Positions 1 to 64,000 of a DNA stretch of 64,000 nucleotides are shown piece after piece. The notes beneath the pieces were generated by a model that was given only the letters and a program-made list of their open reading frames with translations, was not told where the DNA came from and ran no database searches. This DNA is from a virus (taxonomy: Duplodnaviria; Caudoviricetes), in the IMG/VR virus record IMGVR_UViG_3300030511_000001, positions 17,634 through 81,633 of that record; one strand, written 5' to 3'. Position 1 is the first letter of the stretch, and the number at the start of each line of letters is the position of its first letter. The translations under genes and the position numbers were made by a program.

Positions 1-19
1 CCGTCGTGCTTCCGAGGTT

Positions 20-301
20 CTACTTCTCGGGCTGCGGCGCGACGATCTCCACGCGCCGCGGCGTCACGTACGTGGTCTCGTTCGGCGCGGGCGCGTGCTC
101 CTTCGCCCACGCTTCTGCATCGTCGGCGGACTTGAAGATCCCGTAGTGGTAGATGCGGCCGCAGCGCGAGCCGACGCCGGTCTCCACAACGACGATCCAG
201 CATTCCTCCGATGCGGCGAACGGGTTCCCGCCTCCGCAAGCGTAGACGGCAGTGGCGAGAGAGAGGACGAGGACAGCAAGGGCGATCAGTCGGATTTTCA
301 T
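20..301 (-). CDS. small secreted protein (signal peptide)
   Basis: MKIRLIALAVLVLSLATAVYA signal-peptide-like N-terminus; part of a tightly packed minus-strand gene run. Confidence 0.7.
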   Translation of the reverse strand: MKIRLIALAVLVLSLATAVYACGGGNPFAASEECWIVVVETGVGSRCGRIYHYGIFKSADDAEAWAKEHAPAPNETTYVTPRRVEIVAPQPEK

Positions 302-359
302 GGGGTGCTGCTCCTTTCGATATGAAAGACACCAGCACCCCGGAAATGTGGCGCAGCTC

Positions 360-623
360 CTACGCGACCACCTTCCTCCGGTTCATGATCCGCACGACGA
401 CCAGGACGAACGCCAGCGAGAGCAGGAACATCACCGGCGTCGTCCAGACGCCAAGTAGGTCGACGATCGGCTTCATGGCGCCCGTGAAGAGCAGCAACGC
501 GCCGCCGCCGGCGCACGTGCCGGCGAGTAGCAGGAACGGCAGGACGCAGCACGCGCCGCATCCGCCGCGGACGCCGGTGCCGACGCCGTGGGTGACATAG
601 ACGGGGATCGGTTGTTCGCTCAT
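360..623 (-). CDS. small membrane protein
   Basis: Start MSEQPIPV at 623; two hydrophobic segments; basic C-terminus. Confidence 0.65.
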   Translation of the reverse strand: MSEQPIPVYVTHGVGTGVRGGCGACCVLPFLLLAGTCAGGGALLLFTGAMKPIVDLLGVWTTPVMFLLSLAFVLVVVRIMNRRKVVA

Positions 624-630
624 CAGTTCC

Positions 631-1026
631 TCAGAAGAAAAATCGCAGCTTGAACAGGTCCATGGCGACGCCCTGCTGTTGGAGCTGGCGCACGATGCTG
701 TTCCGCACAAAGTCCACGCGCTTGCGCCGCGGCGGCTGCAGGTTGCGGTGATGCGTCACGAAGTCGATCGCCGCGATGACGATCTCGAAGGCGTACTGCT
801 GCGCCAGAACGCCGAACAGCGGCGGCGTCTCCGGGTTCGGGTGGTTGTCGGCCGTCGCACCGCACACGTCGGCCAGTCGACGCGCGGCGCGGTAGATGTT
901 CAGGCGCTCGCCGGGGCTCATGTGTTTCACGGCCTCGAGGAGCGCGGCGTCGTCGCCGGCGACGGCCTGGCGCATCGCATCGGTAGCTGCTCGGGCAAGG
1001 GCGTCCGCGTAGGGCGCGACGGTCAT
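631..1026 (-). CDS. hypothetical phage protein
   Basis: Start MTVAPYAD overlaps the upstream stop by 4 nt. Confidence 0.65.
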   Translation of the reverse strand: MTVAPYADALARAATDAMRQAVAGDDAALLEAVKHMSPGERLNIYRAARRLADVCGATADNHPNPETPPLFGVLAQQYAFEIVIAAIDFVTHHRNLQPPRRKRVDFVRNSIVRQLQQQGVAMDLFKLRFFF

Positions 1027-1550
1027 CGCGTCGCTCCGAGCTCGGGATACTCCTCGATTCGACCGCCCTGGCCGCTCCGCACAGGCCACGCGACTCCGAC
1101 GCACGTGGAGCCTGTCGCGCAAAGCGCGCAGGTTTCCGGGTCAGGCTCGTCGGTCGCGGTGGTGCACAGAATGAACTTCGGGCCTGTCGGGACGCGGCTG
1201 ACGTGTACGCGGATATTCGTCCACGTCGCGCCCGGGCTGATCGCGCTGCGTAGCGTTGCCATCGTCTTCTGCACGGTGTCGAGCGTCGCCGCGTGGGCGT
1301 CGACAGCGTTGCGCGCGATGGCATTCGCCTCGTCGACGAGAGCTACCCACTTCGCCCACCAGACCGGCGCGCGAAGCGCCTGCATGGCAAGGTAGAAGGC
1401 GGCGGCGGCAAAGATGAGCCACTTCCATCCGCCGGTCGGCTGCGCGAGCGCGAGCAGCGCGATTTCACACACCACGACGATCAGCGCGTCGAGCAAGCGC
1501 CGCCGGCGGCTGTAGCGAGGTGTCGGATTCACATAGGGGGAGGGCGTCAC
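1023..1550 (-). CDS. hypothetical membrane protein
   Basis: Two N-terminal TM-like segments; 4-nt overlaps with both neighbours. Confidence 0.65.
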   Translation of the reverse strand: MTPSPYVNPTPRYSRRRRLLDALIVVVCEIALLALAQPTGGWKWLIFAAAAFYLAMQALRAPVWWAKWVALVDEANAIARNAVDAHAATLDTVQKTMATLRSAISPGATWTNIRVHVSRVPTGPKFILCTTATDEPDPETCALCATGSTCVGVAWPVRSGQGGRIEEYPELGATR

Positions 1551-1900
1551 GGGCGAGCTCCTTTCATTTGCGCGACCAGTTCGGCGAACCGCTTCCGGTT
1601 GCGCGGAGCCGTGCGCTTACCTTCGTTGTTGGGGCGTCCCGCGGCTTCCCACAGCGCGCGTGCGCGATCGTAGTGACCTTGGGCCTTATCGAACTGCCGC
1701 TGCGTCGGACGCATGCCGTCGAGCGCGCCGGGGTGAATCCGCTCGAGCTCAATCTCCCACTGTGAGGGCTCGGCGTCGGCTGCGTTCATGTCGCCGCGCA
1801 CGCGGCGCAGATTGCCGCGAGCCTGCGTGAATTCGTGGTGGATGCGCAGCGGGTGAGTCCGCGGCAGCTTGTACCACGGTGTCGGTTTCGGATCAGCCAC
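1547..1900 (-). CDS. hypothetical protein
   Basis: Coupled overlap with neighbours. Confidence 0.6.
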   Translation of the reverse strand: MADPKPTPWYKLPRTHPLRIHHEFTQARGNLRRVRGDMNAADAEPSQWEIELERIHPGALDGMRPTQRQFDKAQGHYDRARALWEAAGRPNNEGKRTAPRNRKRFAELVAQMKGARP

Positions 1901-2075
1901 GGCGCGATCTCCGCTTCCCTTCCTGCTGCGCCTCGGCCGCGGCTTCGCCCTTCGCGCCCCAACGCGCGAGCGCGGCCTTGCGCGCGCGTTCGCTGCGCTC
2001 GGGCAGCGATAGCTTCGCTGCGCTGGCGCGTCCGGCTTTCGAGCTGATCTCCTGGTGCTTGTTCATTCGGGGCAT
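1893..2075 (-). CDS. small basic phage protein (RSERARKAALARW motif)
   Basis: SD GAAGGAG upstream; motif common in small phage DNA-binding proteins. Confidence 0.7.
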   Translation of the reverse strand: MPRMNKHQEISSKAGRASAAKLSLPERSERARKAALARWGAKGEAAAEAQQEGKRRSRRG

Positions 2076-2086
2076 CGTCGTCTCCT

Positions 2087-2578
2087 TCAATTCGCGCGAT
2101 CGTGAGGCGTGTTGTGGTCGGTGATGCAGTCGCGCGGCGTGATGACTTCCTCGCCGTGCGGGCAGTAGAAAACGTGATCGTGTCCGGTCGGCTCGAGCCC
2201 TTCCGCGAGCGCGTGCAGATCGGCTCCATGGTTGACGTGCAGGAACGGCTGCGAGCAGTGCCGGCAGAGGATGGCCTGCGCGAGCACGCTGATGCGCTTG
2301 TCCTCCTCGTCCTCGCACCGCGACTGCATCTCGTCGGCGAAGGCGGCGACGTAGAGCCACAGGAGCGCGACGCGATCAAGTGCTGTGAGTTCGTCCCCTA
2401 CCCCCTTCGGACGCGCGTCGGCGTGGAGCACGCGGCCGACGTCATCGAGGGCCCACGTCTGAAGGAGCGGCGCAAGCTCGCTCATGAGCGGTTGCGGGTA
2501 GTAGCGCGAGGCGCGCGCCTCGGCGGCCTCGCGGATTCCGGTCTCGACCTCGCTGGTGTTCAGAATGCGCGCGATCAT
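2087..2578 (-). CDS. hypothetical protein with Cys/His motifs
   Basis: 163-aa ORF, SD GGAGGA, CRHC and CPH motifs. Confidence 0.65.
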   Translation of the reverse strand: MIARILNTSEVETGIREAAEARASRYYPQPLMSELAPLLQTWALDDVGRVLHADARPKGVGDELTALDRVALLWLYVAAFADEMQSRCEDEEDKRISVLAQAILCRHCSQPFLHVNHGADLHALAEGLEPTGHDHVFYCPHGEEVITPRDCITDHNTPHDRAN

Positions 2579-2877
2579 GCGATCCTCCAGTGACGGGGCG
2601 ACTGCCCGTCGTTGCTGATAAAGCCGCGGCGGCGGAGTTTCGCGAGGGCCGATCCAACGCGCTGCGGCGTCACTGCATCAGCGGAGCCGACATAGGTGAC
2701 GGCCACGCGGCGCAGTTCGCGGGTGATGTCCGCGCAGGTCATGCCGCTCGTCTTGTAGAAGCCGCGCGCGTCCTTCAGGACGTTGCGAACCAACTGCTCG
2801 AAACCCGGGATGAGACGGTGGGCCGGCTTCGGGAAGCATGAGAACTGGGGGGAGGTGCGCTGCATCGTCGTTTCCAT
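2575..2877 (-). CDS. putative winged-helix DNA-binding protein, leaderless
   Basis: VTPQRVGSALAKLRRRGFISNDG..W resembles a wHTH recognition helix and wing; ATG 6 nt after the -10 box. Confidence 0.6.
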   Translation of the reverse strand: METTMQRTSPQFSCFPKPAHRLIPGFEQLVRNVLKDARGFYKTSGMTCADITRELRRVAVTYVGSADAVTPQRVGSALAKLRRRGFISNDGQSPRHWRIA

Positions 2878-2883
2878 GCCCCC

Positions 2884-2912
2884 AATGTAATGCTTACCGG
2901 TTAGCATGTCAA
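2884..2912 (-). promoter_or_regulatory. class I sigma70 promoter with palindromic operator
   Basis: TTGACA-17-TACATT; the spacer carries ATGCTAACCGGTAAGCAT. Confidence 0.85.
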
Positions 2913-3385
2913 GTGGGAACTTGGAAACCCGTGAACCGGGCTGCCGCGGCCGCGTCATCGTCGGTCTCAAAGAAGCGGCATGTGTCGCACCGCTCGACAT
3001 GCGCGGGCGTGCCCTCGGGCTCGTCGGCGAGGTTCATGAAGACGAAGCCGCGCCAGTCGCACTCCTCGCACCCAGGACGCAGCACCACGACCTCGACGTC
3101 CACGACGCCGTATCCGGCGCTCAGGTCGTGGATCGAGTCGTCGTCGAGACGCGCGAGCAGGGAGTTCTCCGACAGATCAAGCTGCAGCACGGTTCCCATG
3201 CGGTGATAGTCCTCGTCGAGCAGCACGTCGCCGACGCGAATTTCGCGCACGCTGATGTGGTGGATTTCCATCGCGCCCTCGGGCGTGAAGGCGTGGCCGC
3301 TGGACACGTCGGCGTGCCGGAGGTTGTTCGCGTCGAACTCGGGCTCGTGGCAGATGCCGCAGAAGCGATCGGTGGTCGTCGTCAT
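2909..3385 (-). CDS. hypothetical protein with CxxC motifs
   Basis: SD GAGGAG; CGIC, CEEC and CDTC motifs. Confidence 0.7.
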   Translation of the reverse strand: MTTTTDRFCGICHEPEFDANNLRHADVSSGHAFTPEGAMEIHHISVREIRVGDVLLDEDYHRMGTVLQLDLSENSLLARLDDDSIHDLSAGYGVVDVEVVVLRPGCEECDWRGFVFMNLADEPEGTPAHVERCDTCRFFETDDDAAAAARFTGFQVPT

Positions 3386-3395
3386 CGTCGTCTCC

Positions 3396-3758
3396 TCAGT
3401 TCGCGGGCTCATAGACGTGATGGCCGCGGATGTAGGGCGCCTGATGGATGTTGCCGGTGGACTGCGCGCCGCAGCGGCAGGGGACGTAGGTGGCGCGAGC
3501 GGCGGCGAGCGCCTTCGCGCGGGCTTCCGCCTCGGTGGTCTCGTCGTCGGTGAGGTGCTGGCGCTGTTCGATGTCGAGGAGATCGTTCAGCAGCCGCTCC
3601 GCATCCGCGGCGTCCGACCACGTGATGTGCGCCGTCATGCCGGCGGCTTCGAACTGCTGCGCCGAGAGGCGGGCCTGCATGATTTGAATGAGACCGAGGG
3701 CATCGGCGATGTGAGTGAGGGTGGCGGTTTTTGCGTCTGGCTTCTTCGTCGTTTCCAT
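3396..3758 (-). CDS. hypothetical early protein, leaderless
   Basis: METTKK start 6 nt after the -10 box of a class I promoter. Confidence 0.7.
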   Translation of the reverse strand: METTKKPDAKTATLTHIADALGLIQIMQARLSAQQFEAAGMTAHITWSDAADAERLLNDLLDIEQRQHLTDDETTEAEARAKALAAARATYVPCRCGAQSTGNIHQAPYIRGHHVYEPAN

Positions 3759-3764
3759 GCTCAC

Positions 3765-3793
3765 AATGTATGCTAACCGGTAAGCATTGTCAA
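3765..3793 (-). promoter_or_regulatory. class I promoter/operator
   Basis: TTGACA-17-TACATT with ATGCTTACCGGTTAGCAT. Confidence 0.85.
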
Positions 3794-3812
3794 GATGGGA
3801 CGGAAGAAATGT

Positions 3813-3831
3813 ATTCGACGTGATGTAGAAT
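3813..3831 (+). promoter_or_regulatory. class II 19-bp motif / -10 element
   Basis: ATTCGACGTGATGTAGAAT. Confidence 0.7.
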
Positions 3832-3854
3832 GCGCGGCGGGAAGGAGGGCGGCC

Positions 3855-4181
3855 ATGAAAACGTACACCGCCATCGTCGCGACCCTGACGCTTGCGGGCG
3901 TCGGAGTCATCATCGTTTATGGAAGGAGATTCATGAAGACCTTCGAAGAGTTCCGCCAGGTCGTCGATCAGGAGACCACGCGCATCGCCGGCGTCGTCGA
4001 AAAGCTGCTGGAGAAGGCCAACACCCCGCAGGGCCTCTCCGACGAGGAGAAGGCCGAGGCCGAGGCTACCGTCGCGCGTCTGCGCGCGATCGGCGCCGAC
4101 CCGGACAATCCCGTTCCCGATGCGCCGCCCGCCGGCGGCGATGCGAACCCCAACCCCGGCACCACCGAGCCCACCGAGTAG
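3855..4181 (+). CDS. membrane-anchored coiled-coil protein (second in-frame start at 3933)
   Basis: N-terminal TM segment; SD-like sequence before both ATGs. Confidence 0.7.
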   Translation: MKTYTAIVATLTLAGVGVIIVYGRRFMKTFEEFRQVVDQETTRIAGVVEKLLEKANTPQGLSDEEKAEAEATVARLRAIGADPDNPVPDAPPAGGDANPNPGTTEPTE

Positions 4182-4211
4182 CACGCGCCACCCGCCCAAC
4201 GACCCGCCGAG

Positions 4212-4250
4212 CGCCCGGGTTCGCGCAGTCCCTCATGCGCGGCCCGGGCG
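4212..4250 (+). terminator. possible hairpin terminator
   Basis: CGCCCGGG...CCCGGGCG stem with a weak U-tract. Confidence 0.35.
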
Positions 4251-4257
4251 TTCGTGC

Positions 4258-4276
4258 GTTCGTCGTGGTGTAGAAT
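4258..4276 (+). promoter_or_regulatory. class II motif / promoter
   Basis: GTTCGTCGTGGTGTAGAAT upstream of the 4297 operon. Confidence 0.7.
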
Positions 4277-4296
4277 GGCGCGCGGAGGTTCAATAG

Positions 4297-4689
4297 ATGG
4301 CAAACCCGACACCCCTGCGATGGATCGACCAGCGCAAGACGGAGCGCGGCACCTCGTTCGACATCATGCGGCCGATGGTCTACGCCATGCCGCTCACCGC
4401 GCCGATTGAGGGCGAGCGCGCACGTGGCAACACCGTCGAATTTGAGTGCGGCGGATGCCGTGCGGCGCATGCGCTCGTCGGCCAGGAGAACAAGGCGAAG
4501 TTCGCGATCGACCGACACAACATCGCCAACTCGCTCGCGGTGGCGGCTGCGGCGGCGATCGAGCACGTGACCGGCCACAACTTCGGCGGCACGGTGTGGA
4601 CGACCGTCGAGCTGCAGCCGGAACTGACCGGCACCGCCTTCGGCGCGGTCCTGCTGCGCGGCTACCGCGCGGAGGGCTCCACGTCATGA
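4297..4689 (+). CDS. hypothetical protein
   Basis: SD GGAGG; first gene of a coupled operon. Confidence 0.65.
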   Translation: MANPTPLRWIDQRKTERGTSFDIMRPMVYAMPLTAPIEGERARGNTVEFECGGCRAAHALVGQENKAKFAIDRHNIANSLAVAAAAAIEHVTGHNFGGTVWTTVELQPELTGTAFGAVLLRGYRAEGSTS

Positions 4690-4961
4690 GGTTCCGCGCA
4701 CACCGCGGCGGCCTCGATGAAGCCCTCAAGACGCAGCGCGACGTGAACACGTGGCCCGAGTTGATCGCCGCGGTTCGCGATGAGCTGAGCGGATGGCTCA
4801 AGTTCAACGATTCCGATGTGTGGATCGAGCCGTACGCCGGCGACGACGACCGCATTGGGTGGAAAGACGTCTACATCGTCATGGTCTCGGGGTGGCATGT
4901 GCCGGCGGGATTCGTCGAGTACGGCGAGGCGTTCCGAGGCCACGTGCGGAGGACATCATGA
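4686..4961 (+). CDS. hypothetical phage protein
   Basis: ATGA overlap; MRFRAHRGGLDEAL. Confidence 0.7.
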   Translation: MRFRAHRGGLDEALKTQRDVNTWPELIAAVRDELSGWLKFNDSDVWIEPYAGDDDRIGWKDVYIVMVSGWHVPAGFVEYGEAFRGHVRRTS

Positions 4962-5197
4962 CGTTCACCGGAGCATGGGAGCCCGTAGGCGATCCGATCA
5001 ACCTCACCGAGCGCCAAGCGGTGCCTGGGGGATGGCTCGTGCGCGTGTGGGCGGCGAACATCTACGGCGACTCGCCGCTCGCGCAGGTGACGGGCATTGC
5101 CGGCAAGCCGGTCGTGGTCGGCGTCTCCGTGACGTTCGTTCCTGACGCCGGCTACCACTGGAAGATCGAACCGCCGAGCGAGGAGCAAACTGCATGA
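4958..5197 (+). CDS. small phage protein (VPGGWLVR...TFVPD motif)
   Basis: ATGA overlap; paralogous to 53384-53593. Confidence 0.7.
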   Translation: MTFTGAWEPVGDPINLTERQAVPGGWLVRVWAANIYGDSPLAQVTGIAGKPVVVGVSVTFVPDAGYHWKIEPPSEEQTA

Positions 5198-5481
5198 ACT
5201 ATCTGCGCGTGAAGCGCGTCGAGCTGACGATCGAGTACGACGACGGCACGACGTTCACCAGCGAGCTCACGAACCTGACGAGCCTCGAGACCGAAGCTCG
5301 CCGCGACATGGGCAGCACCCCGGGCGTCTTCACTGGTCCACTCATGGGACGCATCGTCATCGAGGGCCGTCTGCGTTCGGAGGTGCGGCGCGATCGTGAT
5401 GGGCGCGACATCATTGGCGCCACGCCGTTGATAGAAGCCGGCAATCCCGCACTCGCGGCGGCCGAGGAGGTGGAGCGTTGA
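5194..5481 (+). CDS. hypothetical protein
   Basis: Coupled overlap. Confidence 0.6.
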   Translation: MNYLRVKRVELTIEYDDGTTFTSELTNLTSLETEARRDMGSTPGVFTGPLMGRIVIEGRLRSEVRRDRDGRDIIGATPLIEAGNPALAAAEEVER

Positions 5482-5828
5482 GCGCGGAGAGGATCGCCGA
5501 GCTGCGCGCGGCCATGGTGAACGATCGCGTGAAGTTCGCCGGCGAGCGGAACGCCTACACGATTCAGGCGCGATCGGAGCGGTTCATCGTCTGCACGAAG
5601 CCGTTCCCGTTGCGGCGGACGGTCATCTACACAATCGTCGACCTGCAGGAGCTCGTGCGTGGCCCGGAAAACCTGACGTTCGGCGCGGGCGCCGAGACGC
5701 CCGCGCACTGCGAACGGATGGTCGACCGGTTAGAAGGACGCGGACGCGATTTTCCCACCGAGGTTTCCCGGCGGAATCGCGTGCCGCTTGTAGTCGATCG
5801 AGTCATCTACCTGGGAGCACATCCATGA
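5478..5828 (+). CDS. hypothetical phage protein
   Basis: Coupled overlap; CTKPF...RGPENL motif. Confidence 0.7.
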   Translation: MSAERIAELRAAMVNDRVKFAGERNAYTIQARSERFIVCTKPFPLRRTVIYTIVDLQELVRGPENLTFGAGAETPAHCERMVDRLEGRGRDFPTEVSRRNRVPLVVDRVIYLGAHP

Positions 5829-6304
5829 GCTACGACCGCACGTACGTTCCGGAACCCGGCACCAAGTACACCGCCGCGCAGGCGCGCGAGCTCGCCGCGA
5901 TGCTCGAGGGCGACGAGAAGCGGCAGGACGGCGAAGGCCGCGACATCATCTACATCGGCAACGGCGAGACCGACGTCCTCATCGCGACGCTGTGGGACTA
6001 TGCGGCGCGCGTCGAAGCGGCGGAGGCGAAGCGGCGACGCGAGATCGAGGCCAAGCAAGCGGCCGAGCGCGGGATCGTCATCGAAAGCATGACGGTCGTC
6101 GAAGGGCTCGTGACGGAGATGGATCTCGAGCTGCCGGTCGACCACCTGCCCGACCTGACGGAGATGGTCAACCGCGGCGGGCTCGCCCTGCCAGGCGCAC
6201 GCGGGATCGTGTTCGCGCTCGTCGATTCGCCGCAGCTCCGAAGCTACGGCCGCGTCGGCGTCTCGCTCGTCATCAATCACATCTTCATGAAGGGGCACCC
6301 ATGA
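5825..6304 (+). CDS. hypothetical protein
   Basis: Coupled overlap. Confidence 0.65.
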   Translation: MSYDRTYVPEPGTKYTAAQARELAAMLEGDEKRQDGEGRDIIYIGNGETDVLIATLWDYAARVEAAEAKRRREIEAKQAAERGIVIESMTVVEGLVTEMDLELPVDHLPDLTEMVNRGGLALPGARGIVFALVDSPQLRSYGRVGVSLVINHIFMKGHP

Positions 6305-6930
6305 CGTTCACTCCGTTCGATCCTGGCGCCGAGGCGCGCGAGCGCCGCATGGAGGCGCAATCCAACCGAGGCGCAGACGCCGCATGGTTGTACTCGCAAC
6401 GCGATCGAATGAGCGGCCGCACTACGCGCACGGTCCTTCGTTCGTTGGAGCCGATTTCAGAGCATCGGCTCGTCTACTTCATCGCGGACACCTACGTCAT
6501 CGCGGACATGCTGCGCAAAGCGGCGATTCAGGATGCTCGCGCGCTCGGCCTCGAGATCGATACATCGCGCATTCGGATCACTACGCTGCGCGAGTGGTAC
6601 GACCACAAAGGCTACGGGCTCGACGGCGACGAACTGCGTGTGTTCGTCGACCACACCGCCGGCGGCGACGAGGAGGCAACACGCGCATACGAGTTCGCCG
6701 TTGGCGCACGTCAGGCGCCACCGCCCCCCGCGCCGGCACGACGCAGAAGGCCGAAGCACGGGACGGCCGCTATCACGCTGACCAGCGCGGCGTTCCTTTT
6801 GGCGGCGACGTTCAGCGGCGACGTTACGAGCACCATGGGCGGGTTCATGCTGTGCTCCGTGCTCTGTAGCGTGTGGGCCGGTATTCGCGAATTCCGCGAA
6901 GCCCGTCTCGCCGTCTCTCGGCCAACATGA
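6301..6930 (+). CDS. hypothetical protein, degenerate P-loop-like motif and C-terminal TM pair
   Basis: RMSGRTT motif; two hydrophobic C-terminal segments. Confidence 0.6.
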   Translation: MTFTPFDPGAEARERRMEAQSNRGADAAWLYSQRDRMSGRTTRTVLRSLEPISEHRLVYFIADTYVIADMLRKAAIQDARALGLEIDTSRIRITTLREWYDHKGYGLDGDELRVFVDHTAGGDEEATRAYEFAVGARQAPPPPAPARRRRPKHGTAAITLTSAAFLLAATFSGDVTSTMGGFMLCSVLCSVWAGIREFREARLAVSRPT

Positions 6931-7589
6931 TCCGCTCGCGCGACTACGACCGCCGGAACGGCTTCGAACCCGGGGAGCCGCGGTACGATGTTCGTCACGG
7001 CACGCACCTCGTCGATCCGAAGGCCGAGCGGTACGGCTACGGAGACCGCGAGTGGATCGGCATGACGGACGGCGATCGTCTCCTCGGCCGGGCGTGCGTC
7101 TGGACCGATGGCCTGAGCGTGTGCGCCGGCGAGCGCGACGCGTGGGTGTGGCGGAAGCTCGAGCACGAGCAGTTCGACGACATCGGCGAGCCCCGGACAT
7201 CGGAGTTTTTCAGCACGCTCTGGCGCGCCTACTTCACGTGCGGCTGTGAATCGCTGCGCTACCGCATGCACCCGCCGGAGGAGTGGCCCGCGCTGAACGA
7301 TCTGATGGGCGGACGGTCGACGGCGGTGCCGCGTGGCTTCATCCGCCGCACGGTGCTCTCCGGGCCGTGCGCGCTGCATCGCGCGATGCGCGACGAGTGG
7401 TCGCGCCACTGGGCGCGCATTCGCCAGAATCACGAGAAGCGGTTCGCCCTGGCGCTATACCTCACGCAGCCGATTCTCCGCGAGGTGTTTGGGATGAAGG
7501 AGCCCGAGGATGTCGAGCCGTACATCCGCGGCCCGTGGCCGCCCTTCGATCCGGAGGATGACGCCGAGCCCGAGGAAGCGCGCCCGTGA
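6927..7589 (+). CDS. hypothetical protein
   Basis: ATGA overlap. Confidence 0.65.
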   Translation: MIRSRDYDRRNGFEPGEPRYDVRHGTHLVDPKAERYGYGDREWIGMTDGDRLLGRACVWTDGLSVCAGERDAWVWRKLEHEQFDDIGEPRTSEFFSTLWRAYFTCGCESLRYRMHPPEEWPALNDLMGGRSTAVPRGFIRRTVLSGPCALHRAMRDEWSRHWARIRQNHEKRFALALYLTQPILREVFGMKEPEDVEPYIRGPWPPFDPEDDAEPEEARP

Positions 7590-7822
7590 GTGTTCCGTGG
7601 CAGTGCCCGTGCTGCGGCATCATTTGGGCGCCTGGCATGGCCTTCTGTCACTGGTGCTCGCCGCTCGGGCAGATCGACGAAAACGTGCGGCAGTTCCACG
7701 ACTGCCCGACGTTCGGCCGCCAGGTCGACACCATGTTCGCGACGATGATGCGCGACGTCCCGACGATCAAGCCCGAATACAAGGTGCCGCCGCGGCCCGA
7801 CATCAAGCGGCGAGAGGAGTGA
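7586..7822 (+). CDS. small Zn-ribbon protein
   Basis: WQCPCC...CHWC. Confidence 0.65.
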   Translation: MSVPWQCPCCGIIWAPGMAFCHWCSPLGQIDENVRQFHDCPTFGRQVDTMFATMMRDVPTIKPEYKVPPRPDIKRREE

Positions 7823-7824
7823 AG

Positions 7825-8106
7825 ATGGAGGCGGTGCAGGTCTACGTCACCCCCGAGTTTTTTGATGGCACGTGTCCCTATCCGGTCGCGGCGCTGTGGA
7901 TCGATGGTGCGCTGTTCGACACCTACCCGTGCGGCATCGTTCGCAAGCGCGTGAAGTGGCTGCCGCTGTGGCTCCCCTTCAACGCGCGCTACGACTTCTC
8001 CATTTACGCGCAACTCGCGTGCGTGAAGCGGCTGCGTGAGCTCGGCGAGGAACTGCGGACGCACATGCACGGCGCGATTCGTCGTGATGTAGAATGCCAC
8101 GCATGA
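7825..8106 (+). CDS. hypothetical protein
   Basis: SD GAGGAG; fills the gap before the ATPase gene. Confidence 0.55.
   Translation: MEAVQVYVTPEFFDGTCPYPVAALWIDGALFDTYPCGIVRKRVKWLPLWLPFNARYDFSIYAQLACVKRLRELGEELRTHMHGAIRRDVECHA
8077..8095 (+). promoter_or_regulatory. class II motif / promoter of the leaderless ATPase gene
   Basis: ATTCGTCGTGATGTAGAAT, ATG 7 nt downstream. Confidence 0.7.
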
Positions 8107-9902
8107 AAAAGCTGGCGATCGGCGACCCTGAACAGAACGGCGCGACTCTCCCCCTGAAGATGCTCGAGCTCCGAAGCGTGACGCTCGGCAGCTCGGGATC
8201 CGGCAAGACGACCGGCGGCCGCGTGCTCGCCGAGGAGTGTTACGAGCAGGGCGTGCCGTTCGGCGTGATCGACCTCAAAGGCGACTGGTGGGGATTGAAG
8301 TCGAGCGCGGACGGCAAGTCAGCCGGCATCCCGGTCGTCATCTTCGGCGGCGATCATGCGGACCTTCCGCTCGACGAGCGCGGCGGCGCGGCGCTCGCTG
8401 AAATCGTCGTCGACATCCGGCAGCCGTTCATCATCGACCTGGAGAATCTGTCGCGCGCAAAGCAGTGCACGTTCCTCGCTGACTTCTTCGACCGTCTCTA
8501 CGACGTGAACCGCGAACCGCTCGTGCTGTTCTGCGATGAGGTGGACCGATACGCGCCGCAGAAGTCGATGACGGCGGAGGCCATCAAATCGCTCTCGGCG
8601 ACGGAAGACCTTGCGAAGCGCGGCCGCAAGCACGGGATCTTCCCGAAGTTCATCACGCAGCGAAACGCCTCGCTGAACAAGAACGTGGCCGAGCTGTGCG
8701 ACGTGGCGATGGTCTACCGCACCTCCGGGCCGAACGATCAGGAGGCGGTGTCGAATTGGTTCAAGACGAAGGCGACGAAGGACCAGCTCACGAGCGTGAT
8801 GGCCGTCCTCGCCGGCCTCGAGACCGGCACCGCCGTCGTGTGCAGCGCGCATCCGTCCGTGCGCACGTTCGAAACGATCGCGTTCCGCGAGCCCCGCACC
8901 TTCGACTCCTCGGCCACGCCGGAGATCGGCCGCACGGTCATCAAACCGAAGGCGATGGCTTCGGCGGACCTCGACGCGCTGCGCGAGCGCATGGCCGCGA
9001 CGATCGAGCGGATGAAGGAGAACGATCCGAAGGAGCTGCAGCGCCGAGTGAAGGAGCTCGAGGCCGCGGCGAAAAAGGCCGGCGGCATGCCGACCGAACA
9101 GCAGCGCGCTCTCCTCGAGGAAGCCCGCGCCGCCCGCGTGGCGGCTGAGCGAGAAGTTGAGCAGCTACGCGCCAGCATCCGCGACCTGCGCGCGCGACTG
9201 AAGAACATCCGCGCGCACGCGGTGGCAATCGAGGAGGCGTCCGCGCTGGACGGTGAGGAGCCGAAAGCGGCCGCGCCACGCACGTTCTTCCTGAACGAGC
9301 AGCATGAGAGCCGTGGTCGGAAGTCGGCGCCGGCGCCGATCGTCCACAAGATGCCCGCCGCGAAGGTCGTGAAGGCGGCACCGCCGGCGGCGGTCTCGTC
9401 GAACGGTTTCCAGCCGAACGGTTCTCAGCAGCGAGTACTCGACGCGATCGCGTGGTGGGCGTCGATCGGCGTGCCGGAGCCGAGCCGTGCGGCCGTGGGC
9501 TTCGTCGCCAAGATCAAGCCGACCGGCGGCCACTTCAGCAACACCGTTGGACCGCTGAACACGCACGGCCTGACCTTCGCGCCGCGCGACGGCTTCATCG
9601 CGCTCACGCCCGCCGGCGAGGGGCATGCGAATCATCCGGACACGCCGCCGACGCTGGCCGAGTACCACGCCGCCATCCGGTCGATTCTGAAGACGGGCGC
9701 GTCGATCAAGATGTTCGATGCGATCGTCGAGCACGGGCCCGGCGAAATGACCGTGGCCGAGGTGGGCGAGGCCACCAACATCGACCCCACCGGCGGGCAC
9801 TTCAGCAACTCCATCGGCCCGCTCGGCACCCTCGGGATCATCACCCGAGGCGCCGGCATGGTGCGCCCGACCGAGCTGCTGTTCCCGCCGCACCTTTCGT
9901 GA
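8103..9902 (+). CDS. HerA/FtsK-superfamily (DUF87-like) ATPase with coiled coil and tandem C-terminal wHTH repeats
   Basis: Walker A GSSGSGKT, Walker B VLFCDE, RGRKHG and ITQR motifs; repeated PTGGHFSN..GPL. Confidence 0.8.
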   Translation: MKKLAIGDPEQNGATLPLKMLELRSVTLGSSGSGKTTGGRVLAEECYEQGVPFGVIDLKGDWWGLKSSADGKSAGIPVVIFGGDHADLPLDERGGAALAEIVVDIRQPFIIDLENLSRAKQCTFLADFFDRLYDVNREPLVLFCDEVDRYAPQKSMTAEAIKSLSATEDLAKRGRKHGIFPKFITQRNASLNKNVAELCDVAMVYRTSGPNDQEAVSNWFKTKATKDQLTSVMAVLAGLETGTAVVCSAHPSVRTFETIAFREPRTFDSSATPEIGRTVIKPKAMASADLDALRERMAATIERMKENDPKELQRRVKELEAAAKKAGGMPTEQQRALLEEARAARVAAEREVEQLRASIRDLRARLKNIRAHAVAIEEASALDGEEPKAAAPRTFFLNEQHESRGRKSAPAPIVHKMPAAKVVKAAPPAAVSSNGFQPNGSQQRVLDAIAWWASIGVPEPSRAAVGFVAKIKPTGGHFSNTVGPLNTHGLTFAPRDGFIALTPAGEGHANHPDTPPTLAEYHAAIRSILKTGASIKMFDAIVEHGPGEMTVAEVGEATNIDPTGGHFSNSIGPLGTLGIITRGAGMVRPTELLFPPHLS

Positions 9903-9913
9903 AGGCGACCGAC

Positions 9914-10216
9914 ATGACCCATTCCGCAACCTGCATCTCCTGCGAAGCGCCGCTCCCGGGCCCGCATGTCGAGGGCTGCCCGATGTCGCTGTCGACCGGC
10001 GGCGCGAACATCCAACAGCCGCGCAACGTGTACCACGACGCGCAGCAGCGGTATCTCCACGATCCGCAGTTCCACGCAGCGTGCGAGACCATGGTGGCGA
10101 TCGCGCTGCAGGGCGGCTTCACGCCTGGCGAGTTGCGGGACATCGCCTTCACTGCATCGCTGCTGATCGAGCAACGGTATGCGCGGCCGTTTTTCGTGCA
10201 GAGGCGCCCGACGTGA
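9914..10216 (+). CDS. hypothetical protein
   Basis: SD-like GAAGG; CISC motif. Confidence 0.6.
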   Translation: MTHSATCISCEAPLPGPHVEGCPMSLSTGGANIQQPRNVYHDAQQRYLHDPQFHAACETMVAIALQGGFTPGELRDIAFTASLLIEQRYARPFFVQRRPT

Positions 10217-10494
10217 ACGGCATGATGCCGAAAGAACGGCTGGACCTCATACGTGCCCACGAAGGCGACTACGGGCCCGTCCGCGAACTGCTCGACTACA
10301 TCGACACGCTGCACAAGCGGCAGACGGCGCTCCACCGCCGGCTACAGAAGGCCGAGGGCGCCGCCGCGCGCGCGCAACGCAAGCCGATCGACACGTGGAG
10401 CTCGCGCGAGCGGCAGCAGGAGGCGGCAGAGCGCGATCGCGGTATGGCAGCCATCGGAAAGGCTGCCGCCCGCGAGAGGGAGCGCGACACGTGA
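10213..10494 (+). CDS. hypothetical coiled-coil protein
   Basis: GTGA overlap. Confidence 0.6.
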   Translation: MNGMMPKERLDLIRAHEGDYGPVRELLDYIDTLHKRQTALHRRLQKAEGAAARAQRKPIDTWSSRERQQEAAERDRGMAAIGKAAARERERDT

Positions 10495-10958
10495 GCCGAT
10501 CGCCACGCCGCAAGGCGCTGAAGGCGCTGCGCCTCGAGCGAAAGCAGGTCCGCCGCGAGGGTGACGCATACCGCGCGCAGCTCCTCCGCCAGATGAACGA
10601 CTGGCTCGAGATGCACATGGCGGAGCTCCGCGAGGTGCGCGAGACGTTCGCGCCTCAATTGGAACGGCTCATCTCCGTTCGGATCGGCATGCCGCACAAG
10701 GTCGCGGTGCCGCACACCATCCCCAGGCATCGCGGGATCGACTCGGCGCCGGCAGTCGCGGAGGTGTTCAGCACGTATGACCTCGACACCCGCGAACTGC
10801 TGCGCCTCTGTATCGACATGCCGCGCGAGCTGATTCTCTACCTGTTCAACAAAGACGCTGAGTCCTGGCGCATCGCCGAACGCGAGCTGCAGCACGCCGC
10901 GACAAGGCTCGTGCGCGAACTGATGAAGATGGCCTTCACTGGGAGACTCGAGCAATGA
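10491..10958 (+). CDS. hypothetical protein
   Basis: GTGA overlap. Confidence 0.6.
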   Translation: MSRSPRRKALKALRLERKQVRREGDAYRAQLLRQMNDWLEMHMAELREVRETFAPQLERLISVRIGMPHKVAVPHTIPRHRGIDSAPAVAEVFSTYDLDTRELLRLCIDMPRELILYLFNKDAESWRIAERELQHAATRLVRELMKMAFTGRLEQ

Positions 10959-11119
10959 AACCCCTGCACATCACAAAGATCGATCACGAGCACCGCGCCG
11001 ATCCACGCATCCGCGGCATGTGCATCGGCTGCGAATGGCGAGGCCCGTGGCGCCGGTCGGCCGCCAAGGTCGACGAGGACCGGAAGCGCCACCACGACGA
11101 GATCACGGCGGCCACGTGA
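10955..11119 (+). CDS. small Zn-binding protein (54 aa, below the ORF-track cutoff)
   Basis: MKPLHITK...CIGCEWRGP...HH; coupled at both ends. Confidence 0.6.
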   Translation: MKPLHITKIDHEHRADPRIRGMCIGCEWRGPWRRSAAKVDEDRKRHHDEITAAT

Positions 11120-11472
11120 TGAGCGATCCGACGACCGAACGCCGTTGCGACGACTGCTCGCAATGCGAGGGTGCGCGCATCCACCGCGACACCACGCTCC
11201 GGCACTTTCACCTCTTCTCGATTCCGCTGATGGAGCGGCCCGCGAGCGACTTTCCCGAGGGGTGGCCGCCGGGTTTTGAAGCGGTGATGTGTCCTCCTCG
11301 CCGGCACCTCGTGCAGACGGTCGTCGGCCAGCGCGCCGGCAAGCGCCGCGACGCCGAAGCCGCGCAGAAGGCGCACGAGCACGACATGGAGCTCATCAGG
11401 CGCCAGGCGTGGAAATGGGTGCAGGAGGAAGAGCAGCGAGAAGCCCAAGGCGACGCGCCGCTCGCGGACTGA
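11119..11472 (+). CDS. hypothetical protein
   Basis: TGATG coupling; CDDC motif. Confidence 0.6.
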   Translation: MSDPTTERRCDDCSQCEGARIHRDTTLRHFHLFSIPLMERPASDFPEGWPPGFEAVMCPPRRHLVQTVVGQRAGKRRDAEAAQKAHEHDMELIRRQAWKWVQEEEQREAQGDAPLAD

Positions 11473-11738
11473 TGGCGATCCGCACGCTGACCTTCGTGGC
11501 GATGAACAGCTTCGCCGTCTGGTGCGACACGTGCGCGGACGCGATCCCTTTCAGCGCGTTCGACGACGTCGAGGTGATGAAGTCCGCGCTGCGCGTTCAC
11601 GCGGCCGACGAGCACGGGCAAGACGTCGGCTTCTTCCGCGCGATCGCGCCAGGCGCAGACGCCGCCGAACTGCGCATCGAATTCGTCTGCGGTTCCCGTC
11701 GTCTGCGGCGGGCGTACCATAGGCGAAATGAACAGTGA
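11472..11738 (+). CDS. hypothetical protein
   Basis: TGATG coupling; WCDTC motif. Confidence 0.55.
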   Translation: MAIRTLTFVAMNSFAVWCDTCADAIPFSAFDDVEVMKSALRVHAADEHGQDVGFFRAIAPGADAAELRIEFVCGSRRLRRAYHRRNEQ

Positions 11739-11994
11739 GGAATCGCGCCGCGCGGCCAACGCCGCGATCGCTGCCGGTTCGGATGAGGAAGTCGACGCAG
11801 TCGTCGGCGGCGTCGTCCGGGGCGTGCGCGAGTTCGTCGCGCTCATTCGTTGCGGCCGCCGTGACTGCACGTACGCCGGCGAGCACATGATGCCGCTGCG
11901 CGATCGCATCCACGCAAGCGAGTGGATCGGGATGGCTGTGCTCCTGCATCCGACGACGCCGAACCTCCGCGTCGAGCTGCGCCGGTTGACGTAG
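11728..11994 (+). CDS. hypothetical protein
   Basis: 88-aa ORF in the operon. Confidence 0.55.
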   Translation: MNSEESRRAANAAIAAGSDEEVDAVVGGVVRGVREFVALIRCGRRDCTYAGEHMMPLRDRIHASEWIGMAVLLHPTTPNLRVELRRLT

Positions 11995-12013
11995 ATTCGT
12001 CATTGCGTATAAT
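11986..12013 (+). promoter_or_regulatory. strong sigma70 promoter overlapping a class II motif
   Basis: TTGACG-16-TATAAT; ATTCGTCATTGCGTATAAT. Confidence 0.8.
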
Positions 12014-12121
12014 GGCCCGCGCCGGCCCGGCTTCCCGCAAAGGTGGCGCGTTCCCGTTGCAAGACGCAGCGCGCAAAGCTGGCGCCGAACCCGAGGCCGG
12101 CGCAAAATCGAAGGAGGAACG

Positions 12122-12670
12122 ATGGAACCGACGACCACCACCATCACCGAGGCGCTGGCCGAGGTGAAGCTGATCGGAAAGAAGATCGGCAAGAAACAGG
12201 AGTTCATCCTCACCTATCTGCTGCGCGGCGCGATGGTGAAAGACCCGCTCGAGAAGGACGGCGGTTCCGAGACGATCGTCGCTCGCGAGATGCAGGCGAT
12301 TCGTGACCTCGAGGAGCGCGTCGTGAAGATTCGCACGGCGATCGCGCACGCGAACGCCACCGCGCAGCTCACGATCGGGACGACCACGCGCACCGTGTCG
12401 GAGTGGCTGACCTGGCGCCGCGACGTCGCGCCGATCGAGAAGAAGCTCCTCGGCGACATCGTGGCCCGCGTCAACGCCGCGCGTGAACAGGCGCGCCGCG
12501 CCACCGGGAAGCTCACGAGCGACGCCGCGGCGGCCGAACCGTCCGACATCCTCGTGAACCTCAGCGAAGTCGAGATCCAGACCCGCGTGGAGGCGATCGA
12601 GGAAGTGCTCGGCCGTCTCGACGGGTTGCTCTCCCTGCACAACGCTCGCACCACCATCACGCTCAACTAG
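12122..12670 (+). CDS. helical coiled-coil protein, DIP1984-family-like
   Basis: TITEALAEVKLIGKKI...KIRTAIAHAN...EWLTWRR...LDGLLSLHNA; family recalled from the pattern, not searched; SD AAGGAGG. Confidence 0.6.
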   Translation: MEPTTTTITEALAEVKLIGKKIGKKQEFILTYLLRGAMVKDPLEKDGGSETIVAREMQAIRDLEERVVKIRTAIAHANATAQLTIGTTTRTVSEWLTWRRDVAPIEKKLLGDIVARVNAAREQARRATGKLTSDAAAAEPSDILVNLSEVEIQTRVEAIEEVLGRLDGLLSLHNARTTITLN

Positions 12671-12678
12671 CTCAGGAT

Positions 12679-12956
12679 TGCCTTCGGCGGCGAAGTGAGA
12701 GAACGACAGCGGATCAAGGCGCCCTCGCCTTTCTCGGTCAGGGGGCACATGCTTGCGGAGCATGCGCAGCGGTTCAAACCCGCACGAGCTAACACGCTCA
12801 ACGCTCAGAAGTTGAAAGGTACGAACGATGACAAGCTCAGTGCTCATGCTTCAAAGCTCGGTAAAACCCGCCATTTGACTGGCCGCGGCGGAAACGTCGC
12901 GGAGGCGCCCACCGTTGCCGGCGCCTTCTCAGGTCGGCGGCTGCTGTTCGGAGGCA
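12679..12956 (+). ncRNA. candidate ~280-nt structured ncRNA
   Basis: 5' and 3' ends pair over ~14 bp; GAAA tetraloop hairpin, T-loop-like hairpin, GCTCA repeats; no credible ORF. Confidence 0.65.
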
Positions 12957-12960
12957 TGTT

Positions 12961-13833
12961 TTGAGCGGGCGCGTCCTCGAGATGCGCACAAACGCGGAGG
13001 GCGGCGTCCGGATCATTGAGGATGCGAGCGTCGGCCCGCCGGATGTGGAGGATGTCGTACGCCGGTACGGCATCCGCCCGACATCCATGGCGGTCTACTA
13101 CGACGGCTCGGGCATCGCCAAAACAGAGCTGCACTTCGATCCGCCGGCGAGGCCGTTCACGCCCACGATCCCCGGACGCTTTCAACCGCCGATCGGCCCG
13201 TCTCTCGCCGAGGCGATGGAGAACTTCGGCTCCGGAGTGCTCAACGGGTTGCGCACGCAGCTCCGCAACGAACGGATGATCCGCAAGGCGTACGAGATGG
13301 GCGCGACCGTGCGATCGAACGCGAAGCCCGAGCAGTGGACGTGCGGCCGCTGCGTGCTCGACTGGCCCGACGAGTCGCCGGTCTGTCTGATGTGCGGCAA
13401 CACCGCGGTTGCGCGGCATGTCCCGCCGCAGTCGATCCGTATCCCCGCGCTTCCGCCAATGGGTGAGACGCGCGCCGTGCGCGTCGCGATCGACGGGAAA
13501 GTCGTGGGCGAGGTGCCGGTCGGCTCCTTTCTGGTGCTGAACGAAGGACCGACGCACGAACTGTCCGGCGTCACGATCGGCCACGGGTACGAGCTCGAGG
13601 CCGAGGAAGTCGCGCCGGCGCCGGTCTACGGCTTCGGCGTCTCGCCGGACGGTCTCACCGTGGATCCCGCACCGTTCGGAGCGTTGCCCGCGCCGCTGGC
13701 GAAGGCGAAGCCCGAGACGTGGGCCGAGAGTTACGAGACCATGTTCCGCATGCTCGGCAACGCTCGCGCCCTCGAGGCCATGGGCGTGCCGGAACCTTCA
13801 CGCCCGTACCGACACACCTTCCGAGTGAGGTAG
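12961..13833 (+). CDS. hypothetical protein with Zn ribbon
   Basis: TTG start after GGAGG; WTCGRC...CLMC. Confidence 0.6.
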   Translation: MSGRVLEMRTNAEGGVRIIEDASVGPPDVEDVVRRYGIRPTSMAVYYDGSGIAKTELHFDPPARPFTPTIPGRFQPPIGPSLAEAMENFGSGVLNGLRTQLRNERMIRKAYEMGATVRSNAKPEQWTCGRCVLDWPDESPVCLMCGNTAVARHVPPQSIRIPALPPMGETRAVRVAIDGKVVGEVPVGSFLVLNEGPTHELSGVTIGHGYELEAEEVAPAPVYGFGVSPDGLTVDPAPFGALPAPLAKAKPETWAESYETMFRMLGNARALEAMGVPEPSRPYRHTFRVR

Positions 13834-13836
13834 CGC

Positions 13837-14187
13837 ATGCCGCTCGTCCGCGAGTTCGTCGTCACCCGCGACGCCGACAACCGAGTCACCGAATTGCTCG
13901 TGCGCTTCTACGGTGGCGGCGAAATCACCATTCCCACCACCGGCACGGCCGTCACCATGGGCCGGCTGTTCGCGAAGCCGCGCACGCTCGTCGACGTCGT
14001 GGCCTCGTTCCCGGCGGACGCACCGGACATCTCCGACGTCACGCTCACGGCGCTCTGCAGGTTTTGCCACCGGCCCGTGACCATCGGCGCGGACGTCACG
14101 AGCGTCGTCAATTCGCCGGTGTACTGCGCGCGGCCCGACTGCAAAGAGCTCGGGGAAGAGCTGGCGCGGCAGGCGGTCGCGGGGTGA
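13837..14187 (+). CDS. hypothetical Zn-finger protein
   Basis: SD GAGG; CRFC...C..PDC. Confidence 0.65.
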   Translation: MPLVREFVVTRDADNRVTELLVRFYGGGEITIPTTGTAVTMGRLFAKPRTLVDVVASFPADAPDISDVTLTALCRFCHRPVTIGADVTSVVNSPVYCARPDCKELGEELARQAVAG

Positions 14188-14192
14188 TCCGG

Positions 14193-14423
14193 ATGGACGA
14201 TCGGCGCCTCTGCTCGCTCGCGCTGTGGCTCTACCACCTCGGCCTTGCGTGCTTGACGTGGGTGACGGGCTTCATGGCGATCGTCGCCGTGTCCGCGCTC
14301 TGGCGCGGTGGTGATGGCCCGATCGGCACGGGGCTCGTCGTCGTGGCGTGGCTCGTGACCGTCCTTCCGGCCTGGCGTGAGGTGATCGCTCTCCGGCGCG
14401 ACCTGTTCAGGGCTCGGTCATGA
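14193..14423 (+). CDS. small two-TM membrane protein (holin candidate)
   Basis: Two hydrophobic helices; basic C-terminus. Confidence 0.5.
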   Translation: MDDRRLCSLALWLYHLGLACLTWVTGFMAIVAVSALWRGGDGPIGTGLVVVAWLVTVLPAWREVIALRRDLFRARS

Positions 14424-14803
14424 GGGAGAAGAAGGGAGGCGACGGCCCCCTGACGCCGCCCGCGCGCCCTCACCGTAAATACGGTGCGAATTCGGTGACG
14501 GTGTTCCATCGGGATCGTCGGCAGCGTCGAGAGCTGATCTTCGACGAGGCGAAGTCGATCCCGGCCGAAGTCGTTGAGCGCGTGCGACATAACCTCGACG
14601 GAGGGGCAGAGCAGACGTGGAAGCCGCTCGGGCCGCGGCGGGGCGATGACTGGTTTGCTCGAGCGTTCGGCATGACGCCACCGCCAGCGGAGGGCCGCTG
14701 CCGCTACTGCGGGCGCTTCATGGCGCGCGACGAGGTGTATCCGCCGGAGTTCCCGCGGGAGTGCCCGCGCGCGCCGCTCGGCCGCTGCGTCGCCACCAAC
14801 TGA
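14420..14803 (+). CDS. hypothetical protein
   Basis: ATGA overlap; CRYC motif. Confidence 0.6.
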   Translation: MREKKGGDGPLTPPARPHRKYGANSVTVFHRDRRQRRELIFDEAKSIPAEVVERVRHNLDGGAEQTWKPLGPRRGDDWFARAFGMTPPPAEGRCRYCGRFMARDEVYPPEFPRECPRAPLGRCVATN

Positions 14804-14839
14804 CCGCCACTTTTCGCCGGCGCCAGTGTCTTCTAGAGC

Positions 14840-15058
14840 ATGGCAAAACCGACGAAAGAAACTGCCCCTCTGCCCACCGTCCGCCGTCGCCGCGAGGTTC
14901 AGGACCGCGGGATGAGCGACCTGGAACGGAAGCGCCGCCGTGAGCACGCGCGCCGCGAGCTGAGAGACCATCAGCAGACGTGCGCGACGTGCAGCCCGCG
15001 CAAGCCGTGCAGCATCGCCCTCGCGCACGCGGACGCGATCGACCGCTACCGGGACTGA
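14840..15058 (+). CDS. small basic Zn-binding protein
   Basis: H...CATC...C..A.AH. Confidence 0.6.
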   Translation: MAKPTKETAPLPTVRRRREVQDRGMSDLERKRRREHARRELRDHQQTCATCSPRKPCSIALAHADAIDRYRD

Positions 15059-15079
15059 CCTTCCGCCGCTGTAGTCGCT

Positions 15080-15119
15080 GGCCCGCCGGGATTGGAGACC
15101 TCGGCGGGCCGTTCGTTTT
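15080..15119 (+). terminator. intrinsic terminator
   Basis: GGCCCGCCG/CGGCGGGCC stem followed by GTTCGTTTT. Confidence 0.6.
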
Positions 15120-15124
15120 GCCCC

Positions 15125-15153
15125 TTGACAATGCTTACCGGTTAGCATACATT
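15125..15153 (+). promoter_or_regulatory. class I promoter/operator
   Basis: TTGACA-ATGCTTACCGGTTAGCA-TACATT. Confidence 0.85.
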
Positions 15154-15159
15154 GTGAGC

Positions 15160-15519
15160 ATGGAAACGACGAACGCAGTAGCGCAGCCCTCCTCCCACGC
15201 CATCCCGACCGCTCCCGTGCGCATCGTGAAGCGTTGCGCGTCCACCATCGCGGTCGGCGATCAGATCATGCCGCCGGCGCGCGAACTGCGCCTCTGGCTC
15301 CGCCGCAATCTCGCCGAGAAGGGCATGACCGAGGCCGAGGCCATCATGACCGTGACGGAGGTGAAGCAAGGCGCCCCGGACAAGCGCGGCCCGTGGCTCC
15401 TCGTCACGGCCTTCATGCCCGATGCGTGGTATGCCGAGTGCCCGAGCGGCCCGTACCCGTGGACGTTCCACATCCGCCCTGACACGCTGTGGCCGGTGGT
15501 CGTCGGAGGTGCGCGGTGA
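15160..15519 (+). CDS. hypothetical early protein, leaderless
   Basis: METTNA start 6 nt after the -10 box. Confidence 0.7.
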   Translation: METTNAVAQPSSHAIPTAPVRIVKRCASTIAVGDQIMPPARELRLWLRRNLAEKGMTEAEAIMTVTEVKQGAPDKRGPWLLVTAFMPDAWYAECPSGPYPWTFHIRPDTLWPVVVGGAR

Positions 15520-15662
15520 ACGCGCCGAAGATGGTCCCCGTCTACCGCGGCAAGCGCGCGCGAACGCTCGTCGGACACCTGCTGATGTTCTGGTGCAACT
15601 CGGCGGGCCGGTACGTGAGCATTCCGGGCGCCTCCTACTTCGTGCCGGCGGTGCAGCAGTGA
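15516..15662 (+). CDS. small hypothetical protein (48 aa)
   Basis: GTGA coupling at both ends; SD GGAGG. Confidence 0.5.
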   Translation: MNAPKMVPVYRGKRARTLVGHLLMFWCNSAGRYVSIPGASYFVPAVQQ

Positions 15663-15865
15663 GCGCCCCGAAGCACGTTCGCACGCACCGCTTCGACGCC
15701 GACACGCTCTACGTGCAGGACACGGGGATCATCAAGTGCGGCGCCCACGTCGGAACGGAAGCCACGTACACGCCCGAGCGGTGGGACGCCCTGACGTCCG
15801 CCGAGATCGAGAAGATGGAGCTCGCGTGCGAGGACACGCGCTGCGCTAGGAAGGAACGGAGCTGA
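15659..15865 (+). CDS. hypothetical protein
   Basis: GTGA overlap. Confidence 0.55.
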   Translation: MSAPKHVRTHRFDADTLYVQDTGIIKCGAHVGTEATYTPERWDALTSAEIEKMELACEDTRCARKERS

Positions 15866-15867
15866 CC

Positions 15868-16146
15868 ATGAACCTCTACGCGCCCAACGGCAAGATCATC
15901 AACGGCACGCTCGAGCGTCTTGAAGGCGTCGCCATCATCGACGAAGTCGTGACGCTCGGCGACGGGCCCCTCCTCCCCGCCGACGCGATCAAGTGGGAAG
16001 GCATAACGGAGATCGACTGGGACTCGCAGAAGACGGCGACGGCGCAGGAGTCCGGCCGCATTTTCGTCGACGAGGAGGGCGGACGCTGGCCCGAGTCAGC
16101 GGTCGTCCGTGCTACGCGCGAGCGCATCGCAGGAGGCCACCAGTGA
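15868..16146 (+). CDS. hypothetical phage protein
   Basis: SD GGAG; MNLYAPNGKIINGTLE. Confidence 0.65.
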   Translation: MNLYAPNGKIINGTLERLEGVAIIDEVVTLGDGPLLPADAIKWEGITEIDWDSQKTATAQESGRIFVDEEGGRWPESAVVRATRERIAGGHQ

Positions 16147-16490
16147 AGGAGTTCAGCGTCCCCGTCATCTTCACCGTCGACCGCGGCGTCGAGCACCAGG
16201 ACGAGGCGAACCGCCGCGTCATCGCCGCCCTCGGCGCCACCATCGGCAACGGCCTGGCCGACGACGACGGCATCGACTGGCGCGTCGCGAAAAGCGTCTC
16301 CATGGAGGGTGATGGCGTCCTTGTCGCCAAGGTCACGACGCCGGCGGAACTGATCGAAGCGTTGGACGGCCTGCACACGCTCGCACTCGACAAGCTGCCG
16401 GACACGGTCGTTGCGCCGTTCGTCGATCTGCTCGAGCGCACGATCCGCGAAGCGTTGCAACTCGCGGCGATCAAGAGGCCGACGTCATGA
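16143..16490 (+). CDS. hypothetical protein
   Basis: GTGA overlap; SD GGAGG. Confidence 0.6.
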   Translation: MKEFSVPVIFTVDRGVEHQDEANRRVIAALGATIGNGLADDDGIDWRVAKSVSMEGDGVLVAKVTTPAELIEALDGLHTLALDKLPDTVVAPFVDLLERTIREALQLAAIKRPTS

Positions 16491-16750
16491 GCGACCCGCG
16501 CAACCCGAAGCGACCGGAAGGCCCGGAGGGCGACTCCTGGGCCATTTGCCGCGGCTGCATGCGCGGCGCACCGCACGTGCGCGACATCCGCCACAAAAAG
16601 CATTGCCGCGGCCGCGCTCTGCCAGAGCTCACGGTGTTCACGGTCGACGACGTCGACATGCCCGACGCGCTGAAGCCCGAGCACGCGCTGAAGCCCGACA
16701 CGCTGCGCCGCATCGCCGAGGGCATCCGCCGATACAGGGGGCGTCTCTGA
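16487..16750 (+). CDS. hypothetical protein
   Basis: ATGA overlap; CRGC..H...C. Confidence 0.6.
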   Translation: MSDPRNPKRPEGPEGDSWAICRGCMRGAPHVRDIRHKKHCRGRALPELTVFTVDDVDMPDALKPEHALKPDTLRRIAEGIRRYRGRL

Positions 16751-16974
16751 TGCTGCCGCCGCTCCGCGATCTCATCGCCGGCGCCGTCGAGGACGCAGCG
16801 CGCTACCGGCAGCATGCGAAGGCCGCGCGACAGCTCGCGCGCACCACGCGCAACCCCGTCGAGCGGATCATGGCGCGCGGCCGTGTCGCCGAGTACGTGG
16901 CCGAGGCGAAGAAGCGCGACGCCTACGCCGCGGAGCTGCGTGCGCAGGCCGGGAAGGGAAAGGCGAGGCGGTGA
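16750..16974 (+). CDS. hypothetical protein
   Basis: TGATG coupling. Confidence 0.55.
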   Translation: MLPPLRDLIAGAVEDAARYRQHAKAARQLARTTRNPVERIMARGRVAEYVAEAKKRDAYAAELRAQAGKGKARR

Positions 16975-17288
16975 GCGGCGGTCAGCTCGAGCTGCAGTTT
17001 CACAAACGGCCGAAGCGCGTTCGCGGCGCGAAGCCGCTCGCGAAGGGCGCCCGAATGCGCATCATCGAAACGCCCGACATGACGTCGTGGTCGCGCGCGG
17101 ACGTCGGCGTCGTCGGGACGATCGGCGATCCCTACCCGATGAAGGACCGCTATGGCCGCCGCGGCGCGCGCGACGTCATCGGCTACTACTACTTTTTCCC
17201 CGACGACGGGCAGAAGCCGTGGAGGCACAGCGACGAGCCGATCGCCGTCACATCGTTGCAGGTCGAACCGGTGGAGATCGAGCCGTGA
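16971..17288 (+). CDS. hypothetical protein
   Basis: GTGA overlap. Confidence 0.6.
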   Translation: MSGGQLELQFHKRPKRVRGAKPLAKGARMRIIETPDMTSWSRADVGVVGTIGDPYPMKDRYGRRGARDVIGYYYFFPDDGQKPWRHSDEPIAVTSLQVEPVEIEP

Positions 17289-17581
17289 CACCGCGCCGGT
17301 GGGAGGCGCGCCTCGTCAACGGCGGCCGCACGATCGTCGGCACGCGCGGCCACTACCTCGGCCACCACGTGGGCCGCTTCCCGACGCTCGGCGCCTACGT
17401 CCTCGAGGCCGAGGCGGAGCCGTTCTGGCACTGGACGCTCGTGTGGCTGTACGCCGGCGCGTTCCAAGGCTCCATCTCCGTCGCCGCTTGGCCGACGCAC
17501 TCGGTGAACGCGCTGCAGCGCGTCGTGAGGCCGTGGGAGTTCGACGCCCGCCCTCTGCCGCCGGAGGCGCACGATGCGTGA
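17285..17581 (+). CDS. hypothetical protein
   Basis: GTGA overlap; SD GGAG. Confidence 0.55.
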   Translation: MTPRRWEARLVNGGRTIVGTRGHYLGHHVGRFPTLGAYVLEAEAEPFWHWTLVWLYAGAFQGSISVAAWPTHSVNALQRVVRPWEFDARPLPPEAHDA

Positions 17582-17936
17582 CGCCAGACAGCGCGCGCCG
17601 AAATGGGAGCAATGCCGCAAGTGCGGCCGCGGCGCCAGGCGCCTCGACGCGATCGCGCACGCGCCTCATTGCCCGACGATGACGGCCGTGCACGAGATGG
17701 CCGAGATGCCGCTGCCGACGTCCTCGGCGCAGACGCTCGAGGCGAAGGTGTGGGCGTGGCTCGAGTCCGGGCCCATGATGGACATCCACGCCGATCTCGA
17801 CGTGCTGCCGTGCATTCGTGCCGCCGGCTGCTCGCTCAGCGACGCGATCGACGCGCTGATGGCCGACCGCTTCGGCCCGATCGCGCGCATGTTCGACCGC
17901 GTGCTCGTCGTGGCCGGACGGCCGCTGCGCCGTTGA
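17574..17936 (+). CDS. hypothetical protein
   Basis: SD GGAGG; CRKC motif. Confidence 0.6.
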   Translation: MRDARQRAPKWEQCRKCGRGARRLDAIAHAPHCPTMTAVHEMAEMPLPTSSAQTLEAKVWAWLESGPMMDIHADLDVLPCIRAAGCSLSDAIDALMADRFGPIARMFDRVLVVAGRPLRR

Positions 17937-17960
17937 CACCCATTCGGCGTGACGTATACT
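17933..17960 (+). promoter_or_regulatory. sigma70 promoter of the tRNA-like RNA, overlapping a class II motif
   Basis: TTGACA-16-TATACT; ATTCGGCGTGACGTATACT at 17942-17960. Confidence 0.8.
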
Positions 17961-17966
17961 CGCTCC

Positions 17967-18120
17967 ACGTCGCGTAAGCCGGCATGACGGAGCGCGACTT
18001 GGGGGAGGTCGCGGGTTCGAATCCCGTCCCCGGCTCCGCCGGGGTAGTCGCGGCGGGAAAGTCTGACGGAAACTCTCGACTCTTTCCGTCACACCTGACG
18101 GAACGCGCGAAGTCCCGGGC
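17967..18120 (+). ncRNA. circularly permuted tRNA-like RNA (YrlA/Y-RNA-like)
   Basis: T-arm GCGGG-TTCGAAT-CCCGT, then CCCCGGC-TCC-GCCGGGG closed acceptor stem, then TA-GTCG D-like stem; dedicated promoter. Confidence 0.65.
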
Positions 18121-18140
18121 CCCTTTGCTACGCTCGCCGC

Positions 18141-19022
18141 ATGTCGTCAGCGGCCAAGGCGTTCCAGCGCCGGATCCTCGAGCACGTCGAGGAAGTCGAG
18201 TACGTGAAGGAGCACGCCAGGCGCGTCGCCGAGACGGTCATCGCCCGCGTCGACGTCCGCGAGCTCGCGCAGAACAGCGCCGGCGTCGTCGAGCGGATCA
18301 TCGCCACCCTGCTCGCGGAACTCGGCCCCGCATCTCGCCGCCTCGCCACGCTGTCGGCCACCTACGCCGTCTTCCTCGGCTTGCCGAAGCTGACCGCGGC
18401 GCAGGTCCGGCAGCTCGCCGAGGAGGCGTCGACGAAGTTCTTCGCGTTCGCTTCGCCGGCGATGACCGACGCAGGGCTGCAGGTGAGCTCGCGCATCAAC
18501 GACATGGTGGCCGCCGGCGTCGATCCTGCCGGCGTGAACGCCGCCCTGAGCTCGAGGGAAGGCCCGCGCGCGCTGATGGTCCCCCTCGCCGCGGTGACGA
18601 AGCGCGTCTCGGCGAGCTGGATGCAGTTCGTCGATCGAGACATCAACGACGCCGCGGTGTCGCTGGCCGTCGATCCCCCAAAGACGCGCGCCCGCGACCG
18701 CGTATTCGGGGAGAAAATCTTCTCCTTCGTCGTCGACGCCCGCCCGTTCACGTGGATCGCCGTCATGGACGGCCACACGTGCGACGGCGAGTTCCCCTTC
18801 GCTTGCGCGCCACGCCACGGCCAGCGCCGGACGCTGATCGAGTGGCGGTACCACGGTCTGCCGGGCTCGCCGGTGCTCGTCTGCTCGATGCACGCTCCTC
18901 GAGGCGCTTCCCCCTGCCGGTGCGTCCTGGCGAGCCCGAAAGACCTCGAGGCGATCGAGGCGCTGGAAGCGATCGACGCGGCCGACGCGATCAAGCGCGG
19001 CAAGGCCCGCGCGCGACGCTGA
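18141..19022 (+). CDS. minor head protein, Mu F / SPP1 gp7-like
   Basis: FTWIAVMDGHTC..C..RHG...W...LPGS..C...CRC.L; likely leaderless (TGCTACGCT-6-ATG). Confidence 0.75.
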   Translation: MSSAAKAFQRRILEHVEEVEYVKEHARRVAETVIARVDVRELAQNSAGVVERIIATLLAELGPASRRLATLSATYAVFLGLPKLTAAQVRQLAEEASTKFFAFASPAMTDAGLQVSSRINDMVAAGVDPAGVNAALSSREGPRALMVPLAAVTKRVSASWMQFVDRDINDAAVSLAVDPPKTRARDRVFGEKIFSFVVDARPFTWIAVMDGHTCDGEFPFACAPRHGQRRTLIEWRYHGLPGSPVLVCSMHAPRGASPCRCVLASPKDLEAIEALEAIDAADAIKRGKARARR

Positions 19023-19094
19023 CCGACCCTCGGTTTCCCTAGGAAAACCAAGGTCCGGCTCGGCCTTTCCGCAGACGGGCCGCCCGCTCAGTCC

Positions 19095-19113
19095 GTTCTA
19101 TGTAATGTCGAAT
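19095..19113 (-). promoter_or_regulatory. class II motif
   Basis: Reverse complement is ATTCGACATTACATAGAAC; upstream of the scaffold/capsid operon. Confidence 0.55.
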
Positions 19114-19253
19114 GAGCGGCTTACGGCCTCGGTGTCGCGGAATCGTGGCACTTGACTTTTCGAATGCCAACCTGCGCACCATGGGCGAAATCGCGGCCGA
19201 GCCTGGGGTTCGGCCATCGTCCAAAAGCGGTTCCAAAACTCGGAGGCAATTGC

Positions 19254-20186
19254 ATGCAGCGTTTCCACGTGCGCTCGGGCTGGGCCCATTTCCGCGCAAC
19301 CATGGCTGAGCCGTTTTCCGGTCGTCGTTCCAGCACTCAGTTCTTCGAACCCCTGTGCATCGACGATCCGAACGCCGGCGGCGGTGGGGGCGGTGGTGGG
19401 GGCGGCAACGACGGCGGCGGGAACAATGGCGGCGACGGTGGGGCCGGCGGCGCTGGTGGCGGCAATGCAGACGACGAGGCGGCAAAGAAGGCCGCCGAGG
19501 ACCGGAAGCTCGCTGCGGAAGCGGCCGGGTGGCGCACGAAGTATCGGGATGAGCAGAAGAAATTCGGCGATTTCCAGACTTCCGCCACGGCGCAAATTGA
19601 TGCGCTGAAGGCCGAACTCGAGGAGATGAAGTCGCGCGGCAATGGCAACGGCAACGGGAACCCCCAGCCTGGCGCCAACGGCCAACCCGCGATCGAAACC
19701 CACCCCGAGTTCGTGAAGATGCAGCGCCAGCTCACCGAAGTGACGAAGTCGCTGACGGCCGAGCGCGAAACCCTCGCGAAAGAGCGTGCGACGCTCAAAA
19801 ACGAGAAGATTCAGCGCGCGGTCGGCGAGGTGGCCGGCGAGGGCAAGTTCCTCCTGCCGACCATCTTCCGCAAGGTGCTGGCCGAGAAGGTCGACATCGC
19901 CGCGGACGGCGCCCTCGTCATGAGGGTTCCCAACGAAGTCGGCGGCACCGATGAAGTGCCGTTCACCCTCGACAACGTCCTCAAGTACCGCCCGATCGAC
20001 GAGTTCGACAGCTTCCTGCCGTCGAACGGTTCCAACGGTTCCGGCAACAACGGCGGCGGCAGCGGCAAGGGCCGTCAGAACGACGGTATCGACTGGGCGA
20101 AGGTCGAAGGCCCCGGAATGGACCTCGACTACATCCAGAAGAACGCGCAGAAGATCGCCGCCGCAAGGCTCGCACGACAGCAGTAA
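19254..20186 (+). CDS. capsid scaffolding protein
   Basis: SD GGAGG; Gly/Asn-rich linker and coiled coil; directly upstream of the coat gene. Confidence 0.75.
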   Translation: MQRFHVRSGWAHFRATMAEPFSGRRSSTQFFEPLCIDDPNAGGGGGGGGGGNDGGGNNGGDGGAGGAGGGNADDEAAKKAAEDRKLAAEAAGWRTKYRDEQKKFGDFQTSATAQIDALKAELEEMKSRGNGNGNGNPQPGANGQPAIETHPEFVKMQRQLTEVTKSLTAERETLAKERATLKNEKIQRAVGEVAGEGKFLLPTIFRKVLAEKVDIAADGALVMRVPNEVGGTDEVPFTLDNVLKYRPIDEFDSFLPSNGSNGSGNNGGGSGKGRQNDGIDWAKVEGPGMDLDYIQKNAQKIAAARLARQQ

Positions 20187-20273
20187 CCAAGATCATTGCC
20201 GCAAGGGCTCAGCAGGGCTGAGGCAATGGGGCGCTGATCTCCAACTAGCACAAACAGTTAGGAGACAACGCAG

Positions 20274-21500
20274 ATGGCTAACCAGTTCGACAAAATCGCG
20301 AGCGATATCACCTTCTTCGGTACGCTCGTCCTCGCGCAGCTCCGTCAGCAGCTCGCGCTCGTCAATCGCGTCAACACCGACTACAAGGGCGCTTCCTCGG
20401 CGGCCGGTCGGAAGATCAGCATCCCCGTGGTCGAGATGTCCGGCAGCGCGCAGACGCGCGGCATCGGCGGCGGCGTCACCCGCAACAGCGGTAAGGCGAC
20501 GGCCGTCGAGGTGGTGATGCAGCAGATCACCTACTCGTGGGAGCTCGACAACCTCGAGGAGACGTTCTCCAACGTCAACACCGTCCTCGAGATGGCGCAG
20601 CGCGCCGCGATCAAGATGGCGGACGGCGTCGACGCGCTGCTCACCGGCCTCTGGCCGCTGATCCCGTATCGCGTCGGCCCGCTCGACGGCTCGGGTCTCT
20701 TCAACCCGACCGACAAGGTGAAGGCGTTCGCTCAGGCCCGCAAGGCCCTGAAGGACAACCTCGCCCCGACCGACCGTCTGTTCATGATCCTCGGCACCAC
20801 CGAGGAGCTGAACCTCACCACGCTCGACATCTACACCCAGGCGCAGCAGTCGGGCGATCCGACGCAGCTTCGCACGGGTGCACTCAAGCCGATCATGGGC
20901 GTGCAGCCGTACGCCTCGCAGGCCGTGCCGACGAACATCACGTTCACGCCGGCCGACAACACCGGCTGGAACACCCCGACCACCTCGGGCGTGAACGCCA
21001 TCGGCGCGACGACGCTGAACGTGGCCGGTCTCGCCAATGGCGCGACCATCACCAAGGGCAGCATCTTCACCATCGCCGGCGGCGGCACCATGCCGAACGG
21101 TCAGCCGCAGCCGTATTCGGTCACGGCCGACGTCGTCGCCAGCGGCGGCGGCGCCGCGGCGCTTCCGATCTCGCCCGCGCTGAAGGCGGCGCCGGCGAAC
21201 GGTGCGACGATCACGCCGGTGGCCTACACCGGCACCCACTCCATCAACCTCATCGCGGACCCGAGCGCGTATCTGTTCGTCGTTCGTCCGCAGGCCGCGG
21301 TTCCTCCGGGCGCCGGCGTCCTGCAGATGGACTTCACCGACCCCGTGTCGCAGCTCACCTTCCGTCTGTCGATCGAGGCGAACATCGCCCGCGACAACGC
21401 TGCGGGCCGCGCGTACACCACCGTGTGGACGCTCGACCTGCTCGCCGGCGCGAACATCGTTCGTCCGGAGCTGGCGGTGCGCGCCGAGGGCGAGGCGTAG
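20274..21500 (+). CDS. major capsid protein, P22 coat-like
   Basis: 408 aa; MANQF start; insertion domain IFTIAG...YSVTADV..ALPISPAL; position after scaffold. Confidence 0.8.
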   Translation: MANQFDKIASDITFFGTLVLAQLRQQLALVNRVNTDYKGASSAAGRKISIPVVEMSGSAQTRGIGGGVTRNSGKATAVEVVMQQITYSWELDNLEETFSNVNTVLEMAQRAAIKMADGVDALLTGLWPLIPYRVGPLDGSGLFNPTDKVKAFAQARKALKDNLAPTDRLFMILGTTEELNLTTLDIYTQAQQSGDPTQLRTGALKPIMGVQPYASQAVPTNITFTPADNTGWNTPTTSGVNAIGATTLNVAGLANGATITKGSIFTIAGGGTMPNGQPQPYSVTADVVASGGGAAALPISPALKAAPANGATITPVAYTGTHSINLIADPSAYLFVVRPQAAVPPGAGVLQMDFTDPVSQLTFRLSIEANIARDNAAGRAYTTVWTLDLLAGANIVRPELAVRAEGEA

Positions 21501-21535
21501 TCGGTTGTTCTCTCGTTCACATAGTCGCTTTGGGC

Positions 21536-21569
21536 ACGGCGGGGCTAACACCCCCGCCGTCGCTTTTTC
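21536..21569 (+). terminator. intrinsic terminator after the capsid gene
   Basis: ACGGCGGGG/CCCCGCCGT stem followed by CGCTTTTT. Confidence 0.7.
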
Positions 21570-21581
21570 CGGAGGCGGCCG

Positions 21582-21902
21582 ATGAAGCGGCCGATGACCG
21601 ACACGTGGCCGGAGCGCATCTACGTCGCCGCGCGCGGCGAGTGCGTCTTCACGTCCGTGCACGATGCCGACTCCGGCGTCTCACTCCCGAACACCCAACG
21701 CGTCGACCTGTCGATCGGCTGCGAGGGGTTCATCACGGCCACCGTCACGGCGCTCCGCGTCGACGCCGAGGGCCAGATCGAAATCGACGTCGACGAGCAA
21801 CGCGCGGCGACATTCACCCGCACCTTCATCGTGCAGCCATTCGAGCAGTTCGGCTTCACGTGCGAGCCCGCGGAAACCCCGGAGGCCACCGATGAGCAGT
21901 GA
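21582..21902 (+). CDS. hypothetical protein
   Basis: SD GGAGG. Confidence 0.55.
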   Translation: MKRPMTDTWPERIYVAARGECVFTSVHDADSGVSLPNTQRVDLSIGCEGFITATVTALRVDAEGQIEIDVDEQRAATFTRTFIVQPFEQFGFTCEPAETPEATDEQ

Positions 21903-22599
21903 TCCGCAGACCACCCACGCCGGCGCTACGCCTGGCACGAAGCCCGAGCTCTCGCTCTCGTCGCGAGCGTTGGATCTCATCCTCGAGTACGAGGGTTTCG
22001 ACCGCGGCGGGTGGCCTGGTGGCGCCTCGGGCATCACGATCGGCTACGGCTACGACCTCGGCTACCACACGCTCGGTGAGTTCGCGAAGGACTGGCGCAC
22101 GCACCTGAGCATCAACGACTACCAGAAGCTCCGCGCGTGCGTCGGCATCAAAGGCACGCGCGCGCAGGCCCGTTCGCGCATCCTCAGCGGCATCAAGATC
22201 AGCCGCGAGGCCGCACGAGCGGTGTTCGCGAGCGCGTCGATTCCGAAGGCGATCACGGCGACACTCGCCGCGTTCCCTGGCGTCGAGAAGCTGCCGGCCG
22301 ACGCCGCCGGCGCGCTCATCTCGCTCGTGTTCAACCGCGGCGGGCGTCTTTCGGACAACGATCCTCGGTTGCAGGAACGCCGCGAAATGCGCGCGATCCG
22401 CGCGGCCGTGGCGGCGGGCGACCTGATGGAGATCGCGATGCAGCTCCGCTCCATGGTTCGTCTGTGGGAGGGGAAGGGCCTGGGTGGCCTCATTCGCCGG
22501 CGCGAGGCCGAGGCCGCCCTCGTCGAATCCTGCATCGAGGGCGCGCCCGGCGCCCCTTCCACCACACCCGCCAAGGCCACGGGCGCCGCGGCGAAATAA
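21892..22599 (+). CDS. endolysin, T4-lysozyme/pesticin-C-like muramidase
   Basis: ILEYEG...WPGGASGITIGYGYDLG, SLVFNRG, GLIRRREAEA. Confidence 0.85.
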   Translation: MSSDPQTTHAGATPGTKPELSLSSRALDLILEYEGFDRGGWPGGASGITIGYGYDLGYHTLGEFAKDWRTHLSINDYQKLRACVGIKGTRAQARSRILSGIKISREAARAVFASASIPKAITATLAAFPGVEKLPADAAGALISLVFNRGGRLSDNDPRLQERREMRAIRAAVAAGDLMEIAMQLRSMVRLWEGKGLGGLIRRREAEAALVESCIEGAPGAPSTTPAKATGAAAK

Positions 22600-22609
22600 C
22601 GGAGGTTCC

Positions 22610-23044
22610 ATGCGTCACCTGACCCGCACCGTTCTCCTTCTTCTCACGCTTCTCACCCTGGCCGGCTGTTTCGCCTCGAGCGGATCGACGCCGGCGCCGG
22701 TGGTGACGCCGCCCGACACCGCGACGTCGCCGGCGGACGAGATGAGCAAGCTGCCGGACCTGCTCAAAATCACCACGCCCGAGCAAGCCGAGGACGTCTT
22801 CTTCTCCATCGTCAAGATCGTGAAGAAGACGAGCGACGCCGTCGAGGCCGAGCCGATCAAGACGCCGGCCGACGAGAAGGCGCACAAGGCCGTGAAGGAT
22901 GCCGTCCGCACCTTCAAAGCCGCGGCCCGTACCGTCTATCCCGCGATCGAGCTGTGGCGAAGCGTCGGCGATCGCGCCACTTGGGACCGCGAGGCGCCGA
23001 AGTTCCTCGCCGCCGCGGTCAAAGTCGCAACGGAGGTGAAGTAG
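22610..23044 (+). CDS. lipoprotein (possible spanin component)
   Basis: Lipobox LAGC after a hydrophobic signal; directly after the endolysin. Confidence 0.7.
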   Translation: MRHLTRTVLLLLTLLTLAGCFASSGSTPAPVVTPPDTATSPADEMSKLPDLLKITTPEQAEDVFFSIVKIVKKTSDAVEAEPIKTPADEKAHKAVKDAVRTFKAAARTVYPAIELWRSVGDRATWDREAPKFLAAAVKVATEVK

Positions 23045-23046
23045 CC

Positions 23047-23262
23047 ATGCCGAAGCTGAGCATTTCCGATCCGACCGTCCGCGCAGTGCTCGTGAAGGCG
23101 CTGAAGATCGGCGTCAAGACGTTCGTCCCCGGCGGGGGCGCCATCGTCGCCGGCGCTGAGGCGTTGTGGGAGGCGTACCGCGACGCGCTGATGAACGAGT
23201 TCAGCGTGCCCGTCGAGGAGCGCGCCGCGCTGCTCGAGTGGATCGCCACCGACGACGAGTAG
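23047..23262 (+). CDS. small hypothetical protein in the lysis cluster
   Basis: SD GGAGG; 71 aa. Confidence 0.6.
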   Translation: MPKLSISDPTVRAVLVKALKIGVKTFVPGGGAIVAGAEALWEAYRDALMNEFSVPVEERAALLEWIATDDE

Positions 23263-23349
23263 ACCGCCATCACCGTCCACCACTGACCGGGGCGGCCTCG
23301 CCTGATGCGCTGGCCGCCGCCGGATCCCGACTTCTACAGGAGGTTTTTC

Positions 23350-24054
23350 ATGAGCGAAACAGCCACGATCCTACCGGGCGAGCAGCGCCCGATGGTGTGG
23401 ATGTACATGCCGCCGGACGGGACGCCGATGCCGTGTCTGGCCGACAAAGTCGCCTACGCGCGCGGCCTCGGATACGAGGAATGCAACCCGCCCGACGCGG
23501 AGCGTAAGCCCGTCAGCGACGTCATCCCCGAGGAGACCGCCGCCGACCACGAGGAGCGCGTCGCGCGCGAGCTCGAGGAGCGGCAGGCCGCCGTGGCCGA
23601 GCAGCTTGCGGCGATCGGCGTGGTGCGGCCGCCGAACATCGGCTGCGCCGACTGCGGCGGTTCTGGACTTTGCCCGAAAGGCGCCGTTGCGCCGTGCTGG
23701 ACGTGTTATCCCGAGGCCCGCGAGGCCGCTGAAGCCGCGGCGAAGGGCCCCAACCTCGAGGACGACTCGCCCACGCTCGGCGGCAGCGACAACGGCGACG
23801 TGATCGACGGCCTGCCGGCCGACACGACCACGATCACCGTCACCGGGACCGGATTCGAGCCCACGAACACCGTGAAGCTCGACACGACGACTCCGCGGAG
23901 CTGCAATATGGCCGGCTGCAAGGGCCTCTGCGGAATCTGCCCGCCACCGAAGAAGGTCACGGTGCGCGCGGGGCGTGAGCTGAACAAGAATCGCCGCGCC
24001 CTCGGCCTCGACCCTCTCAAGATCGTCGACGGCGTCGTGAAAGGCGGTGCGTGA
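23350..24054 (+). CDS. hypothetical protein with two Cys clusters
   Basis: SD GGAGG; CADC..C..CWTC and C...C...C motifs. Confidence 0.6.
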   Translation: MSETATILPGEQRPMVWMYMPPDGTPMPCLADKVAYARGLGYEECNPPDAERKPVSDVIPEETAADHEERVARELEERQAAVAEQLAAIGVVRPPNIGCADCGGSGLCPKGAVAPCWTCYPEAREAAEAAAKGPNLEDDSPTLGGSDNGDVIDGLPADTTTITVTGTGFEPTNTVKLDTTTPRSCNMAGCKGLCGICPPPKKVTVRAGRELNKNRRALGLDPLKIVDGVVKGGA

Positions 24055-24536
24055 TGCAGGAGCCGACCATCACCACGCCCGTCATCATGGGCGTCGACCC
24101 GGCGGGACCGGAGGGCGATCGCACCGTCGTCCGCGCCTTTCCGCGTGCTGCTGTAGAGCAGCTATCCGGCATCTCGGGAGATGCTGAAGAGCAGCCGATT
24201 GACAGCCAAACGGCTGCCGATCGGATCAACAGCAGCCTCCCGCCCGTCCAGGCGAAGCGGCCGAATGTCGCGCTCATGAAGAAGTGGAGCGCCGACCCGG
24301 TCAAGTTCGCGCACGACATCGGCGTGAAGCTCGACCGCGAGGAAGCGAAGGTTCTCCGGCGCGCGATGCGCGGCGACATGCCCACCGGACGCCGGAAGAA
24401 GGACATCCTCGAGGCGGTGCGCGTGAAGATCGAAAACGCGCTGCAGCGCATCCACGAAGCCGACACCGCCGGAACGCTCGTGCGTCCCCAGGCCGTGCCG
24501 TCGCTCGAGCCGGAGGTGTCCGATGGCGGCGAGTGA
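24051..24536 (+). CDS. hypothetical protein
   Basis: Coupled overlap; W.ADPVKFAHDIG motif. Confidence 0.6.
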   Translation: MMQEPTITTPVIMGVDPAGPEGDRTVVRAFPRAAVEQLSGISGDAEEQPIDSQTAADRINSSLPPVQAKRPNVALMKKWSADPVKFAHDIGVKLDREEAKVLRRAMRGDMPTGRRKKDILEAVRVKIENALQRIHEADTAGTLVRPQAVPSLEPEVSDGGE

Positions 24537-25062
24537 GCTGACGATCGACGTCTCCGGGCAGCTTCGCGAGTGGTACGACAACCCGATCGCCTTCACCGAG
24601 GCGCTGATCCTCGGCCGACCGATGAACCGCCACGAGATGCGCGTGGTCAACGCGTTGTTTTCCGCCGGGCATGAGACACCCGACCCCGCGCGCGACATCA
24701 TGGAGTATCTGAAGCCCCAGGCGTTGCGGATCGTCGCGGCGCTCGGCCTGAACACCGACTCCGGCCGCCGGCGACGCCGGAAGGCCGGCCATCTCGAGAC
24801 GTTGCGCGCGTTTCGCCAGCAGCCCGACATCTACCCGGCGCTCCGCTATGAGCACCGGTGGATTCGCTCGCGCTGCGGCTTCTGCCGCGCGCTGTACGCC
24901 TCGGAAACGTTCATCAGCTTCGTGCAGCTCATGACCGGACGCCGGATGTACGTGCTCGAGCGCGAGGACGTGCTCGACTGCGGCCACCCGTCCGCCTTGC
25001 TGTACCCCGTGGAGTGGGAGCGCGATGGCCGGCCGGTCCCCTGCGCCAGCAAGGGCGCGTGA
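24523..25062 (+). CDS. hypothetical protein
   Basis: SD GGAGG; WYDNPIAF motif; CGFC motif. Confidence 0.6.
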   Translation: MAASELTIDVSGQLREWYDNPIAFTEALILGRPMNRHEMRVVNALFSAGHETPDPARDIMEYLKPQALRIVAALGLNTDSGRRRRRKAGHLETLRAFRQQPDIYPALRYEHRWIRSRCGFCRALYASETFISFVQLMTGRRMYVLEREDVLDCGHPSALLYPVEWERDGRPVPCASKGA

Positions 25063-25372
25063 GATCGAACCGGAGCGCCGGCGCGAGCTCGTCGAGCACG
25101 TCCGGCGCCGCGCTTTCGAGCGCATCGGCTCCGATTTCGAGATTACCGACTCGCGGTACGACGAACTGCGCCGGCGGTGCCGTGAGCGCCGCGGGCGCCA
25201 TGTCGGCGGTCGTGGCACGGGGGAGATTTGGCGCCTCGTCGTGTGGGGTGGCGTCGTCCTCTACGCCATCTTCGTCCGGGCCGATGACGAGCTCGTGACC
25301 CTTGTAAGCGAGGAGATGTTTCGGGAAAACTGGGTTGCGACGTATCCGTCCAACGGCCGCAGCAGGAAGTGA
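25025..25372 (+). CDS. hypothetical protein
   Basis: 115-aa ORF filling the gap; start uncertain. Confidence 0.45.
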   Translation: MAGRSPAPARAREIEPERRRELVEHVRRRAFERIGSDFEITDSRYDELRRRCRERRGRHVGGRGTGEIWRLVVWGGVVLYAIFVRADDELVTLVSEEMFRENWVATYPSNGRSRK

Positions 25373-25381
25373 GGAACGACC

Positions 25382-25864
25382 ATGGCGCTCACCAGCGAGC
25401 AGATCGACGTCATTCGACGGCAGTACATCCGCGACCTTTGGAAGCCGGCGGTGCCCAACGTCTCGCCGGCGGAAGGGCTGTCGCACTTCAACCTCGCGAA
25501 CAAGCGGGCGTTCATCAGCGACGAAGGGCTGCATGCGAAGGCGGACCAAGTCAGCCGCGCGTTTCGCGATGAGCTCTCCGGCGTGTACGAGGACGAGTAC
25601 TCCCGCCTGACGCGCGGCGGCGTTTCCGAGTCGGTGGCCGAGACCGACGCGACCGCGCTGCAAAACGACGCCTTCTATCGGCTCATCCGAGCTGCCGTGT
25701 ACGAGGACATGATGCTCGATGCCGGCTACGTCGGCTCCATCGCCGACAACGACCAGCGCACCGCCCTGTTCAAGACGTGGGAGAAACAGATCATCCGCGA
25801 TCGCCAGTTCACGCGCCAGCGCACGACGCCGGCGCTGCGATCGCTGCCGCTCGAGCGGTTCTGA
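25382..25864 (+). CDS. putative head-tail connector/adaptor
   Basis: Helical 160-aa protein just upstream of the virion morphogenesis gene; SD GAGGA. Confidence 0.55.
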   Translation: MALTSEQIDVIRRQYIRDLWKPAVPNVSPAEGLSHFNLANKRAFISDEGLHAKADQVSRAFRDELSGVYEDEYSRLTRGGVSESVAETDATALQNDAFYRLIRAAVYEDMMLDAGYVGSIADNDQRTALFKTWEKQIIRDRQFTRQRTTPALRSLPLERF

Positions 25865-25872
25865 GGTGCGCC

Positions 25873-26376
25873 ATGCCGTTCGGAGTCACGACCACATTCA
25901 CGGGCAACGCCGGCGGGAAGCTGCGCGATCTTGCGCGCCGTATCGTCGAGACGCGGCCGCTCGTCGACGCGGCCACGCTCCGCGCGAGCGAGTCCATGAA
26001 GCGGAACATCCAGCAGTCGCGGAGCCCGGAGGGCGAGCCGTACGCGCCGCTCTCCGAATTCACGCTGCAGAACCGAACCGGCGACAGCATGATCCCCCTG
26101 AAGGACACGCTGATGCTGTTCCACAGCATTCATCCGGAAACGCGCAGCGATGTCACTGGGTGGGCTGGGCCCCTCGGCCTCGACGCGTACTACTACGCCT
26201 ACCAGAATCAGGGTACGAGCAAACGCGGCAACTTCCGCAAGGGCGAGACGGTGACGCCTGGCATCAAAGCCCGGCCGTTCATCGGCATCCGCGATGAGGA
26301 TTTGCCGGGCTACCAGGAAGACGCCGCGCGCTTCGTGCGCGCCGTGCTGCTCGTGACCGCCGGGAGATTCAACTGA
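25873..26376 (+). CDS. virion morphogenesis protein (Mu gpG / tail completion S-like)
   Basis: SPEGEPYAPLS..T...PLKDT..L..SI...YA.YQNQG...IKARPFIGI. Confidence 0.8.
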   Translation: MPFGVTTTFTGNAGGKLRDLARRIVETRPLVDAATLRASESMKRNIQQSRSPEGEPYAPLSEFTLQNRTGDSMIPLKDTLMLFHSIHPETRSDVTGWAGPLGLDAYYYAYQNQGTSKRGNFRKGETVTPGIKARPFIGIRDEDLPGYQEDAARFVRAVLLVTAGRFN

Positions 26377-26891
26377 TGCCGTCCTATCCGATCGTCGATC
26401 CCGATGCGTTCCTCACGGTGAACCGTCTCGCCATCTTGCAGCTCCTCCGCGAGATTCCGTACCTCGACCCGACGCAGGGCGGCACGCTGACGTTCGTCAC
26501 CGACCCGCGGACCTCGTTCGACTGGACGACATACACGCCGCCGGCGATGGTGCTGGCGCCGCGCGGTTCCGTGCTCGGCCACGCCGAGAGCAAACAGCAG
26601 GACGGGTGCGTTTTCGAGGAGGACTTGCAGTGGGCGCTGTTCGTGGTCGGGCGCAACTACGCGCTCGACGGCAGCGGCGTCGCCGACATCGCGCCAGGCG
26701 AGCCGACCGTCGAGGTGATGCTCCACCACGCGCGGATCGCACTCTACGGCCGCGTGGCGATGCTCTCGCCGCGGGCTGTGAAGGTCATGCCGGCCAACCC
26801 GCCGTTTTCCTCGCTCCCTCTCGAGCCGACGCGCGTGGTCTATCAGATGAACATCCGCACGAATTGGCTCATCCAGGGCCCGGTGCCGTGA
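26376..26891 (+). CDS. putative tail terminator protein
   Basis: Size and position after the morphogenesis gene; C-terminal VVYQMNIRT strand. Confidence 0.55.
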   Translation: MPSYPIVDPDAFLTVNRLAILQLLREIPYLDPTQGGTLTFVTDPRTSFDWTTYTPPAMVLAPRGSVLGHAESKQQDGCVFEEDLQWALFVVGRNYALDGSGVADIAPGEPTVEVMLHHARIALYGRVAMLSPRAVKVMPANPPFSSLPLEPTRVVYQMNIRTNWLIQGPVP

Positions 26892-27322
26892 TCCGACTTC
26901 CGCACGTCCGACAGGAGGATCGGTGGGGCTGCACGATCGCCGTGGTGGCAATGGTCACAGGGTGGAGCTATCGGGACGTCCGCGCGCTGTTCCCCACAAG
27001 CGTCGCTGAGCGCGAAGGTCTGATGCTGTGGGAGGTGTTCCAGACGTTCGCATGGTTCGGCTACGCGCTGCGTGTGTTCGGCCAGCAGAAATATGCCTTC
27101 TGGCCGGAGTGCGAGCGAGCTGCCGCCGGCGAGCCGTTCGCCGACGTGCACGTGTGCGAGGTTGTCGATTTCGAGGGCGCGGACGGCCATCATCTCGTCG
27201 TAATGCTCGCTGATGGCTCCGTGCTCGATCCGCTCCGCGAGCAGCCGCGCCGATTGTCGGACTATCACGCCGTCGTGTACGTCGCGGGCGTCTATCCGAT
27301 CGACCCGCGGCCAGCGCCATGA
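26888..27322 (+). CDS. papain-like cysteine peptidase (C39-like)
   Basis: VRQEDRWGCTIAVVAMV (Q,C) ... HHLVV (H) ... VLDP (D). Confidence 0.7.
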   Translation: MIRLPHVRQEDRWGCTIAVVAMVTGWSYRDVRALFPTSVAEREGLMLWEVFQTFAWFGYALRVFGQQKYAFWPECERAAAGEPFADVHVCEVVDFEGADGHHLVVMLADGSVLDPLREQPRRLSDYHAVVYVAGVYPIDPRPAP

Positions 27323-27549
27323 CGCACTCCATCATCATCAGCGAGTCCACGCCGTTCATCCTGGCCGACACGTGGTGCGGGCCGCGCTACATCGGCCGGC
27401 GACGGTGCTTCGCGTGTGGAGCTCGAGCACGGCGACGCCACCGCGTGACGCTAGTGCTGGTGCATCTCGCGACGCTGGACGTAGCACCCGCGTACGTGCA
27501 GCCGCGGCGCTGGCCGGTCTGCTGGCGGTGCGCCCGCGAGCTCCGGTAG
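27319..27549 (+). CDS. small Zn-finger protein
   Basis: CFAC...CWRC; ATGA overlap. Confidence 0.55.
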   Translation: MTHSIIISESTPFILADTWCGPRYIGRRRCFACGARARRRHRVTLVLVHLATLDVAPAYVQPRRWPVCWRCARELR

Positions 27550-27693
27550 CTCCTCGTCGATCGGCTGCTGCGCGGCGTGAATAATTCGGCGCATAAAATG
27601 CGCGCGAAAAGACACGGTGCTAAGCATTCTGCGAGGTAAGCCTTTCCGGTGCAGTGGTTTCAGCATGCCGTGGCCACGCCGCGCTGCAGTGAA

Positions 27694-27873
27694 TCAATCC
27701 GCCGTGCGGAGGCGAACCGCGACGATGACTCCGGCAGCTTCGTACGCTCTGCGCCGGATTTCACGCTGATGCTCCTCGAGGGCGCGGATGACCTCCTCGT
27801 CGGGCAGTCGGAACACGAGCCCGGAGACAGGATCGGCGTACGGATTGAGGTTCGGCGTGGCGTCGTCGGGCAT
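27694..27873 (-). CDS. small hypothetical protein, likely leaderless
   Basis: MPDDATP start 7 nt after GCGTAGAAT. Confidence 0.5.
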   Translation of the reverse strand: MPDDATPNLNPYADPVSGLVFRLPDEEVIRALEEHQREIRRRAYEAAGVIVAVRLRTAD

Positions 27874-27888
27874 GTGCGAGATTCTACG

Positions 27889-28010
27889 CGGGGCGGGCAC
27901 GGAATCGAACCGTGCACCTCCGCGGCAGAGCCCTCCCGGCATTCACTCCGGCGACCGACCCGCGGAACCGACTGAAGGCCGGCCTCCGACCCACTGGAGA
28001 CGACCACCCC
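27889..28010 (-). ncRNA. tRNA-Sec-like RNA with a truncated anticodon loop and a giant variable arm
   Basis: 7-bp acceptor GGGGTGG/CCGCCCC, 6-bp D stem, CTTCA loop, T-arm GCACGG-TTCGATT-CCGTGC, G73; TAGAAT 6 nt upstream. Confidence 0.7.
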
Positions 28011-28019
28011 GCGCCGATT

Positions 28020-28459
28020 CTACGTGTTCGCGATGCGCACGCGCGTGCTGTCGAACAGCTTGAACGAGGTATCCCCGACGTGCGCGCAGGTCGCGCCCCA
28101 AATGATGTGCACGCGCGTCACCTTGCCGATCGGTTCGTCCCGATCGTTGAGGAGCGTGTCGCCGGGGTGGAGCTCGTCGGGCGAGATGGAGATCGCGCGG
28201 TGCGCGGTTGCACCCCTGGCAGCGGGAGCTCGCCACGCTGGCGCGCGGCGGCCACAGCCTGTCCCATACGCGACGTCGACGGCGCAGTCGCGCAGTCGCG
28301 GCAGATGCCGTCCAGAAACTCCTGATTCGTGCTGTGGGCGATCATGCCCGGCAGATTGCCGGCGGGGCACTCGCGACAGAGCGCCAAGAGATCGGCGATG
28401 TTCAGGGTGTAGCCGAGGACTTGCTTGCGGGGGGCGGCGGCCTTCGTCGTGTTTTCCAT
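28020..28459 (-). pseudogene. leaderless early gene split by a 1-nt frameshift (or recoded)
   Basis: MENTTK frame runs into low-complexity sequence; the -1 frame carries AISISPDELHPGDTLL...; total 440 nt. Confidence 0.5.
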
Positions 28460-28465
28460 GCGCCC

Positions 28466-28494
28466 AATGTAATGCTAACCGGTAAGCATGTCAA
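28466..28494 (-). promoter_or_regulatory. class I promoter/operator
   Basis: TTGACA-17-TACATT with the palindrome; ATG 6 nt downstream. Confidence 0.85.
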
Positions 28495-28576
28495 GGGGGC
28501 GGGTGTAGAATCTCCGCAGTCAAGTCGAGACCCGAAGCACCTGCAGCACCCAGTCACGTCAAGTTCAGGAGGCACC

Positions 28577-29164
28577 ATGGACAACACCACCGGAAACACC
28601 GGCGCCGAGGGCGCCGTGGCCGGAAACACCGGCACCACCTTCCGCATCCCGGGCACTGTCGAAGTCACCTCGCCCAACACCTTCAGCATCGGCACTCCCG
28701 GCAACGGGCCGACCATGTCGCTCGACGGGACGCCCGTCGACTTCAGTCTGTTCGACGCGCGGCTGTTCGCGCTGCGCGAGCTGAAGGATTACACCGCGCA
28801 CCTCGTTGGCGGTCTACTGACGATCATGGAGGCGGTCGTCACCGACGCGAAGCAACTCACGGCCGTGAAATCGCTCGTGAAGCGCGAAGTGTGGGAGGCG
28901 CACTACGAGGAGGCGTTGCGGTGGGCGCAGCGCCAGGCGGAGATCGAATTCAAAGCACTCGCCGCCTGGGACGCCTATCGCAGCACCGAGGAGGCGTCAC
29001 GAAGCGCGTCCGGCGGCCCGCACCCCGTCGCGCCGCAGTCGTGGGCCGACGTCGTCACCGATCGCTTCATCGGCGTGAACGCCGCGTGGAACGTCTTCCC
29101 GTTCAGCCGCAACGGCGCGCCCGCGCCGATCGACGAGCGATTCCCCGACGCTGTGTCGCGGTAA
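28577..29164 (+). CDS. hypothetical protein
   Basis: SD AGGAGG; TGTAGAAT -10 at ~28504. Confidence 0.7.
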   Translation: MDNTTGNTGAEGAVAGNTGTTFRIPGTVEVTSPNTFSIGTPGNGPTMSLDGTPVDFSLFDARLFALRELKDYTAHLVGGLLTIMEAVVTDAKQLTAVKSLVKREVWEAHYEEALRWAQRQAEIEFKALAAWDAYRSTEEASRSASGGPHPVAPQSWADVVTDRFIGVNAAWNVFPFSRNGAPAPIDERFPDAVSR

Positions 29165-29201
29165 TCACATAGCCGTCACATAAAACCCGCTCGACTTGAC
29201 C

Positions 29202-29234
29202 GCGGGCCGGCGCGTGGCCGGCCCGCACCTTTCC
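29202..29234. terminator. hairpin between convergent genes
   Basis: GCGGGCCGGC/GCCGGCCCGC 10-bp stem. Confidence 0.6.
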
Positions 29235-29606
29235 TCAGCGCGCGGCGCTCGCCAGGTCGGCGACGTCGTACCACGTGAACGGCCAGACGCTACAGAACAC
29301 GTAGCGGACATGCCGCTCGCGCGCGAGCGCGTCGAAGCACAAGGCGCACAGCTCGTGCTCGCCCCATTCCGGCGTGGCGACGGCGTCCCAACATGCCCGC
29401 GTGACCGTGTAGCCGATGACGATGGGGCGCTCGCATCGTTCGCAGAGCTCCGGAAGGGCCAGCGGGAGGACCGTGACCTGCGTCCGCTCGCACTCCTCGA
29501 GCTGTTGCATGAACTTCTGGAACTCCGCGCGGGCATCTTCGTCCCAGTCGAGCCACGCGGCGAAGCGGTAGACGATCTCAGTGAGGGCTTTTCGGATTTT
29601 TCTCAT
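29235..29606 (-). CDS. hypothetical Zn-finger protein
   Basis: CERC...CALCF. Confidence 0.6.
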   Translation of the reverse strand: MRKIRKALTEIVYRFAAWLDWDEDARAEFQKFMQQLEECERTQVTVLPLALPELCERCERPIVIGYTVTRACWDAVATPEWGEHELCALCFDALARERHVRYVFCSVWPFTWYDVADLASAAR

Positions 29607-29700
29607 GCGATGGAAGACACGGAAGCGGCCGAATGGTGGCGGCGCGGACGATGGCGCCCCTCAGATAGTGACGTTCGCCGCTGATCCGTTTCAGCCGGAC

Positions 29701-29716
29701 TGTTCCACGTGGAACA
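29701..29716. promoter_or_regulatory. parS: parS site (chromosomal ParB type)
   Basis: Perfect 16-bp palindrome TGTTCCACGTGGAACA in a 630-bp intergenic gap. Confidence 0.8.
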
Positions 29717-30242
29717 CGCGCGCGTGCGCGCGCGCGGAGGGCCCAACTTGACGAATTGCGCAAGTTGCCGGTTTAGCGTTCGAAGCGGTCAACACGTTGA
29801 CCATTCGGGCCAAATGTAAACAGGCGCTTTACAGCTTTACATCGGCTCTGCGCAAATAACTATCGGATTTCGGCCCGGAAAAGTTGCGTGGTTTCTCACT
29901 TTTTGCGTGAAGCGCCGCGCGCCCGCGAACCGCCTGCACCAGCGCCTTCACTCCGGCGCGGCCTACGGGTCTACCGCTTGGTGGGTTCCGTCATGGCGTC
30001 CCGGCCCAACGTCGCACGCCGCGCGCGGCGCGATCGCATTGTAGTGGCGGGACTTGCGAAGTCTCCCCGCCTTTGTGCGACGCTGGCAGAGTCAACGACG
30101 CTTCTGAACCTGACGGCAGGGCCGCTCGGTTCACTGGGGGGCGTTGGAAAGTAGCCGCGAGAGCTCGTCGAGCGTGGGGGCGCGACACGAGAGCGAGCGG
30201 CGGAACGGTCCAACAACTCATTTTCAGTGAAGGAGTTCCACC

Positions 30243-31520
30243 ATGCCGCCTTACGGTCAGGGAACGAGCGAATCGCTCACTCTCGGCTTCGAAAACGGCT
30301 TCAAGACGATGCCCAACGCGCCGGTCACCGGCGACAAGGTGCCCGTCACGAGCCCGAACATCCGCCCCGAGCGGAACAAGTTCACCTCCAACGCACTCAC
30401 CGGCTCCCATGAGCCCCGGCCGATCGTCTTCGGGAAGGTCGGCGTCTCCGGTTCGTTCGGTCTCGAGTGCAATCCCGCTTCGCTGATGCCGGTCTGCAAG
30501 GGCCTGTTCGGCGGCGTCCGCAGCAGCGGCGTCTCCGGCGTCTTTGCCGTCGAGTACTACCTCTCGACGATGCTGCCGATGTTCATCCAGCAGAGCCACG
30601 CCGACATCAATCAGTATCTCCTCTGGAACGGCATCTACCTCGGCTCGACCACGTGGCAGTTCGGGTCCGAAGGTCTGATGGAGTGCACGGTCAACGTCAT
30701 GGGCGCGAAGCAGTCCGTCTTCAGCGCCACGCAGATCGGCGGCACCGTCACCGACCGCACCGGCTATGAGCCGTTCTCCTACCTCCTCGTCCGCATCAAA
30801 CAGGGCGGGACGGTCATCGGCTATTCGCAGGCCGTCGAGCTCACGATCGATCGGAAGCTCGGCAAGGCGATGGCCCAGGACCAGACGAACGAGGTGGCCG
30901 TCGTCTTCTCGGAAGTCGCCGAGATCATGGGCAAGATGACGGCGCTGTTTCAGGACGCCACGCTCCTGAACCTCGCGCTGTCGGGCGCGGAAACGTCGCT
31001 CGAAATCTGGCTCCCGAGCATCAACGGCTTCGGCCTGCTCGTCGAGCTGCCCACCATCAAGTTCCGCCCGCCCGCGGTCGTCACGAACGGCACGGGCCTC
31101 GTCACGCAGGAGCTGGAGTTCGACGTCTACGGGAAGGCCGGCGTGAGCCTGCACCCGGGCCGCGTGCGCTCCAACTACATCAGCGGATCCACCACCGCGC
31201 TCGACACGCTCACCCTCGTCATCGCCGTCGACGGCGGCGCCGATCAGACGGTGACGTTCGCGAACCCGGCCGACGTGAACGCCGTCGTCACGCAGATCAA
31301 CGCGCAGACGACCGGCCTGACGGCGAGCCTCGACCGCGCGGCGACGGACACCACCGCCGGCGTGATCCGCATCGAGTCGGACACGAAGGGCACGACGTCG
31401 AGTGTCGTGGTGAAGGCCGCGTCGACCGCGGACGTGATCCTCGGCTTCGACAACGCCGTCCACTCGGGTCTCGACGGCAAATCCATCCTCGTCACCATTC
31501 TCACGCCGGTCGCGGCGTAA
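30243..31520 (+). CDS. major tail tube protein with an inserted C-terminal beta domain
   Basis: GFENGF..P...RNKFTSNALTG..P...G.VGVSG...; position before chaperone and tape measure. Confidence 0.8.
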   Translation: MPPYGQGTSESLTLGFENGFKTMPNAPVTGDKVPVTSPNIRPERNKFTSNALTGSHEPRPIVFGKVGVSGSFGLECNPASLMPVCKGLFGGVRSSGVSGVFAVEYYLSTMLPMFIQQSHADINQYLLWNGIYLGSTTWQFGSEGLMECTVNVMGAKQSVFSATQIGGTVTDRTGYEPFSYLLVRIKQGGTVIGYSQAVELTIDRKLGKAMAQDQTNEVAVVFSEVAEIMGKMTALFQDATLLNLALSGAETSLEIWLPSINGFGLLVELPTIKFRPPAVVTNGTGLVTQELEFDVYGKAGVSLHPGRVRSNYISGSTTALDTLTLVIAVDGGADQTVTFANPADVNAVVTQINAQTTGLTASLDRAATDTTAGVIRIESDTKGTTSSVVVKAASTADVILGFDNAVHSGLDGKSILVTILTPVAA

Positions 31521-31528
31521 GGAGCCCC

Positions 31529-31560
31529 GCGGGCGGTGCTCACCACACCGCCCGCAAAAA
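31529..31560. terminator. hairpin after the tail tube gene
   Basis: GCGGGCGGTG/CACCGCCCGC followed by AAAAA. Confidence 0.5.
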
Positions 31561-31585
31561 ATCTGAAGGAGAGAACGAAAGCATC

Positions 31586-32119
31586 ATGGATATTCGCAAC
31601 GCAATCGTCACCACCCCCGGCCGCACGCGCATCGTTCACCCGCTGTCCGACCCGAAGAAGGTTCACCCGCGCTTTCTCGACCCCGAGTTCTTCGTCGAGG
31701 TGAAGGAGGAATCCAACACCGCGACGGCGCGCCGGTGGGACCTCTTCAAGTTCAATCCGAACAACCTGAAGGACAAGCGGTACGCCGAGAAGCAGATGAA
31801 GGTGGCCGAGCAGTCCGTGCAGGATCTCGTCGTCAACTTCGGCGGCCTGTTCAACGCCGGCGAGCCGATCGCGTGCAACCCGGAAGGGCGCGCGCTGCTC
31901 ACCCGCGCATCGGTGGAGTGCTTCGTCCAGGACGAGGACGAGGACGAGACGGTGAAGACCGCGGTCGGCAAGGTCGGCGACGACGAGCCGGAAGACGAAC
32001 GCGAGGAAGCCCTCGACCTCGAGGAGCGTGAGACCGAGTGGAAGTCGCTGTGGGTGCTCACGCAGGAAGCGATCGCCGATCAGAAGAAGGAAGAAGCGGG
32101 AAACTCGACGCGCTCGTAG
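31586..32119 (+). CDS. tail assembly chaperone (gpG-like)
   Basis: Between tube and tape measure; ends at the GGGAAAC slippery site. Confidence 0.75.
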   Translation: MDIRNAIVTTPGRTRIVHPLSDPKKVHPRFLDPEFFVEVKEESNTATARRWDLFKFNPNNLKDKRYAEKQMKVAEQSVQDLVVNFGGLFNAGEPIACNPEGRALLTRASVECFVQDEDEDETVKTAVGKVGDDEPEDEREEALDLEERETEWKSLWVLTQEAIADQKKEEAGNSTRS

Positions 32120-32532
32120 CCTACTTTTTCGGGGAGCCGGTGTCGGGCGGACAACGGCAATCCCCAGGCAAGAGCGCATGTGATCTTTGCCGCCTACGTG
32201 GTCTCGAGGCCGGGTTGCCGAAGAAGGACAACCCGGCCGAACAGATTTGTTTCGCAAACCGCGCGGCAGGGCCGGGCGGCTGTATCAACCCGGAGCCGAC
32301 CGTTCACTTCCGCCTTGCGGGGACGTGGGCCGTCGTGGGGCTTGTGCAGCAGGGCTATCGCGCTGACGGGATGACCGGGCGTTTTGAGCGGCCGTCATGG
32401 GCCGACATCGAGACGATAGCGCGGGGCTGCGGCGAGCCCTGGGACGAGACCACGATCGCGCGCCTGACGAAGTGGCTCGCCGGCTTCGATGATCGGTTGC
32501 CGAAGCCGAAGTCCAAAGGAGCCGCGCGATGA
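31586..32532 (+). CDS. tail assembly chaperone -1 frameshift product (gpGT-like)
   Basis: G GGA AAC at 32098-32104; -1 frame open to 32532 with no own start/SD. Confidence 0.7.
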
Positions 32533-32945
32533 AAAAGACGGTTGCCACGCTCGTCATGCTGATCGCTGGCGCCTTCGCCGCGCTCGTCCTCGCCGACGAG
32601 CCGGCGCCGGCGCCCTCGCGTCCTGTCATTCCGATCGCCAAGGCGAAGAAGGGCTGCACGTTCCGTGTGGGCGGGCTGCGCAACTCCGTCTATTACGAAG
32701 CGGCGTACATCGTCGCGAAGCGCCTCATGCCGATCGGCGAGCCGGACGAGTTCTGGATCGTCTTCCCGAATCGCGAGCAGGACCGCGACGAGTCGGGCCA
32801 CCTCCGGACGAACAACGTCAGCGCCGATCGCGTGCTGTTCATGAGCCCCAAAGACGGGCCGGTGATCGTGCTGCGCGATGGCCTGAAGTGCAAGTGCCCG
32901 CCGGCGCTGTGGGGAGCTGCGAGCGGAGTGAGCGCGGAGCACTGA
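32529..32945 (+). CDS. secreted protein (moron-like)
   Basis: Signal peptide MKKTVATLVMLIAGAFAALVLA. Confidence 0.7.
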   Translation: MKKTVATLVMLIAGAFAALVLADEPAPAPSRPVIPIAKAKKGCTFRVGGLRNSVYYEAAYIVAKRLMPIGEPDEFWIVFPNREQDRDESGHLRTNNVSADRVLFMSPKDGPVIVLRDGLKCKCPPALWGAASGVSAEH

Positions 32946-32946
32946 G

Positions 32947-35900
32947 ATGGACATCGTCCAGGGCGTACGGATTGAGGTGTCCACCCGCGGTGCGGATCGC
33001 ATCGCGCAGGTGGGGCGTCAGATCGACGATCTGACCGGGAAGCTGTCGAAGCTGAACGGAGCCTCTCTGTCCGGACTGAACGGCGCGCTCAACGCCGCGG
33101 CGCAGGCCGCCGCCGGCATTCTCAAGACGGTCACGAAGGTCTCCGAAGACGTTGCGCGCTCAACCTCGCGCATGACGCAGCAGGCCGTGCGCGAGGCGCA
33201 GACGTCCGCGAAGGAGCGCGCGCGGCAGGAGACGATCGTCGCGAAGGAGGCCGAGCGCACCGCCAAGTTGCAGGAGGCGGCGGCGCAGCGCGCGGCGAAG
33301 GAACAGGAGCGCGCGTCCGCGCGAGCTGCCAAGGCCGCCGAGCAAGCGGCGAAACAGGCGGAGGCGGCGGAGTGGCGGAAGCTGCTCGCCGCAGAGCGTG
33401 TCGCGCAGCGCCAGGCGCGCGCGGCGGAGGAAGCCGCGGCCGCGGTGAAGAAGGCCGCCGATGCCGCCGCACGTGAGCAGGAGAAGGCCGCGAAGAAGGC
33501 CGCCGACATCATCGAGCGCGAGGCCGCGCGAGCTGCCAAAGCTGCGGCCAAAGAGGCGGAGAAACAGAAGAAGGCCGCCGAGGAGATGGCGAAGGCCACG
33601 GCGGCCGCCGCGCGATCGCTCGGCAACACCACCGCCGGCAAAGGAACGCCCGGAGGCCGCGACGCGATCGCGGAGATGGGCCTCTCCATCAAACAGCTTC
33701 AGAGCATGAGCCCGACGAAGGCGTTCAACGAAGTGAAGAACGCCATCATGCAGATCAGCGATCCGACGCAGCGCGCGTCCATGGCGATCCGCATCTTCGG
33801 CGACGAGGGCCGGCGCCTCGGCCCGCAGCTCGAGTTCGGCGTGAAGGAACTCAAGATCCTCGACGCGGCCGCGCGCAAGGCGAAGGAGCCCGTCGACGAG
33901 CTGGCCGATGCGCTGAAGCGTCTCGGTAAATCCACGAACGACCTCGAAAAGCTCGAGGCGCTACGCACGCTCGGGCTCAACCCCGAGCAGATCATCAAAG
34001 GCAAGCCGGAAGCGGCGCTCGTCGCCATTCAGATGGCGCTCCGCGGAGTGAAAGACCCCGCGCAGCGCGCGCAACTCGCCATCGCTCTGCTCGGCCAGGC
34101 CGGCAAAAAAATGGCCGACGAGATGAATCAGGGAAGCGCCATCCTGAAGTTCTTCGGGCAGGTGCTCGGCGGCCTGTTCCCGGGACTCATCGGCGGAAAC
34201 ATCCTCGCGAACCTGCTGACGATGGCGATTCTCAAAGTCATCGACGCGGTGAAGTGGCTCGCCGACAAGATGATCGAGGCCGTGAAGATGGGAGTTACCT
34301 ACAACTCCTTCCTTCGCGAGACGGAGCTCGGCATCGCTTCGCTCGTCATGACGTACGGCAAGTGGATCGACGCGCAGGGCAACGTCGTCGCCTCCACGCG
34401 GGCGTTCGCGCTTTCGCAGGTGCTCGCGAAGGACGTGCTCGAGCAGGCCCGCGTCGCCGCGCTCGAGACCACGGCCACGTTCCCCGAGATGACGCGCGCG
34501 CTTCAGGAGGGCATGGGGCCCGCGCTGCAGGCCGGTCTCAATCCGGACAACATCGTCAAGTTCACCCAGGCGATGACGCAGGCCGCCGGCGCGATCGGGC
34601 TACCGTTCGATCAGCTCGGGCAGGAAATCCGCGGCGTGCTCGAGTTCGACCTCTCCCGCAACAGCCGCATCGCGCGAATGCTGTTTCAGGGCATGGGCAA
34701 GAGCGCGGATGAACTGCGAAACCAGTTCAACGCGATGACCGCCTCGGCCAAGTTCGACTACCTCATGGAGAAGCTGAAGGCGTTCAGCGCCGCCGGCGAA
34801 GCCCTCGCCCGCACTCCGAAGGGCGCGATGTCGAACCTGAAGGACGCCATCGAGCAGATGATGGGCGAGGGCACCACGCAGCTCACGAAGGACTTCACCG
34901 AAGCGGTGCTGCAGCTTTCCCAGTCCTTCCTCATCACCGGAACGAACGGAAAGAAGGCGTTCGATCCGACGCTCATCCAGGCCATCAAAGACGCCTACAA
35001 GGCGGTCGACGAGTTCGGCATGCAGCTCCTCGACCTCGCGGAGACGTGGGCGGCGCTGAACGGCCAGTCGATCAAATTCGAAGGCGAGACCACGTTCGAA
35101 CGTCTTGCCGACGCCGTCCGCCAGGTCACGCACGACCTGCGCGAGCTGATGGCGATGTACAAGGAATTCAAAGAGCTCGGGCCGATCGAGCGCGCGATGC
35201 CGTGGGCGCCGCTGACTGCCGCGAAGCGCGGCGAACAGCGCGTGGCGGAGGAGGACGAGTGGCTGAAGGGCATCGCCGATCCGAACGTCGCGAAATACAT
35301 CGCGCAGCACATGGAGTCGGAGGATGACCGGAAGTGGATTCGCGACAACATCGGCTGGCTGAAGAAGTTTCAGGCCGGGAACATGCCGGAGCCCGCGGAA
35401 GGCGCCGGATTCAACACGAGCGACGTTCCGGATATGTACCTGCCGGCGGGCAAGCCGGACAACGCCGAGACGGCGCAGAAGATCCTCGTCACGCAAAAGC
35501 AGGTCGAGGCCGCGCAGATTCAGGCGCAGCTCGCCGGCACCGGCAACGCGCTCGCGCGTGAGCGGCTGCAACTCGAAATCGGCATCCTGAACGCTTCCGA
35601 AAAGCTCGCGAAGTCGAAGATCGACATCGAGAAGGCCGAGGGCTCGACGGCGCAGAAGGCCGCCATGACGGCGCTCGCGCAGCAGATGGCCGACGCCGAG
35701 AAGACGCAGGCGCGGCGCGGGTACGAGCTCGCCACCGAGCGCATCGCGAAACAGGAGGCCGACCAGGTTGCGGCGCAGCGCGAGCAGCTTGACCTGCTGC
35801 GGCAGCAGCTCGGCACCGCCGGCGAGCTCAGTGCGCTCGTCAAAGAGCGCGTCGACCACGACGCACGGCTCGCGTCGATTGAGGCCGAGCGCCAGGCGCA

Positions 35901-38688
35901 GCGCCGTTCGATCGACCCGTACGCCGGAAACAAGGTGGAGCTCGAAAACCTCGCCGACGAGACGGCGCGGGTGAAGGTGCTTCAGGCCGAGCAGCAGCAT
36001 CATGCCGTCCTCGAGGCCATCACACGCGAGATCGCCACGCAGACCGCCACGCTCGAGCGCCAGGCGGCGCAGGCCGAGAAGAACGTCGAGGTGACGCGCG
36101 CTCAGGTCGAGGCCGAGCGTCTGCGCTCGCGCGAGATTCAGACCGTGGCAGACGTGCAGCGCATCGCGCAGGCCGATCGGCTCGCGGCGGAGGCGGAGTT
36201 TCAGGCGCGTCGCGTAGAGCTCGAGGCGCAGGCCGAGCAGCAGATCGCCGAACAGCGCGCGACCGCCATGGCCTCGCTCAAGCGCCTCATGACCGGCAAC
36301 GGCACGGCCGAGGACATCGCGTCGATCAAAACGGCGCAGGAGCGCATCGCGGCCATCCAGCGGACGACCGCGGCGACGATCGCCGCCGACCGCGCGAAGC
36401 TCGAGGGGCAAATTTCGAAGATCGTGATCGACGCGGAGACGAACCGCATCAAGGTCACGAATCAGCTCCGCGGCAATCAGCGCGCGCAGCAGCTCGCGCA
36501 GGCGTACTCGGAAGCACAGACGCTCGCCGAGGTGATGCGGGCGACGGCGGCGGAGGCGCAGGGCGCCGCGAACATGGGCCTCGCCGTCACCGCCGGCGCC
36601 GTCGCCACGGCCGCCGCGGCTTCAGCCGCGGTGTTCAAAGCAGAGCTGGAGAAGCTGCTCAAGCTCCTCGACAAGATTTCGTCCTGGTGGCAGACGTTCG
36701 CGCAGAACATGGCGAACGCCGTGGGGACCGCCTTCGACACGCTCTCTCGCGGCGGGAAGTTGTCCGACGTTTTCAAAGCGATCGGGGACAGCTTCCGCAC
36801 CACCATGATCGACGCCGTTCAGGCGTGGATCAACGACTACACGTCGAAGCTCGCATTCGCAGCCGAGGGCAAGGATTCGAACGGCAACGTCATCGAGTCC
36901 GGCGCCGGCGCCATGGGGAGCAAAGAGCAGAAGGGCGCGCTCGCGAAAATGGGCGCCGCCCAGGTCGCGCAGGCCGGCTTCAGCGGCTACGCGGCGGGCC
37001 GCGGCAACGGTCAGGCCACGATGAGCGCGGCGCTCGCGGCGTTCGGCACGTACGCGTCGACGGGCAACATCTACGTGGCGATCGCCGCGGCCATCGCTTC
37101 GCTCATCGGCTCCGCGCTCAGCGCCCAGGCGAAACAGAAAGACTACAAGTGGGGGATGCCGACGTTCGGCGCAAACGGGCGCGTCGACGTGTACGCGAAT
37201 AAGAACATTCTCGACAGCGAGCGGGAGATGATGGTCTCCAAGTTCCAGAACGCGGTGAACGATAACTGGAACTCCTGGGTGAACATCCTCCTGAAGCTCC
37301 CGGGCGCGAACATCCCCAACATCAGCAAACTCGTGCCCACGGCGAACGATCCCATTCGCTACGTGCAGGAGCGGCCGTCCGCGAACTTCATGAAGCACTG
37401 GGACGAGTATCTTGCGAACGACCTCCCCAAATACATCGCCGGCAAGTTCAAAGACTCGCTGAAGGAAGCGTTCACCGGCGCGATGGAGTCGCTGACCCGC
37501 GGCCCGATCACGGCGGACGTGAAGAAGGCGCTCGGTGCCCAGTTTGAAAAGTTCTGGACGGAGGCGGAACGGCTCGACCAGTCGACGCGGAAACAGTTCT
37601 GGTCCGACATGGCGGACGGCTTCGTGGCCTTCGCCAATGCGGCGCGCCGCATGGAGAACGTGAACAAGGCGCTCCGGAACCTCGGGCAGACCCGCTTCGA
37701 TGAGAACGGCGATTTCAAGATCAGCGGCGACTCGGATTTCGTGTCGTGGCTGAAGGCCGGCACGCAGGGCATCTACGACCAGGCGCGCGCCATGGTCAAC
37801 CTCACCGGGCCGGAGCGCGTCGCGGCGTTCAAAGCCCTCGGCCAGTCCGTCGAGGGCGTGACGAAGGCTCTCAGCGAGTACATCGCCCACATCGCCGACG
37901 TGCTGCGCCAGCTCAAACAGTCGTTCCACGACGCGCGGTATCAGATGGACCTCCACCGCGCCGGCGAAGTGCGCGACGCGAACGGCAACGTGATCCACGA
38001 AGCCGACCGCAACGCCATGGCCCGCATCATGGAGGCCGAATACAACCGCCTGATGAACCGCATCAACAATGCGGCGGCGCTCGGGCTGACGGCTGACGAA
38101 GTTGCGGCGGACACGCAGCGCGCGATGTCGATCCTCAACGACATCTACATGCTCGACCCGACCGAGGCGGCCTATGAGTGGTGGCTCGCGCAGATGGCGG
38201 CGCTCGAGGCCGCGAGCACCGCGGCACTTCAGGAGCTCGGCGACCTTGCCCGCGATGCGGTCACGGCACTGATCGAGTCGCTGCAGCCGTTCGTGGATTG
38301 GTTCAACGGGCTGCCGGTGGACCTCGCCGCGGCGCAGGCGCTCCTCACCGGTCCCGCCGGCGCGTTCGCGGGCTTCGCCGAGGCGCTGGCCGACCTCACC
38401 GAGCGCGTGAAGGAAACGCTGCCGCCGGGCGGCGGTACGACTCCTCCCGGTGGCGGTATTGATCCTCCCGGGCGCGATGACGACGACGGCGTGCGCCATC
38501 AGAACCTCTCGACGGGCGGCGGGTTCACGGCGATGTCGTCGGCTGCGGTCGTCGATAACTCGGGTGGCGACACCTACAACTTCTACTTTGGAAACGTCTA
38601 CGGCGTCGACGAGCTGCAGCAGGTCGTCACCGATGCCGTGCAGTCGGTCGCGCGGAACAACCCCAACAAGCTCCGGAGGGACTGGTAA
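32947..38688 (+). CDS. tape measure protein
   Basis: 1913 aa, Ala-rich helical repeats, internal DP.QRA..AI..G repeats; follows the chaperones. Confidence 0.9.
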   Translation: MDIVQGVRIEVSTRGADRIAQVGRQIDDLTGKLSKLNGASLSGLNGALNAAAQAAAGILKTVTKVSEDVARSTSRMTQQAVREAQTSAKERARQETIVAKEAERTAKLQEAAAQRAAKEQERASARAAKAAEQAAKQAEAAEWRKLLAAERVAQRQARAAEEAAAAVKKAADAAAREQEKAAKKAADIIEREAARAAKAAAKEAEKQKKAAEEMAKATAAAARSLGNTTAGKGTPGGRDAIAEMGLSIKQLQSMSPTKAFNEVKNAIMQISDPTQRASMAIRIFGDEGRRLGPQLEFGVKELKILDAAARKAKEPVDELADALKRLGKSTNDLEKLEALRTLGLNPEQIIKGKPEAALVAIQMALRGVKDPAQRAQLAIALLGQAGKKMADEMNQGSAILKFFGQVLGGLFPGLIGGNILANLLTMAILKVIDAVKWLADKMIEAVKMGVTYNSFLRETELGIASLVMTYGKWIDAQGNVVASTRAFALSQVLAKDVLEQARVAALETTATFPEMTRALQEGMGPALQAGLNPDNIVKFTQAMTQAAGAIGLPFDQLGQEIRGVLEFDLSRNSRIARMLFQGMGKSADELRNQFNAMTASAKFDYLMEKLKAFSAAGEALARTPKGAMSNLKDAIEQMMGEGTTQLTKDFTEAVLQLSQSFLITGTNGKKAFDPTLIQAIKDAYKAVDEFGMQLLDLAETWAALNGQSIKFEGETTFERLADAVRQVTHDLRELMAMYKEFKELGPIERAMPWAPLTAAKRGEQRVAEEDEWLKGIADPNVAKYIAQHMESEDDRKWIRDNIGWLKKFQAGNMPEPAEGAGFNTSDVPDMYLPAGKPDNAETAQKILVTQKQVEAAQIQAQLAGTGNALARERLQLEIGILNASEKLAKSKIDIEKAEGSTAQKAAMTALAQQMADAEKTQARRGYELATERIAKQEADQVAAQREQLDLLRQQLGTAGELSALVKERVDHDARLASIEAERQAQRRSIDPYAGNKVELENLADETARVKVLQAEQQHHAVLEAITREIATQTATLERQAAQAEKNVEVTRAQVEAERLRSREIQTVADVQRIAQADRLAAEAEFQARRVELEAQAEQQIAEQRATAMASLKRLMTGNGTAEDIASIKTAQERIAAIQRTTAATIAADRAKLEGQISKIVIDAETNRIKVTNQLRGNQRAQQLAQAYSEAQTLAEVMRATAAEAQGAANMGLAVTAGAVATAAAASAAVFKAELEKLLKLLDKISSWWQTFAQNMANAVGTAFDTLSRGGKLSDVFKAIGDSFRTTMIDAVQAWINDYTSKLAFAAEGKDSNGNVIESGAGAMGSKEQKGALAKMGAAQVAQAGFSGYAAGRGNGQATMSAALAAFGTYASTGNIYVAIAAAIASLIGSALSAQAKQKDYKWGMPTFGANGRVDVYANKNILDSEREMMVSKFQNAVNDNWNSWVNILLKLPGANIPNISKLVPTANDPIRYVQERPSANFMKHWDEYLANDLPKYIAGKFKDSLKEAFTGAMESLTRGPITADVKKALGAQFEKFWTEAERLDQSTRKQFWSDMADGFVAFANAARRMENVNKALRNLGQTRFDENGDFKISGDSDFVSWLKAGTQGIYDQARAMVNLTGPERVAAFKALGQSVEGVTKALSEYIAHIADVLRQLKQSFHDARYQMDLHRAGEVRDANGNVIHEADRNAMARIMEAEYNRLMNRINNAAALGLTADEVAADTQRAMSILNDIYMLDPTEAAYEWWLAQMAALEAASTAALQELGDLARDAVTALIESLQPFVDWFNGLPVDLAAAQALLTGPAGAFAGFAEALADLTERVKETLPPGGGTTPPGGGIDPPGRDDDDGVRHQNLSTGGGFTAMSSAAVVDNSGGDTYNFYFGNVYGVDELQQVVTDAVQSVARNNPNKLRRDW

Positions 38689-39212
38689 TGCTCGCACTCG
38701 AGCTCATCGCATGGCTTCTCGCCGCGTATGTCGTGACGTCGGCGTTCGAATACTTTCCGCACCGGTGGGTGATGCACAGTCGGCAGCTCGCGCGCCGTGT
38801 CGGCTCTGCGCGTCTAGCCGAGGAGTTCGAATCGCACGCGACGCTCCACCATGGACGATTCTTCGGCCCGCGCTCGTTCACCACGTGCGCCGACCCGGCC
38901 GCGCGGTACGTGTCGATCGACACCGGCGCGCTCTACATGCTCGGAAAGACGTGGTGGGTGTGGCTGCCGCTGGCTGCGGTGTCGCTCATCGGCGCCGGCG
39001 TGCTCGCCGCCTTCTTCGCCGCGCATGGCGCGCTCTGGACGGCGGTCCATCGCGAGATGCACTACCCGAGCGGCCGCTGGTTTGCGCGGTCGTCCGCCTA
39101 TCGCTTCTGGCACCGCTATCACGAGACGCATCACGACCGTCACGGCACGAACTTCAACGTGCTTTGCCCGGGCTTCGACCACCTGTTCGGGACGTACGGA
39201 GGGCTCGCGTAG
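38688..39212 (+). CDS. fatty acid hydroxylase / sterol desaturase family protein
   Basis: His boxes HRWVMH, HATLHH, HREMH, HRYHETHH; NFNVLCPGFDHLFGT; TM segments. Confidence 0.8.
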   Translation: MLALELIAWLLAAYVVTSAFEYFPHRWVMHSRQLARRVGSARLAEEFESHATLHHGRFFGPRSFTTCADPAARYVSIDTGALYMLGKTWWVWLPLAAVSLIGAGVLAAFFAAHGALWTAVHREMHYPSGRWFARSSAYRFWHRYHETHHDRHGTNFNVLCPGFDHLFGTYGGLA

Positions 39213-39812
39213 ATGCGCAGCGTCACGGGGCTCAACGGGCAGCACACCGCCGGCGAAAACAACGCGCCGGTGTCGCTCGTCGCGCTCGAGATTCCGGATA
39301 ACCCGTTCTACATCACCGACATCGATGACGAGTTCGGAGACATCTTCCTGAACCGCACGACCGGCGCGATGCAGAACGTGTGGGCGGACGGCTTCACGCA
39401 GTTCGTGCCGCATGCCGGCCTGCGCGTGCCCGCCTTCTCGCTGACGGATCAGACGATTCAGGACGACCTCACGATCTCGCTGGCGAACGAAAACCGCGCG
39501 TGGTTTCAGGTGCTCGCGGAGAACGCCTACCGCGATGCACTCGTGACGGTGTGGCAGGGGCAGCTCAACGTCGCGCCGATCGCGATGGTGCCCGAGGCCA
39601 TGGCCTTCGCGCCTGGCACCGTGAAGATGTACGTCGGCCGCATCTCCGGAAACATGAACGTGACGCGCGAGGTGGTGACGATCCTCGTGAAGCCGCACGT
39701 CGTGCCGTTCACGGTGACGATCCCCTACCGCATCCACGACGCGACCACGTTCCGCCGCATGCCCAAAGCCGGCCGCAAGCTCACGTGGGGCTACACGGAA
39801 AGGACGGAGTAG
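39213..39812 (+). CDS. putative baseplate hub/distal tail protein
   Basis: Position; beta-rich 199 aa. Confidence 0.55.
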   Translation: MRSVTGLNGQHTAGENNAPVSLVALEIPDNPFYITDIDDEFGDIFLNRTTGAMQNVWADGFTQFVPHAGLRVPAFSLTDQTIQDDLTISLANENRAWFQVLAENAYRDALVTVWQGQLNVAPIAMVPEAMAFAPGTVKMYVGRISGNMNVTREVVTILVKPHVVPFTVTIPYRIHDATTFRRMPKAGRKLTWGYTERTE

Positions 39813-39814
39813 CG

Positions 39815-40507
39815 ATGCCGCGCAACTACATCCCCGCCTTTCCCGACATCCGCGGCCAGCGGTACGAGCGCGTCCTCATCAGCGAGACGCAGACCTCGCC
39901 GCTCGACACGGCGGCCGACCTGCGCGGCATCACCGGCAGCGTCATCACCTCCGGCGCCGAGGGTGAGGTGCGCACGCCGACCGTCCGCCGCTACCGCTTC
40001 CGCCTCGGGTGGGACTATCTGACCACCGAGGAGGCCGTCGACGTCGAGTACGCCGCGGTGGAGCTCTGCGCCGATGGCAACGGCGTTTGCCCGTTCATCG
40101 AGTGGGAACCGACGTCGGAGCTCGAGTATCCGGGCGATCTGTTCGCGCTGTGGCCTGGAAAGGTCACGGGCGCCACGCCGTACGTCGGGCCGTTTCACTG
40201 GTGGGACTTCGACCCCGCGTACGTGTCGATCGTCCCGGCGCTCGGCGAAGATCCCGTGTTCGCCACGCTGACGTCGGACGACACGTGGCTCGGGAACATC
40301 CCCACGTTCAGCGTCGCTGCGCCGGCGCACGCGCGGTACTACGCGACGCTCTATGCGCCCCTGTTCCATGCGCCGCGGCGCATTCGTCTCGTGACGATCG
40401 AGCCGGGCACGTACATCCGTGACAAGTCGAAGATTCCCGATCGTTGGGCGGTGAGCGTGACGCTCGTCGAGAAGGAGACCGGCATCGCGCCGGGCTACGC
40501 ACGATGA
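39815..40507 (+). CDS. putative distal tail protein (DUF2460-like paralog)
   Basis: RRYRFRLGWDYL...PFIEW motif shared with the next gene. Confidence 0.55.
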   Translation: MPRNYIPAFPDIRGQRYERVLISETQTSPLDTAADLRGITGSVITSGAEGEVRTPTVRRYRFRLGWDYLTTEEAVDVEYAAVELCADGNGVCPFIEWEPTSELEYPGDLFALWPGKVTGATPYVGPFHWWDFDPAYVSIVPALGEDPVFATLTSDDTWLGNIPTFSVAAPAHARYYATLYAPLFHAPRRIRLVTIEPGTYIRDKSKIPDRWAVSVTLVEKETGIAPGYAR

Positions 40508-41130
40508 GCGCATTTCCTGACATCACGCCGGCGTCCATGAACGTCGGAAGCCGGTACCGCGCCGTGCCGCTGTGGGGCCCGCGCTCGGTGCTCAGCCGCG
40601 GCGGGGCGCAGTTCACGGCCTTCCGGAAGTTCCGGCGGCCGCGCTATGCCTTTGAGCTCGCGTGGACGCATCTCGAGCTCGCGACCGCGCGCGAGATCGC
40701 GCAGCACATCACCGATCAGCACGTGACGCTGCTGCCGTTCGATTGGTTCGACTGGTATCCGTTCTGGTGGCGCTCGGTGTTCGTCGGCATCGGCGACGGC
40801 GCGACGACGCAGTGGGTGCTCCCCGCGAAGGACGTCACCGACGTGACGATCTATGTGGGCGGCGCGACGTCCGCCGGCGGCACCGACCGCACGTTCATCG
40901 GCGGCAATCAGCTTTTCCGAATCGGGCCGAATTTCGAGGACGGCGTCTCGCTCTTTGCGCCGCCCGCGCTCGGCCGCCCGATTTGGGCCTACTTCCGCGG
41001 CCGTCGCCGCTGGAACGTGACGATCGAGGCCGACATGCAGGGCGCGATGACGCGCGATCTCGAGACGGGCACCTACGCGGTCTCGATGCGCCTGATGCAG
41101 ACGAAGCCGGCGCCGGCGGGGGTGGTGTAG
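40504..41130 (+). CDS. distal tail protein, DUF2460-like
   Basis: PRYAFELAW...PFDWFDW...GIGDGATTQW.L. Confidence 0.65.
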   Translation: MSAFPDITPASMNVGSRYRAVPLWGPRSVLSRGGAQFTAFRKFRRPRYAFELAWTHLELATAREIAQHITDQHVTLLPFDWFDWYPFWWRSVFVGIGDGATTQWVLPAKDVTDVTIYVGGATSAGGTDRTFIGGNQLFRIGPNFEDGVSLFAPPALGRPIWAYFRGRRRWNVTIEADMQGAMTRDLETGTYAVSMRLMQTKPAPAGVV

Positions 41131-41133
41131 GCC

Positions 41134-44100
41134 ATGGCGTTCAACGACCGTTTCCGCCGCAACCCCGACCCGCCGGAGCCCGGCCCGGGCGGCATCGCCA
41201 CGCGCCGCGGCGGCGTCGACCCGGCCAACGTCATCCGCCGGAACATCTACGCTGTCAATCCGCGGCCGTGGATTCCCGGCGCCGGACCTCCGGCCGCCAC
41301 GCCGACGCAGCGGACGTTCCACGATCCGCGCGAGTACACGGGCACGTTCAGCGCGGCGGGGCTGCCGATCGACATTGCGCTCGGCCGATGCCTTCAGCCG
41401 GTCACGAAACTGATCTATGAGGAGTCGTGGAACAACTTCACGACGCTCACATGGATCGTCTCGCTTTGTGAGGGCCCGATTCAGTCGATTCAGCCGGTCG
41501 TCGACGACAAACCGCTGCGTCTCGTCTCGGGCAGCTTCACGAATCCGAACGGCACGAAGTTCGTCGACGAGTCGGGCTTCATCCAGGTCTATTGCTACGA
41601 CGGCTCGCAAACCTCGCTCGCGTCGTCGGGCCTCGGCTCGTTCGATCCGCTCGCGGCCGCGGAGGAGGTGCACACCGGCCTCGCGCTGGCCGTCGTGTTC
41701 ATCACGTTCGACCCCGAGAAGATGAACACCGCGCCGAACATGACGTGGATTCTCGAGGGCTACCGCCTCTGCAAAGACCCCGTCGACGGCGTGCAGCGTT
41801 ACTCGCCCTATCCGGCGGTGCATGCGCGCGAGCTGCTGGTGAACAAGACGTGGGGCATTCAGATGCCCGACGACACGCTCCACCTCGACGACCACCTGAC
41901 GAACCTCGGCGGGTGGGGCCGCGCGCGCAACGACTGCGCGATCGCCATCTTCCCGCCGAAGCCGTCGAACCCCGTGACCCTCGCCAACGGCGGCGCCGGC
42001 AGCATCCCTGCCGGGAGCTACTACTACACCTTCACCAGCGTGACCGGCGACGGCATCGAGACGCTGGAATCGCCGGTCTCGAGCGTCATCACGTTCGGCA
42101 CGGCGAGCCGCGTCACCGTCACCGTTCCCGCCGGCGGCGCGGGAACGAGCTCGCGCAACATCTACCGCAACGCCGTGAGCGGTGTGCAGACGCCGCGCTA
42201 CCTCGTCGGCACGATCGCGAACAACACCGCGGGCGCGACCCTCAGCGACAACACGCCGAACACGGTGCTGCTCGCGAATGGAGCCACGGCGCCCGTCGTC
42301 GCGCCGCGGCCGGAGCGGTATGTCTCGGGAATCCTCATCTCGCGCCAGGCGAACGGGCAGGACTGGCTGGACACGATCCTCGCGCACTTCGCGGGGAAGG
42401 TCACGATGGACAACGGGCGCTATCAGTGCCGCGTCGATCAGAAGCTCGACGCCGGCTACACGCCGATGGTCCTCCGCGACGAGATGCACGACGACGGGAC
42501 GAACGTCCTGCCGGCGAACGTCGATCCGCTCACCGTCGAGGTGTGGCGCAAGGATGAGACGGAACTGTTCAACGTAGTCACCATCAACTACCTCGACAGC
42601 AACAACAACTTTCAGCCGGCCAGCATCACGATCAAGCGCGACAAGGTGAAGGCGCTCCTCGAGCGGCCGCGCGTGGCGACGTACGAACTGCCGGGATGCC
42701 CGGACAAGAATCAGGCACTCCGCATCGGCACGCTCTATCTGAACCGCGCGTGGGATGACCTGCTGTGGCGCATCCGCGGCGATCGCTCGGTGCTCGCTCT
42801 GCAGCCCGGTCTGGACGTCGCCGAACTGCGCATCGGCGGCCTCGTGTTCGATGGTCGCGCGCTGAAGCTCTCCACGGACGGCGACGCCTTCATGCTCGAG
42901 GGCGAGGAGTATCACGAGGAGAGCTACGCGGAGCTCGTCCAGAACGAGGACACGCCGATCGGCACGACGATCCCCGACCCGAGCTCGACGCCGCCGAACC
43001 CGACGAACTGCAACGTGCAGGAGGTGCCCGCCGAGGACGGCAGCGGCGCCGGCGCCTACTTCCTCGTGACCTTCACGCCGGGGCTCACCCCGTACTACCG
43101 CTCCACGCGCGTCGTCGTGAACGACGGCCTGAACACGTATGTGGCGGCCGAGCAGGAGAACGGCCCGGTGCCGATCCGGAACCTGCGCCGCGGCTTCCCG
43201 CACCTCATCACGCTCTACACGCTGACCGATCGCGGTACGCGCATCTCGACGGGCGTCACGCTCGGCCCGATCACGCCGCAGCTCCTCGGCCCCATCGTGC
43301 CGGACGTCCTGAACCTGGCCGCGCCGTTCGACACGCACGAGCGCCGCGGCACCATCACGTGCACGCTGCCGCCGTACGTCGGCATCGACCACATCGAGGT
43401 TTTCGACAACTTCGGGAACCCCGTCGTGCCGCCGCGTATCGCATCGGTGCCCGCGTCGACCGTCTCGACCGGCGCGCCGATCGACCTCAAAGCGTTCATC
43501 CACGGCGACGGCTACGCGAACGATCAGGTGTTTTCGATCATCGTGAAGGTCGTCAACTCGTTCGGCGACAAGTCGCCGGGCATCCCGATTTCGTGGACGA
43601 TCAAACAGAACGGCACCGCGGCGTACACGGTCGGCTTCGATCCGCGCGACGTCACGTTCGACGGCTCCGCGGTGTGGGTGGCGAATCACAACGGCGGGAA
43701 CGTTCAGCGGATCAAGCGATCGACCGGAACGGTGGATCTGACGGTGAACGTCGGCTCGAAGCCGTACGGCATCCTCTACGAGAGCGGCCGCATTTGGGTG
43801 GCGAACTATGGCTCCGACACCGTGACGTACATGAACACGGACGGCTCGAGCGTCGGCACTCTGAGCCTCGCCGCCGGCGACGGGCCTCTCGGGCTGATCG
43901 CCTACACCAACAGCACGGGCGAGCGGCGCATCGTCGTGAGCTGCCACAAGACGAACCGCGTGAAGATCATCGACCCCGTGGGCCTGTCGGTGACGGGCAC
44001 GGTCATCAACGTCGGACGGAAGCCGTGTTTCATGTACGTCGTCGACGTCAACGGCGAAGCGCGCCGGTACGTCGCGAACTATCTCGATAACACGGTCAGC

Positions 44101-44562
44101 GTCATCTTCGGCTCTGCGGTCATCGCCACCATCCCGGTCGGACAGGGACCGTTCGGCATCACTTACGACGGCTCGCGCCTGTGGGTGTGCAACTACGCCG
44201 ACTCTTCGCTCACGCTGATCGACCCAGTGACGAATTCGGTCATCGCGACCATCCCGCTCGGCACGCGCACGGGCCCCACCGATGCCTCGTACGTCGACGG
44301 CTACGTGTGGGTGACGGAGGCCCAGGCGCGCCAGGTCACGCGCGTGAACACCGCGACGCTGCGGCCGACCGCGCACGACCCGATGCCGTCCTCGCCGCGT
44401 TCGATCATGTACGACGGCACCGACCTCTGGATGCCGCTGAATCTGAACGCCTCGAGCAGCGTTGTGCCCGTGACGGTCACGAACCCCGCGCCTGGCGGCG
44501 GCACGTCCGCCCCCGTGAACTTCACCATCCTCGGCGTCGATCCGTCGCCGCTGCCGACGTAG
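41134..44562 (+). CDS. tail tip / central fibre protein with C-terminal YVTN-like beta-propeller
   Basis: LCEGPIQSI, FNVVTINYLD..NNFQ, YELPGC..QALRIG tail-tip motifs; repeated WVANY..D.V blades. Confidence 0.8.
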   Translation: MAFNDRFRRNPDPPEPGPGGIATRRGGVDPANVIRRNIYAVNPRPWIPGAGPPAATPTQRTFHDPREYTGTFSAAGLPIDIALGRCLQPVTKLIYEESWNNFTTLTWIVSLCEGPIQSIQPVVDDKPLRLVSGSFTNPNGTKFVDESGFIQVYCYDGSQTSLASSGLGSFDPLAAAEEVHTGLALAVVFITFDPEKMNTAPNMTWILEGYRLCKDPVDGVQRYSPYPAVHARELLVNKTWGIQMPDDTLHLDDHLTNLGGWGRARNDCAIAIFPPKPSNPVTLANGGAGSIPAGSYYYTFTSVTGDGIETLESPVSSVITFGTASRVTVTVPAGGAGTSSRNIYRNAVSGVQTPRYLVGTIANNTAGATLSDNTPNTVLLANGATAPVVAPRPERYVSGILISRQANGQDWLDTILAHFAGKVTMDNGRYQCRVDQKLDAGYTPMVLRDEMHDDGTNVLPANVDPLTVEVWRKDETELFNVVTINYLDSNNNFQPASITIKRDKVKALLERPRVATYELPGCPDKNQALRIGTLYLNRAWDDLLWRIRGDRSVLALQPGLDVAELRIGGLVFDGRALKLSTDGDAFMLEGEEYHEESYAELVQNEDTPIGTTIPDPSSTPPNPTNCNVQEVPAEDGSGAGAYFLVTFTPGLTPYYRSTRVVVNDGLNTYVAAEQENGPVPIRNLRRGFPHLITLYTLTDRGTRISTGVTLGPITPQLLGPIVPDVLNLAAPFDTHERRGTITCTLPPYVGIDHIEVFDNFGNPVVPPRIASVPASTVSTGAPIDLKAFIHGDGYANDQVFSIIVKVVNSFGDKSPGIPISWTIKQNGTAAYTVGFDPRDVTFDGSAVWVANHNGGNVQRIKRSTGTVDLTVNVGSKPYGILYESGRIWVANYGSDTVTYMNTDGSSVGTLSLAAGDGPLGLIAYTNSTGERRIVVSCHKTNRVKIIDPVGLSVTGTVINVGRKPCFMYVVDVNGEARRYVANYLDNTVSVIFGSAVIATIPVGQGPFGITYDGSRLWVCNYADSSLTLIDPVTNSVIATIPLGTRTGPTDASYVDGYVWVTEAQARQVTRVNTATLRPTAHDPMPSSPRSIMYDGTDLWMPLNLNASSSVVPVTVTNPAPGGGTSAPVNFTILGVDPSPLPT

Positions 44563-44577
44563 AGAGGATTTCTAGAA

Positions 44578-47500
44578 ATGCCGCCGACCATCAGCAGCAT
44601 CACGCCGAACAGCAAGCCCCAGGGCTCGGGCTCGTTCGTGCTCACCTGCCAGGGCTCGGGTTTCATCCGCAAGGATTTCGACAACCCGCTGCCGGACGGC
44701 GGATGGACCTTCATCCGCGTCGACGGGATCATCTTCGACGGCACCTACTACCCGGTCGACCCCTCGACCCGCACCGGCACGAGCTGTAGCGCGACCATCC
44801 CGGCATCCGAGGTTGCGACGCCCGGCAGCTACAACGTCCGCGTCGAGATGGAGGACGGCGAGCAGTCGAACGCCGTGACGTTCACCGTCACCGCGAACCT
44901 GCCGGTGCTGACCAGTGTCACGCCGACCTCGGTGACGAGCCCCGCATCCGCCACGATCGTCTGCAACGGTAGCAACTTCACCGCGTCGAGCGTCATCCGC
45001 GTCGACGGTGTGGCGATCGGAACGACGTTTGTGAGCTCGACGCAGCTTCAGAGCTCGAGCGCGTACAGCTTCAGCGGCCCGGGCGGCACGCACGCCGTGA
45101 CCGTCTTCATCTCCGGCGTCGGCGAGTCGGAAGGTCGCACGATCACGAAGAACAACCCGCTGCCGACCATCAGCGCGTTTTCGCCGAACGTGAAGACGTG
45201 CGGCGACGCCGATTTCACGCTGACGATCACCGGCACCGGCTACAACGCGGACACGCGAGCTGCGTGGAATGGCTCCTACCGCGACACGGTGGTCGTGAGC
45301 GCGACGCAGCTTCAGGTGTCGATCCGACAGACGGACCTTGCGAGCGCCGGATCCCCGGTCATCGGTGTCATCAACCCGGCGCCCGGCGGCGGCACCGCGC
45401 GCAACGACCAGGCGCCGAACATCGTGGCGTTCACGATCAACAACCCGGCCCCGATCATCACCGAGATTTCGCCGACCACTGCCACGGCCGGAACTGGCCC
45501 CGTGACCATCAGCGTCCGCGGCAGCCGGTTCGTCGGTGGCACCGGGAAGACGGTCATTCGGTGGAACGGCGTCGATCAGCCCACCACGGTCATCGACAAC
45601 GGTGGTTTCGAGTGCACGTTCGTCGCGACGCAGGCGATGCTCGCGCAGCCCGGCTCCTTCACCATTGCGGCATTCAATGGATCGCCCGCCGGCGGGCTGT
45701 CGAATTCCAAGACGTTCAACGTCACCGGCGGCGTCCCGGTCCTGAATTCGATCGACCCGTCGTCGGTGCCGGTCGCGAGCTCGACGACGATCACTCTGCG
45801 CGGAAGCGGCTTCGCGCCCGATCACACCGTGCGTCTCGAGGGCGTCGTCGTGGCGTCCGACTGGGACAGCACCTCGCGAATTCAGGTCAACCTGACGCCG
45901 GCAATGATCCCGACGCCCGGGACGTACGACGTCAAAGTCACGAACAACGGCGCGAACGGGGGCACCTCGGCCACGCGCTCGTTCCAAGCGGCGAACGGCG
46001 TGCCGGTGCTGACGAGCATCAACGTCACCACCAAAACGGTCGGCGACGCGGCGTTCACGCTCACTCTCACCGGTTCGGGCTTCATCAACGGCGCCAGCTC
46101 GGGGGCGGTGAACGGCGCTGCGCGCGCGACGACGTTCGTGAGTTCGACGTCGCTTCAGATCATCATCACCGCGGCGGACCTCTCCACCGGCGGAACGCTC
46201 TCCATCACCGTCGTCACCGCGGCGCCTGGCGGCGGCACGAGCGCCGCGCGCACGCTCACGATCAACTACCCCGTCCCGACCGTCAGCTCGTTCGATTCGG
46301 CGAACATCGTCATCGGCTCGCCCGACACGACCGTCGCCATTAACGGGACCGGCTTCGGGACCGGGACGCTGGTGAAGATCGGCGCCGCGACCCTCGCGAC
46401 GACCTTCGTCAACTCGACGCGCGTCACGGCCGTCGTGCCGGCGGCGAACCTCACCGCGATCGCGACGCTGTCGCTCTCGGTAGTGAACCCGACCCCCGGC
46501 GGTGGTACCGCGGCGTGCCCGCCGCTCAACGTCGTCAACCCGACGCCCGCCATCACCTCGCTTTCGCCGACGAACGTGAATGCGGGATCCGGCGCCTTCA
46601 CGCTGACGATCAACGGCACGGGCTTCCGCTCGGGCGTCTCATCGGCGTTCCTCAACGGATCGGCGCGCACGACGACGTTCATGAGCGCGACGCAACTGCA
46701 GATGGCCGTGAACGCGAACGACGTCACGGCCTCGGGCACGCTCTCCATCACGGTCGTCAACACGGGGCCCGGCGGCGGTACGTCGGCGCCGGCGCCGTTC
46801 TTCGTCGGCGCGGTGAACCCCGTTCCGACCGTCTCGAGCATGTCGCCGTCGAACCGCAACGCCGGCGAGGTAGCGCCGCTCATCACGATCACGGGCACGA
46901 ACTTCCTTCCGTCGTCGGTCGTGCGGTGGGAGGGTGGGGACCGCGTCACCACGTACGTCAGCGCGACGCAGTTGAAGGCGCAGCTCCTTCAGAGCGACAT
47001 GGCCGTCGCCGGCACGTACATCGTCCAAGTGTTCAATCCGCCTCCGGGCGGTGGCCTCTCGGGCTCGCAGGGCTTCGTCGTCAACGCGGTAAATCAGCCC
47101 CCGGAGATCACGGGTCTGTCGCCGGCATCGGCCGCCACCGGCGGCGCGCAGTTCACGCTGACGATCAACGGCCTGCACTTCCTCGCGACGACGACGGTGA
47201 AGCTCACCGACGCGATCGGCCAGGTCTACAACCCGACCGTGACCTTCGTGAACTCGACGAAGATCACGGTGCTGGTGCCGAACACGGCGCTCATCAACGC
47301 CGGGAACGTCATCGTGGCCGTCACGAACCCCACACCCGGCGGCGGTACCGTCTCGTCTGTCCTGAAGGTTCAGACGGGCAATCCGGTCCCGTCGATCATC
47401 AACGTTTCGCCGTCGACGGTGGTGGTGGGCGCCGCGGATACCACGATCACGATCACCGGCGCCGGCTTCTACGCGGGATCGGTCGTCCGGGCCAACGGCA

Positions 47501-48897
47501 CGAACCTCACCACCACGTTCGTCAACTCGTCGACGCTCACGGCCACGATGACGGCCGCGCTCGCGGCCACGGTCGGCATCCTCTCCATCACCGTCTTCAA
47601 CACGACGCCCGGCGGCGGCACGTCGAACGCGGTGGCCTTCGCCGTCCTCTCGCCGACGAACCCCATTCCGGAGATCGACTCGCTGTCGCCGGATCAGGTC
47701 GTGCGCGGGATCGCGCAGTTCCTCCTGACGATTTTGGGGAGGAACTTCATCCCGACCAGCTCGGCCGCCATCAACGGCACGGCAAAAACGACCACCTACG
47801 TCTCGCCCACGCGCGTCGACGCCACCATTCCGGCGGCCGACGTCGCGCTCGCGCCTGGCGGCATCGCCCGCGTGAATCCGCGCGCGCACAGCGAGACGGT
47901 CTCGCACAACGCGCAGGCCGTGCGCGCGTTCGCCGCGGGCAGCGTCGAGGCGCCGGCCATGACGATCGGGCCGAACGAAACGAAAACCGGATGGCACTCG
48001 CCCGAGGAGGGCGTGTGGGAGTTCGTGTCGAACACGAAGCCCCAAGTGCGGATCGGCCCGTCCGGAACGGTGGGCGAGGCGGCCGACTTCACGAACCTGA
48101 CGGCGGCGGAGTTCATCACGCGGAACACCATCACCGCGCTGCTCGGCTTCTTCGAGCGCGGCCGTGGCTTCGGCCTCGGCGAGTGGGTGAACGAGCCGTA
48201 TCACGCTTCGAAGTTCACGGGCGACTCGGACGCGACGTGGAACCTCGGCGGCGGCGCCGACATGATCGACTACAGCTACATGATGATCGGTGAGACCATG
48301 TGGGTGTCGGTCGACGTGCGCGACTCGACGATCACGACGAACGCGCCGGTGGAGCTCTACGTCTCCATCCCTCTCGGGCTCAAATCCGCGCGCACGCAGT
48401 ACGGCGTCGGCTACTGGCGTGACTCCACGACGCCCGCAGGGACGAAGCACCTCCTGCATCTCGAGACCGCCGGCACCGCGATCATCATCCGCAAGGAAGA
48501 CGGCGGCGCGTGGCCGACGACCACGACCGGCCTGAACGTCGGCTTCGTGTTCATGTTCGCCGTGGAGCTCGAGGCCCCGATCCTCTCGGTGGGCCCGTCC
48601 ATCTCGTCGATTACGCCGGCGTCGGTCACGGTCGGGAGCGCGGAATTCACGCTGCAGATCGTCGGACACAACTTCTCGCAGGCGGCGACGTGCATCCTGA
48701 CGGACGCGAACGCGGCCAACTACACGCCGACCGTCACGTGGGTGACTTCGCAGCGCCTCACGATTCAGGTGCCGCCGGCGGCGGTGCTGACCGAGGGCAC
48801 GGTCACGGTGGCGATCACGAACCCGGCGCCGATCGAGGCCGACGACCCGGCGGGCGGCACGGCGACGAAGAACCTCACCGTGGAGCCGCAGTTGTAG
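44578..48897 (+). CDS. IPT/TIG-repeat tail fibre/adhesin
   Basis: 13 P.I.S.SP...G.F.L.I.G..F...NP.PGGGTS repeats (the 12th truncated) plus a fibre-like domain; no signal peptide. Confidence 0.8.
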   Translation: MPPTISSITPNSKPQGSGSFVLTCQGSGFIRKDFDNPLPDGGWTFIRVDGIIFDGTYYPVDPSTRTGTSCSATIPASEVATPGSYNVRVEMEDGEQSNAVTFTVTANLPVLTSVTPTSVTSPASATIVCNGSNFTASSVIRVDGVAIGTTFVSSTQLQSSSAYSFSGPGGTHAVTVFISGVGESEGRTITKNNPLPTISAFSPNVKTCGDADFTLTITGTGYNADTRAAWNGSYRDTVVVSATQLQVSIRQTDLASAGSPVIGVINPAPGGGTARNDQAPNIVAFTINNPAPIITEISPTTATAGTGPVTISVRGSRFVGGTGKTVIRWNGVDQPTTVIDNGGFECTFVATQAMLAQPGSFTIAAFNGSPAGGLSNSKTFNVTGGVPVLNSIDPSSVPVASSTTITLRGSGFAPDHTVRLEGVVVASDWDSTSRIQVNLTPAMIPTPGTYDVKVTNNGANGGTSATRSFQAANGVPVLTSINVTTKTVGDAAFTLTLTGSGFINGASSGAVNGAARATTFVSSTSLQIIITAADLSTGGTLSITVVTAAPGGGTSAARTLTINYPVPTVSSFDSANIVIGSPDTTVAINGTGFGTGTLVKIGAATLATTFVNSTRVTAVVPAANLTAIATLSLSVVNPTPGGGTAACPPLNVVNPTPAITSLSPTNVNAGSGAFTLTINGTGFRSGVSSAFLNGSARTTTFMSATQLQMAVNANDVTASGTLSITVVNTGPGGGTSAPAPFFVGAVNPVPTVSSMSPSNRNAGEVAPLITITGTNFLPSSVVRWEGGDRVTTYVSATQLKAQLLQSDMAVAGTYIVQVFNPPPGGGLSGSQGFVVNAVNQPPEITGLSPASAATGGAQFTLTINGLHFLATTTVKLTDAIGQVYNPTVTFVNSTKITVLVPNTALINAGNVIVAVTNPTPGGGTVSSVLKVQTGNPVPSIINVSPSTVVVGAADTTITITGAGFYAGSVVRANGTNLTTTFVNSSTLTATMTAALAATVGILSITVFNTTPGGGTSNAVAFAVLSPTNPIPEIDSLSPDQVVRGIAQFLLTILGRNFIPTSSAAINGTAKTTTYVSPTRVDATIPAADVALAPGGIARVNPRAHSETVSHNAQAVRAFAAGSVEAPAMTIGPNETKTGWHSPEEGVWEFVSNTKPQVRIGPSGTVGEAADFTNLTAAEFITRNTITALLGFFERGRGFGLGEWVNEPYHASKFTGDSDATWNLGGGADMIDYSYMMIGETMWVSVDVRDSTITTNAPVELYVSIPLGLKSARTQYGVGYWRDSTTPAGTKHLLHLETAGTAIIIRKEDGGAWPTTTTGLNVGFVFMFAVELEAPILSVGPSISSITPASVTVGSAEFTLQIVGHNFSQAATCILTDANAANYTPTVTWVTSQRLTIQVPPAAVLTEGTVTVAITNPAPIEADDPAGGTATKNLTVEPQL

Positions 48898-48910
48898 GAG
48901 GGGAGGTGCG

Positions 48911-49231
48911 CTACGCGCGGCGGCGTGCCACGCGAGCGCGCTTCTTCTGCGCGAACTCGCTCTCGAGCTGCGTCATGGCGCGGGCGAGCGTGCCGGGGTG
49001 TTCGATCGTCCCGCCGAGCTCCCACCGCGAGATCGTCGCCAGCGGGATCGGCTTCCCCGGAGGCCCGAGCAGTTCGCCGAGCTCCTTCTGCGTCATGTGC
49101 TCGTGCTCGCCGCACGTGCACGGCAGGGCTTCGCGGCGCCGCTTCAGTTCCGGGCCGTCGATCGTGTTCACGTGGCGAACCGCTCGACGTCGGGATGGCG
49201 TGGCGTGCGCGGTGGCATCAATTGCCGTCAT
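48911..49231 (-). CDS. XRE-family HTH regulator with a CTCGEHEH insertion
   Basis: LKRRRE...MTQKELGELLG...ATISRWELG; SD GAGGAG. Confidence 0.8.
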   Translation of the reverse strand: MTAIDATAHATPSRRRAVRHVNTIDGPELKRRREALPCTCGEHEHMTQKELGELLGPPGKPIPLATISRWELGGTIEHPGTLARAMTQLESEFAQKKRARVARRRA

Positions 49232-49288
49232 CGTTGTCTCCTCGCTGCGCTTCATCTCGGCGCAGAGTATAGCCGACGTGACACGCAC

Positions 49289-49345
49289 ATTCGACACCAT
49301 GTAGAACCGCGCCCGTTGCCCGGATAATTCGTCATAGCGTAGAAT
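49289..49345. promoter_or_regulatory. two tandem class II motifs in a divergent control region
   Basis: ATTCGACACCATGTAGAAC (49289-49307) and ATTCGTCATAGCGTAGAAT (49327-49345). Confidence 0.7.
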
Positions 49346-49374
49346 GGTGCCCATGGAAACGACGATCCGAACGC

Positions 49375-49403
49375 TTGACATGCTAACCGGTAAGCATTAC
49401 ATT
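49375..49403 (+). promoter_or_regulatory. class I promoter/operator
   Basis: TTGACA-17-TACATT with the palindrome. Confidence 0.85.
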
Positions 49404-49409
49404 GCCGGT

Positions 49410-49922
49410 ATGCAAACCGACGTGACGATCATCTCCCCCGATCTCATCCGCATCGAGCCGACCACCGCTCTCCCGCGCTACCGCTGGATCTGCGCGTCGT
49501 ATCAGTCGGCCGCCGCGAGCGCGCAGCGCGCAGCGGATGAGAATCGCCGCCCCACGTTCGTCATCCCGCAGACGATGTGGACGCCTTGCGGCTACCGCCC
49601 GATGTGGCTCATGGCCGACATGCTCGACGAGGCCGAGTTCACAGCCTTCATGCACGAACAGGGCGACATCGAGCAGTTCACGCCGACGCCCGGCCTCAAC
49701 GAACGTTACTGCGAGTCGTGCGGGCAGATCGTCGTGAAGACGACGCTCGGCGGACGCTCGCGCGACGCCGTGACCTACATGAGCCGCAACAGCACGCTCG
49801 CGCCGTACGCGCCGCATTGGAGCTGGAGGAGCATGCACACGCCGGAGAACTGCCATGCGTGGACACTGTTCTTTGTGCGCGAGCGGCGCGCCGCGGTGAT
49901 CGGGTACGACGGAGCCGAGTGA
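49410..49922 (+). CDS. hypothetical early protein, leaderless (in-frame upstream ATG at 49353)
   Basis: ATG 6 nt after the -10 box; CESC motif. Confidence 0.7.
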   Translation: MQTDVTIISPDLIRIEPTTALPRYRWICASYQSAAASAQRAADENRRPTFVIPQTMWTPCGYRPMWLMADMLDEAEFTAFMHEQGDIEQFTPTPGLNERYCESCGQIVVKTTLGGRSRDAVTYMSRNSTLAPYAPHWSWRSMHTPENCHAWTLFFVRERRAAVIGYDGAE

Positions 49923-50167
49923 TGAACGAGCACGCAAACGAAGCCATCAACTGCCACCAGGGAGCCGACTGCAAGTGCAGTCGCCGCGGAGATGCTGCGC
50001 CGACCTACCGCAGCATCGTCATCACGCCTGACGGCGACGTCCGCGTGGAGGGCGTAACGCTTGAGGCGTGGCCCGACCCCGCGACGTTCATCGTGCATGC
50101 GGGGAACCGTTGCCTCCACGTGACGATCTCCGCGCACGTCTCGCGGCCATTGAAGGCGGAAGCGTGA
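49922..50167 (+). CDS. hypothetical protein
   Basis: TGATG coupling. Confidence 0.55.
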   Translation: MNEHANEAINCHQGADCKCSRRGDAAPTYRSIVITPDGDVRVEGVTLEAWPDPATFIVHAGNRCLHVTISAHVSRPLKAEA

Positions 50168-50442
50168 TCGACGAAAACGAGTACTACTTGCTCGCCGAGC
50201 CACCGCCGCACGTCTGCAATGACTGCGGCGCCGCTTTCGATCCGCGTGACGAAGGGGAGATCGACGCGCACCGGGACGAGCACTGGCACGAGTGGCTGCG
50301 CGCGCAGTGTCCGATCGACCACGATCTGAACATGCTGCGTCGCCTCATCGAGCACCACGGATATGAGCACGGACTGATGATCGCCGGCGTGCGCCCTTGG
50401 CCGCCGCGCGAAACCGACGACGAGGAGGAGGTTCCGTTTTGA
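50164..50442 (+). CDS. hypothetical Zn-finger protein
   Basis: CNDC...H...H; ends with the acidic tail EEVPF. Confidence 0.6.
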   Translation: MIDENEYYLLAEPPPHVCNDCGAAFDPRDEGEIDAHRDEHWHEWLRAQCPIDHDLNMLRRLIEHHGYEHGLMIAGVRPWPPRETDDEEEVPF

Positions 50443-51227
50443 AGGCGATCGAGGACTATCCGCGGGTGTTTCCCCGCATTCAACCCGGCACACGCGGCAT
50501 CGCCGCGGTGATCCACCAGACGCTCTCCGCCGAGGACGCGGAACGGGCGCGCGCGAAAACGATCCTCCCGGTGGAGGAGGGCGAAAGCGTCGCGCTCACG
50601 ATCGGCGGCCGTTGTTTCATGACGGACATCGGCTTCGAACGCTCCTCGTGTTTGGAGCTCGCACAGAATGCGCGCGGCCGCGTGCTCATCGCCGGCCTTG
50701 GCCTCGGGATGGTGCTCCCGCCACTCCTCGAGGACGACGACGTCGAATCCGTGCTGATCGTCGAGAAGGTGCCCGACGTCATCGGCCTCATCGCGCCGCA
50801 CTATGAGCATCCGAAGCTGAGCATTGCCCGCGGCGACATCCTCACGTGGCGGCCACGCGACGGCGAGACGTTCGACGCCATCTACTTCGATATCTGGCCG
50901 TTGCTCACGCCCATGAACCTCGTGCAGATGGCCTATCTCCACCGCGCGTTCCGGCCGTACTTGGCCGCGGACGGGTGGATGGCCTCATGGGGACGGCAGC
51001 ATCTCACCGCCACAGTGAACGAGACCGCGCGCACGTCCGATCAGCAGGGCTACCGCCGGCTGCAGCGCATCCTCGAGCGTTTGGAAGGGATGCCGCTCGA
51101 CCAGGCCCACGCGATCGCAACGGCGGATCCGGTTCACCGCTCATGCGGCACGGACGTTCTGCTGCCGATCGACGACGGCCCGCGGGTGGCGTTCGCGTGC
51201 TCCGGCGAGGACATGCAGACCGCGTGA
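50439..51227 (+). CDS. SAM-dependent methyltransferase, spermidine-synthase-like fold
   Basis: VLIAGLGLG, LIVEK, GDI, FDAIYFDIW. Confidence 0.75.
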   Translation: MKAIEDYPRVFPRIQPGTRGIAAVIHQTLSAEDAERARAKTILPVEEGESVALTIGGRCFMTDIGFERSSCLELAQNARGRVLIAGLGLGMVLPPLLEDDDVESVLIVEKVPDVIGLIAPHYEHPKLSIARGDILTWRPRDGETFDAIYFDIWPLLTPMNLVQMAYLHRAFRPYLAADGWMASWGRQHLTATVNETARTSDQQGYRRLQRILERLEGMPLDQAHAIATADPVHRSCGTDVLLPIDDGPRVAFACSGEDMQTA

Positions 51228-51312
51228 AACGAGTGAGGGGCCGGCGCCCGATGCCGACCCCTCGTGACGCCCGACAAACGTACCGCGATCAGTGAGGAAG
51301 AGGAGGACTCTG

Positions 51313-51465
51313 ATGGTATCACCGAAACGCAACACCATCCGCCGCTTGCTGCACCGCCTGTCCCTATACCTGTGGCCGCAAACTGTCGCCGATGTCGCGC
51401 CAGCACAGCAGATGAGGGCCCGCGCCGCGATCCTGGCCGGGCTACCGCGGCAGGGTGGCCGATGA
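51313..51465 (+). CDS. small hypothetical protein (50 aa)
   Basis: SD GAGGAGG; ATGA coupling to the next gene. Confidence 0.5.
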   Translation: MVSPKRNTIRRLLHRLSLYLWPQTVADVAPAQQMRARAAILAGLPRQGGR

Positions 51466-51851
51466 GCGACGAGCTGCGGCGCCGCGCGCAGGTCCGCGCG
51501 CTTCAATTTCTCGGGCCCGATGCGGATGACGATCGAATCCGCGAGCTCACGCGCGTGCTCGTCGACTTCGTGCACGAGGCGCTGGTGGGCGACATCGGCG
51601 ACGGGCCGTTCATCCATTGGCTCAACGTCAGGCCGCCGCTCGGGCAGAGGCGCTTCGCCGCTGTCGCGTGTGGCCGCACGTTCAACCTGACGAAGCGCGA
51701 GGGCCGCTTCTCGGTGAACGAGTTCCTGAAGTTCGTCACGTGCCCGAAGTGCCGCACCATCGCTGTCCTCGGCGCCGAGGAGGAAGCCCGTTCCGACTCG
51801 AGCTCCACCGCCGAAACGGACGGCGAAGCGTTGCAGGATCATTCGTCATAG
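51462..51851 (+). CDS. hypothetical protein
   Basis: H...CG...TCPKC Zn motif. Confidence 0.6.
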   Translation: MSDELRRRAQVRALQFLGPDADDDRIRELTRVLVDFVHEALVGDIGDGPFIHWLNVRPPLGQRRFAAVACGRTFNLTKREGRFSVNEFLKFVTCPKCRTIAVLGAEEEARSDSSSTAETDGEALQDHSS

Positions 51852-51859
51852 CGTAGAAT
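51841..51859 (+). promoter_or_regulatory. class II motif / promoter
   Basis: TTGCAG-17-TAGAAT; ATTCGTCATAGCGTAGAAT. Confidence 0.8.
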
Positions 51860-51878
51860 CGTCCGCCGGAGGAATCAC

Positions 51879-53387
51879 ATGGAAAATACCGACACGAAGC
51901 CGCGCACGGGCGGCGCGCCGGTGATCGACGTGCCGAGCAGCGCGAGCGTTCCCGCAGTGCGCAACGCACAGCCCGTGCGGCACATCGAACCGGACATGGA
52001 TGCCGAGATCGACGCAAAGCTCGGCCTCATGCCGGAGGTGCCCGAGACGACCGGTCACGAGGTGACGGTCTCGCCGCATTTCAAGATCGCCACACCGTTC
52101 CCAAAAGAGGTGCTGGACGCCCTCCGATTGTTTCGCAATATCCCTGACGAAATGATCGACATAAAACCGAACGGGCAAATCTACCTGAGCAACCGCTTCG
52201 CCTCGGAAATCTTCGACGAGGTGTTCGGGATCGGTGGATGGGGGCTGCTGCCGGGACGGTCGATTACCGAGCGGAAGGTGATGAAGCGCGGCACCACCGC
52301 GGAATACGAAATCATCACCTATTACCAGACGTGGAAGGCGTACGCCTTGGGGCAGTACATTCGCGACGTATCCGGCGCCGGCGTCTACTTCAGCAACAAC
52401 CCGGAGATGAACTTCAGCGACGCCGTCGAGGCCGCGGAGTCGTACGCCATCAACCGCCTCGCGAAGCGCCTGGGCATCGGCCGGAACCTGCGCGATCCGA
52501 TCTTCGCCGCCGAGTGGGTGGCGAAATACGCGTTCGAAGATCCCGCCGTCACGTCGAAGGACAAGTGGAAGAAACGCCCCGCCGCTGGCGGCGTGCCCGT
52601 GCCGCCGTCCGGTTCCCGTTCGTGGACGGCTGCGCTCGTGAAGCTGTTCGTCCCCGTGGTCGGCGAGGATGCCGCGCAGCTCGCCGACGCCCTCGAGAAG
52701 CTGACGACGAAGGCGTGGGGGATCGACCGCGCCTCGCGCTCGTTCCGCGACCTGAAGAATCACGAGAGCTACGAACTGTGCCGACGCATCGCCGCCGGCG
52801 AGCTCGCGGTCCCGACGATCGCACCGAGACGTACCTCCGACGCGAAGCACGCGCAGGAAGTGGCGAAATGGCCGCCCGCGCGCCGAGACGAGTGGCAGTC
52901 CGTGCACGAGGGCGAAGGCGCCGTCCCGTGCACGCAGGCCGGCTGCAAGGCGTGCCGGTGGGACGAGTGGGAGATGGGCGCGCAGGCGAACGTGCAGGTA
53001 GCCGAGGAGCCCGCGGCAACCGAGATGCGCACGCTCAACGATGCCGAAATCGTGAAGGCCATGGGGCCCGCGCCGTCGCCGGAGATTGTCGAGCAGGCGC
53101 GCGACGCTGGCCGACGCGCAGACGCGGAGATCGCCACGTCGAAACCGGTCTGCGGCGAGTGCGCTGGCGAAGGATGCGCGATGTGTGCGCCTGGCGCTGG
53201 CGACGATGAGGACATTCCGGCGACCGGCGATCGCAAGGCCGTCGAAAGCGTGATGATCGGCACACTGTGCCCGAAGCCGGGACATGGCCGCTACACGGGG
53301 CTGTTCTGCCCGCCCTGCGAAGATCCCTCGCTGCTCGACGACGCCGCGGCAGCGTTGCGTGAGGAAACGGAGCGTGAGCAGAAATGA
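51879..53387 (+). CDS. Rad52/Mgm101-like ssDNA annealing protein
   Basis: IKPNGQIYL...F.EVFGIGGWGL...EAAESYAINR.AK.LGIG..L.DP.F. Confidence 0.75.
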   Translation: MENTDTKPRTGGAPVIDVPSSASVPAVRNAQPVRHIEPDMDAEIDAKLGLMPEVPETTGHEVTVSPHFKIATPFPKEVLDALRLFRNIPDEMIDIKPNGQIYLSNRFASEIFDEVFGIGGWGLLPGRSITERKVMKRGTTAEYEIITYYQTWKAYALGQYIRDVSGAGVYFSNNPEMNFSDAVEAAESYAINRLAKRLGIGRNLRDPIFAAEWVAKYAFEDPAVTSKDKWKKRPAAGGVPVPPSGSRSWTAALVKLFVPVVGEDAAQLADALEKLTTKAWGIDRASRSFRDLKNHESYELCRRIAAGELAVPTIAPRRTSDAKHAQEVAKWPPARRDEWQSVHEGEGAVPCTQAGCKACRWDEWEMGAQANVQVAEEPAATEMRTLNDAEIVKAMGPAPSPEIVEQARDAGRRADAEIATSKPVCGECAGEGCAMCAPGAGDDEDIPATGDRKAVESVMIGTLCPKPGHGRYTGLFCPPCEDPSLLDDAAAALREETEREQK

Positions 53388-53593
53388 CCGAACCTGTGAA
53401 GTGGGAAAAGATCGCGAACAACCACGGCAGCATGTACCGCGCCGAGGTGCCCGGTGGGTGGCTCGTGCGCTACGACAACGACGTAACCGCGCCATGGTTC
53501 GACGGTCAGCGGAACGCCTCGTACGACACCGTCTCGACGATGACGTTCCTACCGGACGCGAATCACCAGTGGAACGCCGAGGTGATCGCTTGA
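53384..53593 (+). CDS. small phage protein (VPGGWLVR...TFLPD motif)
   Basis: Paralog of 4958-5197. Confidence 0.7.
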   Translation: MTEPVKWEKIANNHGSMYRAEVPGGWLVRYDNDVTAPWFDGQRNASYDTVSTMTFLPDANHQWNAEVIA

Positions 53594-53988
53594 CGGCGGT
53601 CGTTGTCCTCGACCGTCTTCACAGGCAGCGCGAGATCGCCGCGTGGTGCGTGCAGGCATTCGGTGCCGGCCACGCGGCGTCCGTTCCTCAGCGTGCCGTT
53701 CGGCTGCTGGAGGAGGTGCTGGAAGCGTGTCAGGCCGCCGGCGTCGATCCGGACATGGCGCACCGCCTCGTCGACTTCGTCTATGCGCGGCCGTGCGGGG
53801 ACATCACGAAGGAGCTCGGCGGCGTGGGCGTCACGCTGCTCGCGCTGGCCGAAGCGTGCGGCGTCGACGCCGACGTCGAGGAGGTGCGCGAGATTCGCCG
53901 AGTGATGGCGAAGCCGCTTGCCGAGATGACAGCACGCAACGAAGCGAAGAACGCGGCAGGCTTCGCCGTGGCTGGCGGTGCGCAATGA
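53590..53988 (+). CDS. MazG-like nucleotide pyrophosphohydrolase
   Basis: RLLEEVLEA...KELGGV helical acidic motif. Confidence 0.6.
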   Translation: MTAVVVLDRLHRQREIAAWCVQAFGAGHAASVPQRAVRLLEEVLEACQAAGVDPDMAHRLVDFVYARPCGDITKELGGVGVTLLALAEACGVDADVEEVREIRRVMAKPLAEMTARNEAKNAAGFAVAGGAQ

Positions 53989-56735
53989 CGGCAGCCGCAC
54001 AGCTCCCGTGGGAAACCGAGGCGCAGCAACTCCGCATCCTCGGCCTGCATCGATCGAGACTTCGCCCGGGCGAGATCGGCGTCGACCTGTTCGCCGGCGG
54101 AGGCGGGTACTCGGAAGGCTATCAGTGGGCGGTCGGCATGCCGCCGGCGGTCGCGGTGAATCACGACGCCAACGCGATCGCGATGCACACGCTCAATCAC
54201 CCCGAGTCCGAACACTTCCTCGAGGATGTCTTTCACGTCGATCCTCTGCTCGCGGTTCGCGGGCGCCTCGTCGGGGTGCTGCACGGCAGTCCTGACTGCA
54301 CGCACTTCAGCCGGGCCAAGGGCTCGGTGCCGAAGTCGAAGAAGATTCGCGGCCTCGCCTGGGCGATCGTTCGGTGGGCGGCCGAAGTCTCGCCGCGCAT
54401 CCTTTCGCTCGAAAACGTCGAGGAGTTCATCACTTGGGGCCCGCTGCACGACACCCACAGCGGCGGATGCCGCGGCAAGGTGGACGAGTCGTGCCCGACG
54501 TACCGGAAGGGCTGCCACTTCGGCACGCCGATCAAAGCGCGCGCCGGCGAGACGTTCCGCGCGTTCGTGGCCTGCCTCACCACCGGCCTCGAGGCGGGGC
54601 ATCCGGCGTATGAGGACATGCACTTCGCGCTCGTCGGCGATCCTCCGGAGCCGTGCAAGCGCCACGTGCTGCGCCGCCGGCGGAACTGCGCGGCCTGCAT
54701 CGCGGTCGCAACGTCCGACTATCCCCGCATGCCGCTCGACCGCTACGCCGCGATCGTGGCGAAGTGCCAGGCCGGCCTCGGGTATGAGATCGAGTGGCGC
54801 ACGCTGCGCGCGAGCTACTTCGGCGCGCCGACCTCGAGGAAGCGTCTCTACGTCGTCGGCCGCCGCGATGGCGAGCGTCCGCGGTGGCCGCTGCCGACGC
54901 ACGGCCCCAAAGCGTACAAGCCCGAGCTCACGGCCGCGGACTGCATCAACTGGGCGGACCTCGGCGTTTCCATCTTCCTCACCGCCGAGGAGGCGCGCGC
55001 GTACGGCGTGAAACGCCCTCTGGCCGAGGCGACGCAGCGGCGCATCGCAGAGGGGATCCGGCGCTTCGTCCTGAACAACCCGAAGCCGTTCCTCGTCCCG
55101 TACCACAGCGCCAGGCGCCCCGATGAGACGCCGCGTGTGCACGACGTCGGCGACCCGCTCGCGACGCAGACGACGGAGAACCGCTTTGCAGTCGTCACGC
55201 CGACGCTGATGAGCAACAACACAAACAACGCGCCGCACTCGGTGGAGGAACCGCTCGGCGCGATCACGACGGGAAACCGGCACTTCGCCGTGGCCCCCAT
55301 GCTCACGCCGGCGCACTCGCACGGGTGGGACCGCGCCGGCGGCCCGAGCTGGCCGGTGGATCAGCCGGTCGGGACGGTCGTCGGGAAGGACGGGAAGGCG
55401 CTCGTCGCTCCGCAGCTCCTCAACGTCACGCATGGCGGCCGCATCGAGCCCGCCGACGAGCCGTTCAAAACGATCACGGCCGCGCACCGCGGCGAGAAGG
55501 CATTGATCGCGCCGGTGCTGACCCGGACGGCGCACGGCGAAGAAGGTCCGAACGGATCGAAGCGGTGGGGCAAGGGCGCGCACGAGATCGACGAGCCCGT
55601 GCCGACCGTTACCGGATCGAACGACTTCGCGCTCGTCGCGCCGACGCTCATCCAGACGAGCTACGGCGAGCGGGAGGGGCAGTCGCCGCGCGTGCTCGAC
55701 CTGCACGAACCGCTCGGCACCGTCGTCGCCGGCGGCGTGAAGCATGGCCTCGTCGACACGCTACTCGCCCGCGAGGAGGACGTCGCGGCGTTCCTCGTCC
55801 GCAACAACACCGGCATGAACGCCCGCGATCTGACGGAGGTAATGCCGACCGTCTGCGCGCGCGAGACCATGTCGCTCGGCCTGGCGCACCTGACGAAGTT
55901 CAACACGGGCAGCGTCGGGCAGCCGATCGATCAGCCGGTGCCGACGATCACCGCCGGCGACGGATCGAAGCGGCCCGCCGGCGCCGCCCACGGTCTCGGC
56001 GTCGTCACCGCGCACGTCGTCACGCACAACGGGCAGTCGATCGGCGCGGCGGCCGACGCGCCGGTTCCGACCGTCACCGCTGGCGGCATGGGACACCAGG
56101 GCGTCATCGCCACGCACATGCTCGGCGTCGAGCCGTGCCCCGACGACGACGGGGAGACGCGGTGGCACGTCCCGACCGGCTACTGCGTCAACGCGGACGG
56201 CCTCCGCGAGTACGTGCGGCTGCAGGAGATCGAGGCCGCGGAGCTCGCGGCGGCGATCCACGTGACGAAGTTCAACGGGACGTCCGAAGCCGGAGCGCCC
56301 ATCGACGAGCCGTTGCACACAGTGACGAGCGGCGGCAACCGCGGCGGCGGGCATCACGGCGTGGCCGCGGTGCATCTCGCGAAGTATTACGGCTCCGACG
56401 AACACGGCCAAGCGGCCGATGAACCGCTGCACACCATCCCGACCGTCGACCGTTTCGCGCTCGTCGCCGCGTTCCTCCGCAAGTTCGATGTGATCGACGA
56501 CGACCGGCCGTACGTCACGGTCACGATCGAGGGCGAGACGTTCATCCTCTACGACATCGCCATGCGCATGCTTCAGCCGCGCGAGCTGGCGCGCGCGCAG
56601 GGCTTCCCCGACACCTACCAGCTCATCGGCACGAAGTCTCAGCAGGTCGCGCGCATCGGAAACAGCGTGTGCCCGCACGTCGCTGCAGCAATCGTTCGCG
56701 CGAACCTCGACAGCGAGGAGGAAGTGTGGAACTGA
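53985..56735 (+). CDS. C5 DNA cytosine methyltransferase with a repeat-expanded variable region
   Basis: DLFAGGGG, SPDC, ENV, R.RLY, RMLQPRELARAQGF, IGNSVCP. Confidence 0.9.
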   Translation: MTAAAQLPWETEAQQLRILGLHRSRLRPGEIGVDLFAGGGGYSEGYQWAVGMPPAVAVNHDANAIAMHTLNHPESEHFLEDVFHVDPLLAVRGRLVGVLHGSPDCTHFSRAKGSVPKSKKIRGLAWAIVRWAAEVSPRILSLENVEEFITWGPLHDTHSGGCRGKVDESCPTYRKGCHFGTPIKARAGETFRAFVACLTTGLEAGHPAYEDMHFALVGDPPEPCKRHVLRRRRNCAACIAVATSDYPRMPLDRYAAIVAKCQAGLGYEIEWRTLRASYFGAPTSRKRLYVVGRRDGERPRWPLPTHGPKAYKPELTAADCINWADLGVSIFLTAEEARAYGVKRPLAEATQRRIAEGIRRFVLNNPKPFLVPYHSARRPDETPRVHDVGDPLATQTTENRFAVVTPTLMSNNTNNAPHSVEEPLGAITTGNRHFAVAPMLTPAHSHGWDRAGGPSWPVDQPVGTVVGKDGKALVAPQLLNVTHGGRIEPADEPFKTITAAHRGEKALIAPVLTRTAHGEEGPNGSKRWGKGAHEIDEPVPTVTGSNDFALVAPTLIQTSYGEREGQSPRVLDLHEPLGTVVAGGVKHGLVDTLLAREEDVAAFLVRNNTGMNARDLTEVMPTVCARETMSLGLAHLTKFNTGSVGQPIDQPVPTITAGDGSKRPAGAAHGLGVVTAHVVTHNGQSIGAAADAPVPTVTAGGMGHQGVIATHMLGVEPCPDDDGETRWHVPTGYCVNADGLREYVRLQEIEAAELAAAIHVTKFNGTSEAGAPIDEPLHTVTSGGNRGGGHHGVAAVHLAKYYGSDEHGQAADEPLHTIPTVDRFALVAAFLRKFDVIDDDRPYVTVTIEGETFILYDIAMRMLQPRELARAQGFPDTYQLIGTKSQQVARIGNSVCPHVAAAIVRANLDSEEEVWN

Positions 56736-57190
56736 CGAACATCCTGACCGAAGAAAGCGGCGAATACGTCCGCGGCATGCAGACGACCGTGCTGCCGTTC
56801 ACGTGGTCGGAGGAGTGGATGGTGCCGCCCGTGCGCATTCCGGGCGATCCCGATGTCTGCGAGTTCTTCTTCCCGCTCCTCAACGGCACGAACAACGTCG
56901 TCGGGTGCAAGCTCTCCTCGGCGAGCCGGAACGCCGGCGTTCACTTCTTCGTGCCGGTGAACCGAGTGTGGGCCGTGCGCGTCCGCGTCTGCGCCATCCA
57001 CGCCGCGGTGCTGCGCCGCCTCTGCACTCCCGACATCGGTGTCGCGCTTTGCAACGTGTCGATCGACGGCCAGGCGGAACCGTGCGGACGCCCGTGGGAC
57101 GACATCTACCACGGTCCCGAGGAACTGTGCGCGGCGTGCCGGGTGAAGACGCCCGGCCATGATCCCGACCGGCATCACGACTTTTCGTAA
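56726..57190 (+). CDS. hypothetical protein
   Basis: SD GAGGAGG; GTG start. Confidence 0.55.
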   Translation: MELTNILTEESGEYVRGMQTTVLPFTWSEEWMVPPVRIPGDPDVCEFFFPLLNGTNNVVGCKLSSASRNAGVHFFVPVNRVWAVRVRVCAIHAAVLRRLCTPDIGVALCNVSIDGQAEPCGRPWDDIYHGPEELCAACRVKTPGHDPDRHHDFS

Positions 57191-57201
57191 GGAGGCCACC
57201 C

Positions 57202-57603
57202 GTGAAAGCGTTCCAGTACGTCAACGGCTCGCACCGCCGCGTCGTTCATGAGGACGAGATTCTGCCGTCGCTCAACGGGCCGGACGGCGCCAATGTCCAG
57301 AAGGTGCTCGCGCTCGAGCTCAAAGAATCCGTGACGTTTCCGAGCGGCGCGACGTGGACGCGCGTCGAGGATGACGCACCGAAGCTCCACACGATCGTTT
57401 GCAACCGCCGCACGACCACGCCCTGCAAGTATTGCAATGCGCCCCACACGAAGCTCTGCGACTACCCGGTCGAGCGGAACGGCAAGGCCGGCACGTGCGA
57501 TATCCCGATGTGTGATCGCTGCGCGCAGCGCGGCGGCGCGAACATCGACTACTGCCGCCCGCACGCGAAGATGATGCGCACGGGCGGAGCTGCTGCGAGA
57601 TGA
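57202..57603 (+). CDS. hypothetical Cys-rich protein
   Basis: SD AAGGAGG; CKYC..LCD..CD..MC..C...C..H. Confidence 0.7.
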   Translation: MKAFQYVNGSHRRVVHEDEILPSLNGPDGANVQKVLALELKESVTFPSGATWTRVEDDAPKLHTIVCNRRTTTPCKYCNAPHTKLCDYPVERNGKAGTCDIPMCDRCAQRGGANIDYCRPHAKMMRTGGAAAR

Positions 57604-57615
57604 AGGAGGAGACCG

Positions 57616-58086
57616 ATGCAGTTCACCGATGAACAGATCAGAGCCGCGGCGGCCGCCATCGCCAACGCGCGCGCGGGGCGGCGCGGAGCGCCGCCCGTCA
57701 GCAACGTGCTCGACATTCTGAAGGGCCTGCAAGGCGCAGCGACGGGCGGATCGCTCTACGACGAGGTGATGGACGACGCGCGCGTGGCGCTCGAGGCCGC
57801 GGCACAGGCGCTCACCGATCAGCGCCAGGCGGCCGCGAATGCGTTCCCTCTACCGCACATCATCAAAGTCGCGCGCATCCCCACCGCCGAGCTCCTGCGC
57901 GATCGTGGTGGCCGCGGGCGGGTGTTCGACGCCTTCGTCACGATGGTCGGCGAGTCGGTGAGCGGAGATCACCCGCTCCTCCGGCTGCCGGCTGACAATC
58001 CCGAGGGCGGCGCGCCGCTCGAGCTGACCCTCATCCTTCATCCGCCGTTTCCGAAGGCCGACGCCGAGGAGGACCGCTCTCAATGA
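57616..58086 (+). CDS. hypothetical protein
   Basis: SD GGAGGAG. Confidence 0.65.
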   Translation: MQFTDEQIRAAAAAIANARAGRRGAPPVSNVLDILKGLQGAATGGSLYDEVMDDARVALEAAAQALTDQRQAAANAFPLPHIIKVARIPTAELLRDRGGRGRVFDAFVTMVGESVSGDHPLLRLPADNPEGGAPLELTLILHPPFPKADAEEDRSQ

Positions 58087-58463
58087 AGCAACAGGACACC
58101 GTCCCCGTCATGGCGAACATCGTTCCGTGGAACGAGGCCATTCTCCGCGGCATCCGAACGTTCAAGACGCTCCATTTCAATTGGTCGTACCGCGGCCCTC
58201 TCGTGCTCTACAACAGCCACGGCGATCCTGACGCCGACGACATCGTCTACGGCGCCACGCACGACATCAAGATCGACCTGCAGAGCCGCGGGTTCATCGT
58301 CGGCGTCGTCGACGTGGTCGACTGCGTCGATGCACGCGAGGAGGACGGCCACTGGCACGTCGAGTTGCGCAACCCGCGGCGAGTCGACCCAGTGCCATAC
58401 AAGCCGACGCGCGGATCGATTCGTATCTCACGCATGCCCCGTTCGTCCGCGCCATGGCTCTGA
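58083..58463 (+). CDS. ASCH/PUA-like domain protein
   Basis: PW..AILRG...YRGPLVL...G.IVGVVDVVDC..W.L.NP. Confidence 0.7.
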   Translation: MKQQDTVPVMANIVPWNEAILRGIRTFKTLHFNWSYRGPLVLYNSHGDPDADDIVYGATHDIKIDLQSRGFIVGVVDVVDCVDAREEDGHWHVELRNPRRVDPVPYKPTRGSIRISRMPRSSAPWL

Positions 58464-58840
58464 ACTGGGAAGCGATCCGCACCGGCCTGATTGCTCTGCG
58501 CATGAGCATCGGTCTGACGCAGAAGGGGCTCGCCGATGCGTGCGGCGTCGGCGAGAAAACCCTGAGCAGCTACGAATCGGGGAAGCGCCTGAAGTCCCTG
58601 AAGCTCTGGCAGCTCGAGGCGATCGTCGTGGCATGCGGATCGACGCTCGCCGACTTCTTCGCCGCGATCGCGCAGACGCGAGAGGTTGAGGACGCGGAGA
58701 TGTCCGATGACGATCTCGACGCGCTGGTCGAGGCGATCGCCGGCGGCGGCGGTTCGTTCTCCTCCTATCCGACGCCACAGAGTTCCTTGAGCCCTCATGC
58801 ACGGAACGTCATCCACATCGGCCGCCGTCATTCGTCATAG
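58454..58840 (+). CDS. XRE-family HTH regulator
   Basis: LRMSIGLTQKGLADACGVGEKTLSSYESG. Confidence 0.85.
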   Translation: MALNWEAIRTGLIALRMSIGLTQKGLADACGVGEKTLSSYESGKRLKSLKLWQLEAIVVACGSTLADFFAAIAQTREVEDAEMSDDDLDALVEAIAGGGGSFSSYPTPQSSLSPHARNVIHIGRRHSS

Positions 58841-58848
58841 TGTAGAAT
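58830..58848 (+). promoter_or_regulatory. class II motif / promoter
   Basis: ATTCGTCATAGTGTAGAAT, ATG 7 nt downstream. Confidence 0.75.
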
Positions 58849-58855
58849 GGCCGCC

Positions 58856-59566
58856 ATGGTTGTCCGGCCATGGGAACAGCAGCCCCGCCCCCTCACTCGC
58901 GCCGAACGTCACGCCTTGGACGTCGGCGTTACGTTCGATGAAGAGAAGCACCTCTACACGCTGAACGGCCGCCGGCTGCTCGGCGTGACGAAGGTGCTGA
59001 ACCTCGTCGGCTACTACGACTTCAGCAACATCGACCCGATCTATCGTGACCGCGGAAAGGACGCGCACAGCGCCGTGCACTACGCGATGGAGGGTGATCT
59101 CGACCGCGCGCACCTCGAGGCCGCCGCCGAGCGCGGCGCCATGAACCTGATTCCGTACGTCGACGCCGCCGAGAAGTTCGTGCTGGAAAACGACATCGAG
59201 ATCATCCACCCGGAGGCGATCCTGGTGGCGGCGAAGATCGGATTCGCCGGTAAGGCCGACGCCTTCGGATTCGTGCGGAAGCGCCGATCGCTCTGTGTGT
59301 TTGACTGGAAGCTCGGCGATCTGATCGACGCGTACGGCATCCAGCTCGCCGCGTACAAGCTGGCGTGGTGGGAGATGTCGAAGGAGCTCGTCGCTCACCG
59401 CTACTGCGTGAAGCTCCTGCCGGATGGCAACTACAAGGTCCGTGAGTATCCGATGCGCGAGGCCGCGCGCGACGAGCGGCGCTTCCTCGACGCGGTCGGC
59501 GTCGTGAACACGCGGCTGGAACTCGGCACCCTGAAACCTGCCGAGGTGTGGGCGGAGGCGGCGTAA
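58856..59566 (+). CDS. PD-(D/E)XK exonuclease (RecB/Cas4-like)
   Basis: GVTKVL, RG..AH, E, AGKADA, FDWK, QLAAY. Confidence 0.8.
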   Translation: MVVRPWEQQPRPLTRAERHALDVGVTFDEEKHLYTLNGRRLLGVTKVLNLVGYYDFSNIDPIYRDRGKDAHSAVHYAMEGDLDRAHLEAAAERGAMNLIPYVDAAEKFVLENDIEIIHPEAILVAAKIGFAGKADAFGFVRKRRSLCVFDWKLGDLIDAYGIQLAAYKLAWWEMSKELVAHRYCVKLLPDGNYKVREYPMREAARDERRFLDAVGVVNTRLELGTLKPAEVWAEAA

Positions 59567-59604
59567 TTGGTGCCTAACTGGTGCCTAACATGGTTGCGTT
59601 CCGC

Positions 59605-59623
59605 ATTCGTCATAGCGTAGAAT
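59605..59623 (+). promoter_or_regulatory. class II motif / promoter
   Basis: TTGCGT-18-TAGAAT; ATTCGTCATAGCGTAGAAT. Confidence 0.8.
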
Positions 59624-59657
59624 GCGAGCATCACCGACAAACGAAGGGAGTGGACAT

Positions 59658-60692
59658 ATGGACGGTTCCGACACTGCACAAGATGTTGTGCAGGCCACCA
59701 TCATCGAAACGCCGGAGGAGTTGCGGCAGGAAATCGTCGCCGTCACCACGGAAGCGCGTGGGCTAGTGGTGACGAACGATGAACAGCTCGCGAAGGCGGA
59801 TGCCATCCGTGCGCGCGCGAAGAAGGTCATCACCGCCATCCAGGGCATCTACAAAGAGCCGAAAGCGGACAAGCGCAAGGAATGGCTCGACGTAGTGGCC
59901 GAGGAAAACTTCATGCTCGCGGCGCCTACGGAGGTTGTCACGGCGTGCGACGGCGTGATGAAGCCGTATCTGCGCGAGCAGGAGATCGCGGCGGAGAAGG
60001 AGCGCAAGCGCCTCGAGGACGAAGCGCGGCGCGAAGCCGAGGACCGGCGCCGACAGGAAGCCGAAGCCGCGCGGCGCGAAGCCGAGGAGCGCGCACAGCA
60101 GGAACGTGAGGAAGCTGAGCGTCGCGCCGAGGACCAGAAGCGCGTGGCCGCCGAACTGGCCCGGAAGATCGAGGAAGAGGCGCTGCAGCGTGCGGACGAG
60201 CTCGAGCGCGCCGGGAAGAAAGACGAGGCCGCGGCCGTCCTCCGCGATGCCGAGCAGCGCCGCGACAACGTGCTCGATGAAGCGAAGGAGGTGGTCGACC
60301 AGGTGAAGAAGGACGCCGAGGACGTGGCCGCGCGTACCGAAGCTGAGGGCCGTGCGATCGCGGAGGAGATCGCGAGCGCGCCCGTGCAGCGCATGCACGT
60401 CGCTGCGCCGGCGGCCCCGCGCATGGCATCGTCGTCGGCCGCCAAAACATACAAGTGCGACCGGGTGAAGGCCGTGCGTCCGGAGAACAAGCTCCGCATG
60501 CTCAAATTCATCGTCTCGGAGGCCGAGCGCGGCAACTGGGGACCGATGGCTTGGGTGGATCACAACTTCGGGCGGATCGACAGCGCGGCGCGCGACTCAA
60601 AAGAGATGTTCCCGGCAGAGGAGACCAGTGGTCTCGATGTCGGTCTCGACGTCGGCATCCGCAGCAAGAGCACAAAGGCGGTCCCGTCATGA
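59658..60692 (+). CDS. long coiled-coil phage protein
   Basis: SD AAGGGAG; extended E/R/A-rich coiled coil. Confidence 0.75.
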   Translation: MDGSDTAQDVVQATIIETPEELRQEIVAVTTEARGLVVTNDEQLAKADAIRARAKKVITAIQGIYKEPKADKRKEWLDVVAEENFMLAAPTEVVTACDGVMKPYLREQEIAAEKERKRLEDEARREAEDRRRQEAEAARREAEERAQQEREEAERRAEDQKRVAAELARKIEEEALQRADELERAGKKDEAAAVLRDAEQRRDNVLDEAKEVVDQVKKDAEDVAARTEAEGRAIAEEIASAPVQRMHVAAPAAPRMASSSAAKTYKCDRVKAVRPENKLRMLKFIVSEAERGNWGPMAWVDHNFGRIDSAARDSKEMFPAEETSGLDVGLDVGIRSKSTKAVPS

Positions 60693-60928
60693 GCGCGCAC
60701 ACCGCTGCGATGCTGTTCATTCTCCGCGAGCACTTCGGCTCCCGGCGTCTGATGCCGGGCTGCCGACATCGGATCGGCGATGCCTTCGAAAACGTGAAGG
60801 TGTCGATCGCACGTGACCGGAACGGCGGCCAGCGATTCCGTTTCCGCTGCCGGAAGTGCTCCAACGCCGGGTCCGCACTCGCCATGCAACGCCTACGCGC
60901 GCGTCTCGCTCGGGCGGTGCCGAGATGA
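60689..60928 (+). CDS. small Zn-ribbon protein
   Basis: GC.H...CRKC. Confidence 0.6.
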   Translation: MSAHTAAMLFILREHFGSRRLMPGCRHRIGDAFENVKVSIARDRNGGQRFRFRCRKCSNAGSALAMQRLRARLARAVPR

Positions 60929-61293
60929 AGTCGCTACTCTCCGCCGCGTTGCGTCTCGTCGATCGAGAGACCGCGCACGAGCCCGAAGCAAACGGGTTTC
61001 AGATCGAGTGCCCCGATGGCCTGATGGTCTATCGCGACGAGACCGGAGCGCCGCTGCCAGGCGTGGAGTTCGACGAGTACGGCACGCCGATCGCCGGCGG
61101 CGAGTTCATTCCTTGCGGGCGGCAGGTCGTTCACAACGGCTGCTGCCCGCGCTGTGGTGGTCGGAGTTGGATTCCCGCAGCTCCCGCCGCGACCTCACCC
61201 ATGGATCTCCGCACGAAGCTCGAGCAGCTACGAAACGAGCGTACGGCCGAAGCGGAGAAAACGGCGGCGTTGATCGCCGCGAAATTCGATTGA
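60925..61293 (+). CDS. hypothetical Zn-ribbon protein
   Basis: C...C...CPRCG. Confidence 0.6.
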   Translation: MKSLLSAALRLVDRETAHEPEANGFQIECPDGLMVYRDETGAPLPGVEFDEYGTPIAGGEFIPCGRQVVHNGCCPRCGGRSWIPAAPAATSPMDLRTKLEQLRNERTAEAEKTAALIAAKFD

Positions 61294-61299
61294 CGAAAG

Positions 61300-61575
61300 G
61301 ACATTCGACGTCACGTGCAACGCTGTGGAAATCTTGCGGATCGACCTGCTGAAAAAGGCTCAACGGACCCGAGCCTGTGTAAATCCTCTTTCCTCTCCGC
61401 ATCTTTTCCGCGCAGTTTTCCGCAGCTACACCGCCCGCCTAACGTCCGCAGTTTCACAGCGTTATACGTGGCGTCGAATGGTTTTCCACAACGGATGCTA
61501 ACCACTACTACCTCTACAAGAGAGAAAGAATCTATTTCTCAGGAGACGGAAGGGACCGTCGCCACTGTGGAAATC
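61300..61575. other. putative oriC-like replication origin
   Basis: DnaA-box-like 9-mers (TTTTCCACA at 61482-61490 plus near matches), trio-like CCACTACTACCTCTAC tract, AT-rich stretch, two class II motifs. Confidence 0.65.
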
Positions 61576-62370
61576 GACCCCTCGCGGCCATGGATGCTCC
61601 TGAAGAATTGCGCCGACTGCGGCACGCCCGTTCTGCTCGTGAAGCGTGGGCGCTTCTGCAAGCTGTGCCGCTTCAAGCCTGGCAACCGGAAACCAGTGAA
61701 TCGGCGGCGGTACATCATCACGCCGGCGATCGAGCAGAAGATCCGCGACGAGTTCGTGCCGAATGAGACGGGGTGCGCCGAGCGTCTGGCGAAGGAGCTC
61801 GGGTGGCATGTCGAATACCTGCGCGGTCGTGCACGCGCGCTCGGCCTGACCCGGCCGGCTTCGCCGTGGACGGCGATCGAGTGCAAGGTACTCGACGAAT
61901 ACGCCGGCAAGCGATCGGCGAAGTGGATCGCCGAGCAGATCAACAGCACCGTGAAGGGCGCAAACCGGAGCCCGTCTCAGGTCGAGGAGAAGATGCGCCG
62001 CATGGGCCTCGAGGTGGCGGTCAAGAGCGGCGACTACAACGCCGCGCAGCTCGCGCAGTGCTTCGGCGTAGCAGGCCACACGGTCGAGACGTGGATCGCG
62101 AAGGAGTGGCTGAAGGCTGAGCGGTCGGAGATCGCCAACGGCATGCGGTTCCCCTGGGTGATTCACGAGGCCGACGTCGTGCGGTTCATCTTCACGCACC
62201 CGCGCGCGTTCGTGCTGCGCAAGGTGGATCAGACTTGGTTTCTCGACATCATGGCCGAGCATGTGCGCGCGGCCGTGGCAGCAGCCGAACAGAAAAAGGT
62301 GGCCTCGCGCAAGGGCCCGCACCGAGCCGTGCGCGTCGATCACACGCGGGAGCGCGCGTGGCTCGCATAA
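61567..62370 (+). CDS. multi-HTH DNA-binding protein (Zn ribbon, Myb-like repeats, MerR/Xis-like HTH)
   Basis: CADC..CKLC; WTAIE.KVL..YAG..S...IA; AQLAQCFGV...TVETWI; start uncertain (61567 or 61594). Confidence 0.7.
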   Translation: MEIDPSRPWMLLKNCADCGTPVLLVKRGRFCKLCRFKPGNRKPVNRRRYIITPAIEQKIRDEFVPNETGCAERLAKELGWHVEYLRGRARALGLTRPASPWTAIECKVLDEYAGKRSAKWIAEQINSTVKGANRSPSQVEEKMRRMGLEVAVKSGDYNAAQLAQCFGVAGHTVETWIAKEWLKAERSEIANGMRFPWVIHEADVVRFIFTHPRAFVLRKVDQTWFLDIMAEHVRAAVAAAEQKKVASRKGPHRAVRVDHTRERAWLA

Positions 62371-62939
62371 ACACGCCGTGCCCGGAGTGCAAGCGCATGT
62401 TCGTCGTCGAGCGCGAGGTGTTCCTCGCGTTGCAGCGTGGCGACGCTGAGGCGCTGGCGCTTACGTGCGGCCGTGCGGACTGCGCCGAACTGGCGCGAGC
62501 TCTCGCTGAAGCGGCGGAAGCGGCGAAGGCAAAGCCGGCGAGGCGGCAGAAGAAGTTCCCGCCCGAACTGCGCGAGCTCGAGGTGCCGGAGAAGGCGATC
62601 CTCTCCGCGTGCCTTCAGTACCTCGCCATCCGCGGCGTGTTCGCCTGGCGCCAGAATCAGGGTGCGATGGAGCAACAGAACCCGCACTATCGACCCGGCT
62701 ACGGGCGCAAGCCGACGCGGAAAATCCGGTTCGCTCACGTCGACGGCATCAGCGATATCATCGGCACTTACAAAGGCCGGTTCCTCGCAATCGAAACGAA
62801 ACGAGTCGGCAAAAAGCCGACCGACGATCAACGTGGTTTCCTCGAGCGCATCGACAAAGAAGGCGGCATCGCGATCGTCGCCTACAGCGTCGACGACGTG
62901 AAGAACGCGCTCGACGAAGTGGATAAGGGGCTCCGATGA
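62358..62939 (+). CDS. VRR-NUC domain nuclease
   Basis: EKAI...L, GISDII, FLAIETK..G.KP..DQ..FL..I. Confidence 0.85.
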   Translation: MARINTPCPECKRMFVVEREVFLALQRGDAEALALTCGRADCAELARALAEAAEAAKAKPARRQKKFPPELRELEVPEKAILSACLQYLAIRGVFAWRQNQGAMEQQNPHYRPGYGRKPTRKIRFAHVDGISDIIGTYKGRFLAIETKRVGKKPTDDQRGFLERIDKEGGIAIVAYSVDDVKNALDEVDKGLR

Positions 62940-63023
62940 AAGCACGCGCACCGCCGCTCGAGCTCAACGACCACCCGCACACCTTCCACCCCGACAATCG
63001 CCCCACGTCAGCGAAGGAGAAAC

Positions 63024-63395
63024 ATGGCCGAAGAACACGAACCGTTACCGACGATCGACTTCACGCTGCTCACGCAGACGATCACCGTGAAGGAAGGCGG
63101 GCAAACGCTCTCGCTCGCCGAACAACTGGACAACCTCTACCGCCAGGCCGTCGCCGAGGCGCGCTATCACGGCAAGGAGGCGTCCATCACGCTCGAGCTG
63201 AAGTTCAAGCCCGGCAGCGGCAATCAGCTCGACATCTTTCCGACCGCGAAATCGAAGCTGCCGATCGCGAAGCCGAACCCGATCCCGCTGTTCGCCAACG
63301 ACGAGGGCCAAGTGTTCGCAGAAGACCCCTCGCAGCGACCGATCCCGAAAACCGCTCAGTTCCGCACTGTGCGCGGAGGAGATAAATCGAAATGA
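63024..63395 (+). CDS. DUF2303-partner (YfdP-like) protein
   Basis: SD AAGGAG; ASITLELKFKP...KSKLP...F...G..EDP.Q. Confidence 0.65.
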   Translation: MAEEHEPLPTIDFTLLTQTITVKEGGQTLSLAEQLDNLYRQAVAEARYHGKEASITLELKFKPGSGNQLDIFPTAKSKLPIAKPNPIPLFANDEGQVFAEDPSQRPIPKTAQFRTVRGGDKSK

Positions 63396-64000
63396 CCGAC
63401 CTGAGCAAAGACGCAATCCAGCACATTCAGGACACCACGACCGCCGCGAAGCGGCAGGCTCTCATCACGCTCGATGACGGCAGCGGTCGGCGGTTCCTCT
63501 ACAACGACCGCGATCAGAAATACGACCCGGTCGACCCGTGGGTGAAGAAGGCCGACACGGTGTCGAACATCGAATCGTTCATCGATCTTGTGCTCGCCGA
63601 GGCGGCCCGCCGCGACAACGCCACGGGCGAGAAGATGAACGTCATTTTCAGCGACACCGGCGCGGTGCTCATCCCGAACACGGATGACCGTCGCGACCTG
63701 TTCACGTACATCCGCAAGCCGAGCATTCACTGGAAGACGCTGACGGACGGTCTCGACAAGGCAATGCCGCATAAGCAGTTCCTCACGTGGCTCGAGTCGC
63801 TGCGGCCCATCATCGGAATCGACACCGGCACGGCGGACAAGCCACAGTTCGTCTCGCAGTACGCCGAGATCGCCTCGGCGTTCCGCGTGCTCCGTCTTTC
63901 GACGAAGGCGAAGATGCTCTCCGAACCGCTGCTCAACGACGCCGGCACGAAGGGCTCCACGATCGACTTCAAGATCGAGGTTGCCGGAGTCGCCGGCGGC
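63392..64000 (+). CDS. DUF2303 (YfdQ-like) protein, runs off the window edge
   Basis: ESFIDLV...W..L...M..KQF..WLE; follows its usual partner. Confidence 0.65.
   Translation, partial: MTDLSKDAIQHIQDTTTAAKRQALITLDDGSGRRFLYNDRDQKYDPVDPWVKKADTVSNIESFIDLVLAEAARRDNATGEKMNVIFSDTGAVLIPNTDDRRDLFTYIRKPSIHWKTLTDGLDKAMPHKQFLTWLESLRPIIGIDTGTADKPQFVSQYAEIASAFRVLRLSTKAKMLSEPLLNDAGTKGSTIDFKIEVAGVAGG

What the first reader, a model, noticed from the sequence alone, without database searches (positions are those of the whole stretch)
12122..12956. Coiled-coil gene followed by a ~280-nt end-paired RNA with repeated GCUCA motifs
Seen: right after the stop of the 182-aa helical gene, TGCCTTCGG-CGGCG (12679-92) pairs with TGCTG-T-TCGGAGGCA (12942-56), closing the region. 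Inside are CATGCT/AGCATG (12748-64), a T-loop-like GCGG-TTCAAAC-CCGC (12769-83), CCGCGGCG-GAAA-CGTCGCGG (12883-902) and AGGCGCC/GGCGCCT (12903-26). A central A-rich, poorly paired stretch has repeated GCTCA/GCTTCA/GCTCG units. The unit has its own strong promoter (TTGACG-16-TATAAT). Inference: a protein-plus-RNA module (RNP scaffold, type III TA-like, or anti-defence sponge) in which the repeats are binding sites for the upstream protein.
Basis: partly seen in the sequence, partly recalled or inferred. Interest (0 to 1): 0.8.

Follow-up and report, generated by a model that had tools for sequence, protein, structure and literature searches.

The report
Knotted heptad-repeat phage RNA, partner protein
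The roughly 280 bases behind this phage's small helical-protein gene encode a real, pseudoknotted non-coding RNA carrying a row of 7-base repeats; the same gene-plus-RNA pair recurs in about 90 uncultured phages and, in diverged form, in cultured phages including T5, and its function is unknown.

Summary
Window 12679-12956 (+) is a structured non-coding RNA. I add three long-range helices (P2, P3, P4) that form a pseudoknot. All helices covary strongly across 34-80 copies.

The "GCUCA units" are about nine heptads, AAGNUNA. I found no conserved pairing among them. The "T-loop" is a decayed tRNA arm: 27 of 89 relatives carry a genuine tRNA at that position.

Homologues of the 182-aa protein have this RNA next to them in all 89 loci with enough flanking DNA. 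It usually starts within 25 nt of the stop codon. A search starting from the RNA found it only beside the protein. No other gene is conserved nearby.

The protein is a four-helix protein. It matches PHROG 1491 and is a distant DIP1984/3KDQ look-alike. Rfam 15 has no match for the RNA.

Diverged versions of the pair sit, unannotated, behind PHROG-1491 genes in T5 (T5.085), Acinetobacter phage ME3, and Vibrio, Bacillus, Pseudomonas, Aeromonas and Clostridium phages.

This scan has found the same module before on other DNA (for example e1-128593 and e1-5390134).

Most likely it is a dedicated phage ribonucleoprotein. Protein binding to the heptads and the function are not shown. A type III toxin-antitoxin reading is not supported.

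The parts
11986..12013 (+). Sigma-70-like promoter, TTGACG-16-TATAAT, for the module
   Evidence: 11 of 12 matches. It is identical in the close relative L094. Promoter-like motifs occur upstream of the gene in 34 of 89 loci, against 11.5% of control windows.
12014..12121 (+). 5' leader with ribosome-binding site; holds two heptad-like AAAG(G/C)UGG motifs
   Evidence: Blocks are conserved only in L094. There is no nhmmer match in the other loci. AAGNTNA is weakly enriched upstream of the gene family-wide, 0.31 against 0.105 per 100 nt.
12122..12670 (+). Partner protein, 182 aa: four long helices plus a small sheet; PHROG 1491; distant DIP1984/DUF6847-like
12679..12691 (+). 5' strands of closing helices P1 (12679-88) and P1b (12689-91)
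   Evidence: P1 pairs with 12946-56 and P1b with 12940-42.
12692..12703 (+). Conserved junction GAAG, then the 5' strand of pseudoknot helix P2 (12696-12701)
   Evidence: P2 pairs with 12926-31. Five of six pairs show double changes.
12704..12785 (+). Variable insert holding a decayed tRNA-like domain (hairpin 12748-64, T-arm-like 12769-83)
   Evidence: In relatives this slot holds real tRNAs with at least 15 different anticodons, some with an encoded CCA. ARAGORN calls no tRNA in the window.
12786..12862 (+). Array of about nine heptads AAGNUNA in two blocks around a short spacer; no conserved pairing found
   Evidence: The 7-nt spacing dominates. No covarying helix was found in this stretch.
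12863..12872 (+). Invariant AAAA(C/U)C motif and the 5' strand of P3 (12868-72)
   Evidence: P3 is 99.4% paired and four of five pairs covary.
12877..12880 (+). 5' strand of P4
   Evidence: It pairs with 12932-35 and all four pairs covary.
12883..12902 (+). Hairpin P5 with a GNRA loop (GAAA here; GAGA in most copies)
   Evidence: There is a compensatory change against L094.
12904..12925 (+). Hairpin P6
   Evidence: There is a compensatory change against L094.
12926..12956 (+). 3' strands, in order: P2 (12926-31), P4 (12932-35), P3 (12936-40), P1b (12940-42), P1 (12946-56)

Best explanation
Window 12122-12956 is a self-contained phage module with two products. One is a 182-aa helical protein (PHROG 1491). 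The other is a non-coding RNA of about 280 nt transcribed with it or just behind it.

Shown:
- The RNA folds into a closed, pseudoknotted core (P1 to P6, with a GNRA-capped P5).
- The core holds out a large loop with two contents. One is a variable insert that in many relatives is a real tRNA. The other is an array of about nine heptads, AAGNUNA, with no conserved pairing.
- The RNA and the protein gene co-occur strictly.

Inferred:
- The RNA is a stable trans-acting product. Where tRNAs abut or sit inside it, tRNA-processing enzymes probably trim its ends.
- Several copies of the protein bind the heptad array, giving a ribonucleoprotein particle.
- The particle acts during infection, probably on an RNA- or translation-related process, given how often it sits in tRNA clusters.

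The function itself is unknown.
For: RNA reality:
- Covariation is strong in all six helices on structure-blind alignments.
- Stops occur in all six frames in most copies.
- Against the 82%-identical relative L094, the RNA core and heptads are better conserved than the protein gene, and P5 and P6 show compensatory changes.
- The plus-strand fold has z -1.99, the minus strand z -0.48.

Coupling of RNA and gene:
- nhmmer finds the RNA in 89 of 92 loci. The other three contigs end too early.
- The median gap from stop codon to RNA is 5 nt.
- Covariance model R1 finds one copy per locus.
- The RNA-first scan gave 21 full RNAs, all beside the gene.
- No other family is conserved nearby.

Trans-acting rather than a mere 3' UTR:
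- In L089 and L049 the RNA lies upstream of the gene.
- Seven loci have a tRNA abutting the 3' end, and 27 have a tRNA inside.

Breadth:
- 455 protein clusters at E<=1e-30.
- Diverged pairs occur in cultured phages ME3, pVp-1, Ceto, BCP8-2, UAVern, LAh_8, D-1873 and T5.

Possible RNA-contact residues: the invariant residues include R35, R71, W95, W98, R99, R100 and R121.
Against: - No expression data.
- Protein-RNA binding is untested. The protein is not markedly basic, with pI 5.0-9.0 across the family.
- The protein has no recognised RNA-binding domain.
- Adjacency alone could reflect co-regulation rather than physical binding.
- The heptads could instead bind a host factor or another nucleic acid.
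Confidence: 0.6

Rival explanations
1. The RNA works on its own, as GOLLD and ROOL seem to. For example it could self-assemble, or bind ribosomes or tRNAs. The neighbouring protein would then be only a co-expressed helper (chaperone or stabiliser) or functionally separate. The heptads would bind a conserved host component.
For: - Same genomic ecology as GOLLD and ROOL: phages, tRNA islands, tRNAs embedded in a variable region (10.1101/2024.12.08.627333 read).
- The GNRA loop and pseudoknot point to a compact autonomous fold.
- The hosts span many phyla, so any host target would have to be universal.
Against: GOLLD and ROOL have no fixed protein neighbour. Here the protein is present in every case, in both search directions. 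The order can flip while adjacency is kept.
Confidence: 0.2
2. The element is a cis-acting 3' UTR or leader. It would stabilise or autoregulate the protein's mRNA, or control the downstream gene by hiding the GGAGG at 12950-54 inside P1.
For: - The RNA starts a median of 5 nt after the stop codon.
- GGAGG in the P1 3' strand sits 6 nt before the TTG start at 12961.
- Heptad-like motifs are mildly enriched in the gene's own leader.
Against: - The downstream genes are not conserved. In seven loci the next feature is a tRNA, not a coding gene.
- In two loci the RNA lies upstream of the gene.
- In 23 loci the RNA is separated from the gene by 70-1077 nt.
- About 280 nt with a pseudoknot, a GNRA loop and an embedded tRNA is far more than a stabiliser needs.
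Confidence: 0.1
3. It is a toxin-antitoxin-like or counter-defence pair. In one version the RNA neutralises a toxic protein, as in type III systems. In another, the RNA with its tRNA mimic and repeats acts as a decoy for host RNA- or tRNA-targeting defences.
For: - It is a two-gene mobile module sitting where accessory genes gather, between replication and packaging genes.
- It carries a tRNA-like domain.
- It is exclusive to phages.
Against: - No PADLOC match.
- The protein fold is a helical bundle, not a ToxN/AbiQ-type nuclease.
- The repeats are 7 nt and downstream, not about 36-nt units upstream of a terminator.
- No evidence of toxicity.
Confidence: 0.1

Closest known systems
Unannotated RNA behind T5.085 in phage T5 and behind its PHROG-1491 homologues in cultured phages (ME3_186, pVp-1_0069, BCP8-2_026 and others); noted repeatedly by this scan, and not described in any paper I found
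   Same: - The partner protein belongs to the same PHROG family. P0001 scores E 1e-17, ME3_186 8e-44 and T5.085 9e-84.
- The RNA lies directly behind the gene.
- It has a closing helix.
- It has a heptad array ending in AAA(A/U)C plus the P3 5' strand, with the P3 3' strand followed by CUG.
- It has tRNA or tRNA-like inserts and sits in tRNA-cluster settings.
   Different: - The sequences are too diverged for my HMM or model R1 to detect them.
- Those RNAs are longer (360-500 nt) and their proteins are about 200-220 aa.
- Direct protein comparison is weak (hhalign E 8e-4, probability 25%).
- I did not align the two RNA groups column by column.
GOLLD and ROOL RNAs (large ornate phage and prophage RNAs)
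   Same: - They are encoded by phages and lie near tRNA islands.
- tRNAs are sometimes embedded in a variable linker.
- They have complex pseudoknotted folds.
- Their function is unknown (10.1101/2024.12.08.627333; PMC5737381).
   Different: - Rfam models give no match.
- This RNA is much smaller, about 280 nt against 500-800 nt.
- It has an obligate protein neighbour and a heptad array with no conserved pairing. No protein partner is known for GOLLD or ROOL.
Multi-site RNA-protein assemblies: CsrB/RsmZ with CsrA, TRAP with its (G/U)AG repeats, HutP with UAG every 7 nt (from my own knowledge)
   Same: A row of short single-stranded sequence repeats is presented by a structured RNA. HutP sites share the 7-nt period.
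   Different: - The motifs are unrelated and the proteins have unrelated folds.
- Binding here is not shown.
- Those RNAs are regulatory targets or sponges of cellular regulators, not phage modules.
Y RNA (YrlA) with Ro/Rsr, and tmRNA with SmpB (RNPs with a tRNA-like module; from my own knowledge)
   Same: A closing stem made by the two RNA ends, plus a tRNA-like domain. Each has a dedicated small or medium protein partner encoded nearby.
   Different: - No Rfam match to YrlA or tmRNA, and ARAGORN finds no tmRNA here.
- The tRNA insert is optional, present in 27 to 45 of 89 copies.
- The partner protein is helical, with no SmpB or TROVE family match.
DIP1984 family protein (PDB 3KDQ; NCBIfam NF038048; Pfam DUF6847)
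   Same: - It is the best structural match of the AF2 model: Foldseek probability 1.0, TM 0.51/0.59.
- Weak HMM hits appear in 9 to 11 of 37 relatives.
   Different: - P0001 itself is below every cut-off.
- The function of DIP1984 is also unknown, and I found no paper on it.
- I did not look for RNA partners of DIP1984 genes.

Membership tests
Any Rfam 15 family (including GOLLD, ROOL, YrlA, tmRNA, RAGATH-27 RF03100, RAGATH-19 RF03096) | cmscan score at or above the family's gathering score | tested here: not met
   - Window: 0 matches at gathering.
- Window 12600-13020: only mir-3960 at E=4.
- Nine metagenomic loci, seven cultured-phage loci and the T5 locus: only embedded or neighbouring tRNAs, one drum RNA and sub-threshold noise.
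Heptad-repeat phage RNA plus PHROG-1491 partner (T5.085 type; a working family of this scan, not a published one) | Partner protein belongs to PHROG 1491 | tested here: met
   P0001 against phrog_1491: E 1.3e-17.
Heptad-repeat phage RNA plus PHROG-1491 partner (T5.085 type) | Non-coding RNA directly beside the gene, closed by pairing of its ends, with a pseudoknotted 3' domain | tested here: met
Heptad-repeat phage RNA plus PHROG-1491 partner (T5.085 type) | Array of 7-nt-spaced units ending in AAA(A/U)C plus the P3 5' strand, with the P3 3' strand followed by CUG | tested here: met
   The window shows it. The same layout was read by eye and by script in ME3, pVp-1, BCP8-2, D-1873, LAh_8 and T5.
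Type III toxin-antitoxin (ToxIN, CptIN, TenpIN) | Tandem RNA repeats of about 34-45 nt upstream of the toxin gene, separated from it by a terminator | tested here: not met
   The repeats are 7-8 nt and lie downstream of the gene. No terminator lies between them.
Type III toxin-antitoxin (ToxIN, CptIN, TenpIN) | Toxin is a ToxN/AbiQ-type endoribonuclease | tested here: not met
   - No PADLOC or Pfam hit.
- The AF2 model is a helical bundle.
- No nuclease appears among the fold matches.
DIP1984 / DUF6847 protein family | HMM score above the curated cut-off (NF038048 or PF20935) | tested here: inconclusive
   - P0001 has no hit.
- 9 of 37 relatives hit Pfam and 11 of 37 hit NCBIfam weakly, with best E 2e-4 to 5e-4.
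- The fold match to 3KDQ has probability 1.0 but TM only 0.51/0.59.
tRNA (the insert at 12704-12785) | Cloverleaf recognised by ARAGORN or RF00005 | tested here: not met
   The window insert is not called a tRNA. Inserts at the same position in relatives are called, for example L032 at 69.8 bits.

The most novel reading that the evidence does not exclude
A previously undescribed, widespread phage ribonucleoprotein. A pseudoknotted scaffold RNA presents about nine single-stranded heptads that load an oligomer of the DIP1984-like protein. The particle, matured by tRNA-processing enzymes and often carrying a tRNA, would act on the host's translation or tRNA machinery, or on RNA-directed defences. 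That would make it a new class of phage RNP alongside tmRNA-SmpB and Y RNA-Ro, and it could be tested in phage T5.
Probability: 0.3. Interest if true: 0.9.

Novelty: categorically new. Interest (0 to 1): 0.78.

Why it matters
Large structured RNAs with dedicated protein partners are rare, and each one characterised so far (RNase P, SRP, tmRNA, Y RNA, OLE) revealed new biology.

This RNA has no Rfam family. I found no paper describing it. It is tied to a protein family of at least 455 sequence clusters in phages of many bacterial phyla.

Diverged versions lie unannotated in well-studied, cultivable phages such as T5, Bastille-like Bacillus phages and T5-like Vibrio phages. Its role can therefore be tested directly with standard phage genetics and biochemistry.

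It also corrects annotation. The partner protein is labelled "tail fiber protein" in RefSeq with no support found here. The gaps behind it are not empty.

Tried and rejected
Readings rejected:
- Coding reading of ORF 12695-12964. Homologous copies have stops in every frame.
- A DNA-level reading (iterons, origin). The covariation follows RNA pairing rules including G-U, and only the plus strand folds well.
- tmRNA or tRNA in the window. ARAGORN finds none.
- Pairing between the two heptad blocks. No covarying helix appears among 80 copies.
- A conserved second RNA in the 5' leader. There is no match outside the close relative L094.

Searches that came back empty:
- Rfam in gathering and E-value modes on the window, 9 metagenomic loci, 7 cultured-phage loci and T5.
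- tblastn of P0001 and P0031 against GenBank phages. The cultured relatives were reached only through the fold search and PHROG 1491.
- Model R1 on ME3 and CcrColossus. PHROG 1491 is also absent from CcrColossus.
- Papers on DUF6847 or DIP1984.
- The main text of PMC5737381 does not mention RAGATH. The virus RNA catalogue PMC10690425 has no supplement held, so I could not check whether it lists this RNA unnamed.
- The T5 CRISPRi paper PMC11879866 does not mention T5.085.

Full report
**What is in the window**

The window is part of an 81.6-kb, 67% GC phage contig. It carries a major head protein at 20274-21500, tail genes and a large DNA methyltransferase.

At 11986-12013 there is a near-consensus promoter. 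The 182-aa ORF follows at 12122-12670. After it comes a 290-nt stretch before the next gene at 12961.

The plus strand folds with its ends paired (MFE -122 kcal/mol, z -1.99). The minus strand does not stand out (z -0.48).

**Is it conserved?**

The protein has more than 200 relatives of about 180 aa. A full profile search finds 455 clusters at E<=1e-30 and 1659 at E<=1e-3.

I fetched 16 loci from metagenome-assembled genomes of many phyla: Planctomycetota, Bacteroidota, Chloroflexota, Alphaproteobacteria, Armatimonadota, Acidobacteriota and Clostridia. I fetched 76 more from IMG/VR viral contigs.

nhmmer seeded with window 12671-12965 and iterated twice finds the element in 89 of the 92 loci, always on the gene's strand. 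The three misses (L009, L012, L047) are contigs that end at or just after the gene.

- The median distance from stop codon to RNA start is 5 nt.
- In 66 of 89 loci the distance is within 25 nt.
- In 21 loci the RNA lies 70-1077 nt downstream of the gene.
- In L089 and L049 the RNA lies upstream of the gene.

I also ran the reverse test, scanning IMG/VR for a 5' RNA motif. It returned 46 stretches. Twenty-one hold the full RNA, and all 21 have the protein gene beside it. The rest are chance matches, for example inside an S21-like ORF.

Clustering all neighbouring ORFs shows no other conserved family; the next best occurs in 8 loci. The neighbours that recur are replication genes upstream (DNA polymerase A, primase-helicase, SNF2) and large terminases downstream.

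**Is it RNA?**

Most copies have stop codons in all six frames. The 89-aa ORF at 12695-12964 is therefore an artefact of high GC.

On a structure-blind MAFFT alignment of 34 copies, six helices are 91.9% paired. Column shuffles give 67% and slid partners about 45%. There are 295 double-change cells against 83 expected, and 0 of 500 shuffles reach the observed score.

On 65 copies of the 3' domain the figures are 92.8% paired against 56.7% shuffled and about 40% slid. Double-change cells number 527 against 150.

An HMM-column alignment of 80 copies recovers the same helices. It finds none in the repeat region.

The helices in window coordinates are:

| Helix | 5' strand | 3' strand | Note |
|---|---|---|---|
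| P1 | 12679-88 | 12946-56 | closing helix |
| P1b | 12689-91 | 12940-42 | |
| P2 | 12696-12701 | 12926-31 | crosses P3 and P4 |
| P3 | 12868-72 | 12936-40 | |
| P4 | 12877-80 | 12932-35 | |
| P5 | 12883-90 | 12895-902 | GNRA loop |
| P6 | 12904-08 | 12921-25 | |

P2 crosses P3 and P4, so the core is a pseudoknot.

The 82%-identical relative L094 keeps the core and repeats almost unchanged while the protein gene has many substitutions. It shows compensatory changes in P5 and P6.

Covariance model R1 of the 3' domain finds exactly one copy per locus.

**The loop contents**

Between P2 and P3 lie two things.

The first is a variable insert.
- In 27 of 89 copies ARAGORN calls a tRNA there, with at least 15 different anticodons.
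- Some have an encoded CCA end.
- Infernal confirms several at 43-70 bits.
- 45 of 89 copies keep a T-loop motif.
- The window keeps only a T-arm-like hairpin (12769-83) and another hairpin (12748-64).

The second is an array of heptads, AAGNUNA.
- The dominant spacing is 7 nt.
- There are about nine units in two blocks around a spacer that sometimes holds an extra hairpin.
- The array ends in an invariant AAAA(C/U)C that leads into P3.

Seven loci have a tRNA starting within a few bases of the RNA's 3' end. In L089 a tRNA ends 8 nt before the RNA's 5' end. This suggests that tRNA-processing enzymes help define the RNA ends. That is inference.

**The protein**

AlphaFold2 gives a confident model (pLDDT 95.9, pTM 0.81) with four long helices and a small sheet formed by the termini and a central hairpin.

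- The best solved match is 3KDQ, the C. diphtheriae DIP1984 protein of unknown function (probability 1.0, TM 0.51/0.59).
- The DIP1984 and DUF6847 HMMs hit 9 to 11 of 37 relatives weakly.
- PHROG 1491 matches at E 1e-17. Its label "tail fiber protein" has no support that I could find.
- There are no PADLOC hits.

**Cultured phages**

The viral fold library matched uncharacterised proteins of cultured phages.

In Acinetobacter phage ME3 the PHROG-1491 gene ME3_186 is followed by a 383-nt unannotated gap that holds a "tRNA-OTHER" feature. Read on the gene's strand, the gap shows:
- a closing helix, UAACUAAG/CUUAGUUA;
- a tRNA-like domain;
- about ten heptads, NAGUUNA;
- AAAAUCCACG paired with GCGUGG.

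ME3_186 has homologues in 78 cultured-phage records. All six I opened have an unannotated gap of 360-1230 nt behind the gene: pVp-1, Ceto, BCP8-2, UAVern, D-1873 and LAh_8. Most sit next to tRNA genes. The gaps show the same hallmarks. P3 changes from CCCAG/CUGGG in pVp-1 to CCCUG/CAGGG in Ceto, a compensatory change.

T5 itself has T5.085 (PHROG 1491, E 9e-84) followed by a 442-nt gap without any RNA annotation. That gap has the same layout.

None of these regions matches an Rfam family.

The link between the window's subfamily and the T5/ME3 subfamily rests on three things:
- the shared PHROG;
- the fold match;
- an end-to-end but weak hhalign (E 8e-4) together with the shared RNA layout.

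I did not build a joint RNA alignment.

**Earlier notes of this scan**

A word search shows that this scan has reported the same heptad-repeat RNA plus partner protein several times on other DNA, T5-like phages included. I confirmed the T5 claim myself.

Their statement that Rfam's RAGATH-27 covers the first 86 bases does not hold for this window, for T5, or for the other loci I scanned. It may hold for other sub-lineages.

One earlier report was later checked, with the outcome "part of it fell". I do not know which part. Expression in infected cells remains unshown here too.

**Interpretation**

Shown:
- the RNA is real;
- it has a pseudoknotted fold;
- it couples strictly with the protein gene;
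- the pair is widespread.

The partnership in a ribonucleoprotein and the heptads as protein-binding sites are inferred. I put about 0.6 on a dedicated RNP.

The rivals are an RNA-only function of the GOLLD/ROOL type, a cis-acting UTR, and a toxin-antitoxin or decoy role. Each fits the evidence less well, but none is excluded.

Heptad-like motifs are about three times enriched in the 100 nt upstream of the gene. That would fit autoregulation by the protein, but it may simply reflect base composition.

Noticed in passing
window 12014-12121: The 5' leader of the gene has blocks conserved with L094. They include two heptad-like AAAG(G/C)UGG motifs and a possible long-range helix, GCGCCGGCC with GGCCGGCGC. 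The leader is not conserved in other loci.
   Followed up: partly
window 8094-9902: A 602-aa HerA/FtsK-like ATPase (Pfam HerA_C, PADLOC HerA models, weak PHROG terminase hit) lies upstream of the module. It could be this phage's packaging ATPase or a defence-type HerA.
   Followed up: no
window 53643-56735: A 1030-aa protein gives strong matches to DNA methyltransferase PHROGs, with several stretches, so it may be a fused multi-domain methylase.
   Followed up: no
G000 contig ends (outside the window start): The last 100 bases of the 81,633-nt contig recur at positions 153-253 near its start, but the last 200 do not. The repeat is short and near-terminal, not a clean circular overlap.
   Followed up: partly
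L146:2910-3017 (Clostridium phage D-1873): A drum RNA (RF02958, 47.7 bits against a gathering score of 43) lies about 450 nt downstream of the heptad RNA, in the same long unannotated gap.
   Followed up: no
L147:1046-1342 and 2390-2521 (Aeromonas phage LAh_8): A gene annotated as putative RNA chaperone ProQ sits just upstream of the PHROG-1491 gene. The 787-nt gap behind that gene gives a sub-threshold STnc100 match (37.7 bits against 47) ahead of the heptad RNA.
   Followed up: no
L035:8951-9323 and L091:3423-3784: ARAGORN calls tmRNA genes (one of them permuted) on viral contigs that also carry the module. L036, L019 and L040 hold arrays of 20 or more tRNAs next to it.
   Followed up: no
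L121:1000-1240 (minus strand): A viral contig encodes a small, very basic ORF resembling ribosomal protein S21. It matched the RNA's 5' motif by chance.
   Followed up: partly
NC_005859 40848-41566 (T5): T5's RefSeq record annotates another 'stable RNA with unknown functions' (rnaX) about 2 kb from the T5.085 gap. The heptad-RNA gap itself carries only a promoter feature.
   Followed up: no

What the first reader, a model, noticed from the sequence alone, without database searches (positions are those of the whole stretch)
27889..28022. tRNA-Sec-like RNA with a 5-nt CUUCA anticodon loop and a ~50-nt variable arm
Seen on the minus strand: GGGGTGG-TC-GTCTCC(AGTGGGTC)GGAGGC-CGGC(CTTCA)GTCG-GTT-CCGCGG...CCGCGG-AGGT-GCACGG(TTCGATT)CCGTGC-CCGCCCC-G, with TAGAAT 6 nt upstream and no encoded CCA. 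Established: tRNA-Sec has a 13-bp acceptor+T helix, a 6-bp D stem, a long variable arm, G73 and a CUUCAAA loop, and E. coli selC contains TCGTCTCCGGTG (here TCGTCTCCAGTG). Here the helix is 7+6 bp, two loop nucleotides are missing and the variable arm is greatly enlarged. Inference: a non-decoding selC derivative acting as a decoy for SerRS/SelA/SelB or anticodon nucleases, or as a processing scaffold.
Basis: partly seen in the sequence, partly recalled or inferred. Interest (0 to 1): 0.8.

Follow-up and report, generated by a model that had tools for sequence, protein, structure and literature searches.

The report
Phage tRNA look-alike, recently inserted
An uncultivated high-GC phage carries a 122-base RNA gene built like a selenocysteine tRNA but with a stunted anticodon loop and an oversized extra arm. 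A close relative lacks exactly this piece, so it is a discrete insert that most likely mimics a tRNA rather than reads codons, though nothing yet shows it is expressed or used.

Summary
The sequence is exactly as described: a 122-nt tRNA-shaped element on the minus strand (28010..27889), with TAGAAT 6 nt upstream and no CCA. Standard detectors miss it: ARAGORN finds nothing, and Rfam tRNA-Sec gives 30.4 bits against a cut-off of 47.

New here: it is a presence/absence polymorphism. A related phage contig (L017) has both flanking genes, about 80% identical, but an empty site with one copy of CGTAGAATC. In the window, 136 nt (GGCGC, the element, and a second CGTAGAATC) sit there. The 9-mer holds GTAGAAT, the -10 core of this phage's recurrent promoters.

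Only the acceptor/T minihelix folds robustly. The middle has two equally stable folds: a cloverleaf with a 5-nt CUUCA loop, or one long rod. I found no in-frame TGA read-through, no SelA/SelB in the record, and no homologue of the element.

Best reading (about 0.4): a tRNA-Sec-derived, non-decoding tRNA mimic acquired as a small cassette. An inert relic is nearly as likely.

This scan has already noted sequence-unrelated, non-decoding tRNA look-alikes with stunted anticodon arms and big extra arms in other phages.

The parts
27889..28010 (-). 122-nt tRNA-Sec-like RNA element (G1 at 28010, discriminator G at 27889)
   Evidence: Sequence. RF01852 30.4 bits over model 1-91. MFE cloverleaf. Bracketed by the indel against L017.
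28004..28010 (-). Acceptor 5' strand GGGGTGG. It pairs with 27890-27896 (CCGCCCC), giving 7 bp.
   Evidence: Pair probabilities 0.92-1.0.
27897..27915 (-). T arm: 6-bp stem GCACGG/CCGTGC with consensus loop TTCGATT. It stacks on the acceptor, giving 13 bp.
   Evidence: Pair probabilities 0.99-1.0. Best T-arm-like motif in the window.
27982..28001 (-). D-arm region. The register is ambiguous: 6-bp GTCTCC/GGAGGC with an 8-nt loop, or a 4-bp stem.
   Evidence: GTCGTCTCCAGTG matches E. coli selC in 13 of 14 nt.
27967..27983 (-). Anticodon-like hairpin: 6-bp stem GCCGGC/GTCGGT with the 5-nt loop CTTCA (27973-27977)
   Evidence: MFE. Pair probability is only about 0.29, because an alternative pairing with the extra arm competes.
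27920..27965 (-). Oversized extra (variable) arm: CCGCGG, 34 nt, CCGCGG. The apical loop AGTGAATG contains TGAA, which is complementary to TTCA of the anticodon-like loop.
   Evidence: inverted repeat I2.
28011..28015 (-). 5-nt leader GGCGC, part of the inserted segment
   Evidence: Alignment A1.
28016..28024 (-). Upstream copy of the 9-mer CGTAGAATC. It holds the stop codon TAG of the upstream gene and the -10-like TAGAAT (28017-28022), which ends 6 nt before G1.
   Evidence: repeat D3.
27880..27888 (-). Downstream copy of CGTAGAATC. Its TAGAAT lies 7 nt before the ATG of the next gene.
27694..27873 (-). Downstream 59-aa gene (P0001), no known family. Its homologue P0003 in L017 is 85% identical.
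28020..28459 (-). Upstream small gene(s) of the same operon. A leaderless MENTT ORF (28459-28118) is followed by a C-terminal domain in another frame (to 28020). That domain is homologous to a free-standing 65-aa gene in L017 and to the C-terminus of a fused gene in L002.
28466..28494 (-). Operon promoter TTGACA-17-TACATT, 6 nt before ATG 28459
27601..27616 (-). Terminator-like hairpin with a T run, closing the small minus-strand operon
   Evidence: The sequence is conserved in L002 and L017.

Best explanation
The element is a tRNA-Sec-derived, tRNA-shaped RNA gene. It entered, or is retained in, this phage as a discrete 136-nt cassette: a 5-nt leader, the 122-nt RNA, and a second copy of the 9-mer CGTAGAATC. 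It sits inside a small accessory operon between the head and tail genes.

Shown: the insertion polymorphism, the intact 13-bp acceptor/T minihelix with G73 and a consensus T loop, the non-standard middle, and the absence of any sign of UGA recoding.

Inferred:
- It is transcribed with the operon, and possibly from the TAGAAT that places G1 at the expected start site.
- It is trimmed by RNase P and 3' processing, and receives CCA from the host.
- It then acts as a non-decoding tRNA mimic. The anticodon-like loop is either a 5-nt loop closed by C-G or is sequestered by pairing with the enlarged extra arm.
- The most plausible use is to occupy a host tRNA-binding factor, for example a tRNA-cleaving defence nuclease. 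Ribosomal decoding and interference with the Sec pathway are less plausible.
For: - G000 is an 81.6-kb virus record.
- Every helix is intact and the T loop is consensus.
- RF01852 is the best Rfam clan member.
- The D-arm matches E. coli selC in 13 of 14 nt.
- ARAGORN calls tRNA(tca) only when both the loop (+AA) and the extra arm (trimmed) are reverted in silico.
- L017 has both flanking genes but an empty site with a single CGTAGAATC. L017 bases 607-617 align to both sides of the insert.
- GTAGAAT occurs 10 times in the window against 0.93 expected. It is the -10 core of about 12 promoters, four of which have a leaderless ATG 7 nt downstream. That is the same spacing as for the gene after the element.
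- The element lies inside an operon with a strong promoter and a terminator-like site.
- TGA is the commonest stop (67 of 109) and there are no read-through candidates.
- No SelA, SelB-wing, CCA-adding enzyme or reverse transcriptase was found in the record.
[quoted passage not shown] Irregular, non-translating Sec-like tRNAs exist in bacteria (PMC5389517).
Against: - It is a singleton. No homologue turned up in IMG/VR, JGI metagenomes, GTDB species genomes, GenBank phages or the protein collection. There is therefore no covariation and no evidence of selection.
- The two relatives do well without it.
- There is no expression data.
- The folding energy is not exceptional (z -1.24), and the middle has two competing folds.
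- The upstream TAGAAT lacks the conserved ATTCGTC... spacer motif and a -35 element.
- No target for a decoy is known, and the host is unknown.
- The adjacent gene looks frameshifted, so indel errors in this contig cannot be excluded.
Confidence: 0.4

Rival explanations
1. Inert relic. A tRNA-Sec gene picked up by illegitimate recombination, already crippled by the loop deletion and extra-arm expansion, is carried as neutral cargo and will be lost.
For: It is a singleton, absent from both relatives. The anticodon loop is non-functional. Standard detectors miss it. It has no dedicated terminator. An allo-tRNA pseudogene in one Edaphobacter strain, and translationally inactive allo-tRNA species in soil metagenomes, are documented.
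Against: All helices, about 33 bp in the cloverleaf, are intact, and the T loop is consensus. The two changes are clean indels, and the added 34 nt extends a helix rather than disrupting it. A decaying gene would be expected to show stem mismatches first. Because the insertion is recent, this argument is weak.
Confidence: 0.3
2. Cis-acting operon element. The tRNA shape serves as an RNase P/RNase Z cleavage site that separates the upstream message from the P0001 message, and the duplicated TAGAAT gives P0001 its own start. The RNA itself has no trans function.
For: It sits between two co-oriented genes, with no terminator after it and 16 nt before the next ATG. The TAGAAT-7 nt-ATG spacing is preserved for P0001.
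Against: L017 expresses the same gene pair without it, with TAGAAT 8 nt before the ATG. A processing site needs no D arm or 46-nt extra arm.
Confidence: 0.12
3. A genuine decoder. It would be a tRNA-Sec or UGA suppressor with a giant variable arm, either because the true loop is CTTCAAA (an AAA to A assembly error) or because the C-G pair opens to give a 7-nt loop. In the second case the loop would be CCUUCAG with anticodon UUC and C33.
For: It has a 13-bp branch, G73, a long arm and UCA in the loop. Adding AA and trimming the arm gives an ARAGORN tRNA(tca) call. At least 21 ARAGORN tRNA-SeC genes occur among 81 viral-contig loci sampled. The neighbouring gene shows an apparent 1-nt frameshift, which is compatible with indel errors.
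Against: TGA is the main stop codon and no in-frame TGA with coding signal beyond it was found. No Sec genes are in the record. The loop+AA version alone is still not called. A Watson-Crick 32-38 pair and C33 are not features of working tRNAs (textbook knowledge). The acceptor/T split is 7/6, not the bacterial 8/5.
Confidence: 0.08
4. A small mobile element in its own right (MITE- or SINE-like, tRNA-derived) that inserts with a 9-bp target duplication. The tRNA shape would reflect its origin or its mobilisation mechanism.
For: An exact 9-bp direct repeat flanks a 127-nt insert, and the relative shows an empty site. The ends are complementary over about 10 bp (I1).
Against: There is a single copy in this genome and none elsewhere. 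The terminal complementarity is just the acceptor stem. No transposase or reverse transcriptase is in the record. The repeated 9-mer is a promoter core that recurs in this phage, so recombination at promoter motifs, or deletion between repeats in L017, explains the pattern equally well.
Confidence: 0.07

Closest known systems
Bacterial tRNA-Sec (selC; Rfam RF01852)
   Same: 13-bp acceptor/T stack, G73, a 6-bp anticodon-type stem, CUUCA, a long extra arm, and a D-arm 5' half nearly identical to E. coli selC.
   Different: The stack is 7/6 rather than 8/5. The loop is 5 nt rather than CUUCAAA. The extra arm is 46 nt rather than about 20. It scores 30.4 bits where true tRNA-Sec scores 50-86. ARAGORN found all 32 real selC genes tested but not this one. 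There is no Sec context.
Allo-tRNAs, selC* tRNA-Cys and irregular Sec-like tRNAs of bacteria and phages (Mukai et al. 2017, PMC5389517)
   Same: These are Sec-like bodies with long arms that standard finders miss. Some are inactive in translation, have five-stem junctions, and lie near mobile or toxin-antitoxin genes.
   Different: Those have 12-bp branches (8/4 or 9/3) and 7-nt anticodon loops. This one has 13 bp (7/6) and a 5-nt loop, and no sequence relation was found.
Phage-encoded tRNAs used against tRNA-cleaving defences (T5/T6 tRNA-Tyr against retron-Eco7 and Septu; PMC13096335)
   Same: A phage-borne class II type tRNA body whose altered variable arm matters. A decoy or supplement role has been proposed. 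This phage also carries an atypical tRNA-Tyr.
   Different: Those are working tRNAs with normal anticodon loops. Here decoding is unlikely, and no defence target is known.
Phage T4 stable RNAs rnaC/rnaD (species 1 and 2), and the conserved non-decoding tRNA look-alikes noted by this scan in enterobacterial phages
   Same: tRNA-shaped phage RNAs with a good acceptor/T domain, a stunted anticodon arm and a large extra arm, of unknown function. T4 is cited from my own knowledge; the scan notes come and are unchecked.
   Different: Those are conserved families inside tRNA clusters. This one is a singleton in a structural-gene accessory cassette, with no sequence similarity to GenBank phages.
Phage morons (independently acquired promoter-bearing inserts between conserved genes)
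   Same: A discrete insert between two conserved genes, preceded by a promoter-like -10 element and absent from a close relative.
   Different: Its cargo is an RNA, it has no terminator of its own, and its promoter is only a -10-like hexamer.

Membership tests
tRNA-Sec (RF01852) | Score at or above the Rfam gathering threshold (47 bits) | tested here: not met
   30.4 bits. Ordinary tRNA-Ser score 38-44 bits and real tRNA-Sec 50-86.
tRNA-Sec (RF01852) | 13-bp acceptor/T branch (8/5 in bacteria) | tested here: inconclusive
   13 bp are present, but as 7/6, or as 8/5 with a U-C mismatch at the eighth pair.
tRNA-Sec (RF01852) | 7-nt anticodon loop CUUCAAA with anticodon UCA on a 6-bp stem | tested here: not met
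   The 6-bp stem is present, but the loop is CUUCA, 5 nt. Infernal shows a 2-nt deletion.
tRNA-Sec (RF01852) | 6-bp D stem with a 4-nt loop | tested here: inconclusive
   There are three possible registers: 6 bp with an 8-nt loop, 6 bp with one mismatch and a 4-nt loop, or 4 bp with an 8-nt loop.
tRNA-Sec (RF01852) | Long variable arm and G73 (SerRS identity elements) | tested here: met
   A 46-nt arm and G at 27889. Serylation itself was not tested.
tRNA-Sec (RF01852) | Sec machinery or UGA/SECIS targets in the genome | tested here: not met
   No SelA or SelB-wing match in the record. No TGA read-through candidates. The host is unknown and the record is 79% complete.
Canonical tRNA (RF00005 / ARAGORN) | Detected by standard tRNA finders | tested here: not met
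   ARAGORN finds none at default settings and gives only inconsistent calls at relaxed thresholds. RF00005 finds no match in G000 at E <= 1.
Allo-tRNA (Mukai et al. 2017) | 12-bp branch in 8/4 or 9/3 configuration | tested here: not met
   The branch is 13 bp, 7/6. Definition taken from PMC5389517.
MITE-type mobile element | Target-site duplication, terminal inverted repeats and multiple copies | tested here: inconclusive
   A 9-bp direct repeat and an empty site were found. The inverted ends equal the acceptor stem only. There is a single copy and none elsewhere.
Intron-containing tRNA (bulge-helix-bulge type) | An intron at 37/38 flanked by two 3-nt bulges around a 4-bp helix, giving a canonical tRNA when removed | tested here: not met
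   Removing positions 40-69 would give a 92-nt Sec-like RNA with loop CUUCAGU. However, there is no bulge-helix-bulge geometry, ARAGORN's intron mode gives no consistent call, and no bacterial enzyme for such splicing is known.

The most novel reading that the evidence does not exclude
A self-contained, promoter-carrying tRNA-Sec-derived decoy cassette that moves between phages. Its enlarged extra arm presents UGAA, a mimic of the UGA codon. This can pair with the RNA's own UUCA loop, so the RNA toggles between a cloverleaf and a rod while its invariant acceptor/T minihelix titrates a host tRNA-directed defence or processing factor.
Probability: 0.1. Interest if true: 0.8.

Novelty: new variant of a known kind. 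Interest (0 to 1): 0.45.

Why it matters
Phage-encoded tRNAs are now known to be weapons against tRNA-cleaving bacterial defences. This scan keeps turning up phage RNAs that keep a tRNA body but give up the anticodon arm. This case adds two things: an instance in an unrelated, uncultivated high-GC phage lineage, and a clean before/after pair (filled and empty site) showing that such an RNA can be gained or lost as a 136-nt cassette at a promoter motif. If the RNA is expressed and stable, it would be a compact test object for what non-decoding tRNA mimics do. If not, it documents how tRNA pseudogenes enter phage genomes.

Tried and rejected
- **Exact-word scans for the element.** The anticodon region, the 3' 23-mer, the 5' 20-mer and the D arm gave no hit in IMG/VR. 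The arm-apex 17-mer gave 7 hits, all in unrelated contexts at about the chance rate by my rough estimate. A gapped pattern allowing any loop of 3-9 nt gave no hit in JGI metagenomes. The 3' 20-mer gave 5 hits in GTDB species genomes; none is a tRNA, so they look like chance.
- **Other similarity searches.** blastn against GenBank phages gave nothing significant. A search for spurious ORFs translated across the element gave nothing.
- **Search for more relatives.** Searches with the tail-tube protein, P0001 and the upstream 65-aa protein found only two other contigs of this lineage.
- **Comparison with real tRNA-Sec.** I compared 32 genes and 81 viral loci carrying CTTCAAA, a long arm and GGTTCGATTCC. 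Only generic similarity appeared.
- **Host inference.** Tail-tube homology gave only 22-27% identity hits in 401 Pseudomonadota genomes and one Vibrio phage, so I abandoned it.
- **Stop-codon recoding.** Rejected: abutting ORFs are separated by all three stops and have their own starts.
- **Intron model.** Rejected.
- **Internal duplication as the origin of the arm.** A 12/14 direct repeat exists (D1), but by my estimate it is not beyond chance.
- **attP or provirus-edge tRNA.** Rejected: both flanks are phage genes collinear with L017.

Full report
**What is there.** The parts are:
- a 7-bp acceptor, GGGGTGG/CCGCCCC;
- a D region;
- a GC-rich 6-bp stem closed over CTTCA;
- a 46-nt arm bounded by two CCGCGG hexamers;
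- a 6-bp T stem with the consensus loop TTCGATT;
- a G discriminator, with no CCA.

TAGAAT ends 6 nt before G1. The window is part of an 81.6-kb IMG/VR virus record, estimated 79% complete, with 67% G+C. It carries head, tail-tube, Mgm101-like and methylase genes.

**Is it a tRNA?** ARAGORN finds nothing in the window. Rfam finds nothing at gathering thresholds. With permissive settings the only match is RF01852 tRNA-Sec, at 30.4 bits, full length, with a 2-nt deletion in the anticodon loop and a 36-nt insertion in the variable arm.

I calibrated that score. In four bacterial genomes, tRNA-sized matches of 70-88 nt score 27-47 bits on RF01852; the two I read are tRNA-Ser, at 38 and 44 bits. 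Real tRNA-Sec score 50-86 bits, and ARAGORN found all 32 real selC genes I extracted. So the score shows that the element is tRNA-like, not that it is Sec. This calibration includes unpublished genomes: G006, G023, G053, G087 and G125 among the loci, and G093 and G153 in the tally. No sequence from them is given here.

The features that point to Sec ancestry are these:
- the 13-bp acceptor/T stack;
- G73;
- the 6-bp stem under CUUCA;
- GTCGTCTCCAGTG against GTCGTCTCCGGTG in E. coli selC;
- an in-silico reversal: ARAGORN calls a tRNA(tca) only when the loop is given AA and the arm is trimmed, and not with either change alone.

**Context.** The element lies in a small minus-strand operon wedged between plus-strand head and tail genes. 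The operon has a promoter TTGACA-17-TACATT (28494-28466), a leaderless ATG at 28459, small genes, the element, a 59-aa gene (27873-27694), and a terminator-like hairpin (27616-27601).

**The key result.** The 59-aa protein has one relative in 5.8 billion clusters (P0003, 85% identical). It is encoded on a 15.6-kb Logan contig (L017). L017 is collinear with window 19472-28193 at 78-89% nucleotide identity. L017 carries both genes that flank the element but not the element itself.
- Its junction reads CGTAGAATC-gctgcgc-ATG.
- The window has CGTAGAATC-ggcgc-[122 nt]-CGTAGAATC-tcgcac-ATG.
- L017 bases 607-617 align to both sides of the insert.
- Rfam finds no tRNA in L017.

A second relative (L002/L016, tail tube 81% identical) has different small genes in this cassette and no match to the element anywhere in its 83-kb record. 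The element is therefore a 136-nt indel whose limits coincide with the predicted tRNA ends. That is independent evidence that it is a discrete unit. The direction of the event cannot be polarised. It could be an insertion with a 9-bp duplication, or a deletion between 9-bp repeats.

**The 9-mer is a promoter core.** GTAGAAT occurs 10 times in the window against 0.93 expected, and 14 times in the whole record. Twelve copies are on the plus strand. Most of these follow a conserved ATTCGTC(G/A)T... spacer and a TTGnnn -35 element. Four have a leaderless ATG exactly 7 nt downstream. The only two minus-strand copies are those that flank the element. The downstream one keeps the 7-nt spacing to the ATG of the 59-aa gene. 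The upstream one puts G1 at the seventh nucleotide, which is the usual start-site distance. Both lack the conserved spacer motif, so promoter activity is inferred rather than shown.

**Structure.** Only the acceptor and T helices are robust, with pair probabilities of 0.92-1.0. The 84 nt between them have two iso-energetic solutions. One is the cloverleaf with the 5-nt loop (-62.4 kcal/mol, pairs about 0.3-0.4). The other is a single long irregular rod (-62.1 kcal/mol, pairs about 0.5-0.6). In the rod, UUCA of the loop pairs with UGAA in the apical loop of the extra arm. The overall energy is not unusual for the composition (z -1.24). Without homologues, the two folds cannot be distinguished.

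**Decoding.** A 5-nt loop closed by C-G, or a sequestered loop, is not compatible with normal decoding; this is textbook tRNA geometry.
- TGA is the commonest stop codon in frames with coding signal (67 TGA, 30 TAG, 12 TAA).
- Every same-frame continuation after a stop has its own start codon.
- The record has no SelA, SelB-wing, CCA-adding enzyme or reverse transcriptase.

**Homologues.** None were found by any route available; the searches are listed under Tried and rejected. Viral contigs do carry ordinary-looking tRNA(tca) genes, at least 21 among 81 loci sampled, but none resembles this element.

**Interpretation.** The element is a tRNA-Sec-derived RNA cassette in a variable accessory operon. 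Because every helix is intact and both departures from tRNA-Sec are clean indels, I favour a non-decoding tRNA mimic (0.4) over an inert relic (0.3). The margin is small, because there is no conservation or expression evidence. The other rivals are a cis-acting processing element (0.12), a true decoder or an assembly artefact (0.08), and an autonomous small mobile element (0.07).

A decoy for the Sec pathway itself seems pointless for a phage. A target among tRNA-directed defence nucleases is more plausible. [quoted passage not shown] Bacteria also carry Sec-like tRNAs that are not used in translation (PMC5389517).

**Caveats.** The sequence rests on one assembly. The gene just upstream shows an apparent 1-nt frameshift relative to L017, so an AAA to A contraction in the loop cannot be excluded. 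The host is unknown.

**Relation to earlier scan notes.** Unchecked notes from this scan describe conserved, non-decoding tRNA look-alikes with stunted anticodon arms and large extra arms in other phages. The present element shares that architecture but no sequence, and it is a singleton.

Noticed in passing
window 28118-28230 (-), compare L017:415-612 and L002:4850-5190 (-): The domain ISISPDELHPGD...VRIANT (ending at 28020) has no in-frame start codon. It is reached only by a frame change from the MENTT ORF (28459-28118). In L017 it is a free-standing 65-aa gene with a GTG start overlapping the previous stop, and in L002 it is fused to an N-terminal domain. So this is either a real frameshift mutation, programmed frameshifting, or an indel error in the contig.
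   Followed up: partly
window 3825, 4270, 8089, 28505, 49339, 51853, 58842, 59617 (+), and four more upstream of the window: A strongly conserved promoter-like motif, (TTGnnn)-N-cATTCGTC(G/A)T(G/A)(A/G)(T/C)GTAGAAT. Four copies have a leaderless ATG exactly 7 nt downstream. The conserved spacer looks like a regulator-binding site inside the promoter.
   Followed up: partly
G000 13122-13209 (+), 4.4 kb before the window start: ARAGORN calls an 88-nt tRNA-Tyr(GTA) with an encoded CCA and an unusual 5-bp D stem. RF00005 does not match it at E <= 1. The relative G001 instead has a normal tRNA-Gln(TTG) at 27980-28052. tRNA content therefore differs between these phages.
   Followed up: partly
window 18011-18044 (+) and 12769-12783 (+): There are two further T-arm-like hairpins in intergenic DNA. 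At 18011 a 5-bp stem with loop TTCGAAT is followed by CCCCGGC-TCC-GCCGGGG. At 12769 a 4-bp stem carries loop TTCAAAC. GTTCRAWYC occurs 12 times in the window against 5.3 expected.
   Followed up: partly
L017:269-423 against window 15516-15667: A 49-aa gene of the L017 cassette is 85% identical in nucleotides to a stretch 12 kb away in the window. Small accessory genes are therefore shuffled between cassettes in this phage lineage.
   Followed up: no
L108, L117, L127 (viral contigs): Several GC-rich viral contigs carry what look like 3' halves of tRNA-Sec (CTTCAAA, a long arm and a T arm) without a recognisable 5' half. These may be attachment sites of elements that integrate in selC.
   Followed up: no
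window 27942-27694 (-): The ATG in the apical loop of the extra arm (GGAG-TGA-ATG) is in frame with the 59-aa gene. It would give an 82-aa N-terminally extended form. This is probably coincidence.
   Followed up: no

Follow-up and report, generated by a model that had tools for sequence, protein, structure and literature searches.

In the chaperone-usher pili (Fim, Pap and Caf1), a strand of another polypeptide completes an Ig-like domain whose C-terminal strand(s) are missing, giving a very stable non-covalent link. The 'domain invasion' of Sec13-Nup145C, Sec13-Sec31 and Seh1-Nup85 closes an open propeller with strands inserted by the partner. PilC/PilY1 adhesins have C-terminal tails that enter the minor-pilin complex through beta-strand augmentation (PMC13711793). 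Tailed phages such as lambda use a gpJ-type central tip protein that works with a separately encoded, adsorption-aiding fibre, the side tail fibre Stf; in Ur-lambda, the N-terminal collar domains of Stf bind the gpV/gpM junction as complete folds (PMC12617516).

Two adjacent tail genes of the environmental phage examined here encode proteins with complementary truncations, found in the window (the whole 64,000 nt stretch that was analysed). Each protein appears to complete a fold of the other, so the two probably lock together, and on the strength of sequence and structure models we lean towards reciprocal beta-strand complementation as the means by which the fibre is docked on the tail tip. 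The original prediction had offered three readings of this pair (integration of a circular gene cassette, restoration of both genes by excision or back-splicing, and interlocking by reciprocal donor-strand complementation), and the last of these fits the sequences and models best. Its coordinates and reading frames for both genes were correct, as was the 3396 bp spacing.

Gene 1 (41134..44562, plus strand) encodes a tail-tip protein of 1142 aa, comprising a gpJ-like Phage-tail_3 region, a C-terminal YVTN-type beta-propeller and a short tail. Phage-tail_3 (PF13550) scored 44.7 bits in a Pfam scan (cut-off 23), and the gene is placed after the tape-measure and distal-tail genes, an order also found in homologous loci; by this score and gene position it is a lambda gpJ-like tail-tip protein. 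The propeller (43615..44445, plus strand; residues 828-1104) has six complete blades and, of blade 7, strands A-B, together with a closing strand at the N-terminus. It was modelled by AF2 as a single chain (m1110f29d72a3) with pLDDT mostly >90, and its best PDB match by Foldseek was 1l0q_A, a 7-bladed YVTN propeller (E 8e-18, 28% identity), which together identify a propeller of the YVTN / Vgb_lyase type; the Pfam score for Vgb_lyase itself was 30.9 bits, under the cut-off of 50. Seven complete four-stranded blades are not present in this chain. In the AF2 strand list, blade 7 consists of strands A and B and the closing strand from the N-terminus, which leaves it one strand short, and the blade HMM reaches only the first 12 residues of this blade.

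The last 38 residues of gene 1 (44446..44559, plus strand; residues 1105-1142) are IPT-like, not blade-like, and consist of a 28-residue IPT F-G hairpin (1106-1133) followed by nine terminal residues that hardly vary. An HMM made from the IPT repeats of the window itself matched residues 1106-1133 at positions 62-89 (iE 7e-7), and hhalign against a profile of 59 intact IPTs placed the tail at positions 62-88 (probability 97.5%, E 5e-12), confirming the proposal that gene 1 ends in the closing strands of an IPT domain. No match was found by hhalign to a profile of 42 blades (E 0.14). Homology of the tail to IPT strands F-G extends to nine homologues, with HMM iE values of 1.6e-4 to 3e-7. When the chain was folded alone, residues 1105-1142 had pLDDT <50 beside the confident propeller. 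That the tail might represent strands C-D of blade 7 was ruled out by the blade HMM, hhalign and AF2.

Gene 2 (44578..48897, plus strand) encodes a fibre protein with an IPT array followed by a variable distal part, and is the sole IPT protein encoded in the 81.6-kb virus record. Its membership of the IPT/TIG family is clear from the Pfam scan (PF01833, 207.8 bits; cut-off 20.9), and its IPT domains resemble those of Met and plexin by Foldseek. Repeats 1-11 (44578..47661, plus strand) are complete domains (PF01833 E 1.7e-62, 9 stretches); repeats 1 and 3-11 cover positions ~2-90 of the own-repeat HMM, while repeat 2 aligned only at 2-74. Repeat 11 folds completely in the AF2 model (pLDDT >90). 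Repeat 12, hereafter IPT12 (47662..47853, plus strand; residues 1029-1092), is not a complete seven-strand sandwich. It matches just positions 1-64 of the 91 in the HMM, and AF2, given the chain alone, built the five strands A-E at pLDDT 85-91 and left the next 44 residues (1092-1135) unstructured, so that strands F-G are missing, in agreement with the earlier suggestion that this domain stops short.

The segment that follows IPT12 (47848..47952, plus strand; residues 1091-1125) is a candidate donor of strand C of blade 7, with a possible short helix after it. It had pLDDT <50 in the chain modelled alone and gave no match to IPT F-G by hhalign; closure of IPT12 by its own diverged F-G strands was ruled out by hhalign and AF2. 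Next comes one copy of a widespread fibre repeat (47953..48078, plus strand; residues 1126-1167), at which the distal fibre starts. A profile search returned 756 proteins at E<=1e-3, most of them matching only this fibre-repeat part, often 5-24 times per protein. The variable distal part (48079..48897, plus strand) holds a domain of ~170 aa, a 13th, complete IPT (HMM positions 3-87) and the stop. This part differs or is missing in homologues, and is presumed to be the receptor-binding end.

Exchange of the two C-terminal ends at a shared Ala had been predicted to give two clean proteins. On the IPT side this is the case. The join yields one gap-free IPT (profile positions 1-88, 98 bits), and joins at the homologous column gave an uninterrupted IPT in all six loci tested (positions 1-88/89, 77-98 bits), with scores within the range of intact repeats. 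At the level of sequence, an acceptor Ig-like domain without its C-terminal strands and matching strands on another polypeptide are both present. This resembles the chaperone-usher pili, in that IPT12 lacks its C-terminal strands and a candidate donor lies on a separate polypeptide, but in the phage pair not one strand but two (F and G) would be donated, the donating C-terminus belongs to a propeller protein instead of an Ig-like one, and the exchange appears to be reciprocal, between two different folds and in a tail context. No chaperone or usher was noticed among the called genes of the phage loci, nor would either be expected in a phage. Like PilC/PilY1, gene 1 encodes a large protein with a C-terminal propeller and a short conserved tail that is unstructured alone; the PilC/PilY1 tail is predicted to dock on a partner beta-sheet, tethering the adhesin to a fibre (PMC13711793). 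That tail augments a complete fold, whereas the phage tail is a fragment of its partner's domain family, and exactly what the partner domain misses. As in lambda, a gpJ-type tip protein is accompanied by a separately encoded fibre; unlike Stf, the phage fibre would be anchored close to its C-terminal third, with split-domain complementation on the gpJ-like protein itself as the means of attachment.

The propeller side of the exchange, where the continuation of gene 2 had been read as the absent propeller strand, has moderate support. The post-IPT12 segment aligns to blade positions 21-38 by hhalign (E 0.004 against the blade profile), a score reached by none of 300 column shuffles, but the similarity is short and the plain blade HMM was not significant on this segment save in one relative (L006, 8 bits). 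Compared with the Sec13 and Seh1 propellers, which have six blades and receive an entire further blade from the partner, the phage fibre would supply a single strand of blade 7, on weaker evidence and coupled to a return donation. The complementation could also run one way only, the gene 1 hairpin completing IPT12 while the post-IPT12 segment does another job, such as forming a trimerisation neck, and blade 7 is simply three-stranded. This is consistent with an IPT half that is statistically strong beside a weak blade half, with the closure of the propeller by AF2 without an extra strand, and with the common fibre repeat after the segment, for which oligomerisation is likely. We nevertheless regard it as rather unlikely: the segment outscores every shuffle against blade strand C, it sits exactly at the junction, and blade 7 is short of exactly that strand.

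The arrangement is present in the window phage and about ten relatives, a family of ~10 lineages, and an identical complementary cut was seen in all nine loci that could be read, in two of which the pair is separated by other genes. The last IPT of the array ends at profile positions 61-67 in the fibres of the window phage, L002, L003, L004, L005, L006, L008 and L009, and the same junction motif follows the last IPT, as judged by eye, in fibres P0122, P0123, P0206 and P0225. A truncated IPT precedes the full post-IPT12 segment in every matching protein inspected (P0238 and P0244 set aside). The tail-tip C-terminus matches profile positions 56-63 to 88-89 in P0001, P0003-P0010 and the L009 protein, the same tail can be recognised by eye in the L008 tail-tip protein P0131, and the gene 1 tail was found in all 10 homologues seen.

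Neither protein folds completely alone in the AF2 models, which leave the junction segments of both disordered. The low pLDDT could partly reflect shallow data, since the AF2 alignments held only 7 sequences. The disordered segments are conserved, the gene 1 tail more strongly than the folded parts and the post-IPT12 segment about as strongly. Mean pairwise identity is 0.63 for the gene 1 tail and 0.77 for its last 9 residues against 0.48 for the propeller; the post-IPT12 segment, whose conservation extends to every fibre homologue, has 0.44 where folded IPTs have 0.47-0.48. These observations bear on the idea that nothing is completed in trans between the two proteins, the hairpin being either a relic that has been conserved or a peptide that docks on some other partner, and IPT12 being unusual but self-sufficient, or else completed within a fibre homo-oligomer. 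After oligomerisation, the segment downstream of IPT12 or an adjacent fibre chain could complete the domain, and monomer predictions are blind to completion within a homo-oligomer; Ig-like domains tolerate edge variation, and the hairpin could dock elsewhere. Such an explanation is improbable given that every lineage has the two cuts at the same place in the domain, that the halves join in register, that the tail is conserved above the propeller and that the post-IPT12 segment is unlike F-G. The virus record encodes no second IPT protein, so IPT12 is the only visible acceptor for the hairpin.

The junction between the genes (44560..44577, plus strand) consists of a TAG stop, a 15-nt spacer with AGAGGA, and the ATG of gene 2. 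The genes share a frame in the window, with this single TAG between them, and the length of the swapped block is a multiple of 3. Such features would suit a recent insertion, an assembly artefact, or a resolution by excision, back-splicing or readthrough into two 'clean' proteins or one fusion, but we consider all of these very improbable. Assemblies made independently from many samples show the same junctions, and the C-terminal regions of these relatives share only 43-71% identity with the query; this rules out a recent insertion and leaves the proposed cassette integration possible only as an ancient origin. At the DNA level, the gene 1 tail is only 72-92% similar to the repeats, over 24-65 nt. 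Comparison of gene order showed the same junctions and complementary features even where the genes are unlinked, lying 1.4 kb (L006) and 4.9 kb (L008) apart with intervening genes, many on the opposite strand. This distance, and the stop, spacer and start that each gene keeps of its own, rule out DNA or RNA excision and back-splicing.

Stop-codon readthrough or fusion, suggested by the in-frame TAG, was ruled out by the stops and frames of eight loci and by the lack of a tRNA in the window. The frame is common to the gene pair in five of eight adjacent pairs and the stops are TAG, TAA or TGA among homologues; because frame and stop codon vary, readthrough does not take place. The conserved stop type and shared frame of a programmed readthrough are not seen, and the pair is unlinked in two loci. 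Pfam scans of either protein found no Hint/intein family, and the pair does not qualify as a split intein. A 13-nt identity between 44487-44499 and 47850-47862 is not conserved in homologues, and is taken as chance. The CGC microhomology noted earlier at the exchange point exists but carries no meaning, as the genome is GC-rich and the arrangement is old.

Under reciprocal complementation, the tail-tip and fibre proteins would form an obligate virion complex with one point of crossover. There the tail-tip protein would give strands F and G to the incomplete IPT12 through its C-terminal hairpin, while the fibre chain would exit IPT12 after strand E, probably add one strand to the open blade 7, and run on into the variable, receptor-binding part at the distal end, with IPT repeats 1-11 projecting as a free arm. 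We infer the pairing of the halves, the donation of a strand to the propeller and the stoichiometry, which would be three pairs per tail if the tail-tip protein is trimeric like lambda gpJ. How fibres fasten to the tail tip determines which parts can be exchanged for host-range change. A conserved two-way strand exchange between a propeller and an Ig-like domain would, if true, constitute a new type of attachment in tailed phages and a clear natural domain fission with both fragments still functional, and possibly a design for engineered self-assembling protein pairs. When phage tail modules are annotated, a domain truncated at the end of a gene is not necessarily an error or a sign of decay.

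The origin was likely ancient, and may have involved insertion of an out-of-register piece of an IPT array, or of a permuted IPT gene, into the blade-7 loop, after which the gene would have split in an inter-repeat linker. A profile search found no unsplit ancestor combining propeller and distal fibre, and a search for fused long forms gave only huge IPT surface proteins matching the hairpin alone. In other collections, a propeller pattern scan of viral contigs found no relatives, and the sole tblastn match among GenBank phages was weak, N-terminal and to a Pelagibacter phage. More tentatively, an IPT sandwich and a propeller blade may each be split between the same two polypeptides at one point, as an obligate 'cross-over' heterocomplex that would have arisen by gene fission after an IPT array had become nested, by insertion, in a propeller loop, a process that would have been reused in L009 to divide the propeller once more. 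The tail-tip protein and fibre would then fold only together, and phages would have a modular strand-exchange route for grafting fibres onto the tail tip. The L009 locus is a three-gene version, in which a further split, at a strand boundary, divides the same propeller between two proteins, suggesting that assembly of the propeller from separate chains is tolerated in this lineage.

In the window, which is part of a linear 81.6 kb IMG/VR virus record, gene 1 (41134–44562; 1142 aa) encodes a tail-tip protein whose gpJ-type Phage-tail_3 domain passes the Pfam cut-off and whose C-terminal region contains a propeller of YVTN/Vgb-lyase-like type. AlphaFold2 modelling of residues 800–1142 as a single chain gave a confident propeller (pLDDT mostly >90), the nearest structure to which was 1l0q, a seven-bladed YVTN propeller. 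Blade 7 consists of strands A and B and the N-terminal closing strand only, and the last 38 residues (the tail) have pLDDT values below 50 in this model, for which the alignment was shallow (7 sequences). The region separating the tape-measure gene from the tail-tip gene includes a small gene (38688–39212), and in a related contig the equivalent gene gives a weak Pfam match to fatty-acid hydroxylase.

Gene 2 (44578–48897; 1439 aa) follows after one TAG and 15 nt containing a ribosome-binding site, and is in the same frame as gene 1. It encodes the sole IPT protein of the whole virus record, in which 12 tandem IPT/TIG repeats lead into a conserved junction segment, followed by a variable domain and then a 13th IPT. 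When residues 936–1180 were modelled as a single chain (AlphaFold2; shallow alignment, 7 sequences), repeat 11 was a complete sandwich, repeat 12 showed strands A–E at pLDDT 85–91, and the 44 residues after these were without structure.

An IPT HMM built from the window's own repeats 3–11 matched gene 1 residues 1106–1133 at positions 62–89 (iE 7e-7), and repeat 12 of gene 2 at positions 1–64 only. By profile–profile comparison, the gene 1 tail matched positions 62–88 of 59 intact IPTs (E 5e-12) and did not match 42 propeller blades (E 0.14), while the fibre segment of about 35 residues after repeat 12 had no likeness to IPT strands F–G. The original prediction, that gene 1 ends in the closing strands of an IPT domain and that the 12th IPT of gene 2 is without them, is confirmed. 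Joining the halves in silico, with each locus cut at the homologous column and fibre strands A–E followed by tail strands F–G, gave one uninterrupted IPT (profile positions 1–88/89, 77–98 bits) in 6 of 6 loci.

The propeller half shows a short similarity only. The fibre segment, previously read as the missing propeller strand, aligns to blade positions 21–38 (profile–profile E 0.004), a score reached by 0 of 300 column shuffles, but a plain blade HMM was not significant save in one relative, and the segment is best described as a candidate strand.

Eight tail-tip homologues (43–71% identity over a C-terminal 323-residue query of propeller and tail) all close with the hairpin and a nearly invariant nine-residue end, and two more occur in related contigs L008 and L009. 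Every one of them comes with a fibre protein containing an IPT array. In every HMM-scanned fibre (the window and 7 other loci) the last array IPT ends at profile positions 61–67; next come the conserved segment and a single copy of a fibre repeat found in many proteins, beyond which the fibres stop or diverge completely. The junction motif is likewise present, by eye, in four further fibres (P0122, P0123, P0206 and P0225). Mean pairwise identity is 0.63 for the gene 1 tail versus 0.48 for the propeller, and 0.77 for the final nine residues; conservation of the fibre segment is about that of folded IPTs. Conserved segments that are disordered alone usually fold on a partner.

The fibre-repeat copy of gene 2 (47953–48078) is matched by 756 proteins at E ≤ 1e-3 in a profile search, many with 5–24 copies. 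The variable distal fibre starts there, and the copy is likely a recombination boundary for exchange of receptor-binding ends. In two related contigs, a separate gene of 542–602 aa (L006:16248–18056, L008:9233–10861) comes after a fibre protein that ends right past the conserved junction, and may represent the detached distal receptor-binding part.

Excision of DNA or RNA, or back-splicing, had been suggested to restore both genes, and is contradicted by L006 and L008, where stretches of 1.4 and 4.9 kb containing other genes separate the tail-tip and fibre genes. Stop codons between the two genes vary among loci (TAG, TAA, TGA), of the 8 adjacent pairs only 5 share a frame, no tRNA was found in the window, and similarity between the gene 1 tail and the gene 2 repeats is modest at the DNA level. 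For these reasons readthrough, excision, back-splicing, misassembly and recent insertion are all untenable. The split arrangement is old and kept by selection. The CGC microhomology and 3396 bp spacing noted earlier are both real but carry no weight as evidence. A 13 nt sequence, CGCGCCTGGCGGC (encoding APGG), is common to the gene 1 tail (44487–44499) and the region just past the gene 2 junction (47850–47862); it is absent as a conserved feature in homologues and probably reflects chance in a GC-rich genome.

In the most likely mechanism, the gene 1 hairpin would complete the 12th IPT of gene 2, and the fibre chain, on its way into the distal part of the fibre, would probably supply strand C of blade 7. 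With a single crossing of the two chains, each fold would be finished by the other protein, and the crossing would fasten the fibre to the tail tip, leaving repeats 1–11 as a free arm. The proposed principle is known from donor-strand complementation in chaperone-usher pili, and from the nuclear pore and COPII coats, where partner chains finish propellers in trans. PilC/PilY1 adhesins provide another case in their C-terminal tails (PMC13711793). Ur-lambda side fibres attach via complete collar domains (PMC12617516), whereas split domains are proposed here. For a two-way strand swap joining unlike folds in a phage tail, no precedent came up in the literature searched. The split arrangement could plausibly have arisen when an out-of-register IPT-array piece, or else a permuted IPT gene, entered the loop of blade 7 and the gene subsequently divided in a linker; this is conjecture, as searches for relatives, fused long forms and propeller plus distal fibre ancestors found no unsplit form.

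A more distant relative (L009:3402–7735) has a second break in its tail-tip propeller, which is spread over two proteins whose genes are separated by an unrelated 219-aa gene. The first protein (961 aa) runs as far as blade-profile position 28 of blade 4; the second (233 aa) restarts at position 31, comprises blades 5, 6 and 7(A–B) and has the IPT hairpin tail, indicating that fragment assembly of this sort is tolerated in this lineage.

In five large cell-surface proteins (P0124–P0126, P0130 and P0141) the IPT repeats have F–G hairpins that nearly coincide with the motif of the phage tail, a hint that the host or a donor belongs to the Acidobacteriota; two of these proteins carry the source labels Pyrinomonadaceae and Acidoferrum.

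Follow-up and report, generated by a model that had tools for sequence, protein, structure and literature searches.

A conserved array of DnaA-type boxes adjoining the most meltable DNA of a soil tailed-phage genome: a tentative host-DnaA-dependent origin

A gap between two genes of an uncultured soil tailed phage was found to carry an array of DnaA-type boxes that is real, conserved and cis-acting and that adjoins the most meltable DNA of the genome. From the sequence, we tentatively read this gap as a compact, oriC-like phage origin that depends on host DnaA, with DnaA binding predicted at its boxes; we put the probability of this reading at roughly 0.4. Since the phage has no recognisable replication genes, the gap would probably be the place where host DnaA is borrowed to start copying. 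An earlier note, made from the letters alone, had proposed that the phage initiates like a bacterial chromosome with host DnaA, gated by a phage regulator, or that it titrates host DnaA. The origin part of that proposal is supported by the conserved cluster, its position next to the least stable DNA, the orientation of the boxes and the lack of recognisable initiation genes, but the DnaA-trios, the GC-richness of the spacer and the gating were not supported.

The phage is represented by a single-contig virus record of 81,633 bp. The window, meaning the whole stretch of DNA that was studied, is its last 64 kb (64,000 nucleotides), and positions are those of the window unless stated otherwise. 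Genome positions 1-253 and 81381-81633 (window 63748-64000) are the same except for one mismatch, and from this terminal 253-nt overlap the genome is taken to be circularly closed at ~81.4 kb. Its GC content is 67%. Tailed-phage genes for terminase, portal, major head protein, tape measure and fibres are present, and a DNA-modification operon is also encoded. A recombination module consists of an Mgm101/Rad52-type annealing protein (51879-53387), an exonuclease (58847-59566) and a VRR-NUC nuclease (62235-62939). The annealing protein has 502 residues with its Mgm101/Rad52-type domain at residues 72-232, and its C-terminal half has no family match and no match among cultured phages. Six-frame HMM searches of the whole genome for lysogeny and plasmid-maintenance genes found neither a tyrosine integrase nor ParB, and comparison with cultured-phage relatives gave no clue to the host.

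Attempts to find replication genes were not successful. Six-frame HMM searches of the whole genome, in which the DNA-methylase used as positive control was found, gave no DnaA domain IV, DnaB, DnaC/IstB, DnaD, Prim-Pol, lambda O or family-A polymerase; the lambda-O-type initiator PF04492 had no match in six-frame searches, and no replication gene appeared in PHROG, Pfam and NCBIfam scans of the ~60 predicted proteins. The earlier observation that no Rep, helicase-loader or polymerase gene is visible thus holds beyond the window, for the complete genome, by six-frame and protein scans alike. The sole helicase-like gene (8094-9902) encodes a HerA/FtsK-type ATPase with C-terminal winged-helix repeats. 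This protein is a member of a large, mostly viral cluster without a known role. The ATPase and the many uncharacterised small proteins could include an unrecognised initiator.

The features of the gap and its surroundings are listed in Table 1. The GC content of the gap is 0.52 against 0.67 for the genome. All box sequences of the earlier note were recovered at their positions, including ACGGATG-CTAACCACTACTACCTCTAC at 61491-61517 and the A/T-rich run. Between 61294 and 61575 there are one perfect and four one-mismatch boxes, that is, five with at most one mismatch, whereas dinucleotide shuffles of the gap itself gave an expectation of 0.27 +/- 0.52 and reached five in 0 of 1000 cases. The whole genome has 18 such boxes, and every other 282-nt window holds at most one. 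All three copies of TTTCCACA in the 81-kb genome and four of its six copies of TTTCCRCA lie within the cluster. Chance or base composition as the cause of the cluster is ruled out by the local shuffles together with the genome-wide counts.

Table 1. Features in and around the gap, in window positions; mismatches are to TTWTNCACA.
Feature	Position	Strand	Description
Gap, whole module	61294..61566		~270 bp; between small zinc-ribbon gene (60927-61293) and D5-like regulator gene
Left inverted-repeat arm	61302..61330	.	pairing to ~61341; holds class II motif 61303-21 with poor -10 (TGCAAC)
Box W1, ATTTCCACA	61324..61332	-	one mismatch; inner end of left inverted-repeat arm
Weak box, CGATCCGCA	61335..61343	-	three mismatches; 2 bp from W1; TCCGCA half-site
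Hairpin GGCTC-N9-GAGCC	61357..61375	.	followed by T5 on minus strand (61356-52); terminator-like
Box W2, ATTTACACA	61376..61384	-	one mismatch
Tandem pair W3-W4, TTTTCCGCG-CAG-TTTTCCGCA	61404..61424	+	3 bp between boxes
Box W3, TTTTCCGCG	61404..61412	+	two mismatches
Box W4, TTTTCCGCA	61416..61424	+	one mismatch
Box W5, AGTTTCACA	61450..61458	+	two mismatches; within right inverted-repeat arm
Right inverted-repeat arm	61452..61480	.	pairing from ~61441; minus-strand class II motif 61479-61461 with -10 TATAAC
Box W6, TTTTCCACA	61482..61490	+	only perfect TTWTNCACA of the genome; 3' end towards AT-rich tract
Conserved core ACGG-ATGCTAACCACTAC-TACCTCTA	61491..61516	+	proposed spacer and trio-like tract
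A/T- and purine-rich tract	61515..61541	.	30% GC; candidate unwinding element; likely ribosome-binding region of next gene
Zinc-ribbon + multi-HTH protein gene	61534..62370	+	PHROG 323, "transcriptional regulator, D5-like"
Box W7, ATTTCCACA	61566..61574	-	one mismatch; points back to AT tract

The array consists of 7-8 9-mers of the type TTTTCC(A/G)CA in two outward-facing arrays, with the minus boxes on the left and the plus boxes on the right. The best-matching boxes stand at both ends of the cluster and the weaker ones between them; the last box, W7, falls outside the gap, at the 5' end of the downstream D5-like gene, either within the gene or where it starts. About half of the boxes have CCGCA or CCGCG instead of CCACA and so a G at position 7, which is normally invariant in the DnaA-box consensus TTWTNCACA (bioRxiv 10.1101/866236). 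The repeat motif can be extended to G-W-TTTCCRCA-G, which is longer than a DnaA box. The 9-11-bp boxes and one inverted repeat are the only repeats in the gap, and there are no direct repeats of 17-22 bp. The IHF site WATCAANNNNTTR was not found on either strand in this phage or its relative, and GATC is not enriched.

Searches of IMG/VR and the JGI metagenomes found as relatives one genome, IMGVR_UViG_3300005337_000019 (G001; 82,990 bp), and one distant locus. G001 was the only full relative compared, so that conservation was judged over two full sequences and one indirect one. It is collinear and circularly permuted, with the break at G000 position ~4952, and shares 65-85% nucleotide identity with this phage in genes; for the proteins on either side of the gap the identity is 39% and 46%. 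The gap aligns with G001:76880-77160 at ~70-76% nucleotide identity, which is not above that of the neighbouring genes. The order and orientation of the boxes are the same in both phages, (-)(-)(+)(+)(+)[AT tract](-), and the cluster spans 242 nt here and 240 nt in G001. Five of the seven TTTCCRCA copies of G001 lie within the homologous 250 bp, two perfect TTTTCCACA among them. The tandem pair TTTTCCGCG-N3-TTTTCCGCA shares 20 of its 21 bases with G001 and measures 12 nt from start to start in both, and the boxes on either side of the AT tract, W6 and W7 in this phage, are 84 nt apart here and 83 nt in G001. Box by box, the W1 site is a perfect TTTTCCACA in G001, the weak box beside it keeps its TCCGCA core, W2 and W7 each have TTTTCCGCA as counterpart, and W6 is identical (G001:77063-71). 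CCGCA forms make up the majority of the boxes in G001, and at the same box sites A and G are swapped at position 7 between the two phages, which suggests, from the alignment, a reader tolerant of either base there. Conservation of the boxes in relatives had been set beforehand as a test of the origin; order, orientation and spacing proved to be kept in the diverged G001.

The conserved blocks of the alignment are the boxes, the core ATGCTAACCACTAC and the purine tract; the intervening hairpins are not conserved. An open reading frame runs through the gap in both phages (window 61315-62370; L006:5689-6699), and gene callers therefore over-extend the ORF. The bases common to the two phages are read in different frames (GFPQRML... 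vs FSTIHAN...), so selection acts on the DNA and not on a protein, and the gap as coding sequence is ruled out. A third relative is visible through its protein only. This protein, P0004, is 44% identical and comes from a 41.6-kb Logan contig, and its annotated N-terminus is the translation of nearly the same bases as 61459-61539. The first ~28 residues of P0004 are thus translated non-coding, origin-like DNA.

By nearest-neighbour stability, 61482-61541 is the least stable stretch of the whole genome at 24, 40 and 60 nt. It begins exactly at the perfect box W6 and runs through the purine/AT tract. In G001 the homologous stretch is the fourth least stable at 60 nt and the eighth at 40 nt. In E. 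coli the R1 box is oriented towards the unwinding element, as is usual in chromosomal origins; W6 has this same orientation towards the AT tract, and W7 faces the tract from the far side. The basal unwinding system of bacterial origins comprises DnaA boxes, a spacer, DnaA-trios and an AT-rich element (PMC6669920, PMC8287927). The published search rule for trios takes a box with at most two mismatches, a spacer of 0-16 nt (mode 13) and at least three consecutive NAN with the consensus 3'-GAT-5' (PMC8287927). W6 has one mismatch to TTATCCACA and points to the unwinding side, the distance from W6 to the first CTA CTA is 14 nt in both phages and so inside the published range, and an AT-rich, easily melted element lies beyond the trio-like tract. 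A tandem second box 0-3 bp from the proximal box is most frequent but not obligatory; here W6 is separated by 23 bp from the next box upstream (61450-58, two mismatches), and the only 3-bp box pair (61404-24) stands 57 bp upstream of it. After the spacer the bound strand reads GAT GAT GGA GAT in this phage, with only two consecutive trios, and GAT GGT GAT GGT in G001. G001 contains three consecutive NAN only in another register, directly after the box, and this register is not common to the window. The DnaA-trio tract claimed in the earlier note therefore fails the published rule, there being fewer than three consecutive trios at the 14-nt spacer in both phages. The spacer fits in length but not in GC-richness, its GC content being 0.50 here and 0.36 in G001, where the sequence (ATTCATG) is not GC-rich.

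The AT tract also forms the 5' leader, and probably contains the ribosome-binding region, of the D5-like gene, whose ATG in the relative is at L006:5935. No canonical start is found in this phage where its relatives start, the window having CAG-GAG in place of that ATG. Candidate starts are ATT at 61534, GTG at 61567 and ATG at 61594, of which the ATT is aligned with the first Met of P0003. The role of the tract as a gene leader may alone account for its low stability. This double use of the AT tract counts against DnaA, as does the G at position 7 in half the boxes. Also counting against the host-DnaA origin are the failed trio rule, the lack of a tandem box by W6, the missing IHF site, the GATC content, which is not enriched, and the identity of the gap, which does not exceed that of the neighbouring genes.

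If the gap is an origin, host DnaA would occupy the strong end boxes first and would then fill the weaker CCGCA boxes cooperatively, melt the AT-rich tract and load the host helicase there. Loading of the host helicase is proposed because no initiator, helicase, loader, primase or polymerase gene could be recognised in the phage. Opening may be aided by transcription that reads through from the operon upstream and by the weak leftward promoter that overlaps an end box, and a later switch to the phage recombination genes, that is, the Rad52/Mgm101-type annealing protein, the exonuclease and the VRR-NUC nuclease, is possible. Somewhat less probable than the origin as such is replication in the manner of a minichromosome, in which a self-contained 250-bp oriC-type module would recruit only host DnaA and inward-facing boxes of the W6/W7 type would load the host helicase bidirectionally.

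In the E. coli oriC, the peripheral boxes R1 and R4 anchor arrays of weak sites (PMC4980987). The gap is like a bacterial oriC in its cluster of DnaA-consensus 9-mers, with the best at the ends and two opposed arrays, in the end box that points into an AT-rich tract over a 14-nt spacer, and in the lack of a plasmid-type Rep gene. Unlike a bacterial oriC, it lies in a tailed-phage genome and not beside dnaA or dnaN, it is ~250 bp long, half of its boxes have the G at position 7, and it has no valid trio array, no tandem box on the unwinding side, no IHF site or GATC enrichment, and an AT tract that is also a gene leader. DnaA boxes are established beside Rep iterons in P1 oriR, F, RK2 oriV and pSC101 (PMC4980987). 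Like these, the phage is a mobile replicon in which DnaA boxes adjoin an unwinding element and, as proposed here, the helicase and polymerase of the host would be used; unlike it, they have 17-22-bp iterons and an adjacent Rep gene, neither of which was found.

The GC-skew analysis suggested in the earlier note was carried out on the genome. The cumulative minimum is at 59211, only ~2 kb from the gap, which favours an origin there, but the curve is noisy and this weak signal carries little weight. The comparison with a host origin was made by scanning genomes for the tandem pair. It gave 12 unrelated matches, which are coding repeats or other intergenic DNA and none of which is at an origin, so that no look-alike of a host oriC was obtained.

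The two class II motifs of the earlier note (61303-21 on the plus strand and 61461-79 on the minus strand) are indeed present and make up the outer portions of both arms of a 29-nt inverted repeat, extendable to ~39 nt. Each arm holds one box and a TCCGCA half-site 1-2 bp away from it, and the box pair 61404-24 lies between the arms. In G001 the arms of the gap's inverted repeat are CTCGAGCAACGCTGTGG and CCATAGCGTTGCCCGAG; the core common to both phages, TCCGCA-N2-3-TTT(T)CCACAGCGTTGC, is itself made of boxes. The class II motif (19 bp) is the spacer and -10 of a class of promoters, ATTCGTC-N5-G-TAGAAT; it is often preceded by TTGACG or TTGCNN and closely followed by a start codon. There are 18 copies in this phage and 15 with the same consensus in G001; copies are found, for example, at window positions 3813, 8077, 49327, 51841, 58830 and 59605. 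Of the two copies in the gap, the one on the minus strand has a usable -10, TATAAC, and a -35 zone that overlaps W6, and the one on the plus strand has no usable -10 (TGCAAC). G001 has no class II motif in its gap, and so regulator gating does not belong to the conserved features of the module. The idea that class II motifs are gates specific to the origin was therefore discarded: they are of promoter type, occur 18 and 15 times in the two genomes, and are missing from the gap of G001. On these grounds the gating by a phage regulator proposed in the earlier note is not supported. The inverted-repeat core CACAGCGTT (61321-61330 and 61452-61461) resembles the actinobacterial MtrA half-site, GTCACAgcg. 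This MtrA-like core and the many leaderless genes may hint at an actinobacterial host.

An unlikely, though by no means negligible, alternative to the host-DnaA origin is that the 9-mers serve a phage-encoded DNA-binding protein as iterons or operators. The module would then only resemble DnaA boxes and would be a phage-specific origin or an autoregulated control region. The D5-like protein, the HerA-like ATPase with its winged-helix repeats and the highly conserved small proteins nearby are the candidates for such a protein. The swap of A and G at position 7, with the majority of CCGCA forms in G001, would suit it, and so would the motif G-W-TTTCCRCA-G, which exceeds the length of a DnaA box. 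The layout resembles autoregulation as well, since in both phages the D5-like gene has one box within its 5' end and another just ahead of its leader. Among P0001-P0004 the D5-like protein shows good conservation of its HTH region, and two small proteins nearby, with 86-88% identity between the phages, could read an unchanged site. Against this, an unrelated site would be unlikely to reproduce the 9-bp DnaA consensus without a mismatch, as the best copies do in both phages, and the repeats, at 9-11 bp, fall short of the 17-22 bp of classical iterons. The D5-like family comprises 1072 clusters, and in none of 34 other IMG/VR phage loci encoding it were boxes or a repeat array found upstream; the boxes are therefore not the usual operator of that family. 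As a general D5-like operator they are ruled out by these loci and by a distant homologue without any gap. Neither folds nor families of the Rep type, of winged-helix initiators or of DnaA domain IV were detected. The structural model of the D5-like protein is of moderate quality (pLDDT 68) and gave generic HTH matches and no initiator fold, and a PDB sequence search with this protein found nothing.

It is rather improbable that the boxes bind host DnaA for regulation, titration or tethering and not for the start of phage replication. The array could in that case switch the downstream operon (D5-like regulator, nuclease and DNA-modification genes) in response to DnaA, titrate DnaA as a sink, blocking initiation in the host, or be a membrane/DnaA tether as proposed for the injection-stop region of T5. 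DnaA is a known transcription factor and stimulates lambda pR; here the perfect box overlaps the -35 zone of the minus-strand promoter-type motif, and boxes bracket the leader and the start of the D5-like gene. However, no sigma-70-type rightward promoter was found in the gap, and the leftward promoter is weak (-10 TATAAC) and not conserved in G001. Clusters of DnaA boxes outside oriC are known as datA in E. coli and as DBCs in B. subtilis, and datA needs an IHF site. The gap is like them in having about five to seven boxes within 250 bp, but unlike datA it has no IHF site, and the datA and DBC loci do not adjoin an unwinding element. In T5-like phages the iss region contains eight DnaA-type boxes, with pairs 3 bp apart in inverted repeats, and is conserved, non-coding and not an origin; the function of its DnaA boxes is a proposal only (bioRxiv 10.1101/866236). 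The gap resembles iss as a conserved non-coding phage region with consensus, one-mismatch and two-mismatch boxes, a 3-bp pair and boxes in inverted-repeat arms, and the PHROG family of its neighbouring gene, "D5-like", takes its name from a T5 protein. Unlike this phage, T5 has its own replication genes and its origins elsewhere, and its boxes are in the first-injected terminal repeat. A role outside initiation would also leave the present phage without a candidate origin as well as without replication genes, and a box directed into the genome's least stable DNA is a feature specific to origins.

The gap could also act as RNA, either as a hairpin for read-through processing or regulation or as a small minus-strand RNA running from the class II promoter to the hairpin and T5. 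The plus strand folds at -94 kcal/mol (z = -3.7 against shuffles), mainly by pairing of 61302-45 with 61440-80, and the outer arm sequences differ between the phages, yet are complementary within each. On the minus strand the terminator-like hairpin with its T5 stands ~105 nt downstream of the class II -10 TATAAC, and this unit could be a small antisense RNA. This reading is nevertheless very improbable, as there is no Rfam match for the gap, the minus-strand fold is weak (z = -2.0), the conserved parts are short boxes in both orientations and not stems, and the symmetry of the arms follows from their shared core, which itself consists of boxes. The hairpin, the T-run and the -10 are not conserved in G001, and a conserved small RNA or terminator is thereby ruled out.

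How large phages without replication genes begin DNA synthesis is mostly unexplained, and no paper was found in the literature on an oriC-type module in a tailed phage that lacks an initiator gene. If the origin reading is true, it would represent a third mode of initiation beside phage-encoded initiators and starts primed by recombination or transcription, and it would tie phage replication to the cell-cycle state of the host through the level of DnaA-ATP. The type of box could then help in host prediction, and the gap would be a compact, portable origin in which to test the minimum elements that DnaA needs to open DNA; the conserved CCGCA variants and the two inward-facing boxes, with their fixed spacing of 83-84 bp, offer concrete targets for mutation. 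The genome scan for the tandem pair also brought up an array of repeats similar to TTTTCCGCAC, with a period of ~12 nt, in a Lachnospiraceae MAG (CACYTU010000035.1; L044:~450-700); another element may have its iterons or DnaA-type sites there.
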